Of a stretch of DNA of 64,000 bases, positions 1 through 64,000 are shown one piece after another (the first letter of the stretch is position 1; each line of letters starts with the position of its first letter). This DNA is from Massalongia carnosa (taxonomy: Eukaryota). Made by a program: the position numbers and the translations under genes. The notes beneath the pieces were generated by a model that was not told the origin of the DNA, did not search any database, and saw nothing but the letters and a program-made list of their open reading frames with translations. Location: assembly GCA_965645245.1 (NCBI GenBank), contig OZ287070.1, positions 930,001 through 994,000 on the forward strand, read 5' to 3'.

Positions 1-1010
1 TCAAGGATTTTCCTATCGATGATGTCTGCATACTCATGAATTGGAGCTATAGAGTTCGCCATGATGCTGCTGGATGCACCCGACTTGGATGTTTCAGTCA
101 TGAAACGGGAGTTAATATTCCCTGGATCGGGGGACTTTTTTAAGGGCCTCTTTATGATGAAGTCGTTCCTGATCGACAGTCTGTTACTGTCGGAGGTCGG
201 TTCTTCTTCTTCTTGAGGTTCTGACCTCCGTCTCTTCAAATTAGCGGAAACTCCAGGCAAATTTCTAACCTTTTGCCGATTCCTTTCCATCGATTTATTT
301 TGATATCGAGAATGAGGATGAAGATTGCCCGCAGTCTCCACACCCTGGTCCAGCATGCTTTGTGTACGCTCACGACGGATCTTGAATCGGCTGGGCGAAT
401 CAACATGCTGTAAGTACTCCTCGTTATCTCCTTCATCATTGCTCCCGCTTGTTAGCTCGTCTTTGCTTGCATGCAAAATCGCTTCCAATCCGTTAATCTT
501 CTTTTCCAACTCTGCAACCCGACTGTCTGTTTTCTTCTGTCTTTTGCGACTTGGGGCTGTAACCACACAAACCCGACCTGCCTTGGCACAGCGTCTGCAT
601 GTTCCCTTCACTGGATCTGGATCACATTTGACTTTCAGTCCTCGGCAGGTTTCACAAGCGCGAGGTCGTTTTGACTCGGGATTACATCCATCGCTCGGCT
701 GCGAAGCAACGAAGAGGTTGTCGTGAGGATGAAGGTCTGGTGGAGGCAAAGCATGCGCTTGAGACTCCGTCCGCAGAGAATAGTACGGCAAAGGCCCTTC
801 CTGTGACCAGGGTGGCAGCGAGTTATGATGTTGAGCTTGATGTTGGTGCTGGTGCTGTAGCTGTTGTTGTTGTTGCTGCTGCTGCGGAGGCGGCAGTCTG
901 ATGGGATTGAGAGGATAAGCGGACGGAGGTGGCAAGATGGAGTAAGGCTGGGACGTGGCTTGAACAGGCTCACGAAGTCGGGGATCGATATCACCTCGAT
1001 CGATATCCAT
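1..1010 (-). CDS. Zn(II)2Cys6 fungal transcription factor (War1-like); 5' part only, continues beyond the window start
   Basis: Manual translation from ATG at 1010: MDIDRGDIDPRLRE...poly-Q...KRPRACETCRGLKVKCDPDPVKGTCRRCAKAGRVCVVTAPSRKRQKKTDSRVAELEKKI. This is a canonical CX2CX6CX8CX2CX6C cluster followed by a coiled coil. The frame is open to position 1, so it is absent from the ORF track. Confidence 0.9.
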   Translation of the reverse strand, partial: MDIDRGDIDPRLREPVQATSQPYSILPPPSAYPLNPIRLPPPQQQQQQQQLQHQHQHQAQHHNSLPPWSQEGPLPYYSLRTESQAHALPPPDLHPHDNLFVASQPSDGCNPESKRPRACETCRGLKVKCDPDPVKGTCRRCAKAGRVCVVTAPSRKRQKKTDSRVAELEKKINGLEAILHASKDELTSGSNDEGDNEEYLQHVDSPSRFKIRRERTQSMLDQGVETAGNLHPHSRYQNKSMERNRQKVRNLPGVSANLKRRRSEPQEEEEPTSDSNRLSIRNDFIIKRPLKKSPDPGNINSRFMTETSKSGASSSIMANSIAPIHEYADIIDRKIL

Positions 1011-1752
1011 AATCCAGGGTTAGTAGGTAGGCCTTCGCAGTTTGTTTCCCTATGTTTTTTTTTTGTTGGAATGGTCGGAGAAACGTGATGGAACGGAAGG
1101 GCGGTCTTCGGTGGAAGAAGAAGCCGCTCGGAAGATTTGTCTCCCGAGCTCTCCCGCGCGGCCGCCTTCCTCTTACTAGCTAGTTTAGTTAATCCAATCG
1201 CGAGATATTGCGTCATTTTGTGGTTAGCACCGTGCACGTCAGGTACTTCGTACTCGGTACTTCGTACTCGGTAGAGAAATGTAACACAGCTCGCACGTGA
1301 CACGCGACATTCCACGAGCTCAATGCTGACCAATAACACTTATCCTTCAGCATCGTGTGAAAAAGACCCTGTTCAATCTGATTGACACATCGATACGCTA
1401 ACACCAGTATAAAACCCAGGATTTTACGTTGGGACTAAAAAATGACGCGCAGCGCCAATCCATCGGAGCGTCTGCATCCCGACATGCCGCCGTCCCGATG
1501 TCATGGAGTGGAGTGCGATTTGAAGGCCGAATCACGGTGAAATGGGCCCCATGAAAGCGGATAACTAGCCTAGAAAGGACGCGAGTGTTTTCCATCCATA
1601 TTCCTCCCCCATGAGATGATGAGCTGCTGGGAACTTGACTAGCTAGCTGCATGCACCAAGGTCCCCACAACCCAAGGAAGGGAAAGATCCCCCATTTATG
1701 CCGAGCCCTTCAATGAGAAAGAAAATTACTCCACGTCCCTATCCCCAGACCC

Positions 1753-2739
1753 TCAGAGCCCACCCTCATTTCCCTCCGCCCTTGCCTCATGCGGTACGTT
1801 GATATCCGCCCTTACCTCCTCGATCTCCTCCCCTAGCCGCTCATACTCTCTCCCGTAATCGTCCCGAAACTTCATCGCCTCCTGCAGGTAGAACCCCCAC
1901 GTGTAGAGATCCTGTAACCGCTCGTTGGCATCCGGCTGCTCCCATGCGCTCTGAAGGTGTGCGCGGAAAGGATTGATCTGTGCGTTGGCGCTCACGAAAA
2001 GCGCAAGGTTCTGCTTCCTCATCTCGTGCAGAATCGTGAGACGTTGATATAACAGAAAGTTGCGCTGTGAAGTTTTGAGGGTCGATGGACCGCGGTCGCC
2101 AACAGGCGAGGCAACGGTGGCTTCGTGGTATGGGCGACGTGGAGGGCTGTGTTGGATTGAGCTAGAACTTGGATGTGCGAGGTACGGGGGGCTGCTCGTG
2201 CACGCGGAGACTAAGCCTGGGCGAGAAATACGGATGGCGCTAGACCGCGGTGTTAGGTTCTGTCCGTAAGTTGAAGAGACTTGTTGGTAGACCGGCGAGG
2301 TCTGATCTTGAGCTAGCACATGAGCTTGATGGTTGGTGTGGCTTAGGCCGTGCTCTGGTGGGCTGTGTCCTTGGGAAGGCATGTTGAGCGCATGAATTGT
2401 TGAATTAAATAATGAGCTGGGGGAGTTGACGAAAGGGGGTGCGGTAGGATTGAAGCGTGGGTCAGGTTGTGGGCTGGCTCGAACAGCGATGATATTCCGT
2501 GGTGGATTGCGGGAAGTGTTGATGGATAAATTGGTGCTATTATCAACGTTATGATTTCGGCTCGTGGACGAGCCCGGTGCCATCGTCTGGTCGACCCTAA
2601 GGTGAGGACGGGCTAGAGGACCGACATTAGACACGGATTGCGGGGTGTGAGCCCGTTGGCCAAACCTGTAGACTGCGTGAGGCGGAGGTTGAGGAAACGA
2701 CTGAGGCCTGAAATTATAATTTGAATGTCGATGCGCCAT
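1753..2739 (-). CDS. Hypothetical protein: P/S/Q/N-rich N-terminus and a predicted helical or coiled-coil C-terminus
   Basis: 398-aa ORF (1753..2949). The more likely start is MAHRHS at 2739. No recognisable domain. Confidence 0.55.
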   Translation of the reverse strand: MAHRHSNYNFRPQSFPQPPPHAVYRFGQRAHTPQSVSNVGPLARPHLRVDQTMAPGSSTSRNHNVDNSTNLSINTSRNPPRNIIAVRASPQPDPRFNPTAPPFVNSPSSLFNSTIHALNMPSQGHSPPEHGLSHTNHQAHVLAQDQTSPVYQQVSSTYGQNLTPRSSAIRISRPGLVSACTSSPPYLAHPSSSSIQHSPPRRPYHEATVASPVGDRGPSTLKTSQRNFLLYQRLTILHEMRKQNLALFVSANAQINPFRAHLQSAWEQPDANERLQDLYTWGFYLQEAMKFRDDYGREYERLGEEIEEVRADINVPHEARAEGNEGGL

Positions 2740-3368
2740 GCTGTGAATGAACGCGCGGATGAATTCACCGGTTTTCGAAAGACGTGGTACGACATTCAAT
2801 GAAGATTGAGGAGGGCCTCCAGCAACAATGTTTTGATAAGTGATAATACAGAATCTATGCATCACGTGGTATTTTCGTTGCGTTGACAAGCAACAGGATG
2901 GGTCTTGGATGGTCAACGAAAAGGTTGATGGCTTTTTTTCTTGGTCCATTTAGGAACCGTGGTAGTCTCTAATATTCGACGTATTATATGCTCGCGACAA
3001 CAGATCTGGTGGTTCCTTAATGGCCTAGCTAGACTCACGAGGAAGGTAATGGGGTTGGAGTTGGATCTGGATAGTGGTTGATAACTTGTGGCTCAGGAAG
3101 AAACGCAGAATCTTTAGACTAATTGAAATCGTCGAAAAACACACCATGGGATGTTTTTTGCTCTGAATACGGGTGGAAGCAAGTAGAACAGTTGGTCTCC
3201 TTTTGATCTAAAAGAATAACAACGCCATTTTCCCTTCAATCTGAGATATGTTATATTTAACTCGAAATGATGAAGTAGTTAATGATACAAACCTAACCTA
3301 TAAAAGCTTCCGGAAATTCTGCGGTGTAGTTATTCTATTTTCATACTTTTAAAATCTTGTTCATATTT

Positions 3369-5100
3369 TCAGTCGTTCCCAAGCGCATCAGGCATCAGAA
3401 TCTCTATAGCGTCTTCGGCTTCATCCTTAATCTCATCTCTTGCATAAGATCTAGCTCTATGCCAAATGTAAGCAGCCCAGGCAGAACCTACAATTAGAAC
3501 AGCTGCAAGCATGATGATATTCATCGGGGCAGGGTTCTCCAAAAGCTTTGTGCGTTGTAGCATCCAACGTAGTTTGCAACATTTTTAGTACCCTGCAAGG
3601 CAAATAATAAGTCCGCAAACCTTGCCAAATGTCCGGAATCCAAAAACCTTGGCCGCATAGTCGGATAGGCCGTATAGTAAAAGGGGGCGGTAAGTAACAA
3701 ATATTACAATATTGGCGTACGCTACCCTTGTGAACGATAGACCAAGAACCCCAATAACTTTTGCAAAAACTACCAGCAATCCAAGTACAGCCGGTGTACT
3801 AACATTATCCAGGACAAGGCCAGCCAAGGGCGCAGAGATAACAACTCCGAAGGGTAATACAATGTCAAAGACATGGTTGATCCGTCTCGCGAGAGTGTAG
3901 TTATCGACGAGATATCCATACTGTGCCCTTATGGTGGCAACAAAGTAGTTGACCCTCATCGTTCGTAACACGGTAAAAAACGTAACAAGGATGAACCAGA
4001 GTGTTTTAATCTGCTGCGATGCGAAAAGTGCATGTAATATGCCCCAAACACCACCCAGCCTTTTTTCCTTCCGTCCATTCTGGTTGCTTGTTATCACTTT
4101 TGTGCTGGGGGAGCGAGGCGGTCTCTGATACAGCCTCCCCGTCTGATTACTTCGGCCTTCTCTAAGTGCGTCTATCCGCGACTCCTCGCTACTGTGCCAT
4201 TCAGAAGACTCCTCATGTTGCGTGGAGGCTTCACCATCCGCACCAAGCCCGTCAATGATCTGATTCGAATTTTTCGGCATCAAAAGTAGCTGTGAGACAA
4301 CCACGAACATAGGAACAGTTAGATATAAGAGGAAAACTTTAATCCAGGTGGAACGTGTTCTCTGAAGCCGTATATACAAGATGGCAAAAGCTAAAAACAG
4401 CACTAGGTGAATCAAAAGCACCGGTGAGTAGAGCAAGTATGAGACCGGAGTGACTCGGAAAGGTGTTGGATAGCTTGGAGCAGGACATAAATACAAATGG
4501 CACTCCAAGCGCAAGGAAAAGGGAGCCCAAAAGGAAGTCATGAAAAGGAAGTTGCTTAGCGAACGCCAGCAAGAGAGCGCCAATGAAAATCAAGAAGCTA
4601 TCAACGATACTTCTAACCTGAGGCCTATATGTCCAAGACGGCCCTCACCGGGAGAGCGCAAAGGCTGTTAGGGACAACAGCAGCTGCGAACATGAAATTG
4701 AGCCTAGGTTGGGTGCATTCATCAGCAATTTTCATGCCATTTGCTTGCAAAAGAATTACCGTATCTCCTGTTCATGGCAAGTTTTTTCGCGGCCACCCAA
4801 TTTCTGAAACGAACAATAGTGCCTGTAGATACCTTCCTCAACTTCTCGTGTCGCCCAGAAGTACTCGGTTTTTCTTCCGGTTAGCGTATCTAAAAAACCC
4901 GAGCACTTCTGGGCGACACAAGTAGAATAGGCTTTATCGCAGCATATACAAAGATGACACCTGCTGGGCATAGGCAGTATATCATGGCAACCGTAACGTG
5001 TGCTGTCAATGAACCGCATTAGTATATTTAACCCTCAACCATACGAGAGGGTGATCTACAGACCTGTTTGCTTGGCGCTCGAAACCTCATACACCGCTAT
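3369..5100 (-). pseudogene. Fmp42-like (LAT3/SLC43-type) MFS transporter, disrupted
   Basis: Family-typical segments (AVYEVS..., ALPV.AVLD, GLILALLTGAFDS, MRVNYFVATIRAQY, SDYAAKVFGFRTFGKVCGLIICLAG, LQTTLDATTHKAF) are spread over several reading frames, separated by stops and frameshifts without matching splice signals. The apparent start codon reads ATA. Confidence 0.7.
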
Positions 5101-5656
5101 ATGTTTTTCCTTGTGGATACAAAGGGGCAGAATCACCCACAAGATTGAAGCTGGATTTCCTATGCTCTGATCTCACCGTTAACGATCCACGAGCCTGCTC
5201 GTACGAGGCAATCGAACCTAATCTGTGGAGAGACATGTTGGGCTACTAAAACCGCGGTTTGATTCTTAACCAAAGCAAGAAAAATTTTACTCTGCAAGGA
5301 GAAAAACTCCCGAGTTAAGTCATAACAAAGAGAGCAACTGAAGTCTAGCACACGGAGTTCCCGGCCTCAAAGGCCCAGCGGGCATGCCGGAATGTTCACG
5401 GGCCGACGTATCGCCGTGCTAATGGATCAGCAGCAGTAACCTTTAGAGTTTGCCCCTTAAGCTTTGAGTCATGTAAAGAATAGCTCTTGGAAGAATCGAC
5501 TTGAAACCGCAACCGATGGGTGGAAATGCAAAATTCCGCACAGAGTATCCAAATCATATCCATTCCGAGCTTCATCCAACATCCAAGGAATATTATTCGC
5601 CGTATGAATCATGAGCATAATGTAAAAACCACCGTAGTTCCCATCCAAATTAGCCT

Positions 5657-7674
5657 TTAGAGGCCATCCTGATGTACAGGACAAGCTCCAACTCCCTTTG
5701 TATCCCACCATTGACGGATACAAGACTGCCATGTGTCCAATCAACATTTAGGCACGTCATCGTGATAGTAGGGCAGAGTTCTTACCTTGTGAAATTTGCA
5801 CAAGCATTCCAACCGCCCCATCTCAGTCCCTACTGCAAATTCCTCAAAGCAAATTACACACTCTTGCAAACCCTCTCTATCTTTCCCTACAAGATCCTTC
5901 TCAGTCGCGTGATAAACAACCATGCCTGTTGTACGCCGCCGCGGCCTTAGATATGTTAACGTAGGGTCTAACGATCTCGCTCCCTGGGTGGTTGGGACAG
6001 CTGGTGACCTTCCACTAGCTTGCGAAGGCATAGTCGCGCTCGCTGCGATAGCCGCTTCAATAGCTGCTGATGGGGGCGGACGAGGGGCTTGTGAAGGAGA
6101 TATAGAAAAATGAGACTCGATGCACAAGGTGACATGGGCTTCCCGCGCTATTTCCGACCCATCAGGACCTTTCGGGGGAAGGGCACTGTGACAAATAGGG
6201 CATTCATCTTCTTCTCGTAAAACAGGCTGCGGTACAGCCATAGGGAGCGGGATAGCCTCCGAGTCTAGCTGTGAACGATGACGCGATGAGCTTGGGACGT
6301 TGTCTATAGAAGTATGGTGGCGGTGGCGGTGGCCTGGATTCAAGGGTTGGTGCTCCTGAGCGAGCAAACCATACTGACGCTGTAAGATGTAAGGCTAGGG
6401 TTGTCAGATAAGACATAAAGACTTACCTCATGAACAGAAGAATCCGGCGCAGAACCATATATAGATGTGTAATTGGGTGGGGGATTTGCTAAATGTTGTA
6501 TGGAGTGAGTTTGTCGTCGGTTTGTAGATGGAGCCCCCATGGATGCAGAACTTGTAAACCGTACTTCGTGATTGCGGGGACCCCAAATATTCCTTTGATT
6601 ATATGGTGCAAGGTTAGGGTCCATCCTACTGGGCAGTGCGCGACTTTGGTGAAGCTCAGAGGCCGGTCGATGCTGCTGCTGAAAGTGTGAGGTCGTCCGG
6701 ACGATGCCCTCAGGTGGAGTACCCGAGTATGAAGGATGACGAAGTGACGGCGAAAATGGAAGATGAGGCAAAGGTTTTGGATTTGGCACGCAAGGATTGC
6801 ATACCCGGACTTCTTGACTTCGCCGTCTGCTGGTCATGGGAGATATAGGTGATTCTGCTACATCGTCCTCATTATCGCTTGTCAGATCGATAACCGTAGA
6901 GCCAGCGCAATATCTAGGATCGAGAGCTTGGCTGTGCTCCGACGGAGAATGCACAATGAATTGACGGGGTATGGCGATACGGTGTGGGGAGCAGCTTGCA
7001 CAAACAACTCTTCCGCACTTCCTGCAGTGGTGCTTTCGATACCAGAAACTGAAACTGATGCCGCAAATAGGACATTTAGACGCTTCAGCATCAGGCTGCC
7101 ATCGAGGGAGGGCGATTTCTGATGATCGCTGGTTCTGAGAGCTCGTGCGAACTGGCTGAGGAGGCAAAGGGCGGTCTGTAATTCTTTGTCCAGTACGGAT
7201 GTCTGACGTACTTGAACCGACGACAAGTGGATTTGTGGTTGCTGATTGCAATACGCCCTGCCTCATCCGGTCACTGGCAGTCTGTCCAAAGGCCAGGCTG
7301 CTGGCCGACCGCCTCCGCGAGTGCTCTTCATGTTGCCCTGTAAGCCTTCTCTTCCTGTCTGCAGCCATGATGGCCGCTCTTCTCGTGGCAACTTGGGCCC
7401 GTTCGTCGATGTCGAGCCCGGCACTGGAAGAATGCCTTAAGAAGTCCATCCAGGTCTCTCCATCTCTAACCGTCTCATCCGAGTACTTGCTATCAAATGA
7501 TCCACTTCCGCTAGAGAGAACCTCCCCATCGCTATGACCCCTCCTCAGATCCCCACCCCTGGTAACGATCCTACGGTAGCCTCCACCTGGGAGGTGCAAG
7601 TTAATGTCGGTACGTGGTGTAGATGTCGGCGAGTGAGAAGCGAATGGTCTTGAGTCTCCTGAAGACGTATCCAT
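5657..7674 (-). CDS. FYVE and RING-H2 domain E3 ubiquitin ligase (Pib1-like), 3 exons
   Basis: FYVE motif WQPD...CPIC...RKHHCRKCGRVVCASCS. C-terminal RING CVICFEEF...RLECLCKFHK|SCIRQWWDTKGVGACPVH, ending at TAA 5657. Introns start GTAAG at about 6426 and 5786. Confidence 0.9.
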
Positions 7675-8393
7675 AAGGTATCTAAGAAGATTTTGAAAAT
7701 ATTGATTCGGCTTCTAAAGACTTCGTAAAAACGTCGAGGAAGATGACGGACCGCAACTAGGTAGGCACGGTATATCTAGCGCGACCGAGAGACTGGAATT
7801 GTGTGTTTACGATACGGCTAGTACAGTACGTATTACGTGGCACGTGGCCATTGGCATTACAACTTTGTACTATACTCCATACACTGTACCAATGGCTGCA
7901 GCGAAAGCCCTTCCACAAACATGGTGATATTAAGAATGAGAAACTGAATTCTAGGGTTTCGCATTTGAGCATATATACCAGTTCTTGTTCACACATCAGC
8001 TGATTGTTTGAATTTGATAACGTCCTTTTGTACGGCTATGTCCACCACCTAGAGTAGATAGCTCCTATCCGTACTAGCTTGTATAAAAATCGTGCTGTGT
8101 GCCTTCCCACCCCTTTGTGCCTTTCTTTTCTATAATACAATCCCTTTATTAGACACTGACAGCCGCTCAAAACACGCTATCAAATTCAAATGCTTCAAGA
8201 CGCCTACCATCAAACACAAGGCGCAATGATTCATATGCATACGTGACGCTTCGCTAAAAACATTGGCTTCCTCGCCGGGAAATAAACGCCAGCTAGATTC
8301 GATACAACACCAAGGAGATTCGTTTCTGATGTCCGTAATATATGCTGGCTAGTAAGAATGAACAGAAGTAATAAATGCTACAGTGGAGGCAGA

Positions 8394-11300
8394 TTACAAT
8401 CGGCGGCCAAACCTATTGTCCGAACTCGTGCTGCTGCTCTGGCTGAAATCATATACCAACTCAGCCCTAGAACCGATAAGGGCCGGTTGGTCGGGGTTTG
8501 CACTATGAAAGTTTTCGCCTGCTCGATGCTGTTGCACATAACCCATGCTCGATGGTCGGTCTTGTCGAAGGTCAGGAGCCAGTGAGCCCAGCGCTGACAT
8601 GGGACGCTTGGCGTAGCCGCCTGAATTATGGCTGCTGCCATTCTGAGGCGGTATGCTTGAACCCGTAGACTCTGCTGCGGTAGATGGACGCGTATTTTGA
8701 GAAGATGGGGTCTGGGATTCGAATGGTAACCGTTGGGAAATGCTACCGGATGGTCGAACTCTCGCTGAAGGTAGATTATCTGCATCGTGAAGTTTACTTG
8801 AATGATTAGGACCCGAAGATAGCGATGCAGCCCCCTTGGAAAACATAAGTCCTTGATCAAAGTTAAGGTCATGATGCTGTAACCGCCCGTGGAAATCGCT
8901 TCCATTGCCTCTACTGACGTTTCCGCTTTTATGAGTAGCATGGCGAGTAGGTGGTGAACTTGCTTTCGATCCAAGACGGCTCGGTAGCTCAATTCCATCC
9001 CCAGTTTCAATAGTCGGCAGCGAGGGCGGAAATTGCGACACTTGATTTGCGCGATTTACCGAGATATACTCCTCATCAGCAAAGGATCTTTCACCATCGT
9101 CGACTTCGCTTATTGAGGAACTAGAAGCAATATCACCAGGTAAATGACGGGTTCCTCCACCAATTGCATCTCCATCGTCGCTGAGCTCGAGATCACGTGT
9201 TCGCTTTGGGCCAGGTTCATCGGAGTATGGAACGTCGGCATCACTCAGTACTACCCCGGAGGTTGCTCGATCCATTGGAGGTGCCCTTGAGCTCCTGACA
9301 ACCTCAAATCCTTTCCCCTTGTCTTTTATTTTACCCCCGAAAAATCCTTTGAACCAACCGGTTGCAGAGGAAACTGGACCTGTAGGATCTGCCGGGCCTG
9401 TTTTCAATCGACGGGTAGGAAGCGTGGAGAGTGCACGTCCTCGAACACCGTAATAGAAGTCTCCCTCTCGAATTGCATAATCGGTTTTGGACCGCCGAGT
9501 ATCATCAATATTCGAGTCAGACCGATCTCTAAATGTTCCAAGATGAGCAGGAAGTGGAGTTGCCCTCCCAGATGCTGTAAGAGACTCTACCAGGTGTTCC
9601 CTTGGGATTGGCGAACCATCCTGTCTAGGGCTATGCTCACTCCATCGTTTATTCGCCCAATCAGCGCTGGTCCAAGAACCTTGACTGCGAGCTCGGGAGT
9701 GAAGGGCTTCGTTTGTTGGTCGCCTAGCTCTTGGCGGACGGTACCAGGGATCTGCGGCATCCGCTTTTTTCAAATTCACAGCCCTTGCCCCAACTGAACC
9801 CCCTTGCCCGGCAGCCTGGCTTCCACCGGGGAGATATGAAAAGGCACTTGCTCCTCCAGATATAGTGGGAGTGTACGGAGCACTTCCGCTTTCTGCACGA
9901 TTATGCCTCGCACCATTTGCACTTATCGAATCAAGCCCCATGCTCGTCCGAGGATCAACTCCCTGATGCCGATTTAGTAGAATGGCTGAGCTTCCGGACA
10001 TACTTCGAGATCTACCACCATTCAGCTGTACTGATTTCTGGTCGCTATCGTGCCGCAAAATGTTGGCATCGGAAGCCATGCTGTGACGGGCTCGACCCCG
10101 ACGCCGTGGGTTCCTTCGGGACAGCTGGCGCATTCCAAAAACCTAAGGCACCAAAGTTTCAAGTCAACATAATTCCATAGCTACTAATTATGCACATGAA
10201 GCTTAAGGGTGAAACGAATGCCCAAACGGCTTACCTTTACAAGCCCTCTAGCGGCCCCGCCTCCAATTCCTTCTTCACCCCCAGCACCAGCCTGTCTTGC
10301 AATTACTTCAATTAAAGTCTGACAAGCATTGAGAAAAAACCCGAAGACTAAGACGATGGCGTGCATAAGTAGAATTATATAGCCAATCCATCCTCGTGGC
10401 GCAGCCTTTAAGCCCAACGATGGTACGAAAGCCACACTGAGAAGGATGATTAGGAGTCTGACAACCGCAAAAAAAGTGTGGAAAGCATTCATAGAAGTTG
10501 GGGAATGAAAGGGACGGAAGGCGTTGAGTGTTAAAATCAGTATAACTTCGCATATTGCCAACAGAACCAGCTGAGCAATTCCAGATGGCTGGACGGCACC
10601 AATAGCGATGCCCCGGAGAAAGGTGAGCATGACCGGAACCAAGGCAAAGGTAGCTGCATTATCAGAGTATGTGTTGTATAAAGGCCCATACAAGAGCACG
10701 GTCGGTAGATCGTCAAATAGATAAGACCGAGGACGAGTTGATGCAACTAACCAGAGCAGCCGAGCTGCAAATCCTGCACAAGCGAAAAGGAGAACTGCTG
10801 CAAGCCCAACGGTCACCGATGGGGAGTGGCCTGCGATAACCAATTGGTACGTCGAAAGGGAGACGATGGGTAGGAGAAAATAGTTGAAAACTATCCGAAT
10901 AGAGTTACCAATAGTGAATGGTAAATTTTTGGCGCGAAGATCTTCCTCTTGGGTATTTGAGACGTGACGATAGGCCCAACGGCCGAGGAAACCAATCTGT
11001 ATAAGTACGACGAAAGCAGCGAGAATGACTAATAGCCATATGGCCATGTCGGTCCATATATCTTTGTCGGCAGCCATCCCGACAAGCTGGCTCATCGTGT
11101 CGAGGCCATAGGTTCCATTAGCCACATAGATGCCATCGAGCAAACTCTGAGACCCATTGCCACGGCTAACGAAACTCTCATTAAACATTAACACAGACCA
11201 ACTAACCTGGCTTACGACAGGTTGGTAAAATCCAGGATAATTAAGGCTTAGAGATCCTGCCAAGACAATAAACTGGATATATTGAAGACAATCCCCGAAC

Positions 11301-12316
11301 CCCGGGGTCACTAGGCGAAGTAGGTCAGCGTCTCGCCCATAGTTACTTGTCCACCGAAAGATATCTGCAGAGCCCCAGGGACTGAAGATTGCCGCACAAG
11401 CTGTGGCAACGGCTACAAGTATAAGAACAAGGAGAGGTAAGTAAGTGAGGATAGTTTTGATCGAGTCTCCGAGGCCAGGAGTGATGCTGGCTTCAACACA
11501 GGCCCAAGTAGTTGCGTTTGCATTACCTGAAGTGACTCTGAAAATGGCAGTGATGGTTGTGAATGCGAAGCTCGAGTAGAGATCCTGTGCTATGGAGAAA
11601 GCTGGTAACTTTTCTGGATCGGTTCTATCTCAGTGAATATGAATTAGCATTTCTCTATTCGGGATGGTCTTTCGACGGATTAGGATTACTTACCTATTAG
11701 TGAAAGATGGTACGAGCGGACAAACTCCTTGCGCTAAGCTATCGCAAAACCTTGTTAGATTTTTGTATGGTGTGAAATTGAGTACGTTCAAGGTAGCCTT
11801 GAGGGTTGTATATTTGTTGTTTGTTCTGTCCAGGTCTGGAATCTTTCCTTCAGTCTCGGTTATATTGTTCCAGTACTGATCACCTGGAGGCGGTAGTGGA
11901 ACCTCAATACTCCCACTAACATCTCCGTAAACGGTAACGTTAAGATGATGGCTGGCCGCAGCAGAGTCGAAGGTGGCATTGACAAAGTATGGCGTTAATT
12001 TTAGTTGTAGTGAGTTGATCACATTAGGGCTCATGCAATTCTCGAACTTTACGGAGGCAGCCGCAGAAGATTCGATGAATGCAATGCTTGCAAGGAGAAA
12101 AATCTTTATCAAGCCCACCCATGAAGTATTCTTTCTCCCAAGCCATGGCTGAAAAATGGATAATGCTGACCGTTGACTCCCTAGTAGGCCATCCTCTAGA
12201 TATAGCACGAGGTCTTGAGAGTGCAGTCCAATATTGCCGTCAGCAAAGCCGCCAGCTTGTAATGCATCGCATCTTTTGGAGAACAGACGACTAGGTAGCC
12301 GGGTCTCAGGATCCAT
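8394..12316 (-). CDS. TRP-like / Flc-Pkd2 family integral membrane protein (ML-like N-terminal domain, multi-TM region, long disordered tail), 3 exons
   Basis: Hydrophobic leader followed by VKFENC, then TPGFGDCLQYIQFIVLAGSLSLNYPGFYQPV and many TM helices. Introns at 11624..11693 and about 10147..10236. Start codon uncertain. Confidence 0.85.
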
Positions 12317-13512
12317 GGCATTCACCCCTCCATTGGCAATGAGCCAACGACCTTCTTCCCCAGGTCTCTCTACGGGGATGATGAGGTCCAACTCGCTTGT
12401 GCTATCTTTTGTAATTGAGGGGGGGAGTTTAAACACAGAAAGTTGGCGGAGGCTGTGCTGAAAAAGGGTTTGGCGCTCTAAAGGTCGGAGCGAATAACAG
12501 GAGCGGAGCAGGCTGTCGATGACAGAGACTGCGTAGGGTTTGAGCTCCTTAAGTTGACTGGCCAATTCGTTCCAACAATATAGGGTAGGGATGTCCAGTC
12601 CTCCGTACCTAGGTATGCAGTGATTTTCGTGGTGCACACTTGGGATCTTGACTCCGCTACCAAGTGAGAACTTAAAAGCAGAAGCAAAAATACTTCCGAA
12701 GTGACAACGGCCCAAAAGCTAGCCCAGTTACGTATTTTTGCTTATGTGATGACGGAAGCAATACGCGGTATGGACTCATTCAACTGACGCAAAGTCATAT
12801 ACAGAGTGAACATAAGAGGTGTTCAGCAAAGTTGCTGGTTGACGAAATGAATAGGTAGTTACGGCGCATGCGAATCGAATCATAACTGCAATGGAGCGTT
12901 TGCTCAACTCCGTTTCATGCTACCCCAACCGCCCTGTATTGGGATAGGGTACAGGGTAGAGACAGAGTACAAAGTGTACAGAATACAGAGTGCTTGGTAT
13001 CCGTAAATCATGAGGTTTCACATGATGTAGCTTGCAGTAAGTAACCATCTGCATGGACTCTTCCAGGAAGGATTAACACCTGCAAGGCAAGGAATCTAGC
13101 CTCTGGCTTCGAAATGGATCAACATTACATTTCGTTTCGAGTCTACAAAGTACTCTTGTGCACCTTCAGCTTCAACGTTATGCGGGTACAACAAGGATCA
13201 ACCCAAGGCTACAAGCCATGTAATATATTGTGCGTTTTTGATACAGATTATATAATACGGTGTATACTATTGTAAGGTGCTAGCTAGCTTTGAAAGAATG
13301 TTTCAAATACTCAGCCTCGGAAGTCTTATAATAAGGTTTAACTCTAGTTTTTCTTAGGCATTGCCTAATTGTGGCTATAATGGTATTCAAGAATGGCAGA
13401 GACAGAAACATTTGACGCCAAACAGCCCATTTCAACGCCGTGCTGATAAAATAAACTTCGCAAGACAATCGCGAAAGGTGCTTAAGAACATGATTGAACA
13501 ATAATGGGGTCC

Positions 13513-15188
13513 TCATTGGTTAAATATGCATACTCGATCTCCGTAGCCAAGAAGACCCGCGATCCGGCCAATGCGGAACTGATGTCCAAATGTCTTTTCC
13601 ATGTGCTCTCTTGTACGCGTGCAAAGACCGTTGTCTTTCCAAACGCTTCGGCACGCGGTATGCTCCATGCTCTTCCATATCAATGGTTCGGGATCGATGC
13701 CCATGGGTTCCATGTCCTCTACCTTAAAGATGCGGTAATGCTCCTTCAGATGTCTATAGATAGATGATTCCGGATTCTCCAGAGCGCTGAGTGATATCGC
13801 ATCAATAGGATCTGAAGCGCATCCGATACACATGAACGCGCGAACACCCCACTTGACCACGTTCGAATGTAAAAACATGGGTTCGTAACCAGTCTGGTTG
13901 TTAGGATCCGCCTGTAACATCCCAATTCCATGGGTGGTGCCATTGACGAACAGGGTCTTTAAGTCATGAGGGACAGTGTAATATTCTTGATGAAGAGATC
14001 TGAGGGCCATGGGGAATGTGTCCTTGTCGCCCCAGCCAGCCCAGCCCTGGCTTATCAGAGTGTAGTAATGTTGTGGGCCGTAGTAGTTGTAGTAAGTGGC
14101 TAGATAAAGGGACTGCCAACGATAATTAGCTATCAGCTATGGTAGCGACGCATACGCATATGTTCATACCTTCCAATGCCGCTTCTTGTCCCATAATAAT
14201 TGACCGGACTCTATGGTCTTTGTGTCTTCTTTTATGAGTACATCTGAGGCTTCATTGCTAAGTCCAAGAACATAGGGAAGAACTGGGGAACCAGAGTGTT
14301 TCCAATAATCTGACCAGAGCACCACTCCCGTATCCACGAAGCTCTTAGAATCAAAAACTTTATCTGGATTCCTCACAGGCACATTATCCCCGTCCAGGAA
14401 CAGCACTTGTTCAAAAGAGGAGAGTAAGATGGAGTTGATCTTGAGTTGATAGCCGTGCTCTAATTTGGAAACATCCATGTAATCGCTGAGTCTCCGACAG
14501 GCCATGCCCTCATCCCGTAGCTCATCACACCATCCTGGCTTTTCTTCCTCTTTATCTTTCATCCACACCTCAACAGGTAGCTTGCAGCCGATCTCCCGAA
14601 GCATACCCAGCCCGGTGGAAGCGTAGTCTGAATACCGTCCCCCTGCTAACATCACAATCCCACGACCCAAGTAAAGCCCTTTGGGATAAGGGACAAGCTT
14701 CTTCGTAACTTCAACATGACTGTTACGCGTTGCCTCTGCATCAGGCTTTGAAATCTTTGTTTGGTTCTTTATGGCTTCAACGTTGGGGAATTCGCCCCCT
14801 GTATCAAACTTCTTTTGTCTTAGGGTTAGAGGATGGGGAGGATGATCGTCGAAGATAATTTGCAGTTCGTTCCATAACTGGGAGAGAAGGGGCCTAGATG
14901 GCTCCTTGGGAAGAGGTATAGACTTCACAAGCCGATCCCGGGGAGATTTGCACGCAAGGAAGTTTGTCGGCGTTGAGGAGATATACTGCGTGGCTCGAAT
15001 GGCTACGACCATTAGAAGAACCCATCCAACGAGGATGATGGCTTGCTGTCTCGGTGACCCTTGTGAAGCAAATTAGCAATGACTACCTCGTCCATTGCGC
15101 CACCTTTACCTTTCAAGAACCGTCTGAACCTTCGTACGCTGTTCCTGAAATAGTGTTTGGGAGCTGGATCCTCTCCGTAAAGCTGCAT
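13513..15188 (-). CDS. Alpha-1,2-mannosyltransferase, GT71 (Mnn2/Mnn5 family), 3 exons
   Basis: Motifs GRGIVMLAGG, LLSSFEQVLFLDGDN, WSDYW, ESGQLLWDK and GWGDKDTF. The type II TM segment AIILVGWVLLMVVAI is restored by splicing the 50-nt intron 15060..15109 onto an exon starting at ATG 15188. Confidence 0.88.
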
Positions 15189-15390
15189 CTTTATGTCATT
15201 AGAACAAGCAGCTTCAATGGCTTTCCGTAAGGCCAAGTGTAGCAGTGAAAGATTGTACGATAAGAAATGGGGGTCTCAATGAATGGCACCTTCAGGGGCC
15301 TAGTGGCTGGTTGACTCTACATAAGCTAAAAATACCGTATTTATCAGCTGCCAAGGTATCCCTTGTTTAAGGAAGAAGGCGAGTCTGGCA

Positions 15391-15490
15391 TTCTTTACAT
15401 ACTGTGTACAGATACAGAGTACTGTACTTCACACTCCATATTCTTTACATACTGTGTACAGATACAGAGTACTGTACTTCACACTCCATA
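15391..15490. repeat. Perfect 50-bp tandem duplication
   Basis: TTCTTTACATACTGTGTACAGATACAGAGTACTGTACTTCACACTCCATA occurs twice back to back. Confidence 0.97.
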
Positions 15491-15831
15491 CGGCCAAAGG
15501 GTAGTTAAGCTTAGCACGTGCTTAGGTAACTAATGTTTGATACGATACTACGCTAATTTAACCTCTTAAGATTATCGCCTTATCTTTCCCCGCCAAACGC
15601 CTATGGTAACTGTCATCGTGTCCAGCATCTGTTGAAGGGCATGGATGCAGTACTATTACGGGGTACTCGTATGGATACCAATTTTAAACGATTCGGATTG
15701 GGCCTCTTTTGAATCAACATCTTGAGGTCTTAGTATGATGATTGCTCCTAACTGTGCGGTAATGACTTTCGCCACCTACTCCCGCCTACACGTATCGGAT
15801 TTCCAATTTCATTCTCCGAGGTATCTTAGCA

Positions 15832-18800
15832 ATGCCCGAGAATGCTTCTGTATTTGATCAGGTCCTCAATGGCCAGAAAGCATCCGTGAAGCACAAGTGG
15901 CGAGGGAAGCTGTTCTCTAACGAGGGAAAGTTAAAGAAGAGCACCGAAGCCTCTGAAAATGATGTCTTAGACTTTCTGAATACTTCGTGGAGTAAAGATG
16001 ATGCAAGACGATCCCAAGACCTGCTAGTGCCGCGCATTGACACCTCCGCGGCGCGACGATGGCCTTCTACTGCAGAAGTAATCCAATCCACAATCAACCA
16101 GCCTGAGCGACTGCGGAAGCCTCCAAGGAAGATAGGGCTTCAAGTTACTTTTGAAAGTGCCGCACCGGAAGTAATTGGTGAGGGCGGAGATGAAGCAGAG
16201 TTGCCAGTTATTACAATTTCGAAGTCACGCGAGCAATTCACACCACAACAATCATTACAAGCGAGTAACGTGGGAGAAGCGACTTCAAGCCCTCTGCAAG
16301 CCAAGGAAGACAAACAACAAATTTACTTACAAGACTCATCGCTCGTAGACAACATAGATATTTCCAAGCCTCCGCCATTACATAGAAGACCAACCGGACT
16401 AATTGACCCATCAAGAGAAGGAGATTCTCCGCTAAGCAATCTGGGCTCCCCTGGTGGCGAACTCAGTCCATCTACGCAGTCGTCAAACTCTCCTCAGCGA
16501 CTCCCTCCCCTTCGACCTTTCAGACACAGTGTTCTTTCGGAGGCTTCAATATCCCTTCAGGATGCTGAATCTAGAGAAGCAAAGCAGGACATTATAGAAG
16601 AACTCACCCATCCTAATGAAAGCAACCCTCTAACAAATAATACAAGTGTCGATGCCACGACACCTAAGCTGAATGTACCTTCCTTCGACGCAAGTTTATC
16701 AACGGAAAATTCTATAACACCGATACCCTCACCGCAACCATCATTGCCTATTAGAAATGCTTCGCTTTCACACAGACGAACACTAGTGTTTGGCTCCGAG
16801 TACTTCGCCGTGCCTGTAATATCAAGTGATGAGCCACCGAAAGCTCGGCTTTTGAAGGAAGATGAATCACAAAAGCCACTATTAGAACCTCGAGTATTCT
16901 CCATTCGCGATGTTGCAAAAAACCTTGGAGATGACGCCCTGGAGGATTTTGCCTCCCGGGTACATCGCTTCAACGCCATCTTCCAGATTGGTGCGACAGT
17001 CACGTCGCTAGTAATGAGCATTCCCTTCATCCAATGGATCCGGACGGGAGCATATTGGTTTCTTAAAGGTAGAGGGGAGTTGGAAATAGCTGTTCGTACT
17101 GAAGCGCGGGCTGCCCAAGGATCTCTCCCCGAAAACGATTCATGTGTTTCCATTGGACTTAGGCAAGCCTATCTTGATCTTGCTAAGGCTTGGTGGATCC
17201 TAGAAAACATTACCACAAATCATCCAGAGCCTAGAAAGTTCGGGAGTGCAAGCATGAGCTCTCTAGTAGCAATTGTAAAAAGTTTTGGAGATGTAAGATT
17301 AGCGGAGTTGATTGGAGTCCACTTGGGGATCACAGCCAATATGCGAGCTTTGACAATGTCAATGAAGAGAAACGGGAGGTTACCACCTGTTTCGTTTGAA
17401 ATACAAGGACTAGAAACCAGGATTTTCGTCGAATTCCCTACTTTACCTTCCAATGTCGGGGTGGTTCTTTCAGAGCACTCTCAATCATTAGCTGGGGAAG
17501 ATCCACGTAAAGCAAAGCCCTTCTTTCCAATTCCGGTGGGTGACACGAAGTGTCATTTTGTGTACAGCAGCGTCATGGTTGATTTAATATTTGCTTCTCA
17601 AGATAATCAAAGTAAAGAAATTCGTCTTCCTTGTGTGCTCACAATCCTTCGCGAAAGGAGTGACTGGGATTTGCAAGCTGTGATCGCCAGCCAGGATGGC
17701 AAAGTCAACCTTCTCATTCAGTCTGACAAACATACTGGTCTGACATGGGACAAAGTGGGTTGGAAAATCAAATCTTCGAGCATACGGTTGAAACTGTCAG
17801 AAAGAGTCGATATTCATGTTCAATTCTCGGAGAAGGACTTCAAAACTTTTTGGGGCATCCATGATTATACAAGAAAGGTTCAAGAAGGTTTGCGATGTTG
17901 GGACGAAGAACAACTCGTCTTCAAGGACAGTTTAAAAAGTTTCCAGAACATAGATCAGCAGAGCGCGAAGTTGTTTCCAGCTGAACCAGTTAGAAACTGT
18001 TCATTACGGCTTTTCGAGAAAAAACCCCTATTGTCAGAGGGCAATGAAAGGCGCAGGATGCACGGTGGCTATCGTTTGATAATTGTGACGCCTCCTAGCA
18101 CTAAGACTCTGAGCAGCGTTAGCGTTGACATCGACAAGAAAACACCAATCTTGTTTAGCTACCTACGTGGTGAAGACTCTGCACCTGCTTTGCTCCTTAA
18201 ACTATCTAAACCCTCGGTGGACTCATCAATGTTGATGGCTTTTCAAGAAGCCACCAATCGAGGTCTCTTTCATTCCTTGATCGACGGCACATCGGTCTCC
18301 CCAAGCGAAATCTGCTCTCAACCGCTTCTTTTAGATAGCTTCACTATCTTCGAAACGATGGTCGAGGGCTTACCATTTTTCCCCGGCCAAAACTTTGTCA
18401 ATGCTCTGCGTTGGCAGCAATTGCGGGTAATCAACAAAGGGCCAAAAAGCCCTTCCCATAGCAATCGGACCGCACCCGCAGAAAATCTACGCATCTGGAC
18501 GGAGTGTGAGATTGGTAGCTTTGTTGATCGAATGAACTTTGGTGAATAAATCTATTCCACTGAATCATTCGTAATATACTCACATCATGACAGGACCTGG
18601 GGAGATGCGAATAAGCTTATGCGTCGATCCTTTGCCTGAAATTCGATTTCTACGACAACGACATGCAGATGCGACATTTTCTTTTGCGAAGAACAAAATA
18701 TCGAAGGAAGACGCAGACGCCTTGTGTCGTAAGCTTCAGTCAATGGCGACTACAAATACCATACACTGCTTCAGATTTCGCTCCATGACAGGTGACGCAT

Positions 18801-19443
18801 ACCTCAATCCTTTGACGGTGTTATATAACTGACTGACTGAAAGATCTGCACACTTATCAAGCTCTAGTCACAGGCTTCCGCGTGATGTTCGATGGGTAGG
18901 ATCCGCGCTAGAACTCAAACTGTTTACGGCCTGGCTGACTGTCCTGTTGATCCGTTCTAGGTCCGCCATTGGTTTTTCCATCTCCCGACGCCGCATGGTC
19001 GTTCCCATTTACAAACGTTGGGAAGTAAGCTTTGCCAGGCTGCAGATCATCCAGCAGGAGAAGATCGTCCAACTGGTCGGCTTCTTCAAAGACTTTACCC
19101 ACGGCTCCTGCATGAATTTCGTTCTGAAAGGCACCGACGTCTTCGAATCCTTCGCCCGCTCTGGCATTTACTACATCCGCATTGTCGATGCTAAATTCGC
19201 ATTACCTAAGAACGGAGACGACTCCAGCAAGGACTTTGTGTGTCTCGACATGCCAGAATACCCAGGGGAGCATGATGATATAACTGTAGGCTTCGAAAGC
19301 GAGGCGGGTATGTTTTGGAATCCCTTATGACACAATAGACATGATTATCCTGACTTTAGGTGCGAATAGAGCGAGATAGATTTGGGGATGCGCTGCCGGC
19401 GGCAGTCAATACCATTTCACGAATGGCTTCTTTACGGCGATGA
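15832..19443 (+). CDS. Large fungal protein of unknown function (about 1130 aa, 5 exons)
   Basis: A 905-aa first ORF continues through introns at about 18542-18593, 18792-18843, 18896-18960 and 19308-19369 to ...SRMASLRR-TGA at 19443. Confidence 0.8.
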
Positions 19444-19748
19444 TGACGGGGGACTGGTGATGAGGTTTATTAGGTATGACATAGCTGGCATTCTACGTCA
19501 AATCAGGCATAGCTTGCGGTTTTGCGGCCCGTTTATTTATCTATGTTAGTTTGACCTGTAGAGTACGTTCTGGTGGCACGGGGGTGGTTAAAGCGAACGA
19601 TAACGTTACATCACCTGACTCCAGTGAGGTGCTTTTTAACCCCACGAGGCAAAAACTCGAGGAACTTTGAGAAGCAATAACTTACTTGATTTATCCCTTT
19701 CTGTTTTGGGCAACGACGATGAGGAAGGAGAGAAAGTCAGAGACAAAC

Positions 19749-21173
19749 ATGTGCACCCCCCCAAAAGCCGGAAACACTGGCCCGGATCCCCCGCTCTCCG
19801 CTTCCCCGCCATCTCTTTCCCCGCCCCGCCCCCGCACCCTCGCTCAAGAAACCTTAGCACTACATGCAGATGACCACCTAAACATCACTTCGGACATCGC
19901 CCCCCCGCTCCACCTCTCCACCAATTTTCACTACCCTTCCGACCCCGCCGCCCTCATCCCCGCTGCAGAAATTCATACCCGTCAACAAATCCCGGCCCTG
20001 TCTGATGCTGCGTTCTATCCCATCTCCGGCCCTCCGGCCGCTTCCTTCACCTCCCCCTCCGAGCCCCAAGTCCCTACAACTCCCTACATCTATAGCCGCG
20101 ACTCCGCCCCTACCACCACCCGCCTGGAGGTAATCCTCGCCTCCCTCCTCCACGGCGATGCCATAACCTACACAACCGGCCTCTCCGCCCTCCACGCCCT
20201 ATACACCTTCCTTCAACCAGCCCGCGTTTCCATCCCCCCAGGGACCGGTTATCACGGCTCCCACGCCGTTCTTGCCCTCCACGCCCGTCTCGCCTGTACG
20301 CGCATCCTGCCTCTAGACTGCCCTCCCTCGAGCCTCGAACCAGGCGATCTGATCCATCTCGAAACCCCCCAGAACCCCACCGGGGAAGCGTCCAACATCG
20401 AGCTCTATGCGCAAAAAGCGCACGCGCGCGGTGCCTTCCTGCTCGTCGACAGTACCTTCGCCCCGCCCCCGCTGCAGGATCCCTTCCAGTGGGGCGCGGA
20501 CGTGGTGTGGCACAGTGGCACCAAGTATCTGGGAGGCCACGGCGATCTATTGTGTGGGGTTTTGGCCGTGCGGCGGGCGGACTGGGCGGCTGGGCTACGG
20601 GCGCAACGGACCGTGCTGGGGAGCGTGATGGGCGGGCTGGAAGCCTGGCTAGCGGTGAGGAGTCTACGGACGCTGACGCTGCGGGTGAGGCGGCAGAGCG
20701 AGAGCGCGGGGCGATTGGTCGCTTGGCTCGATGGAGTCGTCAGCGGCGACGGTGAGGATCAGGACGGGAAGCCGCTGGAGCAGGAGAAGCATGAAGGGTG
20801 GGGACGAAACGTGGTGGAGCGGGTGCAGCACGCGAGCCTACAGCAGCGTCCCGCACCGGCCGAGTGGCTGACGCGGCAAATGCCCCATGGCTTCGGCGCC
20901 GTGTTTGTCATCTGGATGCGCACTACCGACCTAGCGCGCCGCCTACCGAGTCGCCTACGGCTGTTCAAGCACGCGACCAGTCTGGGCGGGGTGGAGAGCC
21001 TGCTAGAGTGGCGCGCCATGAGCGACGAGGAGGTTGACGGCCGGCTGGTAAGGATTAGTGTGGGGGTGGAGGAGTGGCAGGACCTGAAGGATGATCTGAG
21101 GGCGGGGCTGAGGGGGTTGGCGGAGGAGGCGAGACGGAGGGGGGGAAACGACGAGATGATTAGTAAGCTCTAA
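19749..21173 (+). CDS. Cys/Met metabolism PLP-dependent enzyme (cystathionine gamma-synthase / beta-lyase family), intronless
   Basis: Motifs TLALHADD, APPLHLSTNF, YSR, LETPQNPTG, VDSTFAPP, HSGTKYLGGHGD (PLP lysine), RSLRTL and ATSLGGVESL. The start could instead be ATG 19716. Confidence 0.92.
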   Translation: MCTPPKAGNTGPDPPLSASPPSLSPPRPRTLAQETLALHADDHLNITSDIAPPLHLSTNFHYPSDPAALIPAAEIHTRQQIPALSDAAFYPISGPPAASFTSPSEPQVPTTPYIYSRDSAPTTTRLEVILASLLHGDAITYTTGLSALHALYTFLQPARVSIPPGTGYHGSHAVLALHARLACTRILPLDCPPSSLEPGDLIHLETPQNPTGEASNIELYAQKAHARGAFLLVDSTFAPPPLQDPFQWGADVVWHSGTKYLGGHGDLLCGVLAVRRADWAAGLRAQRTVLGSVMGGLEAWLAVRSLRTLTLRVRRQSESAGRLVAWLDGVVSGDGEDQDGKPLEQEKHEGWGRNVVERVQHASLQQRPAPAEWLTRQMPHGFGAVFVIWMRTTDLARRLPSRLRLFKHATSLGGVESLLEWRAMSDEEVDGRLVRISVGVEEWQDLKDDLRAGLRGLAEEARRRGGNDEMISKL

Positions 21174-23558
21174 GCACAACGTTCGGCGTCTATCTAGGTT
21201 ATGCTCAGGCAAGAGGGTTGGTAAGGTGTGATAGAATTCTATATTCTAGTTTATCTGAACTACAAACACCATCTTATATATACCAACCCGTCATTCCAGC
21301 AAGCGCAACTAATTTCAATTTAGAGATCTATCCAAGCAGGTAGGTAGGTCGGGATTATGCCACCGCACAGTTGCTAATCTGATCATTATTCGATGTCTCT
21401 CCCCCACGCCCACTTCCCTTTCCGGGGAGGATTTCGGTAAAGAAAGACAGTGGAGGACGAGTTTATTGATGGGGTTTTGATTAGAGAAGACGAGAAGAGC
21501 ACGCCGAATAGGTTTGAGATATGGATCATGATTTCTTTATTAACTTGTATTTCGTTCGTGCAAAAAATTAACCACTTTCAGAAAATCCCCCCCTTTTTTT
21601 ACTGGGAAACATTCCTGCCCGTGAAATCATCTTTTTAATATTTTCAATAAATCTGATACAGGAGAGCAGCATCATGGCACAGTGAAGAAGAAGAAGAAAA
21701 AGAAGAAGGGAATGAAAAACAAGATGAGAGGCGAGGACGAGCGGCGAGCGGCGAAAAGAAAATTGTCAGCCGAGGGAATTGGGGGGAGGAAGGAATCCAT
21801 AAATACATACCCAATTGTGCATTGAATATCTTCATATGTATGGATTTGAAAAAAAAAAGCGAGAAAACAAGAATAAATAGCGGATGTGAAGGCTCCTCTA
21901 CCTAACTAAATTTTCCCCAGTACACACTAGCTCTCCATTGTAGTTCCTATTCTTTTGCCGATACCAGGAGTATCATAACCTCCTCTTCTCGAATCTTCTC
22001 TGAAAGATTCAGAAAAGGGGAACTTGGAGGGAGAGTTTAGGGGTGTAAAAGACGAGGAGGCCTACGGTGTTAAATTGTAATCATCATTCTCCTTCTCAAC
22101 TCCCCAGAATCCCCAAGCCCCCTTTCCCTCCACCTTCGCACTCGCACTAAAAGTCTTAACTCCTGGAGTCCTACACACATCACGTGTCTCGAAAGCTGCT
22201 CGCGAAAGGGCCATTGCTGGAGCTAGCGCCCTGGTAGTGATAACTGAACGAAAAAGAAGTGTTCGCGCCAATCGTGAACACGACCGTCGAGCGAATTCTC
22301 CAATACGGAAGAGACGCTAATATAAACCGTGATAACATTCACACTTTTCACGCCGACAAACTGCGGGGTAGTTAGCTAAGGGTAGGCTCCTTTGAGATAG
22401 GGGCTCATAGGGCCGAGGAACAAGCCGGTGGACCATATTCTCTATGAGTAGCGGTCAGAACGCGTGAATGGATTTCAGACGCAATATCGCCTCAGGTGAG
22501 GCTCCCAAAAATAAGCATGATGGGAGAGATTAGTATAATATGCATAGTCTGTCCATATGGAAGTGGAAAACCAGTAAGGCTACTGGGGTGGAAACAAAGA
22601 GTAAAACTGTGAAAAGGAGGTGGTGATCGCAGCCCAGGAGAAGTTCCGACGGTATCGATGAATGATAAATGTTGACGGTAGTCCCCTCACCAGATAGCGG
22701 CGCGTTATACCAAAATGTGAGCGATTTTCTGTAGCCCCACACATAATTTACCTGTGTTACTCGTGGTCGTGCTCGAAGTAGGCAGTAAATCATTGAAATA
22801 GAACACAAAAGACTCCTCTATCTTTTCATAAAACGCGAATACCCTCTTCCTGCTTAATGTGTATGTCTCAGGTCTTTAAATTTTCAGTTCCAGAAACCAT
22901 CCTTTTCTCACCAGACTTTGTTATTGCGTTGGTGCTGTCATCTACATAACTGGATGAGCTTTTCATCGATAGCCAATTTGAATACTCATCAAGCAAAATC
23001 CAGTTGTCTTTCTAGAAGGGCCTCTGCCATAGGTTGCTTCAGAAACTTACCAGATCACCAGTCTTTTCAACTCGGCTCCCGGAATCAGCACATAGTCTCT
23101 GTTCTTTCCTTGCAGGTCGGCATTATCGACCAAACCCTTAGTTTCGGCATTGAGTCCTGGCATTGCCTGTGATCGTCATTAGCACAAAGGTGACTGTTAC
23201 TAACAAAGGCTTCAATCTCTTAAACGCGCTGTGGATGCTTCCAGTATCACCAGCACATGGCATTTCTCCTTTTGGGTTCTTACTTTTAACCTATCACACG
23301 ATTCCTGTTAGTTGTAGGCTTGCAATATCACCAAGTCTTCAATTTCGGTGTTGAATTTGCTATTTCCTCGATCCCCATTGACGGGAAATTCGCTGGCTCT
23401 TAAGAAAGCCATCTCGTACTTGGTTCCACTTCAGATGGCCCCTGGATCTTCGATATTCGCGCTTTCTTAGATTGCTTGTATCACATAAGAGCGAGACCGG
23501 TCTTAGTTTACAAGCTTCTACCACATCAAAGAATCCTATCAACCATCAGCTAGAGAAG

Positions 23559-25169
23559 ATGCTCATTCCGACCGCAGGGGTTGTTCACCCCCAGGCCTGC
23601 TATCCTCCTGTTGTTGTGAACCTGGAGAACCTCGGATATCTCACTGATGTTAATCAAAATAGATACTCTCGCGACATTGGCCGGTCGTCGGTTTTGGCAG
23701 GTCGTTGCTATTATGTTTTTGGCGATACTTTCTCCTTTGATAATGGCCGATTTGTCGGAAGCCAAAGTAACACCGCAGCCATCATGCGAGATAGGGCCCA
23801 TCCTGTTGCCACCGAGTATCTTGAGTTCGAGCCTAACGGCAATGCGGAGGCGCTTCTGCAGCTAAACAACCAGGAAAAGCTTGAGATGCAAGAAATCAAC
23901 AAACGAATAGCTTTTTGGATGTTTGGAGGAATAGTAGAAACTACCCCTGGCGTAGGTTTTGTCTGGTATCAAAAGGTGGAGCTTCGAGGAGTGGTATCCG
24001 ATTTTTGCGGCGTTGGGATTGCACGTGTAAGCCTAAAGGATCCACTAGGCCAATTGGAATCCTATCGAGTACCAGGCCTCCTTTTCGCTTCCCATGAGCC
24101 TCGTATTGGGAGTTTTTCGTCCCTTGTGGAGGGCGCGTTCATTTACCTTTGGGGCGACCACAACAGCGACATCATACTGGCTAGAGTACCCAAACAGCTT
24201 CCAACCACTCGGAGTGCTTACAAGTTCTGGAATGGTCAAAAGTATGTCGCGGAATGGACCGCTGCTGTTCCCGTTATGAAGGACATGCAACACGGAGCCT
24301 TCTTCAAGTCCACGCTATTCGGAAGCGAGAGGCCGTGGGTTTTTGTAGGGTGCTCTAAGTGGGGTGATAGTTTGGTTCTCTTGGCAGCTGAGAATACTTT
24401 GGAGGGCCCGTGGAAGGAATTTTCCAGCTTGGGGCAGGCCAGCGGCATTAACCACCCCAATGGCTATATGTATTGCATGTACCCCCACCCGTGGGCATAT
24501 GAGGCCAGTGATGGGGAGTTGCTTGTTACCTGGGCGGAACACTGGCCCGGAGAGGTCGTAGCGGCCAAAATCACGCTGCAGATGGGTAATCTTTGACCCT
24601 ATGAGAGGTAAATCATTCGCTCACGGGATGTAAAGCAGAAAGCAGGACGTATTATTGGTCAATGCTAAACGTAAACCGGTTCTCTTGTGAATCATCAAGT
24701 TTCCCAACGCAGATTTATGCAATGATTGGCTAACCAAACTGCAGATGAGGTCCGTCAACTCCTCGCGCCATTCCTCATCAGCTCCCGCAACCTCGACCCG
24801 AAATGCGAGGCGGAAATTGGGCTGGTGGGCCGTTATGTGGCTCCCGGCTTCGCGGCTCCGGAGGGAACTCTCCCGCTTCACGTACGGGTGAAGGTTTGTG
24901 TTAGCTCTATCTTGCAAATGCTATGTTGATGGCTAAGAGTGATACAGTGTGACAATCCCCTGATCGCACGACAGGCGGTGGATGCTATCAACAATCTGTT
25001 GACCTTAGAGGCGAGGCTCCGAGGAGGTGAGTACAAGATGACTCAACTATGATACTTGACTCTTTCTAACAAATGATATCTAGAGTGGCGAGAGGAGGAG
25101 GAAAAGGGGTCCCGCAGGGGAAGCATCAGCCGTGTCTTCAAGAGGGTATTCCGCCGCAGTGCCGAATGA
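23559..25169 (+). CDS. DUF4185-like beta-propeller protein with a short spliced C-terminal extension
   Basis: Motifs RDIGRSS...YYVFGDTF, FIYLWG, ILARVP, YKFWNG, LEGPW and YCMYPHPWA. The 3' exons end ...VFRRSAE-TGA. Family assigned from motif memory; the 5' end is uncertain. Confidence 0.65.
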
Positions 25170-25823
25170 GATAGGTTTTAATAACAATATCAACGCATTT
25201 ATGACCAAGGATTTGTTAAGGCTGCGTACAAATTGGGATGATGTCTTGAAGACTCGCCTCGTCTGAAACTCCGAATAAGGGAGTGCAGAGAAAGAACTGA
25301 AGCCTAAGTAAGGATTGATATATTGCCGTAAGAAAAGACTCGCTGGGTAAACTGGACGCCACAGGACGTCAAGTTTCTACTTGTAGTTATTCATTGTCTT
25401 TGTAGAAGAGATAATTCACGGGATGAAAATGGAAGTCCTAACATTTTGTACTCCAAAGGGACAACTGAAGCCAGGTTTCCAGCGAACAATTCGTGAAAAT
25501 TGACTATCAAAACGAAACGATGCTCACCTCCTCGCAAAAGAAGCCGGTGTTTTACGAGAAAAGTAGCTACAAAAGAGATGTATTCGCCTGAACTCGCTTA
25601 ATAAGCAGTGGTGCAGTGATGCGGCATGAGAACCTTCAGACCACGCTAGTCTTTTCTTCCACTGCGGCATCCTCATCACACATCACACATCACTCATCCT
25701 CTGTTCATATTTTTTCCTGCAATCGCACAGTATTGACAAAGCCCCTCATATTCTGCATCTCATCTTCGAGAGGTGTAATCAACAGTCCAACACCCCCTCT
25801 AAACCCAGTGTCTGCACCTCATC

Positions 25824-26533
25824 ATGGCCAACTATCTCGCCTCCATCTTCGGGACTGAACAAGACAAAGTCAACTGCTCTTTCTACTACAAAATCGGCGC
25901 CTGCCGCCATAGTGACCGCTGCTCCCGAAAACATGTCAAGCCCTCGTACTCGCAAACAATCCTCCTCCCCAACCTTTACCAAAACCCCGCATTCGACCCT
26001 AAGACTAAGATGAACGCTTCGCAGCTGCAGAATCACTTTGACGCGTTCTACGAAGACTTTTGGTGCGAGATGTGCAAGTATGGCGAGCCGGAGGAAGTTG
26101 TTGTGTGCGGAAATACCAATGATCGTAAGATTTGCATTCCCTCCCCCCAGCTCAGGATCGTCCCCATCTTCAGCGTCCTACATGCTAATCGCCCTCCCAA
26201 ATAGATCTGATCGGCAACGTCTACGCGCGCTTCAAATACGAAGACTCGGCCCAAAACGCCTGCGACGCCCTCAACAGCCGTTGGTATGCCGCACGTCCTA
26301 TTTACTGCGAGCTTTCACCCGTGACCGACTTCCGGGAAGCCTGCTGCCGGCTGAACAGCGGCGAGGGCTGTGTGCGTGGCGGCTTCTGCAATTTCATCCA
26401 TCGGAAGGAGCCAAGTCCGGAGCTGGAGCGTGAGTTGGAGCTCGGGACAAAGAAATGGTTGCGCGCGCGAGGACGAGATCAGCGAAGTATGAGCCGGACG
26501 CCGAGTCCGGAGCCGACGAGGAAGAGGTATTGA
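25824..26533 (+). CDS. U2AF1: U2 snRNP auxiliary factor small subunit (U2AF35/U2AF23), 2 exons
   Basis: MANYLASIFGTEQDKVNCSFYYKIGACRH..., UHM segment HLIGNVYARF, second CCCH finger DFREACCR...CVRGGFCNFIH. Intron 26125..26204. Confidence 0.97.
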
Positions 26534-26738
26534 GGATTTGGCGGGTTTGGAAGGGGAACAGGATGGGATTGGGGAAGGAAGATTTACTGAAGCTTTGGAA
26601 GTGGTTTTAGGAGAGGGAAAGATGTGGGTTCCCAATCTTTTGAAACTCAGAAGCGAGCAATACCAGGTTGACAGCCCCGGGGAAAACAGTAGGCGTTTAT
26701 ACAAGGCGCTTCAAACTTTGTGATCTGTACGATACCAC

Positions 26739-26786
26739 TTGTCAATTGCATATTTTGTCAATTGCATATTTTGTCAATTGCATATT
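26739..26786. repeat. 16-bp unit x3 tandem repeat (TTGTCAATTGCATATT)
   Basis: Three exact copies downstream of U2AF1. Confidence 0.95.
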
Positions 26787-27293
26787 CTCCCGTTCTCACT
26801 TGCCTCCTACATCAAGCTAATCACAATCGCGAATGCTTTCCTACCTAAGCATCCAACTATGCTTGGCTTCAAGCTTGGCGAGCCAGCGTAGCGCCACTCC
26901 GAACTTTAATACCAAGTAACCAGTTCTCAAAGGAGGTTAAACACGCCCTATCAAACCCAGCACAAAAACCTTCTGAGCCTCTACTCGCTTCCGTCCCCCA
27001 GCTTCCAGAGCGGGCTACGATTCGTGCCAACCCCCCCCCCCCGGTCATGGCTACCCGAGTCCTGCGAACCTAAGCCCAAGATCACAAAACTTCGTATCGC
27101 ACCTGCTCCGGTCCACAACCAGAAATCTCGATTCGCCCTCCGTACCTCTCGGAAAAAGCCACTCGCACGCCTCTTAGACCATCCGTCACCCTTGCCGCGT
27201 CGCGAAGAAACCCCGATGCGGAGCAATCGTGCCATGAAGAGATCTGACGACGTGGGAACGGATAGCAGCAGCATTGGCATTCCGTACGCCTAT

Positions 27294-27446
27294 GGGGGGG
27301 GGGGGGGGGGGGGCGCCGCTAGTCCTACGTTCGGTGAATGGCTGAAATAGGGACATGGGTAAGCGGCATGGGGAAGGGGGGAGGGGGGAGGCAAGTCGTG
27401 TTGTTGTTGTTGCTGCTGCTGCTACTGCTGCTGCTGCTGCTGTTGC
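27294..27446. repeat. Poly-G run (about 20 nt) and (GTT)/(GCT) microsatellite
   Basis: G-run at about 27294-27313 and trinucleotide run at about 27399-27446. Confidence 0.9.
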
Positions 27447-28107
27447 TCAGAAAAGGAGAGGCGCTGACTAGGTAAGTAGGTAGGTAGGTAATAAGGTAAT
27501 GAGATAATGAGGAAGCCTGCGAGAAATCCAATGTTGGATTCCGCAAGGCTCATGCTAGGTCATGTAGTTAAAGACCGGTTGTTGGAGAACCTGGAACGTT
27601 GGGGGGCAAAAGCTGGAATGAAGTTCCCTTTTTGGGGTATGGGTTGTTTATGGTGTGGTTTGGGGGTTGGAATGCGAGAAGTCTACTATCGGGTTGGTTG
27701 ATGTCAAGAGTGTGGATTCCTGATGAGACATCATGTATCTAAGGCATGTTCATGCTCATTCAAAGAAATCTGCTCAGGGGGGCGGTCTTTTCAAGATGTC
27801 AACCCCTTTTCGATGAGATGCGAAATTTTAACTCCCGTTCGGCCAACGTCGTTGCATTAGTGACATATCCGGTGGTACAAGGTTGGAATCCTCCTATGGG
27901 AAATGTGAAAGGACATATCAACCGTAAGACTTTGCATGTAAACCTCTAGAAATGAATAGAAACGTTCACATCTTTTCATACGTTTAACGCCAAAAACATG
28001 CCTTTTCCGTGATAGTTGGAATATCTCTTGCTATCAACTCCACAGCTAGCCTAAGCAACCCAAAGAACTCTTAGCGAACCTTCTCGCAAAGAAATAGAGA
28101 AGCTTCC

Positions 28108-29692
28108 TTATTGGCCCATAGGCCTCGAGTACGGGGGTGGTGCTCCTGCCTGCGCTAGTGGGATATCGTTCTGATACTCCGGGGCGACGTACGCACTCTG
28201 GAAATTCTGCGCCGCTGGCGTCTGAAAGACGGCGTTGCGGCGACGGCGACGGCTCTGGAAAAAGCTGGCGATGAGGACTCCGATGCTCACGGCGATGATA
28301 ACGATGGCGTAGCCGATGATATGGCGAGGCACGGACGCGAATTTAAAACCTCTGTTTGGTGGGAGGGAAGAAGGTTAGAGTAACGCGCGTCTGAACAGTA
28401 TGAAAAAGGGACAAAGGGAGGAGCAAAAGGCTTACATGACGCCGTTTACAATACCGAGGCTGATGGCGAGAGGGCCTAGGATTCGATGAATACTAGAAAG
28501 AATTGTGGGTCTTGGGGTTTTCTTGAATGCTCTGTGATGCGCAGCTCCTAGGCTAGCTTGAATGACTATAAGGATCAAGATTGTAAAGCCAATGATTTGG
28601 TGGGATGAGTTGAAGTGCTTTGACTGTGAAAATGTTAGTTGTACGGCTTGGAAGGCCAGTATCATAGCTTAGATGAATGACCCCTTACCCTATTGTACTG
28701 TTTACTGAGGTAGCCACCCACGCCCGCCCCGATAAAGATCAAGAGCACTCCCAACCCTTGGGTCAGCCAATGCAATCGCACGCTCCCGAATATCCTTAGC
28801 CACACCGCTCCCAGCGGAAACAGCAGAACAAATGTCCCGACCATGAACACCGCATGCGCCAAGTTCCCATAATCATGATCGTCTGTGCTTTTGCCCACTT
28901 CGGAGGCGCCATCAGACTTGAGGCTCGGGTGGAAAATATCAGGGTCGCCTTGTGCGTGTTGCAGGTCGATCTGAAACCTGCCATAGTAATCATGCCTTCG
29001 CAAACCGGCATCGCCTTTATCGCTGCTGAGTTCTACATCGTTGGGACCCACCGCATACATCATTTTCTGCGTGGTTTCGTTGACATTGATGGATCCTCCT
29101 TTCCATTCGCGACAGTTGGAGCATTTCCAATGTGCAACATATCGGCCGTCGCTTATACCTGAATCATCGAATGAGGTGATGGTTCGATTACTTTGCAGCG
29201 AAGGTTCGGAATTGCCGTCAGCAGATCTCGCACTAATGGTCACATCTTGGAAATATTAATATTGTCCCCTTTTCTACCACCAAGGACGGCAGTCTTACTC
29301 TTTCCGTTATGGCTTGGGTATACGATAAACATGAAAGAGTCTTTCATCTCATCCCCAAAGCCCACAGCTAGCAAGCGATTAGTCCAAGGATTTCTCCCAT
29401 TCTTTTCAATGTGCCATACCTATCCATGACTTGCCGATTGGGCCAGACAGGTAATAGAACAAATCACCAGAGGACGGAGAGGAGGGGAGGCATATAGCAA
29501 ATGTGAGATTGTTATGAGAATCTCCTCCGGTGACAAAAGTTGATTGACCTTTGCCATTACCCTCGTCGTCGGCCGAGGTCAGTCTAGCTGCACAAACGTC
29601 AGTATGTAGCTCTTGACCGTTTAATTGAATCGTTACTGGTAGTACGTGCTAGCAAGGATCCAGAATAAGACGTAATTTATGATTCGGAACAT
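28108..29692 (-). CDS. DOMON (CDH cytochrome-like) and cytochrome b561 membrane protein, multi-exon
   Basis: Signal peptide MFRIINYVLFWILA. DOMON-like segments W|LAVGFGDEMKDSFMFIVY, CSNCREW and LRRHDYYGRF. b561 histidine motifs AHAVFM, LHWLTQ, HQIIG and IHRILG. Confidence 0.85.
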
Positions 29693-30181
29693 TGTGCATG
29701 TATTGCTCGTCGTTGTTTGTCCTTCGGTCTTCACATCTGTTATCCTTCGTGAGCGTGGTGAAAAGCACCAAATATACAACAACTAAATCTAATTTCAGGG
29801 AGCCTTGGAAGAAATCGCGCTGCGCCTACGGAGTACTGGATGTGATTGTTGTATCGGCAAGGCATTGATGGAAAAGATCTCAGGGGACGACGGCTTCTTG
29901 GCGGTCATTGGTTAGGCACACCTAGGTATGTATGCCTACTTTTAGTCATGCTTTTATGTCTCAAGATGCGCGGTAGAAATCCCTTCTTTCTGACTGAACT
30001 CATGATGTAGAATTCATGTTCTTAGACTTCATCGTCAAAGTCATCAGCCCCTAGAGCCATCTAGTCATTGGATTTCCCTCTGTTAGTCACGCTGAACAAT
30101 GGCTCCCCTCCCACTGATCAACCAGTTGAACGCCTAATTTTCATAAGGTATTGAGCATCTACTGTCTGCTATCACCGCCGC

Positions 30182-31214
30182 TTAAAACCATGCCAATGTC
30201 CATAGTGCCGGTAGGTGCGGCCATCTCTCTTGCCATTCCGCCAAAACTTCTGGTACTCGGGTTTCAAAACTACCGTCTCCTTCTGTGGTACCCCCGCGCC
30301 ATCCTTTTCCTTCCCTTTCCACTCTCGCAGCTTCGTTCAGCGAGTCCGCCAAATCCAGGATTGCTTTGCCCCCTACAAGAGCCTCCTCGTGATTATCCTT
30401 AATATCCACATTGATCACATGCACCGGTTTGTTCAAGGGGCTTCCTCTTTCCAACAAGTTGTCCACAACCGCATCCCAGCAGCGTTCTTCGCACGTAATC
30501 ACTACGTCCACCACCCCTCCTTCCGCACCCTTGCTGCCTCGGTCTTCCTTGTGCTCCAGGCGTGGTCTTCCGATGGGCCAATCTTGCCACCGCTCCGGAC
30601 CCCACTTAACGGAGCGGTTGCGGTCCAGCATATTTAGTAGGCCGTTGGCCCGGTAAAGACGAGGGTCTTTGGAAGAAAGCTCAGTGTACATTTGCGAGTA
30701 GGACGTGCTGTTGAAGGGATAGACGTTCGGCTGAGTAATGGATGGCCCGGGCAGGCGGACCAGGGAGCCAGTCCCAAAGGAAATGACCGGGTAAGACGCC
30801 AACGAGAGGCGGAGGTGTGCTTCCATAGATCTGTGAGTGGATGTCTTAGTTGTCGGTAGGATCGAAGATCATAGCTTCCAACTTCCGACTAGATTCCAGC
30901 ACTTGGGCAGATCATCAAAGTAACTTTCACGCCTTTCACTTGCATTCATAAATTTCACCAGTCACTCGTCTAGAGAATACTATCACAGGTTGTGGTCATG
31001 GGCGTACAAGAACTTACCGATTTTGGTTGCTCGCACATACGGTGCAGAACTTCAATTTAAACCCCCCCTCTTCCTGGATAGCAGGGTTCGACGCCATTCC
31101 ATCATCGGCCCCATCATATGCTGATATGGGCGGTGGAGGTGGAGGAGGAGGGGGCTGAGGCGGTGTTGATATACGCGGAGCCGCGCGTGCTAGTCGAGGA
31201 TCTGTCGCCATCAT
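30182..31214 (-). CDS. SSU72: RNA polymerase II CTD phosphatase Ssu72, 2 exons
   Basis: Catalytic CX5R motif [17 protein letters not shown], plus [14 protein letters not shown] and [12 protein letters not shown]. Intron 30831..31017. Confidence 0.96.
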
Positions 31215-31796
31215 GCGAGAATGATATATGGATGGTGCCGTAGGGAGCGTCAAACGTCAAACGGCGATGGGCACCCGAGAGGATCAGGAGAGGTCACCTA
31301 ATTACGGGCATTCTGGTCAGCGCGCTAAGTAGGCGAAAAGCAAGTTTCATGATTGAACGATTCTTTTCAAAATGTCAGAACTGATTGCGTATGATTGATC
31401 TCCTCATTCCCAAAGGATAGGACAGCTCCAATAAATTTGACGTCATCTTTCACAGGTAGGTATCTAATGAGAGGTCCAGAATCTTACCTCAACATCTTTT
31501 CCTACACATCAAGTTGGCTGACAGTCACAAGTCCACCAAGATGACTGCAGGAATTTTTGAAATTGGTGTTAGAAAACGTTCTTCCATGCATGGAGTATAC
31601 GGAGTATGAGAGTCACGTTCCCGAAATCTCTCAGTTTGTTCCTAAAATACGGTATGGCTAGCCGAGTGGCCAGCTGCCGCCATACCGCAACGAGCCCTTG
31701 GCGACAATCTGAAACGTCGTTTTGCCGTTTTCACTAAATTACAGTACTCTGTACAGAGTATAGTACGGATTGTAGAGCAGGACGGAGCACTTCGTT

Positions 31797-31907
31797 GTAC
31801 TCGGTACTCGGTACTCGGTACTCGGTACTCGGTACTCAGTACTCGGTACTCGGTACTCGATACTCTTCTGTACTGACTACTCTGTACTGACTACTCTGTA
31901 CTGACTA
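31797..31907. repeat. (GTACTCG) x about 9.8 followed by (TCTGTACTGACTAC) x about 3
   Basis: Directly visible heptamer and 14-mer tandem arrays in the divergent SSU72/NBP2 intergenic region. Confidence 0.95.
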
Positions 31908-33319
31908 GCCTTACGAATGAATCTAGACCCTGGAGAAACTCACACATGACATCCCGTGGATAGGAGTCCGTTTTACTTTTCCCTCTGCCTATCGCCGATC
32001 ACTAGACCTGAATTACCGAGGTATCTAGATGACCTGGAACAAATGATATCCTCATGATATCGAGCATGGCATGCCGGTTGACAGAGTGTGCAAGTGCCGT
32101 CAATGGGCTCGGAGTGCCCAACGTCGTCCGAAACCCTGATGGTACAGAGTACAAGGACCCTAATGAGACCAGAAGCACCCATAAATAACCCTGTTGACCA
32201 CCGGCAAGACCACCGTTCCCGAAGAACATCCCTTTCGCCACCGAATAAGGGCGAAATACCAGGCAGAAGTGTACAGAAGGAGAAGGAACTGTTCGTGTCC
32301 TCTATAGGGTACGTTCCACCACACTCGGCGCTATACTCTGCATTCTCTCCTCTCTGTACTCCGTACGCGATCATTACCGTACAAACCAAAACACCCCAGT
32401 TAGCGCAGTATATAAACAACCCTAACGTATCGTCTTGCATGGAAGTCCAGTCGATCATATACCAAAAATAACTTCTCGTTTGACAAGGTTACGGCGATTT
32501 CCTCATGCCCTCTTGCTTTCTTTGTATTATTTTTATTTCCATGTACTATCGACTCTATATCATCATTTCAGTAGTTCCTCGTCGACTATAACCAAAAAAA
32601 AACTTATAGAAGAACTTAATCATCATAAAACCAGTTCGATTGAATTGACTAAAACCTCAGGGAGAAGCTTGTCGATTTTTTTGGTCCAAGGTAGTTGCAG
32701 AGTGGCCTGCACTGAGACAACATATACGCTGACAAGAATCTGTCCTAGCGATTGAGACACCCAGTCGCGACCCGTTCCAAAGCCCGCCTCAACCCTCCCA
32801 CTCTCCCCAGGACTTGCATACTCCAAGCGCCGGATCCATCAATCGGTCCTTTGGAGTGTCCCCTGCCAACCTCGAGACTTGAATTGTACCAACACCTGAA
32901 AAAAACCGCCCGCAAGGCCACTAGCTTTAGACCGACATCCGTGAACGTTGTGTTCCCTCCTACTCCTGGATCATCGCTGTCGTGATAGCGGATTGATCTT
33001 GGGCCCATTTCGGGGTCAGCAGGGACTGTCATATGTGGTCTATTTGTTGTATAAGGTACTCATCTATTTGCGCTTGTTAGTTTCCATTGGGAATAAGGTA
33101 AGGGAAAATCCCTGGACTACCTTCTTAGTTGCGATATAATAGGTATGGTGCTCATGCTAAACTCGATATTCCTGTGGAAGTCAGCTTTAATATTCGAAGC
33201 CGGGCTTCAACATATTCTACAAAAACGTCCAATTTTATCCCAATTTTCACGACCTGAACGAAACCTGTGGACGACGGCACGAGAGATAATTACTCAATCT
33301 TAAGACGACAACGACGACC

Positions 33320-34939
33320 ATGACGGCTGTTCTTTCTCCTTCACCATCTCCTACTTCGTCTTCGCATCGAGCTCAGTCTTCGCCAGGCAATCCCAATTCT
33401 TCAGCACTTCCACCGCTGGTCACTAATCATCCAACAAGACGATCAGTCCTTCAACGGCCACCATCGTACGCCAGGAACCGCATGTCGACATATTCAACAA
33501 CTTCAAACCATTCGCAAAATCGATCACGACCGCCATCGCATGCCTTCCCTACTTTCCATTCCAGTCTCCCGTACGCGTTGGTCCGAGATTTTGCCTACCC
33601 GATCAGCAACCCGTATCATTACGGCCCTCCGGCTGAAACATCCGGAAATCCGTCGGGGAATTCCACACCGGCCAGCGAATTTCACCGTAGATTATCAGAC
33701 CCGTCCACGACAACATGGGATGGCGCAAACCCTCAATGGCCGGCGGGGCCTTGGGGCGGTGATGCCTTTTTCGCAAGTCAGCCGCTTCCTCAGATGGCTT
33801 ATGGGGACGGCCCACCCTACAGCGAGGATGAAGATTTACATAGTCCAGTAGTGGTTAGCTCGCGTCATAAAAAGTCTAAATCGACGTTCACCAACTTTAG
33901 TGGAAGTGGTCGCCCAGGTCGGAGCCCAGGATTGGGAAATGAGGGGCGCGGTGAGGTCCCCGGCTCCGCTAGTCATGATAAGGGTCGAGGCTATTTTGCC
34001 GTCACAAATGGAGACGGCAGTGAAACGTATTATATCAACGAAACCGATGAAAACGCAGATTGTCCAGGGGCGGGGTTGGTGACATATCCACCTAATCCGG
34101 CGCTGCAGTCACTGCTAGCTCCAAACACCTATGCGATCCCAGGACAACGGGACTCCCATTTCGCAACCACGCTGCCGAGCAGGTCGTACTCGCAAGAGCC
34201 TCAGGAAGAAGAGGGAGCCAATGAAATCTCGTTCCAATCCAGAGACTCTCGATACTCGAAGGATTATCAATTCACCATTGTATCTCCTGATGAAGAGATG
34301 CACGGCAAGGCCGTTGCGCTTTTTGACTTTGCCCGTGAGAACGAAAACGAACTTCCGCTGATCGAAGGCCAAGTGATCTGGGTCTCGTACCGTCACGGAC
34401 AAGGTTGGCTCGTTGCCGAAGACCCCAAGACCCGAGAGTCGGGGCTTGTTCCGGAAGAATACGTGCGCCTGTTGCGCGATATCGAAGGCGGATTGACTTC
34501 CCTTAGCGGCGAGCAGCCAATCGAAGAGAAGAGCGGTCCGTCTCCCATATCCTCCGGCCCGGACTCGGCCTCGACCCCGACGCAAACGGAACCAGGACGC
34601 ACAACCACGCACTCGGCAAATTCCAGCAACGGCAGCAACGCCGTAGCAGCATCGGAGAAGCATCCTCCGATCGTCAGCACCTTTTCCACCAGCAGCAAGG
34701 ATCTAAGCCCCTATCCGCATCGTCTCTTAGGCTCGCAAGCAGGACAAGCGCCCCCGCACGTGGTGCATTATGGCAGTCAATCCAGCACGCCCACCCTTGC
34801 GAGCGGCCCTCAGGACTTTCAGAGAGGTTCCGGGGAGCTGAAGGGCTTGTCGATGCATCCGAAAGAGGTGGATGAGGAGGAGGGCAGAGGGATCCGACCG
34901 GCAGAGATAAAAAGCGACGAGGATGAGCGCACACGGTAG
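33320..34939 (+). CDS. NBP2: SH3-domain adaptor protein, Nbp2-like
   Basis: Single SH3 domain KAVALFDFARENENELPLIEGQVIWVSYRHGQGWLVAED...GLVPEEYV and the N-terminal VRDFAYP motif typical of fungal Nbp2 homologues. Confidence 0.8.
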   Translation: MTAVLSPSPSPTSSSHRAQSSPGNPNSSALPPLVTNHPTRRSVLQRPPSYARNRMSTYSTTSNHSQNRSRPPSHAFPTFHSSLPYALVRDFAYPISNPYHYGPPAETSGNPSGNSTPASEFHRRLSDPSTTTWDGANPQWPAGPWGGDAFFASQPLPQMAYGDGPPYSEDEDLHSPVVVSSRHKKSKSTFTNFSGSGRPGRSPGLGNEGRGEVPGSASHDKGRGYFAVTNGDGSETYYINETDENADCPGAGLVTYPPNPALQSLLAPNTYAIPGQRDSHFATTLPSRSYSQEPQEEEGANEISFQSRDSRYSKDYQFTIVSPDEEMHGKAVALFDFARENENELPLIEGQVIWVSYRHGQGWLVAEDPKTRESGLVPEEYVRLLRDIEGGLTSLSGEQPIEEKSGPSPISSGPDSASTPTQTEPGRTTTHSANSSNGSNAVAASEKHPPIVSTFSTSSKDLSPYPHRLLGSQAGQAPPHVVHYGSQSSTPTLASGPQDFQRGSGELKGLSMHPKEVDEEEGRGIRPAEIKSDEDERTR

Positions 34940-35331
34940 CATTAGGGGTGTTTCGTGGGGAGGAAGGGAGGCTTGATTTTTCGGACACCCATTCGTATTT
35001 TTGCGTTTCTGAGATACCCCCTTGAACAACCCCCCCTCCCCGCAACCTTCGATTTGCCTGTTCCTCTTGGCAAGATCCCCCGGAATGAATCTAGGGTTCT
35101 CATTCAATCAATCAATCTTCCATCCATCCATTTTGTGAATACCAACGATAATGATAATGATGATTCTACTCCCTAGCCGTTCCGTCTCCCTCCTCTCCGC
35201 TTCTTTGCCAACTGCTATATCTACAAAGATTTTTTTTTTTTTACAAAACAAAAAAAGGAAGGGCAGTTTGCATTGCGGTTTGTAGTCATAACCGCCGGGG
35301 ACATATCCACCTACACTACCAGATCCGTGTC

Positions 35332-35518
35332 ATATTACCCAACATTACAGCACGGGTCACCTTGGGTAATGATGTGGGTAATAATTACCCAACTTTAAGT
35401 TTAACGTCCAATATTACCCAACGTTACAGCACCGTCGCCTCGGGTAATGATGTGGGTAATGGTTACCCAACTTTAAGTTTAACATCCCATATTACCCAAC
35501 GTTACAGCACCGTCACCT
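35332..35518. repeat. Subterminal tandem repeat (unit about 79 bp, about 2.3 copies) of the CACTA element
   Basis: ATTACCCAAC(A/G)TTACAGCAC...GGGTAATGATGTGGGTAAT...TTACCCAACTTTAAGTTTAAC is repeated. Confidence 0.9.
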
Positions 35519-35706
35519 CCCTCCTCTCCCGACAAGCCAGAACGCGCTATTGTTTAATTTGCTTTTAATTTCCCAGATCCTGTCTTGAAGAAAATATTCT
35601 CCTTGCTTTCTCATCCTTCCATCTCTCGCAACCTCTTCCCTCTTCACAACCTCTTCTATCTTCCATCTCTTTCATCATTTGTTTCTATCTTTACACTCAA
35701 TCAACA

Positions 35707-37373
35707 ATGGCTCCTCCCAATATTCATAAGCGAAAAGCAGTAAGATCTATTCCGACCAGGTCATATCGTAATTGCCTTCCGCATCAAAAACATCTGGCTC
35801 TCACCTGCTTAGTATCTACACTGGCAATTTGCGCCCATGCATGTCCCTGTCTCTTAGTCCGTACAGACTATGCTTCTACGATATGATATAAATAATATTA
35901 CATGTGGCCGGTGCAGATGCCAAGCAGGTGGTGTTTCTGATGCGGTAGGAAATCATAACATGACCTAACGGTTTTTTCAGCCATTATCATATATTGATCT
36001 TTGACTATTTAGACTCATGCTGGCCTGAACAATCTAGAGCTTTCAAATACGGCACCTTCAATGCGAAATGGAGACCCTTCGGCTTCTTTGGAGACCGGTA
36101 CATCCGCATGGGACCTAGCCCTGGCAAGAATCATTTCCATGTTGATATAAGTAATTTACCATTCTAATTAAATTGTTAAAGGCACTTCTCTGGGTAATGC
36201 GCCGTCATCGTCGTTTTCAAATAACCCGCATCCTCGATCAGCAACCGACTCTACGCGATTACCGCTTGCTACGCAAGGTCCTGTATTTACATCAGAGCAA
36301 GCCGCTATCTTTCGATCAATTCAACGGGAAGATCCTTTGGATCACGACCTTGTCGAAACTTTTATCAAGGTATGGCATGAACTTGTTGCCTCTCTTAATA
36401 TGTATGTAATCGCACACATCAATGTCTCATGTTTTATTTAGAACATGCTTTTTAAAGATACATATTAGAGTTCCACGGGGTATCAACTAGCATCTATATA
36501 CAAGCTTCAGTTGCAAAATAGGAAGGAGATCACACGGATTAAAAAGGAAGCCAAATCTATAAAATATGCCACAGAGCTACGGGCGGTTTGTGTAATCTTT
36601 CAGCATAATACTTGTGGCTCATGTTTGCAGATAATCAGACCCATAATACGCCGACGCTTAACTTTGGAACGATACAAAGAAAGCACATGGAGCGATCCCA
36701 AGCAAGTATTAGTACGTTATCGTCAGGCTCGTTTGGTATTCCATAGCTAATACTATCGTTAAGACCTCATTACGAGGTCATTTTCCTTCCGACCTAATAC
36801 TTCTAGACAATGCTGTCGCTTTAGTGGGGAAAGTCCGCATAGAGGAAAAGGCTAAACTAAAGGAACGACTCCTCAAGTGTCAAGATGTTGTCGATAAACC
36901 TTTTGCGGATTTGCCGAATGCCTAAGGTCAGAAGAGGACTCGGAGATCAAATATGTGGACAATGATATGTCTATGTGGGAAGCAGCAGCTTGTTGGGTAG
37001 GCTTCCCTTCATATTGTTGTCTTGCATCTTGTTTATTGCAAAAGCTAATATCAATGAATGATAGAGATATGTTGTTCTTGAGCAGATGGAAAAGAAAGAA
37101 GGAAGTTTCTGGTTCCAGGTTGATAAGATTTTGATGAATATAGACGCAGACTGGTACGTCAAACTGAATAACTCTTATCTTTTCTGTGGTAGAGTTTCTT
37201 CATGAACTAATTTGAACAGGGACTTTTATACTCCTGACGTATTAGAGTATGGTCTTGCGTCTCTAAGTGACGGCTTAACTTTGGCTCAAAATCCCACTCT
37301 CGATACTGCTTTGGATTCGAATAATACAACACCGCTGGCAGAGGATGAAGATAACGATAATTCTACTGAATAA
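35707..37373 (+). pseudogene. Degenerate multi-exon gene inside the CACTA element
   Basis: ATG at 35707, several GT...branch...AG introns and coding-like exons (IIRPIIRRRLTLERYKESTWSDPKQVL; TSLRGHFPSDLILLDNAVALVGKVRIEEKAKLKERLLKC), with in-frame stops and an acidic tail ending at TAA 37373. Confidence 0.5.
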
Positions 37374-38242
37374 GGCGAGTTGAGTTGTTCTAGGCTAGGA
37401 ATTGATCCACTGGACGGTTGTTTCTTGATCGGTCGGACTGAGCTCAAAGAAAGGAAGGGGGGAAGGGCCGGGCAGACATAGACTGTACAGGTTTTATATA
37501 TGAAGATAATGTGATCTGGGTATCATTGTCTATACGAGAAAGCCTAACCATTAGATATTCTCGAGACAGATTAAATACAAGTTTTTCTTCGATTTTGATT
37601 CAGGATGCAGATTTGGCGGCGGCGCCAGTGAGCCTGTAATATTGAGTCGCAAGCTCCAAACTAAGATTTAATGCATCATGAGTCATCATTATACGTTAAA
37701 TGAGGTAATGGTTACCCAATTATGCTCCTCATCATTATGTAACGTTATCCCCTCATGGTGGTAAAACATTGATAGAAAACATTACCCAACGTTACATAAT
37801 GATACAACCGTAACCATTAGGTAATGTTACGCAGATATGGTAGTGTAAGCAGCCCCGGGGTTTGTTTGTCTGTTTACTGACGAAAGGGGTCAACGTTAGG
37901 GTTTCCCCTTTGTCGGTTTCTCGAACACTATTGAATACCTAGGTAGATAAAATGTGGTAGCGCGTTCCCTTACCGATTCTTTCCATTGTATCGATCCTGA
38001 GCCTTTCTTGACTTGCTAAGTTTTCAAGGCACCTATGTATACGTTCCGCTGAGATACAAAGGGGTGGCGGTTTGCAAGGGAAATAATCGCCAGTACAAAA
38101 AAGTCAAGACCAGAAGTGGAGAGATTAAGGATGAAAGGGCTCAATGCAGCAAATCATGACTGGTCGTGGTTTCTGAGAGTATGGGGGTCGGAAAGCAGAA
38201 CCACTTGCTCCAGAACAATCGCCGTTTCTCAACGCCAAATAC

Positions 38243-40055
38243 CTATCCCAATAAATCATTTAACCCTCCCCCGCTCTTCTGCGTTGACCCACCTGGCCGC
38301 TGTGACTGCACCCCTCCTGCTGTGCCAGGCGCAGCAGCACTCCAGATCCCCGCGGTAGCCTTTTCCTTGGCTAGACTGGCCAGATTCGGCCCTTGGTTCC
38401 CAGACGTTGTCGTTTTCTTAAAGCCTGCCGTTGCGCTAGCTGTAGACCATAACGAGCTAAAAGCGTCGCCTCCAGAGGAAGTGAAGGCCTTCGCGGTTGG
38501 CTTAGCGATGGAGCTGGCTGGTTGTTTTGCGCCAAGAATTGAAGGCTGAGAGTTTGTGGGATTGGGGACGGGAACAGACGTAAAGTAATTTGGTTGGGCG
38601 GCTTGGTAGCCGGTTGGTCGCGATTGCTGGGCTTGGGGATTCTGCGATGGAATGGGGGCAAATGAAGTAGACTGCCCAGGAATGCTGTTGACGCTAGGTG
38701 TTGGGGATATAAAGTTAAAGCCGACCAAGTCATTAAGATTAGTCCCTTGTAATGATGATACTGCTTTGGGGGCTGCGAATTGTGTAGTTGATGATGTGGA
38801 AAATGTAGATACTGGTAGTGGTAAAGCTGATACAGAGGCGTTGCTGTATGGTTGTGGGGCCGGAGCCGCAGACTGGAAATCATCGAAATCATCATCTGCC
38901 GAAATGCTGGATTGGAGCGTATTCAGATCATTTAGTGCGTTTGGAACTGCAGTCTTTCCATTCGAGGAGTTCTCTTTTGGTGGGGTTTCTGGTGGAGCTT
39001 CGTCGTCGAATCCGAGGATGTCAATCTCTGGCTCTTTCTTTTTCGGTGGCTCTACCTTCTTAAGTTCTCGTTTCGTAATGGATGACGAGGATATATCGGC
39101 TTTCCTACGCGTTGGAGATGTTATGGCGCCTTCATCAAATTCGTCGTATTCTTCGAATCGATCTCTCCGAGCACTGGAGTCCTGAAATCCTGAAGTATTT
39201 CCTCCAAAACCGCCACCATCGCCATAAACACCTCCGCTGTAAGCTCCATAACCACTCGAATCCTCGCTGCCAAATCCACCGTATTTGCTCCCACTTGAGA
39301 GCCCCCCACTCAACGAGCCGCCTTCCACTCCACCGAATTTATTCCGATTATTTCTGGCCTTTTTACGCTCTGCTCGAATGCGATCCACATCCCCTAGCAT
39401 TTCTGCTAGCTCTTTGGAGCGGTTTCGCACGTTGACTCCCTGATCTTTGCCGTTTTGGTCAATAAAATGAAATTGGCGTAGCATTTTGAGAAGTGAAAGA
39501 TGAGAGCGAGCGTCGTCAATCACGCGCTCCGAGCCGTTTTTGATCAGAAACTCAAGTAATTGTAGGCCCTGGATCCCTATAAGCAATTCGCCGAGGTGTG
39601 AGTCCTGGCTGTTCAGAGACCTTGTAGATTTGCCTCCATTCCTCCGCTGCCTTTTCCGTGAAACGTTTGTAAATCATCGGCATAATTTCATTGAGTAATT
39701 GGCTGAGAACAGCATTTAGCTGCTTTTCTCTGGATAGAGAAACATACCTACTAGCTATGGGTAGCATTGGCGATTTCCTGCATCAGCGTTGACGAAGCCC
39801 CCCAGGGCTCATTGTTGGTCGCTTCCCGGACCTTGAGGAACAGATCAACTCGTGACGTTCGCAGGAATAAGAGGTGGGCGTACCTTTGCTTCCATCTCAG
39901 TGTAGTTCATTACCGCTACAAGTATAACTATTAGCTTTGCCCTTGATTGACATGGCGTTTGCTCTCAACTTACCATTCTGAACCTTCCGCACTCCGGCTT
40001 TCAAATCGTAGAGAGTCAGATTGCTGACTTGATCTTTTATGCTGTTAAGATCCAT
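38243..40055 (-). CDS. ENT3: ENTH-domain epsin-related protein (Ent3/epsinR), 5 exons
   Basis: MDLNSIKDQVSNLTLYDLKAGVRKVQN|AVMNYTEMEAK|VREATNNEPWGASSTLMQEIANATHSY|QLLNEIMPMIYKRFTEKAAEEWRQIYK|GLQLLEFLIKNGSE, with DFDDF and C-terminal DLLG motifs. Confidence 0.93.
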
Positions 40056-42183
40056 TTTGAGGTATTCAAAAAGGATACGGCAATACAGGTAAGATGTATG
40101 AAATGGTTCAATATTGCAGGATTCAGTAGATATCAACGGTCTTATGAGATTCTAGTAAAAACATTCTAAAGTTGTCATTTTCGTATTGAACATATTTGGA
40201 GAGGACCAACTTTATATGTGCTGAAAACATAGAATCCTTGTAAACAGACTGATCGAGATGGAACATCGGATCTTCTGCCTCTTCTCAAGCTCATCGATTG
40301 AATACTGCCCATCTTCGACCGTATTTCTACCCTGTATACCCTAAAGCTCTGTTGTCAACGACTAAGACGAGGATAACGACTTCTTATTCATGAAGCCTCA
40401 ATTCTCCGGGAATTTGTGGTAAAGCATCTACTACCATTATCTCTTCACAAGTCGAATGTACTCTATATAGACTCTATTATTCTCGTTTCTTTGGAATTCC
40501 ATTTAACCTAAATTTCCCGAACGTTGGATATCTCGCAAATAAGTTTTTCTTAGCCTACATAGTATGTTTGTTTGTGCTATCCTTAAGTGCCTTGAGCTGT
40601 TGTTCTGTTGTCCTACGCTATTTATTGTTTCCAGAAAGGTTCTGCTGCGACATATCTAATTATTCATTGCTGCTTGTTCAACGATAAGGGGCTACTCGAA
40701 AGTATACAGTTCCACAGGACGTGCAGCAGAAAATATCTGTAAGAGTGTTTAATGAAGAGAAGGTTCTGTTCTCTCCAAAAAAGCCGTCTTAAAAGGTCTC
40801 TCTAACCCCAATTTTGCCACTTTTAACATGCGGAAACCGCAGCGGAAGCAAGTTGGCACTTCTAGCAACGAGGCACCGCCTCTCAAATCAAAACAATAGA
40901 AACCTCGTCCGCCTTACAATTTAAATGCCTCTAGACTTCCAAATGGTACCACAAAGAAACATATTCGTTTCGTGGCTTGTGGCTGGGTGAAATGGATTGG
41001 AATTTCCGCACTCTCTCCATAGACTTTCGAACCTACAAGCACCCGCTTTGCCAACAGTCGTATCACCAACCATGTTGGCGAAGTCTTTGAAGAAAAAATG
41101 TCAATTCGTCAGTACCGCCTCTACCATTGCCTTTCTTATGTAAATATCATTTTTGTTCGGTAGTCTCTTTTTTTAGGCACCCGCTAAGCGATACAAGTCG
41201 TTCTTTTTATGGCATTTGGTTAGCCGTCCACCTGAGATACACTTACATTAGTATGAAATGCATTTTGTATGCTTGAAATGACTCACGCGTGCTAGTATTA
41301 ACTTAACCTGTCTTTAACTGCAAAACCTACGATCAAGCCTTTCCATGCACGAAGAGGTACTGAATTCATGGAATGACGTCCAATCTCCAGAGCTCCAACT
41401 CATTTAAAATGGGTGCGGAGTATATTGACTAGGGAAATAGTCTAGAGAGGTTTTCAGACCAAAAGTGAGAGTACCAGACTAGAGGTCGACAACGTTTTTT
41501 CTTTTCATGTCGAGATGGAGCATGCCCTTACTTGCATACACATGGCCCCAAAGATATAGAACAAGCCTGTTCTTTTGCAATTGCTTGGCCTATCCCACAT
41601 TAGCCGCCTTGATCTGCTCCATGTGTGATAGGTTGCTAATTTCGGCACACATGAGCAATGGCAGCCTTTTCCAGGTGACGGAAATGAGTTTTCATTGACG
41701 GACAAGAAGGACGAAAACCTCGGTTTTAATGGCAATATCTAGTAGGTAGGGGTGGAGATGGATGCATATTTTGGAGCTTCCTGATGAGTGAAGGAGAGGG
41801 ATGGGGGGCGCTTTTTAGGATTTAGAAAGTCCTACTCTATTTGGTTTTTTGGCCCCAAATAAAAAGACTCGCTCGCGAAAAAGCCGGGAAAAGGTTCAAT
41901 AAAAAAAAATGAGCCAAAATACCAAGAAAGAAAGCCAACGTTGGCAAAAGATCCGACCAAGCCAAATGTACATAGCCAGCCCACGGCAGCTAGTAATAAC
42001 AGGTCCCCCCATACTGACCCAGAAAAAGTGTATCGACCTAAACGCCAAAATCTTAGGCGGCAAAAGAGAATGAAACATAAGCACGCTTGCAACAAGGGTA
42101 TCTCTTGCCATCTACTAGCCTGATTTTGAGACTCAAAATTAAGTTTTCCGTTTAGATTCCCCCATTATTTCGTCAGTGATCAA

Positions 42184-45100
42184 TCAATCGATTTCGACTA
42201 CCTCGCTGGTATTCGGCACTTGAGATGTCTCGGAGCGAGCGGAGGTAGCGGAAGGGCCATTTACGGACGATAATAGCCTGCCAATGCCAGAGCCGTCGCT
42301 GGGCTCTCTAACAACTTCTTCATCTTCCTTAATCTTCCAAGTGCCCTGCTCGTCTAGCACCACGGTTTTTACGTCCAGTCGTTTCATTCTCTCAAGCTCG
42401 ATTCGTACTTTCATGAAGAAGAGGTCCATGACCAAGCTCTGCGGACGAGCGTCGGCGCCGCAGATTGGACACTTGAAGTGGTCAGGCGAGGACGGATGGT
42501 TGGGAGTCTTGCGAATACGGGTCTGGAGGAAAACATCGAGGTCGAAGCATTGGTTGTGGCGACAAGTTCTCCCTCGCACGGGAATGTTAAAGATACGTGC
42601 GGTGTGGGGGTCGGTGAGATCTAGGAGGACTGTTGCGTCGACAACTTCAATATCTGGATCAATGCTGGGTGGGTGTGCTAGAATACGCCTTAGAGACTCT
42701 TGCCCGTCAAGTTTTGCAATCGCCTCTTTGATCTTAGTGGAGTCGGTTATCTCTATCGTTTCCAGTCCAAGTTCAAACGAGACTTGATCATCTTGTCTGA
42801 GAGTGGTAGTCGCTATCGAGAACGTGTTGTTGCCTTCTCTGAGATGTTTCGTCACATCGATAGATAGGTCTTTGCCGTGATGGATTTTCCTTCTAATCTC
42901 AAGAGCAGTTCCATTTAGCAGCAACGCAACACCATTTGGCCAAGTATTATCAGTGACTACCCACTCACTTTCAGTAACAGGGGTATCGCCCTTTACTTTG
43001 ATGCAGCGTATACGACAAAGAAGAGTTCCTGGTCGAACCATTCGTGTTGGCGGTGCGCCGTTAGGCCCCGATACCTCTGATGCCAGTAAATCAGAGCTCT
43101 CCTTCCTTACTTCAAAACTCCACTTGAAGTGCCTTTTTACCGTGCTCAGCCGGTTGGGCATCACGGAAAGCCCTTTTACAAACCCAAAGAAATCGTTTTG
43201 GCTGATTGAATTTCCGGTATCATCTACCGCAACTAGGATCGGGCTTCTGGCTTGCGCCTGATGTAATGCAGTGGATCCCTGAGCAGGAGGATCGGCTGTT
43301 GAACGAAAATAACCCCTTGGAGGTCGTAGCTGCTGTGGCATCGGCGCTTCGAAATTCAGTCCAGCAGCATCCTGGATTTGCGTTGAGTTTGGGATGGTGT
43401 GTGGGCCATTTGAATTACCGGAAACATACATATTAGAATAGCTAGTGGGTGAAAAATCTTGAGCTTGCCTTTGTATTGAATGGGTGGGACTATAATATTG
43501 TGGCACAAGCTGGACATCAAGTTGCGAGGGGCAAGAAACCCCAGAAAGCGCGGTACCCGGTGAGCTAGTTGCAACCCGAATACTCTCCAAACTTGGACGC
43601 CCCCTCCGGGCCCCATTAGATTGAACTTGGGGTCTTTCACGACGGCCTGTGATAGAACGGTCTTGTTTTTGCATCCCTTGCATTTGAGTATGAATCGCCG
43701 TTGGACTATCTTGCACATTCGAGCCCAGAATCATGCTTGATGACTGGCTATGCTGTGGATACTGTACATTAGATGGTAGCATGACGCCCATAGACTGTGG
43801 GTGAGAACCTGGCGGATAAAAAGGGGTTGGGACCCCTCGTGTAAGGAAAGGACTTAGGGGAGTAGCCGAGGAGGGCGACGAGGGTACCACCGATGGTCTT
43901 TCGAGACTATTTGTAGAACCTAGTATAATGGATGGCGTGTTGATGCTTAGTGGAGGTGCTGGTCGGGCGTTCGAAGAAAGGAGTGAAGGCCGAGAGAGAT
44001 CTTGAGAAGACATAGTATTTCTTGTTGATGCAATACGACTGTGAGATTGTTGCGGTGGCGCCATCGACGTATTGATTGCTTGCACTCTGCTATCGCCTTT
44101 CTGGGTAGTTTGCTGATTCTGTAACTGTTGTGGAAAATGGCCTTGATGCTGAGCCCAGAGACGCTGATACTCAATCGCTAATGACTGATTGTAAGATAAT
44201 ATTTTTGCTTGAGTGATCGCTTGTGGTGTTCCGACCAAAGACTGTCTGGCCTGGACCGCGTGCTGATTTTGGAAAAATAGTTTTTCACATGCAACGTAGC
44301 ATTCATCGTGAAGGCCCAACCAAATATCGCGCAATATGGCTCTGCTAATGACACGCTGCAGGACGATGGAATCCACTCCAAGAATATCAATCATTTCGTC
44401 CACGAGCGGTGGATAATATCTATACTGGCAATTATTCCTAACCTGATACCAAAATTGCGGGAGTTTAGCTAGGCAAGCAAGAACCTTCTCATGCGTTACA
44501 TGCAGAATCGGCCAGGCCTCCAGCAGTTGCATAAGAGGGCGAGGGAATCCCGAAAACCAAGTTACAGCGTCATCATCCAGTTTGGTGTTAGGAAGTAGAA
44601 GACGATCAAGAATCATAACACCACCTGCATGATCCGAGTTGAAACCATGCGCTAGCTGAGGACTGGCAGCTAAGCTATTAGGACCCAGGCAGAACAGTTG
44701 ATGGATTATCAGATAGAAGAAATCTAGACAGTCACATGCATCCTGTAGAAGCCCTAGGCGCGGAATCTCGATAGATGAGCCCTTCTGGCTGCCGATAGCC
44801 TCCACACGACGGGAAATTTGCTCCTTGAATGAGAGTGTAGCTGCATGAGGTTGATTCCATTCGGGTGTGGTTGGCAACGCTAGAGGAACTCTCGATATAG
44901 CTGGAGCTATTGAAGATCGAGACGAGGTTTCAGAAACCGAGCTTGGTGTTGGATGAGCTCGTTTCCGCGATATGCTTTCATTTTGTTGCGTTCTTTTCCT
45001 TACTACCATGCCCGGAGCATCTTGGAGAGATCCAGAGGCTGCTTCCGTAGAAAACGACACAGGAGAATCATTGCGTGACCCATCATCACGAAGCCGCCTT

Positions 45101-45693
45101 TCAAGCTCGTTGACACCTCCATAATGTTTGATTAGCACACTCAACCGATCTGTGTTCGGTACCTCTTCACCAACTTTTGCTTGCTGGCCTGACTGGTGCT
45201 GCACCTCCTGTCCCTCTCGTTCGCCCAACAAGTCTACAGCATGCACACTACCTTGGCGGGGTTCGTCGCTCGGAGCTGGAGAGGGAAGCACTGTGTCCGC
45301 GGCTGAATCTAAATCTTTTGACAATGTACTGGTCGCATTGGCTATGCTCATTGAAGCCTGCAAATATGAAGGCGGCGAGGTTACCCGGTGGGCAGCTGGA
45401 GCAGAGTATTGTAGAGCTTGGGACTCATAACTCGCAGCTGCTTGATGAATTCCCGACAGTGTATCCACTGTGTGGCCTGTAACGTTATCTGGCCGTATAT
45501 GATTCGTTATTGAGCGACTATTCGTATGGCGCGACGTATGGTTCGGCCAGATCTGATGGCCTATCATCCAAGATTTCTGAGTGCCTCCTAAAAATTTTGT
45601 CATGGTTGAGTTGGACGATTCAAAGTCTTTGGCTGCAGAATTTCTAGAGTCCGTTCCACCTTTATCGCGGGGGCGCCCATAGGACGATGGCAT
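42184..45693 (-). CDS. MIZ/SP-RING zinc-finger protein (Zmiz/Siz-like)
   Basis: C-terminal LDLTDPHTARIFNIPVRGRTCRHNQCFDLDVFL...CPICG is an SP-RING, preceded by WP..V.L.LNG..L...RK. Long single ORF, first ATG at 45693. Confidence 0.88.
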   Translation of the reverse strand: MPSSYGRPRDKGGTDSRNSAAKDFESSNSTMTKFLGGTQKSWMIGHQIWPNHTSRHTNSRSITNHIRPDNVTGHTVDTLSGIHQAAASYESQALQYSAPAAHRVTSPPSYLQASMSIANATSTLSKDLDSAADTVLPSPAPSDEPRQGSVHAVDLLGEREGQEVQHQSGQQAKVGEEVPNTDRLSVLIKHYGGVNELERRLRDDGSRNDSPVSFSTEAASGSLQDAPGMVVRKRTQQNESISRKRAHPTPSSVSETSSRSSIAPAISRVPLALPTTPEWNQPHAATLSFKEQISRRVEAIGSQKGSSIEIPRLGLLQDACDCLDFFYLIIHQLFCLGPNSLAASPQLAHGFNSDHAGGVMILDRLLLPNTKLDDDAVTWFSGFPRPLMQLLEAWPILHVTHEKVLACLAKLPQFWYQVRNNCQYRYYPPLVDEMIDILGVDSIVLQRVISRAILRDIWLGLHDECYVACEKLFFQNQHAVQARQSLVGTPQAITQAKILSYNQSLAIEYQRLWAQHQGHFPQQLQNQQTTQKGDSRVQAINTSMAPPQQSHSRIASTRNTMSSQDLSRPSLLSSNARPAPPLSINTPSIILGSTNSLERPSVVPSSPSSATPLSPFLTRGVPTPFYPPGSHPQSMGVMLPSNVQYPQHSQSSSMILGSNVQDSPTAIHTQMQGMQKQDRSITGRRERPQVQSNGARRGRPSLESIRVATSSPGTALSGVSCPSQLDVQLVPQYYSPTHSIQRQAQDFSPTSYSNMYVSGNSNGPHTIPNSTQIQDAAGLNFEAPMPQQLRPPRGYFRSTADPPAQGSTALHQAQARSPILVAVDDTGNSISQNDFFGFVKGLSVMPNRLSTVKRHFKWSFEVRKESSDLLASEVSGPNGAPPTRMVRPGTLLCRIRCIKVKGDTPVTESEWVVTDNTWPNGVALLLNGTALEIRRKIHHGKDLSIDVTKHLREGNNTFSIATTTLRQDDQVSFELGLETIEITDSTKIKEAIAKLDGQESLRRILAHPPSIDPDIEVVDATVLLDLTDPHTARIFNIPVRGRTCRHNQCFDLDVFLQTRIRKTPNHPSSPDHFKCPICGADARPQSLVMDLFFMKVRIELERMKRLDVKTVVLDEQGTWKIKEDEEVVREPSDGSGIGRLLSSVNGPSATSARSETSQVPNTSEVVEID

Positions 45694-46691
45694 CTTGAGA
45701 AGAAACAACCATATATCAGAGGTCGCCTGTACATATCAGACCGCTTGCAGATATATTATGATAGTCTGTTAGGCCTACAGTGTAGTCATAGACGGGGGTG
45801 TTCTGCTTCTGATCCTCTACAACGTATCATGAAGCTTTTTCGAAAAGAATTCAAGATTTGTCCACTCCTCCTCTCCTCCTCATAGGCGAGGGAGTTGTAA
45901 AAGACCAGTAAATACGTTGGTTCGTTGACATTTGACTATCTTCTCAGTCAAGTGTGAAAATAAGATGAGTGGGCAGATAGTGTAGGTACTAGTACAGAAC
46001 AAGACGATAAAGACTAAGTGTCGCAAGGCGTATATGTACGAAGTACTGGAACTGATTGTATCCTTGCATGTGTTTGCGCTTATATAAGATTTTAAAAAAA
46101 CCTCTAGTGCCACATAATACCTGTAGCGTATACTTCGTACGGAGTACTCCTAAAGATCCCATCTAGGTACTTCGTACAGGGTACTTTATCTTAGATACCA
46201 AAGTGTGTGACTCCCTAACCTTGTTTCCGTTTAACCCTCGGGCTGATTGATCGTCCGGGAGGATTTCGGAAAACAGACAGACACGTGATAATAACGTGCA
46301 ACAGTTTTAGTTTCGCTCTCCTTCCACCATGACGGTGATGAACTTGCTCAAGGCTTCATCAATTATCAGCCCCCAGTCTCTTCAAATGCCCCGCATTACC
46401 CGATACACAGTTCCAGATCCACATCACTCGTGCAGCGGTAACAGACATAACCTATGGCTTGCCGAGTGACGTGGTGTGGTGCTTGATTGCGACACCTCCG
46501 AATCTTGGTTCCATTCTACCTTTTTCTGCTAGCGACGACCGATATAATCCTTCATCTACCCTCTGTGCTTGACGCTCGGCACGGAACGAAAATCTCGCGA
46601 ATTTCACGGTGTCGACTCGCGCGCGAATATTCATGAATTTGCTCCTTCCGAGATTGAGAGATCTGTATGGATGATAGGATTTGATTCACTG

Positions 46692-49600
46692 ATGGCTCTC
46701 AGACATTTGGGAGATTCGCCAAAGAAAGCTTTGCCCGGGCAGATGCTCTTAGTCGTCCGTAAGTGATCTTGCTTTTTCGTACGGACCGGCCCATATGTGG
46801 ACATTGGCGATAAAGAGCTGTAAAGAACTATGTTCCGCTGTCCTATGTTCGATCGAGTAGATCATAACTAGAGAATGGGTTTTCAATAAGGGGTTACACA
46901 TACTGATAGATGTGCAACAGACGACTTCGAAGCTCGAAGCTCAGACGAATTGAGCTTGCTGAAAGGAGAAAGGATTGAGCTGATTGAACGGGATGACGAT
47001 TTTGGAGATGGTTGGTATCTTGGAAAACATGTTCAGAATGGAAGAGTTGGGCTTTTCCCCGAGAGTAAGCACATCGAAAGGGTTGACTAGGTTCAAGCTG
47101 TATCTGACACAGGTCTGGTAGTATACACTACTGTAACTCCTCGAGTTAATAATCACTCGGGGGCCGCTACTATGCCAGGTCGTGTGAGTTCATCTTCTGG
47201 CCATACCATGGGCTCTCCTAGGATAAGTCTTTCCTCTCAGAACGACTATGGGCAGGCTTCTCCTTCCAATATCCACAACTCAGTATTTCATGCCACAGAG
47301 ACTCTCAGCTCTGGGGGTGCAATGCCTTCACCACTAAACACAGCACCAACATCCCACAGCACCCCTTCCCAGCCGAGCAACTATGTGTCACCTCAAACTC
47401 TGACAGCACCTAAAACTGTACAACGAAGTCTCAGCATATCGCTCGGCACCCACCGAGGGCAAGGTGAAGAAAGCCCGGTGATGCATGAAACATTAAGTGT
47501 GATTAACGAGCATATTACGGACCTGAACACTCCGCGCTCCAGTCTCATGGTCGGAGACCGCCGAGGGACAAATGATTCGAGTAGCGATTATAGCACCTAT
47601 ATCGACCATCGCCTTTCATACATAGCCGGCCATGAAACCGATGAAGAGGAACATGATCTCTATTCTGATAGCGAGGTTTTGAGTTGGAATCCGCAACAAG
47701 TGGCTGAATACCTTAAAGGGATTGGAGTTGAACCGCGACATTGTGAAGTCTTTAAAGAACAAGAGATTAGTGGTGAGGTATTGCTGGCAATGGACCAAAC
47801 TTCAATATTCGTCAAAGAATTTGACTTGGGGCTAGTGGGCCGTAGATTGCGCACCTGGCATAAGATCAAGGCGTTTCAAGATGAAGTCCGAAATCACAGT
47901 CCTGTTGTCAACAGAACGCTAGATCTTTTCGGCGGTGATGGGTCGCCAGTCGAAACCGAAATGGGCGAAAGGAGAAAGAGCTCTCACCCATCGACACTTC
48001 CCCAGCTGACCACCTTTCCTGATCAACTGCAGTCTGGAGACTCCCAATCCCAGCCGGAAACTTTGGATACCCAGCCTTCATTCTCACCTCAATTGCTTCA
48101 GCGCCACAAAAGTGACGCTAAGTCCATAACGCCATCTTTCACATTTACTTCCAGCCCTGAAAGTCCCCATCGACCTTCAGCTGCTTCCGTTCGGGAGTTT
48201 AATCATTCTAGGCGCCACTCCGCAATCGATTTTGCATCTTCTTTTAGTCTCGAGAGTCTGATAGATAAAAGTGGACTCACCTCAGGCGCCAAAATTGTTG
48301 CTTCACCTCACAAGAAGGCTCCCTCTCTGGATCGCAATTGGACGATGGGAAGTTCATTCTCCTCGGTGAATGGACGTCCCTTCTCCGCTATCACTCCTAG
48401 CATGACGCTGAGTAAGGATCGCAATACGTTCGATCCAAGTGTAGAAGCTTCGGACCTCGCTGATATCACGGCAAAAGACCTTGATCGAGGCTATGCTTCA
48501 GGCGGCGAAATAGATTGCAAGAAATCTCGCAATGTCCTCCGAAAGCGGGACGTGGCAAGCACAACCCATTCGAGACAGATTAGCTATTTTGAGGACCATC
48601 GTCGCATGAACGTTCCTAGATCGAGACGTCAATCCCGCTTTGGAAGTGTTGATTCAATCCGTGATACGGTGGCGAGCATCACTGCCCCAGCTTCTAAGCT
48701 TTATCATGGCGCCAGCATAAGGGGCAGGTTCCGCAACTCGAGTTTGAATGACACCGCTCCTACCGTAGACTCGTCGAGCGCTATCAGTTCACCGGCTGTC
48801 ACCAAACTCGAATATGATCAGAAGCCTCATATGCGTATTTTCACGTCTTCGCCGAAACCAAAAAGTGAAGTGTTTCTGAATGGCTCACCTCAATCCTCTG
48901 TGGCGACTCCGAAATCCGTTACAAAACAGCGAATGGGTCTCAGAGCTATATCGGATGCTGTGACGGGCAATGAAAAGGCTTTGATCGGATCACCGGCTTC
49001 AAGGGCATCTCCAAGCAAGGAGTCTACTGTACAGTCCCCTACCCGGACTGGATCAACAACGCCATCTGGAGCATCGCAGAGCATTGAACTCGAGAGCACC
49101 GATGCATCCTCCAAAGGCGCTAACAGCGCACCCGTGGGTCTGACTCCAACTAGGGCAAAAACCCGCCGAAAGCCAAAGAAAGAGACAAGCGCATATGTCC
49201 GAGGTCTCGAGCAAAAGTCCCCTCAAGAACAGATGGAGGGTTGTGATTACAATGGGTGGATGAAGAAGAAATCTTCGAATCTGATGACTACATGGAAACC
49301 TCGATTGTTTGTTCTTCGCGGACGCCGCCTTTCGTATTACTATTCGGAGGATGATACTGAAGAGAAGGGACTTATTGATATATCATCTCATCGTGTTCTG
49401 CCTGCCGATAATGATTTTATTACTGGCATTCACGCCACAGTCACTGGTGCCAAAGCCTCCCCTATTTCACCTTCAACCGCCCAAAGCTTAACATTGGCTT
49501 CCATAGAAGCGGCTGCCAAATCCGAATGCTCCACACAAAAGCTTAATTCAGACGCAGTCTTCATCTTCAAGCTCGTTCCTCCTCGCACTGGACTGTCCCG

Positions 49601-49979
49601 GGCCGTTAATTTCACCAAGCCAACTGTCCACTATTTCGCTGTGGACAATATCATTCAAGGCAGGCTCTGGATGGCCGCATTGATGAAGGCAACGATTGAT
49701 CGCGATGAAACTAAACCGGTTACCACAACCTTTCAGCAAAAAACCATTAGTCTTGTGAAAGCAAGAGCCTTGAGGCATCGACCCCCGGCCCTGATGGGCT
49801 TTGAGGGGAAGACTGAAAGCCTTGACGAAGGCTCGAAAGGTGATGAACCAGGTTTAAATATCCAGGGGGTGGACTCTGATGCTGAATGTCACGGGCCAGA
49901 TTCTACAAGACCGGGGAGTATTGATATTGACCTCACATCAGCACCTCGAATGACCGAGATCACGGATAGGTATGGATAG
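46692..49979 (+). CDS. BOI2: Polarity scaffold Boi1/Boi2 (Pob1) family, SH3-SAM-PH, 3 exons
   Basis: Spliced SH3 (LLVVH|DFEARSSDELSLLKGERIELIERDDDFGDGWYLG...GLFPE|IYT), SAM (WNPQQVAEYL...FKEQEISGEVLL) and PH (GWMKKKS...WKPRLFVLRGRRLSYYYS). Introns 46759..46920 and about 47065..47121. Confidence 0.92.
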
Positions 49980-52900
49980 TGTCAGCATTGTCCGAGGCTA
50001 GTCCCTCAGCACGTGGGAAATCTACTTTATTTTAAAAACTTTCATGGCATCATTTGTTGGCAACAGCGTCGACTCAGGGATTTCTTGGGGGGAAAGGTTT
50101 CTTTTTGTAGGACAGGCCGGTGTTGGTAGATACCTCTTGCTCTTGAATTTTGAAGCCACCGGGGATGGATATTCCTATGCGGTTATTACGAGATAATGTT
50201 TATATAGATACAGTAGTCCAGCAGTTTACCCACCTAGCAGGGAACCGACTGCCTTGCGTAAAAGGAGAGAAAGGGTGGCTATGTATCATCTTTGCGCGGT
50301 TCAAAGCTGTGAGCATTGAATGTGATGTCAAAGGACCCATGGGAGTTCCTCCGGATGATTTTGCTGGTCATCCCATGACCACTTCCTGCTGCATGACATT
50401 TCGCTTCTTCATCATTCATCCTCCGGGTAACGCCGGAAGCCGAGAGAGTTTAAGCGATTGCAAAGAACGGGCATGGCGCTCAAGCTAACGATGCAGTACA
50501 TATGCGGCATTTGACACATGTCATCGAAAAGTTCTTGTGTCTTCCAGTCCAAAGCCAAACCGAGGAGTTTCCAAGCAAAAACCTGGCACGATGACTACAA
50601 GGAAAGCCACCGAGGTTGGGTTGTCATGGATCCGGTTTACGCGTAGCTAATTCAAAGTACATTACGCATTAAATCGTGGACTTTTCATCACCTTGGTCCA
50701 TGGGTATGGGTTCGAGCTAGGGTACTCTCCAGAGTACAGGGGACAAATATTGTCAGCATTTGCCAGCATGGCATGGATAGCGGCAGATAACGCAACCAGA
50801 GACAAACATCATCTCTCTGAGACCCCTAGGCCGGCGAAGAGGCCACCCTCTTCCACTCGGCCGCCGCAGGGCAAACTTTGGGCTAGGATGCTAACGTTGT
50901 GCGACAGCGGCTTTTTTTTGGCGACTCCTCTCCCATCCCCATACGCCAATGATAAACCCATGTCTCTCGGCCCTTTTGCTCGTGACTGGAGGATCTACAC
51001 GATAAGGCCAGGAGGTCGTGTGGCTGAACGAGCGGCCAGAGCTTCAATGCGAGTAATCCGGACCATCGAGTTTAGCAGACGCCTTGAGCGGAGCCCATGT
51101 CTTCATGGCTTTTGATACAGTGATGAAGGCTCTTCCTCCCGGATCGCCTTTGTCGTCACACTGGTAGATTCTATCCAAGGACACTCACAAATAGATGTCA
51201 TCTGCCACATTTGTTGATAATGGGTTCTCTAGCCAAGGGGAGCTGCGGGCATGATCATTTTATAATTGTGCGTATCCCTAGCATGATAAATAAATAAAAA
51301 AACAAAATGGGTGAAACGGTAATTGGTTCTGTCTATGCCCTGAACTACACGGATCAGTATTGCGGGTCTAACGCTCATGGCCTTGCGACAGAGCCCATGC
51401 TACGATGGAATCCATTATTACTTTTCGAGAAAAGTATGAGCGGCGTCCAGGGAAAGGCGAGAGAAATAAGAGATGAGAGATGAGAGATTTTAAACTTCTG
51501 ATACCCCGCGAAAGTGCTGTGGCTGCTTAACTCGAGCTGGCTACTAGCGAACGTAGCTGCACCTATGAGACCATAAGCGCGGATGGGGAAGAGCGGGCGA
51601 AATGGCATTGGGGCGTTGATTCGATATATTCGATCATGGAGGAGTGCAAACCGCAAATCGCAAAAATCGCAAAAATCGGAAACAAACGATACACCAATCG
51701 AGTCGCACTAGCCCTCCTTGAGCTTCCCGTCTTTCACTCGATGGACTGCCCACTCGTGTGTCATATTGCCGGCCACTGGGCTAGAATTTATCGTTCACGT
51801 TAGTCCAGAAGTATGGGAGGAAAAACTTAGTCCACTAATACCCTGTACAGAGTACTCGGTACCTAATACTCTGTACATAATAATCATGTCCCAAAACCCT
51901 AAATCATTTCTCTCCGTCGCAAAATAATTATTTCTCGCAGATCAAGAAAAAAGTCTTTCATCCGTCCGACACACCTCTCCTCTCGGAAGTCATCCTCCTT
52001 CCCTACTCATCCCACCTCTTACTTCCTCGCGTTCTTTCCTGTGTTGCGGGTGTTTTGATTTACTCGTATCGACTTGTAGCATCCGCTTTGTCTCTCTACA
52101 TTGCACGTCAGCAGCTTGATTCGGTAAGTCATTGGATCTCGTCCAATTTCATATCCTCCCACCCCCCCGCACTTTTCACCGACGTTAATCGTAAGTTCGT
52201 GCATCTTGGGCAATTTAATGCGTATGCGTTGTCACATAATCGCGTGGCCTAAAACCGAATGAGCCTTCAAAAGTCCTCATGCTTTCAAGGGTTGATCGTC
52301 GCAAACATGACAGTGTCAACCTAATGGAGCTTGCCGTTGGATGATCGATCGTGTGGAAATGATCATTGCGATTCAACCTTACACACATTTGGGGTGTTGC
52401 ATGCACAATGAATACTGACAATGCGCCTTCACTACAGTCGATGTTGCTTCATCTAGAGTGAAGAACCGAACTGACGAGGAAAATCCAGGTCCATCGGTGT
52501 GAATCGTTTCGCCGTCAACATCAATCACTTGATCGAAAGACGGCCATAAAAGTTTTAACATTCTTTACCTCATCTACAATCCGCAGGCGAGTCGTTTATT
52601 CCAAGCAGCGTCCATCGAAAATTCTCTGTCCAACTCCACTTGTCCCTTGCCTCCTGAAGTACGTCTACGCGCCAGAGTTAGCACAACGATCTTGGAGATT
52701 GGACGACTTGAGCCATATCCGCAATCGACTGTGTTTAGCTACTGAACATTTCCTTCGGCGTTGACTACATTTGTAGGGACTTAGAGTTCCGGTTACGTCA
52801 GATCAGGGAGATTTGGTATCAGGTAAGACCATACCACCTGCAAGTTCCGCGCAATGTCTCCTTCTGTGAATCTTCAAAATTTGAAATCTAGAAGCAAGGC

Positions 52901-53024
52901 TAACGACAATTCACATGGATTCAAAGCTTCGGTCATCCGCTTTCACTTCGATCACTCGGTTTCTCTGCCCACGAACATCCTCATCTTCATCCATCGTATT
53001 TCAATCGTATTCAAAATATACAAC

Positions 53025-55310
53025 ATGAGTTTCCAGTACGATGCGTTTCCAAATCAGCAGGGCCAGCAGGATGCTAGCGGTGCTCGTCCTGGGGCATCCC
53101 AGGAACAACAGGATGCTATGGGCGGTCCAATGCCTGATAATTCTGTAGCACAGTTCCAAGGTGCTAACAATGGTGACCCTGGCTCCGCAGGCGGTCAGCA
53201 ACAAGTAGGTGATGCGAAAACAACTCTCTGGTAGGTCATACTTTCAAACTTTGTTCTAGTTCATATATGCTTTATTACGTGATGGGTGGATGTCAACATA
53301 ACCTCCTTCAATGGCTATCTCAATCTCAAAGGTTTGTGTCAAGCATGAGGCTTACACGTTCTCTAGGATGGGTGAGCTTGAGCCTTGGATTGATGAGAAT
53401 TTCGTTCGCAGCGTATGGTACAACTTGGGTGAGTCAGTCAATGTGAAAATGATCCGTGACAAATTCTCGGGGTAGGTCGACATCTCTTTATGTTCACTGG
53501 AATTACGCTAGCGAATACTGATTCATCCTAGTAATGCTGGATATTGCTTCATCGATTTCACTACCCCTGCTGCCGCTGCTAAGGCATTGACGCTCAACGG
53601 CACCATCATTCCAAACTCCAACCGGCCTTTTAAGCTCAATTGGGCTTCTGGTGGTGGCCTGGCTGATCGAAGGTATGGCCGTTGACTCTGAACAACATCT
53701 GTTTGTACTAATTGGTTGAAGCCGGGATGATCGTGGCCCGGAACATTCCATTTTCGTTGGGGATCTTGGGCCAGAAGTGAATGAATTTGTTCTGGTAGCC
53801 CTTTTTCAGGGTCGTTTTCCTTCCTGCAAATCTGCCAAGATCATGACAGATCCCATAAGCGGAATGTCTCGCGGCTATGGCTTTGTTCGGTTTTCTGACG
53901 AGAGCGACCAACAGCGTGCGCTGGGTGAAATGCAAGGTGTCTATTGCGGTAATCGTCCCATGCGCATCTCTACGGCGACCCCGAAGAACAAGCCTGGTGC
54001 AGCCGGGCCTGGCGCAATGGGCATGCCCGGTGCACCAGGGCCTGTGAATATGTATCCCATGGGAAATCCTCCTGTTGGCTATTATGGCGCCCCTCAGCCA
54101 ATGAACCAGTTTACGGACCCCAACAATACAACCGTTTTCGTCGGAGGGCTGTCAGGTTACGTGACCGAAGATGAACTTCGTTCCTTCTTCCAGGGTTTTG
54201 GTGAGATTACTTATGTGAAGATCCCGCCCGGGAAAGGATGTGGGTTTGTTCAATTCGTGCAGCGTCACGCAGCAGAAATGGCCATCAACCAGATGCAAGG
54301 CTATCCTATTGGGAACTCGCGCGTTCGTTTGAGTTGGGGCCGAAGTCAAAATAATTCTGGTCCTGCTGGCACTCCTTACCGCCCGGCACCTCCACCACCC
54401 GTGTATCCATCGATGGGAGTTCCACCTTCACACCCATATGGCAACTTTGCTCCCATGAAGGTTAGCAATGCCCTAGCTCTTGAAGATTCGAGCAATGCTA
54501 ATGTCCTTCTAGTAAGAAATCTCCTATTTTTCTCTTTGAACTCCACACCGAGCATTGTTTATCAGCTAGTCATGGCCACCTTTCGATGTGGTCCTTCGCT
54601 TCTGAAACAGTCTTCTGAAGACTTATTCTCCGGTTAGCGTTGTTCATTAGAGAAGACATGGCGGAATTTTGCAAAAGTCAGTTTCGACCAGGTCATTTGC
54701 AAGTACTGGAATGGTTCTTCAGCAACACGTCTTCTTGGACGGCGTCACGAGGCTACGACTTCTCCGACATCCATGCTGTCAATCCGCGCTTTGTTGCACT
54801 GCAAGGTGTTTCGAATGTGGCATCTGCTAAAGCTATTTGGCCTGCAATTAATTCACCCCTTAACGTTCTAGTCTTGGCATTATTACACTGTGAAGTTTTA
54901 GCCTAGAATCTGTCTTGATTCAACACCTCTCTTTTCACGATCTTTTTTGTAATCTCGCAGTTTTGTGAATGTCTTCAAGTCTCTCGCCCAGTATTCGTAC
55001 AAACAGCGCTCTCTATCTTAGCATCTAGCACCCCTTTCTCTTTGCGATGCCTCGACTTGTAAAATGAGCAGAGCCGCTGACCTTGGAATGTGTCTCCGAT
55101 AGTTCACATGCCGCACACATGCATCCACCGCCAATGCCTGGCCAAGGCCCACCTCAAGGTCCACCCGGTGCAATTGCTCCTGGTGCTCCCGGCCCGATTG
55201 ATGCCCTTCCAGTCAACCGCATGAATGAAATGTACATGCAGCAACATCAAAATGTCAGCGATCGCCTTGAAGCCGATGCAAGAGGTTATGACAGCGTCTT
55301 TTCTCAGTAG
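53025..55310 (+). CDS. Triple-RRM RNA-binding protein, Nam8/Ngr1/Csx1 family; short isoform ends at 54515, long isoform at 55310
   Basis: KTTLW|MGELEPWIDENF, NAGYCFIDF, FKLNWASGGG, SIFVGDLGPEV, SRGYGFVRF, NTTVFVGGL and GKGCGFVQF. The distal exon encodes NRMNEMYM...DRLEADARGY. Confidence 0.92.
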
Positions 55311-55987
55311 ATCCCGGTCGAGATATAAAGGTAAGGAGCTGCAGGCGTTAAGGTATACCTTTTACGTTTTGAACCCGTGGCATGGGGGGAGTAATAAACC
55401 ATTCTACGGTGTTTCTACTATACCGACCTTTTCTTCCTTTATCCCAGGTTTGTTCATCTCATACACCTTCTTAGCCGTAACATTCCAAATAGTCGACCAG
55501 CTTCGGGGCCGTCATGCCAAATATTCAAACAGAGAGGTTGGTTTGGGAGCAGGTGAAGTGATGGATCGCTGGAGTTTGAGGTCCAAGAGGAAGAGCTAGG
55601 GGGGTTTCTGCGTGGAGATGTACCATTATGTGATATTTTACAGGCTGTATTCTTTACACGGCGGCTCTTGCTCTGGATGCATCTAGAGCAACTTTGGAGA
55701 CATGGGTTCTCTATTTTAGCATAGATTGCGGTTGTTCCTACAGACGGCTTTTCAGACGTGCTTTCCTAAGAGGTTTAGCTTGCGACATTGGCAACTTCTT
55801 CACTTGTTCAGTTATCATCTACGAGGAAAGCCCACCCACCCCTCTTTACTTCCTTTATTGAAGACATGTTTTGGTTTTCCATGCCACCCTGGGTTTGAAT
55901 GTTCTTGTCGAAGCCATCAACCTATCAACCAATCTCAACTCTACACGCCGACTCTTGTAATTCCATCGCATGGTTCAAGCTGCAACC

Positions 55988-57985
55988 ATGAGGTACTTAG
56001 GTTGGGATGTACTTCTTTTCCCTGATACATCCAAGATCCCTTTACAGGAGTTCAAAACCGGCTGTTACGCCACTCGAGATCCAGGTATGTCGAGTCGCAG
56101 CGAAAATGTACACCATGCTCGGTGCTAGAATTGCAACTGCGGGGCTAATGTTTTACACCCAGACTCGACATCAATCCCGAACGTAACAGCTCAGGGGTAC
56201 CCAGCTCATCATGCCGCTCCTTGCCAGATTCCGACAGTGGCGTGTTTTATCCCCAACCTACAGCATCGCTGGCCTTTCCGAGTCTCTTTGCATAGCTGGG
56301 AGCCCCCCGTGGCAACACGCTCGACAATGGCAATGGCGCCGCACGAAGAGATGGTGTATTTCGAGGCTCGGGTGCTACTGGATGGTGTCTGCGTTGCGTA
56401 GGCGGAGCCCTAGATGGGTATCGATGCTAGCGGTTAACATTGCTGATGCAATGATTTAGTGGCATCTTGTTCAATCAGCAGCCTCCTTGGCCTCAGATCA
56501 TTGGTGCGTGGAACTATCTCCGTTGTCTGCTTAGCTGCATTCGTCTTAACTATTGTACATAAATCCAGACACGATTTCTCGTAAGATCTGCCACATCAAC
56601 ACCCCCTGAGCGAATTCTAATCTCAACGTCTTCAGAGGTCGGCAAAGACGGGAGCAACGATGTCCTGAGGTTCCCCCCTTTCCATCCGGAAATACTTACA
56701 CAGAGTTGGTGGAATGCTGGGGAGAGCACGGGACGTATTAAGGTGGTCATTGCCGAAGGGCTGGTGCGCGACGAAAAGACACCATTTCAGAGGACAAAGA
56801 ACATCGTCTCATTCTCGTTTCAACACGCTCCTCTCCGTGAGTCATCTTGTCGATTCCTATAGTTGCGAATCGAGACTGAGAATTGTGATAGAAGCGCTGG
56901 AAGATTCAGGAATCGCTTGGCCCAATCGTAGCATGTGGTACCAGGCTCCTCAGCAACTATTCAACGTCTCTTCCCCCCAGAGCATCGAGGCTGTTAATCT
57001 TAAGATGGATATCCATTCTCCATGCGGTCGCAGCTTACCAAAATTTGCCACCTGTCAGCAAGTAGCCATGTCTGCAGCCTGTCCAGAAAGCTCCCATGAC
57101 TTTATGCCGGTGCCTTCACTTGGAAGCCGAGAGCTGCTGCTAGAGAAGCCCTCCTGGACATCTCTATCTACTATGCTTGATCCTTTCATTGATGATGGTG
57201 GGTATTGTATCCATAAAACGGATGGTGGACAGGCAACACTGGAAGATCAAACCATGCCGGACTTTTATCATTCGGTTACTCCGGCAAGCAGTCAGAGCAG
57301 CTCCAACTATCACAATATCATGCATATTGCCACTCTTGGGGGATTGGCCCCACCGGAAAGCCAGTTCGATGAGCTTATGGCATCTTTAAGTCCTCGCAAA
57401 GACAGCGATAGTGGAACATTTGCGCCTACCAACACGAGAGCCAATAGTGCAGCAAACACACCACCGACTCGCACGGAACACGCGGCTGCGGCTGAAGCAG
57501 CGGATTTCTCATATTCTCAAGGGATCTGTCAACCATCTTCAGTGACTCCCTGGGACCCTTCATTGACGCTGACTGGGGAGCCTTGGACTACAGGAGCAAG
57601 GTCATGTTACGCGGAGAGCGCATGGGAATCGATGGAGCGGTATGGTGCAAAGGCGAGGAAGGGTCCTGCGAAAGATGTCAAAGGGAGAAAAGAAGGCATG
57701 GACAACGGTCACGGACCCCCTGTCCGGGCACAGAAGAGAACAGCTGCGGATCCAGCCAGATGCCACGACAGAGAGCATGGGAGGGGAAGCGGAGAGAACC
57801 CGGTCTTGGTCAGCGATGGGAAGAGGAAAAGGGTCGGCAAGATTCCGGCGTCACGGCTGCCTATCAAGGATGGCGATGATACTTCCCCTACTCGACAAAT
57901 GTCCAAGGCTGGGAGTTTTGCCGAGCTGACTGAGGATACATATCCAGCTATGCGGGCCCCTCTTGGTACGTTGACCAATCTTTAG
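55988..57985 (+). CDS. Conserved fungal hypothetical protein, multi-exon
   Basis: Manual splicing gives MRYLGWDVLLFPDTSKIPLQEFKTGCYATRDP|...LRFPPFHPEILTQSWWNAGESTGRIKVVIAEG...KNIVSFSFQHAPL|EALEDSGIAWPN, an N-terminal pattern I recall from uncharacterised ascomycete proteins. Confidence 0.75.
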
Positions 57986-58827
57986 CTTCACGCAAGGCGC
58001 CCATTGTTAGCCATAGCTAGTATGTGCATGGGGAAATAATAACGTCGGTATGAATTATGGGCTCTACCTTGTCCGGAGCTGAACACATGTTTTATTTTTT
58101 GGTATTGACCGATTGCATTGCATGATGGTTTTAGTGACTTTGATACTTTGAGAAGTAGACTTTGGTATTCATTCTAGATGTTGGTATTATGTATTACCTG
58201 ATATGTATAGGGCGTTGGAGACCTTCTATGCCTTTTTGGCACCCAGGTGAGATTTAAACTCCTTTTTGGAAGGGGCAATGGATGGCAGTTGGGCCCCATT
58301 TGGGTTGCCCAGCAGGATTTGATAAAATGGTCGTTTAAGTGGTAGAACCTATGCTAGGCAGTAAGTGCTTATTAGAGGAGAGGGTTCCTTTCGTTATACT
58401 TGTATATGTATCTATCTGATCATGGGCTGGACGATAGAATCAAGACGAAGAAAAGGTTAGAACATCCGCGGCGGAATTGACTAGTTACCTCTGCTATGTA
58501 TACTAGTTTCCTCTTTCTTCCTGCTTAGGCAGATAGATGGGCTAGATAGTCTGATGATTTGGTGAGCTGATGTACTGATCCGTGAAGCTGGCAACTGGAC
58601 GTCATCCTCCGCCGTGCCACTCACGCTGCCACGCCCGCCTTCGCATCGGGAGACCGGTCAAGTCGGTAACGAGCATTAGTAAACACAACCCACACGTCAA
58701 CTACTCATCACTGCTTCCACATCACAGAAGACAATACAAAGACCTGATCCAAAGTGTCAAGAGGACTTCTTACTCACAAGTCCGACCTGTTATAGCCTTG
58801 CTCTGTTTCCCTCAGTCTGCCGCCACC

Positions 58828-60301
58828 ATGGCCGACGAAGGAGTCTCCGAAGGAGTCGCCGAAGAGGCGCCTATCACCTTCAACATCAAATCCTCCAATG
58901 ACGCCAAATTCGTCCTCACCATGTCGCTCTCTCTCACCGTCCTCGATCTGAAGACCAAACTGGCTGGCTCCGATTACGCCGATATCCCCCCCGAACGGCA
59001 GCGTCTGATTTACTCCGGCCGCGTCCTCAAAGACCCAGATACCTTGTCCTCATACAAGATCAAAGAAGGAAATACGATTCATCTAGTCAAGGGAGCGGCC
59101 AGCAATCAACGTCAAAACCCCACGAACTCAACTTCGAGCATAGCGACCCCGGGAGCAACGTCGGCTTCGACAGGAGTCCCGACGAATATTGCTGCTGGAA
59201 CAGGGAATACCCCTCTTGCCGGCTTGACCGGTGCAAGATATGCCGGGTTCGCTCAGCTTCCTGGAGCGGGCATGTTTGGACCTGACGGTGGTGTAAGTTC
59301 GCATTTATTTCCACCGAAACATGACGCTAACATCTGCCACTTCTTAGATGGGGCCACCTCCAGACCCTGAGCAGATGATCTCCATGTTGGAAAACCCCCA
59401 GTTCGCATCCACCATGAACGAAGCGCTCCAGAACCCCCATGTCATTGATCAAATGATCCAAGGCAACCCCCTCCTCCGCGGCATGGGGGCCCAAGTCCGG
59501 CAGGCGATGCAAGACCCCAATTTCCGCCGGATGATGACCGATCCCGCCATGATGCGGCAGATGTCGCAGATGTCGCGGCAATTTGGCATCGGTGCTGGTG
59601 GGTTTGGAGGCTTGGGTGGCGGCGCAGGTGGGGGAGAAGCAGCGTTTCCCGCTCCCGGCGTTACGGACACCACCCCTGGCCAGGAAGGTGAGAGAGCCGC
59701 TGCGACACCAAACGTTACCAATCCTGCACAACCGCCTCTCAATCCGTTCGCCATGTTCGGCAATCTGGGCAATAATGGACCAAACGAGGCTGGGTGGGGT
59801 GGTGCAGGCGCAACGCCTGCCAATCCATTTGCTGCGCTTTTCCAGCCTCCTGGCACGTCCACCGCTCCGGCGGCAGCTCCAGCTGGCCAAGGTACCTCCG
59901 CCCCTGCGGCTATGCCTGGAGCCGCGGATCCGGGCCAACAACAAGCCAATAACCCCTTCGCCAATCTCGCCAATCAAGCCCCAAACCCCCTGTTTCAAAA
60001 CCCGGCCCTCATGCAGCAAATGCTTAGCGCTATGGGAGGCGGAGGCTCCAGTGATGCAGCAGGCACATCATCCTCACCCGCTGCCGCTGGCTTCAACCCA
60101 TTCGCCCTGTTTGCCCCTCCTGGCATGACACAGCAGCAGGCGGAACCACCGAGGGACACGCGGCCGCCGGAGGAGCGGTACGAGGACCAGCTGAGACAGT
60201 TGAATGAGATGGGATTTTATGAGTTTGACCGGAATGTGGAGGCGTTGAGGAGGACGGGGGGGAGCGTGCAAGGGGCGGTGGAGTACTTGCTTAGTCGTTA
60301 A
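58828..60301 (+). CDS. DSK2: UBL-STI1-UBA ubiquitin receptor Dsk2 (ubiquilin), 2 exons
   Basis: UBL (QRLIYSGRVLKD...TIHLVK), STI1-like M/Q-rich repeats and UBA (PPEERYEDQLRQLNEMGF...NVEALRRTGGSVQGAVEYLL). Intron 59293..59347. Confidence 0.96.
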
Positions 60302-60480
60302 TGATGATGGCGTAGTGGTGAGGGGAGGGGGAGTCGGGGAGGAGGATGGATGTGGTGAAGATTGGATGGTAGATGGGAACGGGGGAAAGTGAGCAGATGG
60401 GTGATGAATTGATGGAAGGAACGGTTGGCGGACGGGGACGTGGGGACACCAGAGCAGATCAGGTCTACGAGCGAGCAAAC

Positions 60481-61159
60481 ACAGCACAGCACAGCACAGC
60501 ACAGCACAGCACAGCACAGCACAATAGTTTTACGAGCATGGCTAGTAAATGCAACCCCACCGAATGGATCAATGATTTCCCCCAATGTATGGCTGGTTCG
60601 AATTCCATCTCCATTCTTTGTTCTCAATATCCTTTCTTTCTAGCGGAGGTAGCAAAGTAAGTAAGTAGCCAAGTACTCTGTGCAAGCAAGTAAGCAAGCA
60701 AGCAAGTAAGCAAGCAAGCAAGCAATTGCCCATCTACATACATACAGTAGATTTACCTACTTCGAACAGGCCCTTTTCCCAACCACCAACAACACCACCA
60801 CCACCACCACCACCACCACTCTCTCTCTCTCCTTTTCCTTTTTCCTTTTTTTTTCTTTTCCTTTTTTCCTAACCTAGATGGGAGGGAAGGGGGGGGATGC
60901 CGATGTTTTTACGACAGGGATATGGGCGGAATCGATCTGTAAAGATTCTCGTTCCCGGGGGTTTTCTTCTTCTTCTTCTTCATTTTTGTTCCTTTCTCTA
61001 CTTCGTGTCTTACTCTCTCTCTCTCTTGGGGGGGGGGAGAGGGAGAGAAAAGGTATTCAGGTCTAGGTCCCGGAAGAGAAGAGGAGAGGGATATGTATCT
61101 CTGTCTGCCTTTTTTTTCCGGGGGGGGGGGGGTTCTTTCGGTTCTTTCGTAATGAGCTC

Positions 61160-61194
<35 letters not shown>

Positions 61195-61210
61195 GGGGGG
61201 GGGGGGGGGA
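60481..61210. repeat. Cluster of microsatellites and homopolymers between the convergent DSK2 and NoxA genes
   Basis: (ACAGC)n at about 60481-60522, (GCAA/GTAA)n at about 60683-60725, (CAC)n at about 60793-60819, (GA)n at about 61162-61190, plus G-runs. Confidence 0.92.
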
Positions 61211-61546
61211 AGATGATGGACATGTCTAATTGATTGATTGATTGGCGTTTACACTTACATATACACATCAATTTCTTTTCTGAAATGAACTTAAAAGATC
61301 GGAACTGGATTTTTTAAAAAAATAAAACAATGCTCCAGGCAATCAATCAAGCGAGAGTGAGGGGCACGGATGGTCTGCGAGAACAAAAAGGAGAGAGGAA
61401 GGCCGTCAACAAGGAGGTATGAACAAAAACTAGACTGCCGGCTGGATGGGAATATCTACCTAAAAACCAACATGAAGACAAGAACGAAGGAAAAAGACCC
61501 TTGCAGGTGAAAATGTACAGATCCTCCATTCCTCCCCACCCCCTCC

Positions 61547-63314
61547 CTAATAATGTTCCTTCCAAAACCGAAACCGAACATCCTTCCCCCCAACCTCCTT
61601 TGTCGCCTTCTTGATATCCCGAGCCGCTGCGTTCGGCCCACAGAAATATACCCCCACATCGGTCTTCAAGCTCCCCTCCAGACCTCCGATATAAGTGCCG
61701 TCCAAAATCCCATCCCGCAACGCCATGAACAGCCGCTTGAAATCCGGCCGCCCAAAGTTCGTGCGCGATCGCAGTTCCGTCAAGTAGTCGACCGTGCCGC
61801 CGACGCTGTTGAGCTGGATGTTGGTTGTGGTGTCGACATCGAGACGCTGCGTGAGGTAGGTGTGAATGCGCAGGAATTCGGGCCCCCCGCCCGACCCCGC
61901 CGCGGCGGCGAGCGATTGCGCCTCAAGGGAGGAGAGCAGAGTTTGGAACCATTCAAAGGAGCTGGTATCCTTACAGACCCAGATGAACTCGACGCGGCGG
62001 AGACGGCGTGGCGGGTTGGGCCCGGCGCGCTGGTTGTAAATATTCTTGAGGATCGAGGCCCATGGCGTGACGCCGATGCCGGTGCCGATGAGGACGGCGA
62101 TTTCGTTGTCAAAGACGTCTTCCGCGGGGGCACCATAGGGCCCGTCGATGCGGATGTCTGGCATGGTTTGGCCGTTCTGCAACGCAATTTCGTACATCCC
62201 CATGGGATCCAGGGCGTCATAGTCTTTGGCTTGGGAGGGGCCCGCACCCAGAGCGTCGCCGAGCGCCCGGGTGAAGTCACCGACTTGCCGGACGTGAATG
62301 GAGATGTAGTCGTCAAAGGGGCAGGAGGTGATGGTGAAAGGATGCCATTGGGTGGTGGAGACGGAGGGGACGTTAAGGAGAAGCCATTGCCCAGCTTTAT
62401 ACCTTTTCATCATGCTGGGTTTGACAAATTGAATCTCCAGCGCGTCGTACGGATGACGGATCACTTTGGTGATTTGCGTCGGACGGCGGGAGTTGATTTC
62501 GCGGTAGATGCGCTCCATCAGGTAGATGGCACCGCCCCAAAGTTCCCAGCGCCAGCCTTCATAGCCAAGGCAGTGGTTCCAGAAAGGCGAGCCGGCGAAG
62601 GGCGAGTAAGGGAGAGGAGTGTCCCGTACGAAACATCCAGTGGCGTGAGTGTAGAGGGCAAGGAGGAAAGGAATAAAAAGGTGGTGGGTATACCAGAAGG
62701 TTTCGTAGGATTGCTGGCGGATTTTGGCGTGGGCGGTGGTGAACATGAGTAGCATGCAGAGAAGCATGACATGCCCGGTGATGCCACCGGCTTCGGTGTA
62801 ATGTATCTGTACCGCCGAAACTGGACGAATCTGAGTCCGCTCAACGTTGAAGAAACTTGTCTCCATTAGAATTGCCACCAGATGACAAGTTGGCCATGTG
62901 ACTCACTTAACGTAATGTGCTGATACATGGATGATGGTCCAAAACAGCAACGAGTAGGCCGTTTGGCGATGGAACCATTGCGACTCGTCGAGGGGCAACC
63001 ATCGGATCTTTGGTCTGACCCACCGCAGAACATTCTTACACATGGGGAGAAGGATGATTGCCGCATCTACCGACAGCGCCAAACCTGCGCCCCGCGACAT
63101 CCATACGGAAAATGTAAGGGTATTCAAGCCATCCAGCCGGTGATCTGTAGCCTGCTTCCACCTGTTGCTCGAGTTAACGTGTTTTCAGACTGCCCAACTC
63201 TCGCTTTGCTTACCATCCAAACACAAAAAGCGCAACATGAAGGCCGTGAAATAAACCATTAAAGACCAACTTCCGTACCGTAAACGCCTTGCTCCAAGCC
63301 GATTCCTCAGCCAT
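61547..63314 (-). CDS. noxA: NADPH oxidase catalytic subunit NoxA/Nox1 (gp91phox family), 3 exons
   Basis: SRGAG, WFHRQ, HVSAHY, YETFWYTHHLF, FAD motif QWHPFTITS, NADPH motifs IDGPYG, GTGIGVTP and VYFCGP, and C-terminal FWKEHY. It lacks the NoxB N-terminal extension. Start MAEESAWSKAF at 63314. Confidence 0.95.
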
Positions 63315-64000
63315 GGCTAAAATGTGATGTATACACTCCACCCAACAATGCGGACCACGATGGCTGGTTCAACAAGATAACGATCCTTAGTAGCGAAGGA
63401 TGTACCGTGAGAGGTGACTTGGTCAAAGGCCGAGGATATCCAGCTAACTAATTGCAGCAACAGGAAGCTCTCGATGTTATGAACGTGCGCAGACTACTCG
63501 ATGATCCTGTTTTCCCCTTTGTGAATGTGACCGGCACGAACGTCGACTGTACGTGAGATAGTCACACCGTCTCCCAATGCCATGAAAACCACCAGGGTAT
63601 TTCCAAGGCCAGAGGCCTTTCCAACGCCTTGTGTGATGCCGAATTTCACCCTCTAATGTGCGAGACACTAGTATCGTAGCTTCCTGCTATGAAATGTGGT
63701 GATGCTGATCGTGATCGTAGGAAGAACTGACAGTGGATGTCGACGGTGCGGGGAGGTTGTTAACTGCAGCGGATCCTTGGCGGACAATCTTATATACCAA
63801 GCTGCACTCGTAGGAGATTTTAGCGGTTCATCGCACTTGGTATCTTTTCTTTCTTAGACCACATGGACGGAGTGATTCATGCTGTTTAATGCTTGGTGTT
63901 GCAAGACGCGCTGTGTCGGAGGTTTTCTCGGTGTACTCAGGATCGACGACCGGCGGCAAGCAAGGAGGATCTGGGGATCAAAGAATTGGATGTGTATTAG

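Follow-up and report, generated by a model that had tools for sequence, protein, structure and literature searches.

Introduction

The founding paper on spliceosomal twin introns (stwintrons) is that of Flipphi et al. 2013. Stwintrons have so far been regarded chiefly as oddities in the history of introns, and their splicing intermediates as transient. In the [D1,2] class, an outer intron has its donor split between nucleotides 1 and 2 by an inner intron (5'-G1/[GU..AG]/U2RWGY, with slashes marking the boundaries; PMC9024468). Such introns have been described in filamentous ascomycetes, for example in dhaoS (AN3270), which encodes a DHA1 antiporter in Aspergillus nidulans (PMC5587772), and sister [D1,2] stwintrons occur in Hypoxylaceae and Xylariaceae (PMC9024468, PMC12403724). 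A [D5,6] stwintron in the reticulon-like gene rtnA of Aspergillus takes part in exon skipping (PMC6616335). In animals, recursive splicing and re-splicing can use 5' splice sites that the joining of two exons has recreated, and they are repressed by the exon junction complex (PMC6224609, PMC8184009). In the stwintron reports consulted (PMC5639578, PMC9024468, PMC12403724, PMC6616335, PMC5587772, and PMC8469720), we came across no RRM, Nam8, or RNA-binding case, no stop-codon case, and no isoform case.

We analyzed a 64-kb stretch of the Massalongia carnosa contig OZ287070.1 (positions 930,001 to 994,000; hereafter, the window), in which a probable [D1,2] stwintron occurs at the end of a gene for an RNA-binding protein. 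Positions below are counted from the first letter of the window, and all features are on the forward (+) strand.

A Nam8/RrmA-type three-RRM gene

The coding region of the gene occupies positions 53025 to 55310, from the ATG at 53025 to the TAG at 55308-55310. In our gene model, exon 1 (53025-53230), which ends at a phase 2 donor (TG/GTAGGT), is followed by intron 1 (53231-53366; 136 nt, phase 2), exon 2 (53367-53471), intron 2 (53472-53531; 60 nt, phase 2), exon 3 (53532-53672), intron 3 (53673-53721; 49 nt, phase 2), and exon 4, which in its long-mRNA version spans 53722-54459 and encodes RRM2, a linker, RRM3, and a Pro-rich tail. The protein junctions across introns 1 and 2 (..TTLW-MGELEPW and ..KFSG-NAGYCF) match those of relatives, and the junction across intron 3 (..LADR-S-RDDRGPE) matches that of relatives P0003 and P0006. 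The model gives a long form of 465 aa from a joined coding sequence of 1398 nt and a short form of 397 aa.

Comparisons with solved structures uphold the Nam8-type assignment made in a first-pass annotation of the sequence. Yeast Nam8 was the best PDB match both for exon 4 (E 1.8e-57; the runner-up, TIA-1, had 2.4e-23) and for the family profile (E 1.2e-99, Nam8 residues 28 to 395), and in the exon 4 comparison RRM3 was ~75% identical to yeast Nam8. Pfam identified two RRM_1 domains in exon 4 and three in relative P0006. The gene thus encodes three RRMs in the Nam8 order, with Nam8 as the closest solved structure, and belongs to the Nam8/Ngr1/Csx1/RrmA family. The U1 snRNP subunit Nam8 of yeast (PDB 5zwn chain V and 7 further entries) likewise has three RRMs. 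Nam8 associates with the U1 snRNP, and RrmA and Csx1 bind or control specific mRNAs (PMC5648754, PMC4282371). Relatives of the present protein bear Csx1-type regulator names or, in the case of P0222, a name referring to the regulation of arginine catabolism, the function described for A. nidulans RrmA, which is an mRNA-stability regulator, as is Schizosaccharomyces pombe Csx1 (PMC4282371). Among the literature matches listed for Nam8, Csx1, and Ngr1 in filamentous fungi, none was relevant.

Anatomy and reading frames of the putative twin intron

Exon 4 ends with ATG AAG at 54460, the Lys codon AAG being 54458-54460. A 52-nt internal intron (54461-54512) follows, with a GTTAGC donor, a GCTAAT branch site (54497-54502), and a TAG acceptor, and directly after it, at 54513, begins TAAGAAAT. 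Removal of the 52 nt gives ..APMK followed by TAA (54513-54515), the stop codon of the short form, and at the same time creates the donor G/TAAGA, of which the TAA supplies bases 2 to 4. The G at 54460 is shared: in the short mRNA it completes the last Lys codon as its third base, and in the long route it is G1 of the external intron's donor. The remainder of this intron (54513-55102; 591 nt including G54460) has a GCTGAC branch site (55076-55081; A at 55080, 22 nt before the acceptor) and an acceptor, ..GATAG, whose last base is 55102. It would be the first part of the 3' untranslated region (UTR) of the short mRNA, which extends through 55103-55310. The distal exon (55103-55310) comprises a T that completes an Asn codon (AA + T), 68 codons (SHAAHMHPPP...DSVFSQ), and the TAG stop. 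Every coordinate of this nested anatomy in the first-pass annotation proved correct to the base.

The outer donor is split exactly after its nucleotide 1 and before its nucleotide 2 by the inner intron (G54460/54461-54512/TAAGA), which carries a donor, a branch site, and an acceptor of its own and has a length typical of fungal introns. Excision of the inner intron leaves a canonical outer donor, branch site, and acceptor (GTAAGA, GCTGAC, and ..GATAG); position 6 of the regenerated donor is A and departs from the Y of the G1/U2RWGY consensus (PMC9024468).

The conserved frame of the distal exon is reached only if AA (ending at 54459) is joined to T (55103). A one-step splice from 54461 would remove 642 nt (3 x 214), and one from the GT at 54512 would remove 591 nt (3 x 197). 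Both lengths are multiples of 3, so that the upstream frame would be kept and the distal exon would be read as FTCRTHAST...PD and a stop, which is not the conserved frame; the donors at 54461 and 54512 were ruled out for this reason. The frame argument of the first-pass annotation thus holds: only two consecutive splices, or an equivalent join of AA to T, fuse exon 4 to the distal frame, and the resulting Asn junction is also found in intron-free orthologues and in mRNA-like open reading frames (ORFs) of relatives.

We regard as very improbable a long form produced in one step, whether by a GG..AG intron at 54459/54460, from the GTATCC donor at 54403, or from a phase 0 donor at 54461 to the AG at 55240-55241. 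The product of the GG..AG intron would be identical to the two-step mRNA, so mRNA-like ORFs cannot discriminate between them; locus L016 seems to have had the arrangement replaced by a plain phase 0 intron with a downstream acceptor (K/HPLPPP join), and the NCBI model P0011 (Lecanora helva) likewise assumes a phase 0 intron with a downstream acceptor. On the other hand, we know of no U2-type class with GG donors. The GTATCC donor (near 54402) was rejected because its use would drop 19 codons (YPSMG.PPSHPYGNFAPM) that are present in all long forms, and the 55240-55241 acceptor, which is preceded by purine-rich sequence, because 46 of the 68 conserved codons would be lost. Furthermore, peptide conservation begins exactly at the YAG/T acceptor, where it continues the ..MN-P.A.H of intron-free orthologues. 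Public gene models (P0003, P0008, P0010, P0011, P0012, and P0014) cross the junction in differing and mutually inconsistent ways, as expected if no canonical single intron fits; a nested intron accounts for the conflicting C termini of automated models in lichen fungi and Alternaria. On the sequence, the two-step route is very probably the one by which the long form would arise.

A generic [D1,2] pattern had exactly one match on both strands of the window, namely, the present site, and 200 Markov-1 resamples of the window gave an expectation of 0.32 (maximum, 4), so that the pattern by itself is not improbable. What counts for more is that the site stands at the end of the coding exon and is conserved among related loci.

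Conservation of the nested form in related loci

The comparison set consisted of 80 related metagenome loci retained from 417 confirmed stretches; it includes near-duplicates, and counts therefore overstate independence. A GT/GC..AG intron of 48 to 80 nt, with an in-frame stop immediately after it, was found in 48 of the 80 loci. It occupies the same place as the internal intron of M. carnosa and is otherwise unconserved in sequence. The preceding exon ends with G in 46 and with AAG in 43 of these 48 loci, and AAG/GT is invariant in a 9-sequence alignment. TAAG stands directly after the internal acceptor in 41/48 loci, and in 23/23 of those that also have the distal exon.

The distal exon was detected in 33 of the 80 loci (23 nested, 9 contiguous, and 1 variant). 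Wherever it is complete in a nested locus (22/22 loci, representing ~10 distinct lineages), its acceptor is AG/T in the AA + T = Asn phase, stands 13 to 26 nt after a CTRAY branch site, and is followed by the peptide P[YHN]A[AV]H.H; all 18 distinct sequences listed have CTAAC, CTGAC, CTAAT, or CTGAT 13 to 26 nt before the acceptor. Ten loci without an intron read straight through (..A(A/P)M-AAC/AAT-CCN..), with Asn at the junction. Three of them (L070, L077, and L078) are genomic, because upstream introns are present, and the intron-free form in loci L069-L080 has introns of 32 nt at other places in the gene. Some loci read here as copies with the inner intron already removed (L001 and L026) could alternatively be genomic and have a plain AA/GTAAG intron. 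Given this conservation, the last intervening sequence of the gene is probably a [D1,2] spliceosomal twin intron.

Coding conservation and ancestry of the distal exon

The distal exon matched 11 protein relatives with E values of 2e-27 to 2e-17 and identities of 69 to 81%. In 36 pairs of 9 sequences, changes at codon positions 1, 2, and 3 numbered 505, 438, and 1448, respectively. Because most changes fall at the third position, the distal frame is judged to be under purifying selection, in agreement with the coding status that the first-pass annotation had given it. These results bear on the possibility that only the short form is made and that the distal exon is an unused relic of the ancestral C terminus within the 3' UTR. 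In its favor, many lineages have apparently lost the distal exon. However, the exon is intact here (68 codons without a stop), with the identities and third-position excess given above; its branch site, acceptor, and phase are kept in 22/22 loci; and it is present in the mRNA-like ORFs of the close relatives P0006 and P0007. We therefore give this reading hardly any credence.

The mRNA-like ORFs were called without splicing on ~2-kb contigs and run through every intron position. P0006, whose exon 4 portion is 94% identical to that of M. carnosa, reads ..NFAPM-N-PHAVHMH, and P0007 reads ..NFAPL-N-PHAAHMH. The change from K to N is seen in P0068 (..MMN-NFPVQ), compared with the 98.4% identical Alternaria genome model P0067 (..MMK-CLVVFPF-NFPVQ). 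The contig size and the ORFs across all intron positions lead us to infer that P0006, P0007, and P0068 derive from RNA. We found no same-species pair of short and long mRNA-like ORFs, the best short-ending match to P0006 or P0007 being 85 to 90% identical, and none of 20 mRNA-like or short contigs inspected had a poly(A) end.

The last 38 aa of the distal exon match the C termini of Nam8-type proteins of Lipomyces (E 3e-10) and Trichomonascus ("Nam8p"; E 2e-11). The first-pass annotation had likened the distal peptide to the C-terminal motif of yeast Nam8/Ngr1. For Saccharomyces cerevisiae Nam8 we did not find this likeness: the profile alignment stops at Nam8 residue 395 and leaves the conserved C-terminal helix motif of the present family unaligned to the S. 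cerevisiae tail. It is the extreme C terminus of other ascomycete Nam8-type proteins that the exon matches. A search with the distal exon alone gave no PDB match below E 1 and no Pfam family. In the predicted structure of P0006, the tail is mostly disordered and contains a single helix (P0006 residues 435 to 457; pLDDT about 70). A long tail with the N junction occurs in 31 of 126 proteins of the "longer" set, including those of Tuber, Morchella, Orbilia, Pneumocystis, and Saitoella. Judged by these alignments, the distal exon is the ancestral C terminus of ascomycete Nam8-type proteins.

The short product and the outer intron

Exact ..AP[MLI]K ends were found in 52 of 120 "near"-length relatives, many of which are full-length ORFs on ~2 kb contigs, and no distal exon was found in 11 nested loci with ~3 kb of downstream sequence. 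In many lineages, the group named RrmA/Csx1, the short product with the ..APMK end is the only form, which makes a real two-product gene likely. For M. carnosa, we lean toward both products being functional. The first-pass annotation had proposed a stop-codon and isoform switch; the case for a functional short mRNA comes from the other lineages, and the switch itself is treated below as a proposal.

The outer intron has two distinctive regions. Just 3' of the regenerated donor is a pyrimidine-rich tract (54518-54542), with a pyrimidine fraction of 0.76 versus 0.59 in the rest of the intron. The same tract is richer in pyrimidine than the rest of the intron in 14/14 loci examined, which are not all independent, and we infer that it is a candidate binding site. 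The second region is a sequence-conserved block (54593-54679; TTCGCTTC..TTCTCCGNTTAGCGTT..GGAGG.A.TTTGCAAAAG) defined in a 9-locus alignment. The block had no Rfam match at E <= 1, its consensus fold contained 6 pairs with no compensatory change, and the copy in the window folded no better than its shuffles (z = +1.23). By eye, a candidate small hairpin was seen whose stems differ by locus (here AGTCTTC/GAAGACT), in an alignment that is out of register. The outer intron also contains a 95-codon stop-to-stop ORF (54619-54906), which we take as chance.

It is also conceivable that the twin intron is constitutive, i.e., that both introns are always removed, that only the 465-aa protein is made, and that the RNA ending in ..APMK and a stop is a short-lived intermediate whose in-frame stop arises incidentally from the GTAAG donor. 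Published [D1,2] intermediates are described as transient RNA species (PMC12403724), and purifying selection on the distal exon indicates that the long form matters. The stop is also automatic: in this phase, any [D1,2] stwintron whose donor is GTAAG or GTGAG brings a stop (TAA or TGA) into frame, and the TAA is thus no evidence of design. Against a constitutive twin intron, an identical ..APMK end is the sole detectable product in many related lineages (the 11 loci and 52/120 relatives mentioned above). In addition, the outer intron contains the conserved block, whose core motif, TTAGCG, recurs in the 3' UTR of lineages without the distal exon, and the outer introns of related loci are 449 to 917 nt long, compared with 49 to 136 nt for the other introns of this gene. 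On balance, we consider constitutive removal unlikely and prefer a gene with two products. Lineages in which no distal exon can be detected retain TAAG as well, so that a stop codon alone could account for its conservation.

Sequences from other lineages suggest how the arrangement may have evolved. An ORF from a genomic contig of 16 kb, P0196, matches the Morchella sextelata model P0021 with 99.2% identity over 241 aa, as far as ..ANFAPL; P0196 then reads K and a stop, whereas P0021 continues with N-PHAAHMH. Pezizomycetes thus appear to have a plain phase 2 intron at this place, the unspliced reading of which also gives K and a stop. The outer intron accordingly looks older than the inner one, and the nested form would have arisen by insertion into a donor: the inner intron may have entered between G1 and U2 of the outer donor in an ancestor of the lichen-forming, eurotiomycete, and dothideomycete lines. 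The arrangement also suggests that what is named RrmA/Csx1 in filamentous fungi is the short product of a Nam8 gene that ancestrally had two outputs.

Proposed mechanism

In the first step, the 52-nt internal intron (54461-54512) would be excised, producing a complete message (..CCC ATG AAG TAA) for the 397-aa protein with the ..APMK end. The same join would set G54460 beside TAAGA and thereby generate a GTAAGA donor that was absent before. In the second step, this donor would be used with the branch site at 55076-55081 and the acceptor at 55102, and the G and the stop codon would leave with the intron. AA and T would then form Asn, and 68 codons, for a Pro/Gly-rich linker and the conserved helix, would be added to give the 465-aa product. 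Both splices (54460^54513 and 54459^55103) presumably occur in M. carnosa, and we suppose that the RNA spliced once leaves the nucleus and is translated and that the proportion of the two forms is regulated. The contigs of four sequencing runs that cover the locus are DNA-like, with introns and exons covered alike and no splice joints, and they say nothing about expression.

A more far-reaching scheme can be offered only tentatively, as we judge it more doubtful than probable. The gene may encode two RNA-binding proteins, chosen by re-splicing: a tailless RrmA/Csx1-type mRNA-stability regulator from the RNA spliced once and an ancestral Nam8-type protein from the RNA spliced twice, with docking through RRM3 and feedback. 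In the yeast U1 snRNP, the tail of Nam8 lies over the face of RRM3 that binds RNA; by analogy, the C-terminal helix of the long form would make RRM3 a protein-docking module. Nam8/TIA-1-type proteins aid U1 at weak donors with U-rich sequence downstream, and given the pyrimidine-rich tract after the regenerated donor, feedback on the isoform ratio could exist. The long form could promote the second splice, or the short form could block it. S. cerevisiae has two paralogues, NAM8 and NGR1, whereas here one gene may yield two forms; if so, budding yeast would have obtained the same division of labor through gene duplication.

If the proposal is correct, one set of four bases, made only by a prior splice, serves as the stop codon for one isoform and as the 5' splice site for the other, and isoform choice is compactly coupled to splicing order. 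Moreover, a relative of the host gene is itself a factor in the selection of 5' splice sites, and the arrangement is kept in several fungal classes. The locus also offers a clean case of apparent insertion of an inner intron into the donor of one that was already in place, with lineages available that have the plain intron, the nested form, a lost distal exon, or no intron at the site.

Comparison with known systems

Like the published [D1,2] stwintrons, the present one consists of an outer U2 intron whose donor is split, between G1 and U2, by an inner U2 intron, and it would need two consecutive splices, one-step removal leaving the G exonic with a +1 frame shift (PMC9024468). It differs from them in several respects. 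Their intermediate is described as transient, whereas here it is a complete ORF whose stop overlaps the regenerated donor and which corresponds to the only product of many sister lineages. With 591 nt here and up to 917 nt in relatives, the outer intron is long; donor position 6 is A rather than Y, and the arrangement extends across several fungal classes rather than one family. [D1,2] stwintrons as such are known; here the intermediate would serve as a finished message.

As far as the rtnA report describes it, the [D5,6] stwintron of that gene resembles the present one in having a part in alternative splicing and in the way intron structure evolves; the alternative in rtnA is the skipping of a downstream exon, and here it would be a halt after the first nested splice, with a changed C terminus. 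As in the recursive splicing described in animals, the first splice would make a new junctional 5' splice site whose use decides the final mRNA. The animal-type ratchet point (AG/GUAAGU) is absent, since TAAGA rather than GT follows the internal acceptor. At the animal sites described, the GU comes wholly from the downstream piece and no exon base is lost, whereas here the upstream exon supplies G1 as its last base, which would be lost from the coding sequence.

Nested intron at the end of the large exon of a three-RRM gene

The three-RRM gene starts at ATG 53025 on the forward strand and has three upstream introns (136, 60, and 49 nt in the gene model), all of which are ordinary phase-2 introns. 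Its large exon (exon 4) ends with ..GCT CCC ATG AAG, the last G being position 54460, and is followed by a 52-nt inner intron (54461-54512) with the donor GTTAGC, a branch site GCTAAT (54497-54502), and a terminal TAG; the bases from 54513 onward are TAAGAAAT. Excision of these 52 nt yields ..AAG TAA and a 397-aa protein in the gene model. The outer intron, which takes its first base from G54460, has a branch site GCTGAC (55076-55081) and ends at the acceptor ..GATAG (55102). Its removal would join AA (54459) to T (55103) as Asn and open a distal frame of 68 codons (55103-55310; stop TAG at 55308-55310), resulting in a 465-aa protein. A one-step splice would remove 642 nt from 54461 or 591 nt from the GT at 54512; because both lengths are multiples of three, the upstream frame is kept, and the distal exon then reads FTCRTH...PD* instead of the conserved peptide. 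The first-pass annotation, which had proposed a [D1,2] stwintron (i.e., an inner intron between nucleotides 1 and 2 of the outer donor) acting as an isoform switch, was exact in its coordinates when these were re-read on the sequence, and its argument that one-step splicing misses the distal frame holds for both routes. A generic [D1,2] pattern matched the window once, at the 54460 site, compared with an average of 0.32 matches in resampled sequence; the pattern is weak evidence by itself, and the comparative data carry the argument.

Two side features lie on the same strand. A 95-codon stop-to-stop open frame within the outer intron (54619-54906) is taken as chance, and GGTAAGT-like donor motifs 5' of the start codon (52120-52130 and 52820-52830) may mark 5' UTR introns of the same gene.

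Among all solved structures, yeast Nam8 was the best match to exon 4 (E = 1.8e-57), followed by TIA-1 (2.4e-23). RRM3 of the gene is about three quarters identical to and nearly colinear with that of Nam8, and a profile built from 22 full-length relatives matched Nam8 residues 28-395 (E = 1.2e-99). Pfam searches identified three RRM_1 domains in the related protein P0006 and no domain in the distal exon. The nearest relatives are from lichen-forming fungi. Named relatives from Eurotiomycetes are labeled "mRNA binding post-transcriptional regulator (Csx1)," and P0222 (87% identity in exon 4) is named [quoted passage not shown] The latter label corresponds to the function described for Aspergillus nidulans RrmA, a Csx1 homologue reported to bind the areA 3' UTR and modulate mRNA stability (PMC4282371), the link to RrmA running through the annotation name alone.

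Conservation in related metagenome loci

Metagenome contigs were scanned using the terminal, RRM3-encoding part of exon 4, which matched 587 stretches; of the 417 that passed confirmation, the best 80 were retained. Among these best 80 of 417, 48 loci are nested, with a short intron of 48 to 80 nt (GT, or GC in one case, to AG) at exactly the same place and an in-frame stop directly after it. Another 20 have the stop immediately after the last codon, 10 are contiguous and continue with AAC/AAT (Asn) and then CCN.. (P-N/H-A-H-H-M-H..), and the remaining 2 (L016 and L046) are of other forms. At this stop, 41 nested loci read TAAG, and the other 7 read TGACCT (twice), TGAACG, TGAGCT, TAAATC, TAATTT, or TAGTGA. 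A profile search detected the distal exon in 33 of the 80 loci, comprising 23 nested (one truncated where its contig stops), 9 contiguous (the tenth being too short for detection), and L016. The distal exon is complete in 22 nested loci, which represent about ten distinct lineages and thus a smaller effective count; in every one of them, this exon starts at AG|T in the phase requiring AA+T, and a branch site (CTAAC/CTGAC/CTAAT/CTGAT) lies 13 to 26 nt 5' of its acceptor.

The outer introns of these 22 loci (449 to 917 nt) otherwise align poorly. In a nine-sequence alignment, AAGGT, AGTAAG, one internal block, the acceptor region, and nothing else were conspicuous; AAGGT, AGTAAG, and the distal exon, the elements that the first-pass annotation had singled out for comparison among orthologues, are all conserved. 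Distal-exon changes at codon positions 1/2/3 numbered 505/438/1448 (36 pairs of nine sequences), and this concentration on the third position argues that the distal frame is translated, in line with the coding conservation anticipated for it.

In L010 (3346-3400), the inner intron occupies the usual position and begins with GCAAGT, which makes it one of the GC-AG class. A separate group of loci (L047, L051, L053, L054, L056-L058, L061, L066, and L074), also found on long genomic contigs, ends with ..FAPRQ-TAA without an intron, as does the Cladosporium model P0025. This stop is preceded by CGCCAG, a sequence similar to the one with which the inner intron finishes in sister groups (..CCGCAG|TAAGCG), and part of the inner intron may have become coding in this group.

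Asn junction and ancestral tail

The genomic contiguous loci L070, L077, and L078 retain upstream introns, have none at the junction, and read ..A-A-M-N-P-N-A-H-H-M-H across it. In this lineage (L069-L080), intron positions 1 and 2 of the gene are occupied by introns just 32 nt long, both ending with GCTAATGCYAG, as seen in L077 (2319-2350 and 2459-2490). Of the 126 proteins in the longer set, 31 have a long tail with the Asn junction, and they come from taxa including Lipomyces, Geotrichum, Pneumocystis, Saitoella, Tuber, Morchella, and Orbilia, as well as Trichomonascus and Sugiyamaella (both named Nam8p). Over its final 38 residues, the peptide of the distal exon in the window aligns with the extreme C-termini of the Lipomyces (E = 3e-10) and Trichomonascus (E = 2e-11) proteins, which argues that the distal exon is the ancestral end of this Nam8-type family in ascomycetes. 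A tail likeness to Saccharomyces cerevisiae Nam8 itself, stated in the first-pass annotation, was not found in the structure search or the profile comparison with Nam8.

Logan and JGI proteins are ORF calls on contigs, and an ORF of 450 to 490 residues on a contig near 2 kb in length, running through all intron positions of the gene, presumably derives from spliced RNA or an intron-free genome. Such mRNA-like ORFs from relatives contain the predicted Asn join, namely, P0006 (466 aa; 94% identical to exon 4), with ..NFAPM-N-PHAVHMH, and P0007, with ..NFAPL-N-PHAAHMH. Genome models of lichen fungi span the junction variously, with K+VCNFDILTPVYMLTGPH.., K+RALLYCDRRDF.., K|GPPQGPP.., or a skip from ..YPSM (P0003, P0010, P0011, and P0008). 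Public models from lichen fungi and Alternaria have mutually discordant C-termini (P0003, P0008, P0010-P0012, P0014, P0018, P0020, P0022, P0061-P0064, and P0067), in which junk residues are inserted, conserved codons are skipped, or an early stop occurs; this disagreement is consistent with predictors being unable to handle a nested intron. The Alternaria-like P0068 has ..MMN-NFPVQ where the genome model P0067, 98.4% identical to it, has ..MMK-CLVVFPF-NFPVQ; the K-to-N change is present in this pair, and the tail is a different sequence. The mRNA-like, Eurotiomycete-like P0186 ends with ..GGFAPM-N-Y-stop, and the mRNA-like L046 (1500-1570) has the same change in ..APM-N-DAQQQQTYEGAQGV-stop. 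These cases suggest that the second splice persists where the ancestral tail has decayed, gone, or been replaced.

Order of events

P0196, an ORF on a 16-kb genomic contig, is 99.2% identical to the Morchella sextelata model P0021 over 241 residues, up to ..ANFAPL, after which P0196 has K and a stop and P0021 has N-PHAAHMH. The simplest reading of these proteins is that Pezizomycetes carry, at the equivalent place, a plain intron in phase 2 of the form AA|GT(A/G)A... The outer intron would therefore be older than the inner one, and the nested form would have arisen from a small intron entering the outer donor between G1 and U2. Later distal-exon loss probably occurred in nested lineages; no distal exon was found within about 3 kb downstream in 11 nested loci (L010, L018, L025, L039, L043, L044, L052, L055, L060, L062, and L067). 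The contiguous loci would reflect later loss of introns at the junction. In L016 (600-900), an apparent plain 88-nt phase-0 intron (638-725) joins ..APLK to HPLPPP.., dropping the first 11 distal-exon codons; it appears to have replaced the nested form with use of a downstream acceptor, a possible escape from nesting.

One-splice RNA as a possible message

Several observations favor a productive short mRNA. Among 120 relatives of near length, 52 end exactly with ..AP(M/L/I)K, and many of these are full-length ORFs from contigs near 2 kb in length. The mRNA-like contigs L023 and L034 lack the inner intron and have TAA next, and their close genomic counterparts (L010 and L039) retain it; these lineages have no detectable distal exon. 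Within the otherwise unalignable outer intron, a block of about 90 nt is conserved (forward strand, 54593-54679; L005:3465-3558, L007:3486-3574, L011:3472-3559, L022:3474-3564, L027:3462-3555, L032:3463-3556, and L040:3477-3570), with the core TTCTCCGNTTAGCGTT followed by GGAGG.A.TTTGCAAAAG. Its TTAGCG motif (e.g., CACTTTAGCGGGAGTTGG) recurs in the 3' UTRs of short-form-only lineages, 40 to 200 nt past the stop. An Rfam search with the block gave no match and no convincing structure was found; in the 3' UTR of the short mRNA, the block may act as an element for protein binding. Pezizomycete-like mRNA-like ORFs include both K-ending (P0176, P0182, P0207, P0228, and P0233) and N-junction (P0028, P0029, and P0034) forms, and therefore two products, by retention or removal of the outer intron, may predate the nested form. 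However, any GTAAG donor in this phase automatically places TAA in frame, no same-species pair of short and long forms was found (best identities, 85 to 93%), and the intermediates of published stwintrons have been characterized as transient (PMC12403724).

The two routes, their products on paper, and their conservation are read directly from the sequences. After the first splice, the RNA would either exit as the short message or undergo the second splice. Conceivably, proteins deposited at the new junction hinder the regenerated donor, as described for animals (PMC6224609, PMC8184009), or 3'-end formation within the 591-nt outer intron competes with the second splice. The gene's own protein might also feed back on splicing, an idea based on reports that Nam8 brings U1 to weak sites and that U-rich sequence lying past weak 5' splice sites is bound by TIA-1 (PMC5648754), and on a pyrimidine-rich tract: in 14 of 14 loci (not all independent), the pyrimidine fraction of the 25 bases past the regenerated donor is 0.64 to 0.80, versus 0.54 to 0.60 elsewhere in the intron. 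In the yeast U1 snRNP, the RRM3 beta-sheet face is described as covered by the Nam8 C-terminal tail and a Prp39 helix (PMC5648754); by analogy, RRM3 could have different binding partners in an isoform without the tail. In the predicted model of P0006, the distal part is disordered except for one helix (residues 435-457; pLDDT about 70).

Comparison with known stwintrons

Every sequence-level feature of a [D1,2] stwintron is present at the window site, in agreement with the first-pass assignment. A term search within a set of stwintron papers turned up neither an example in a gene of the RRM or Nam8 type nor an intermediate proposed as a productive mRNA with a stop codon inside the regenerated donor. 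The putative stwintron in the window appears to be of a known type, and its interest lies in the conservation across classes, the host gene, and the apparent two outputs suggested by sequence.
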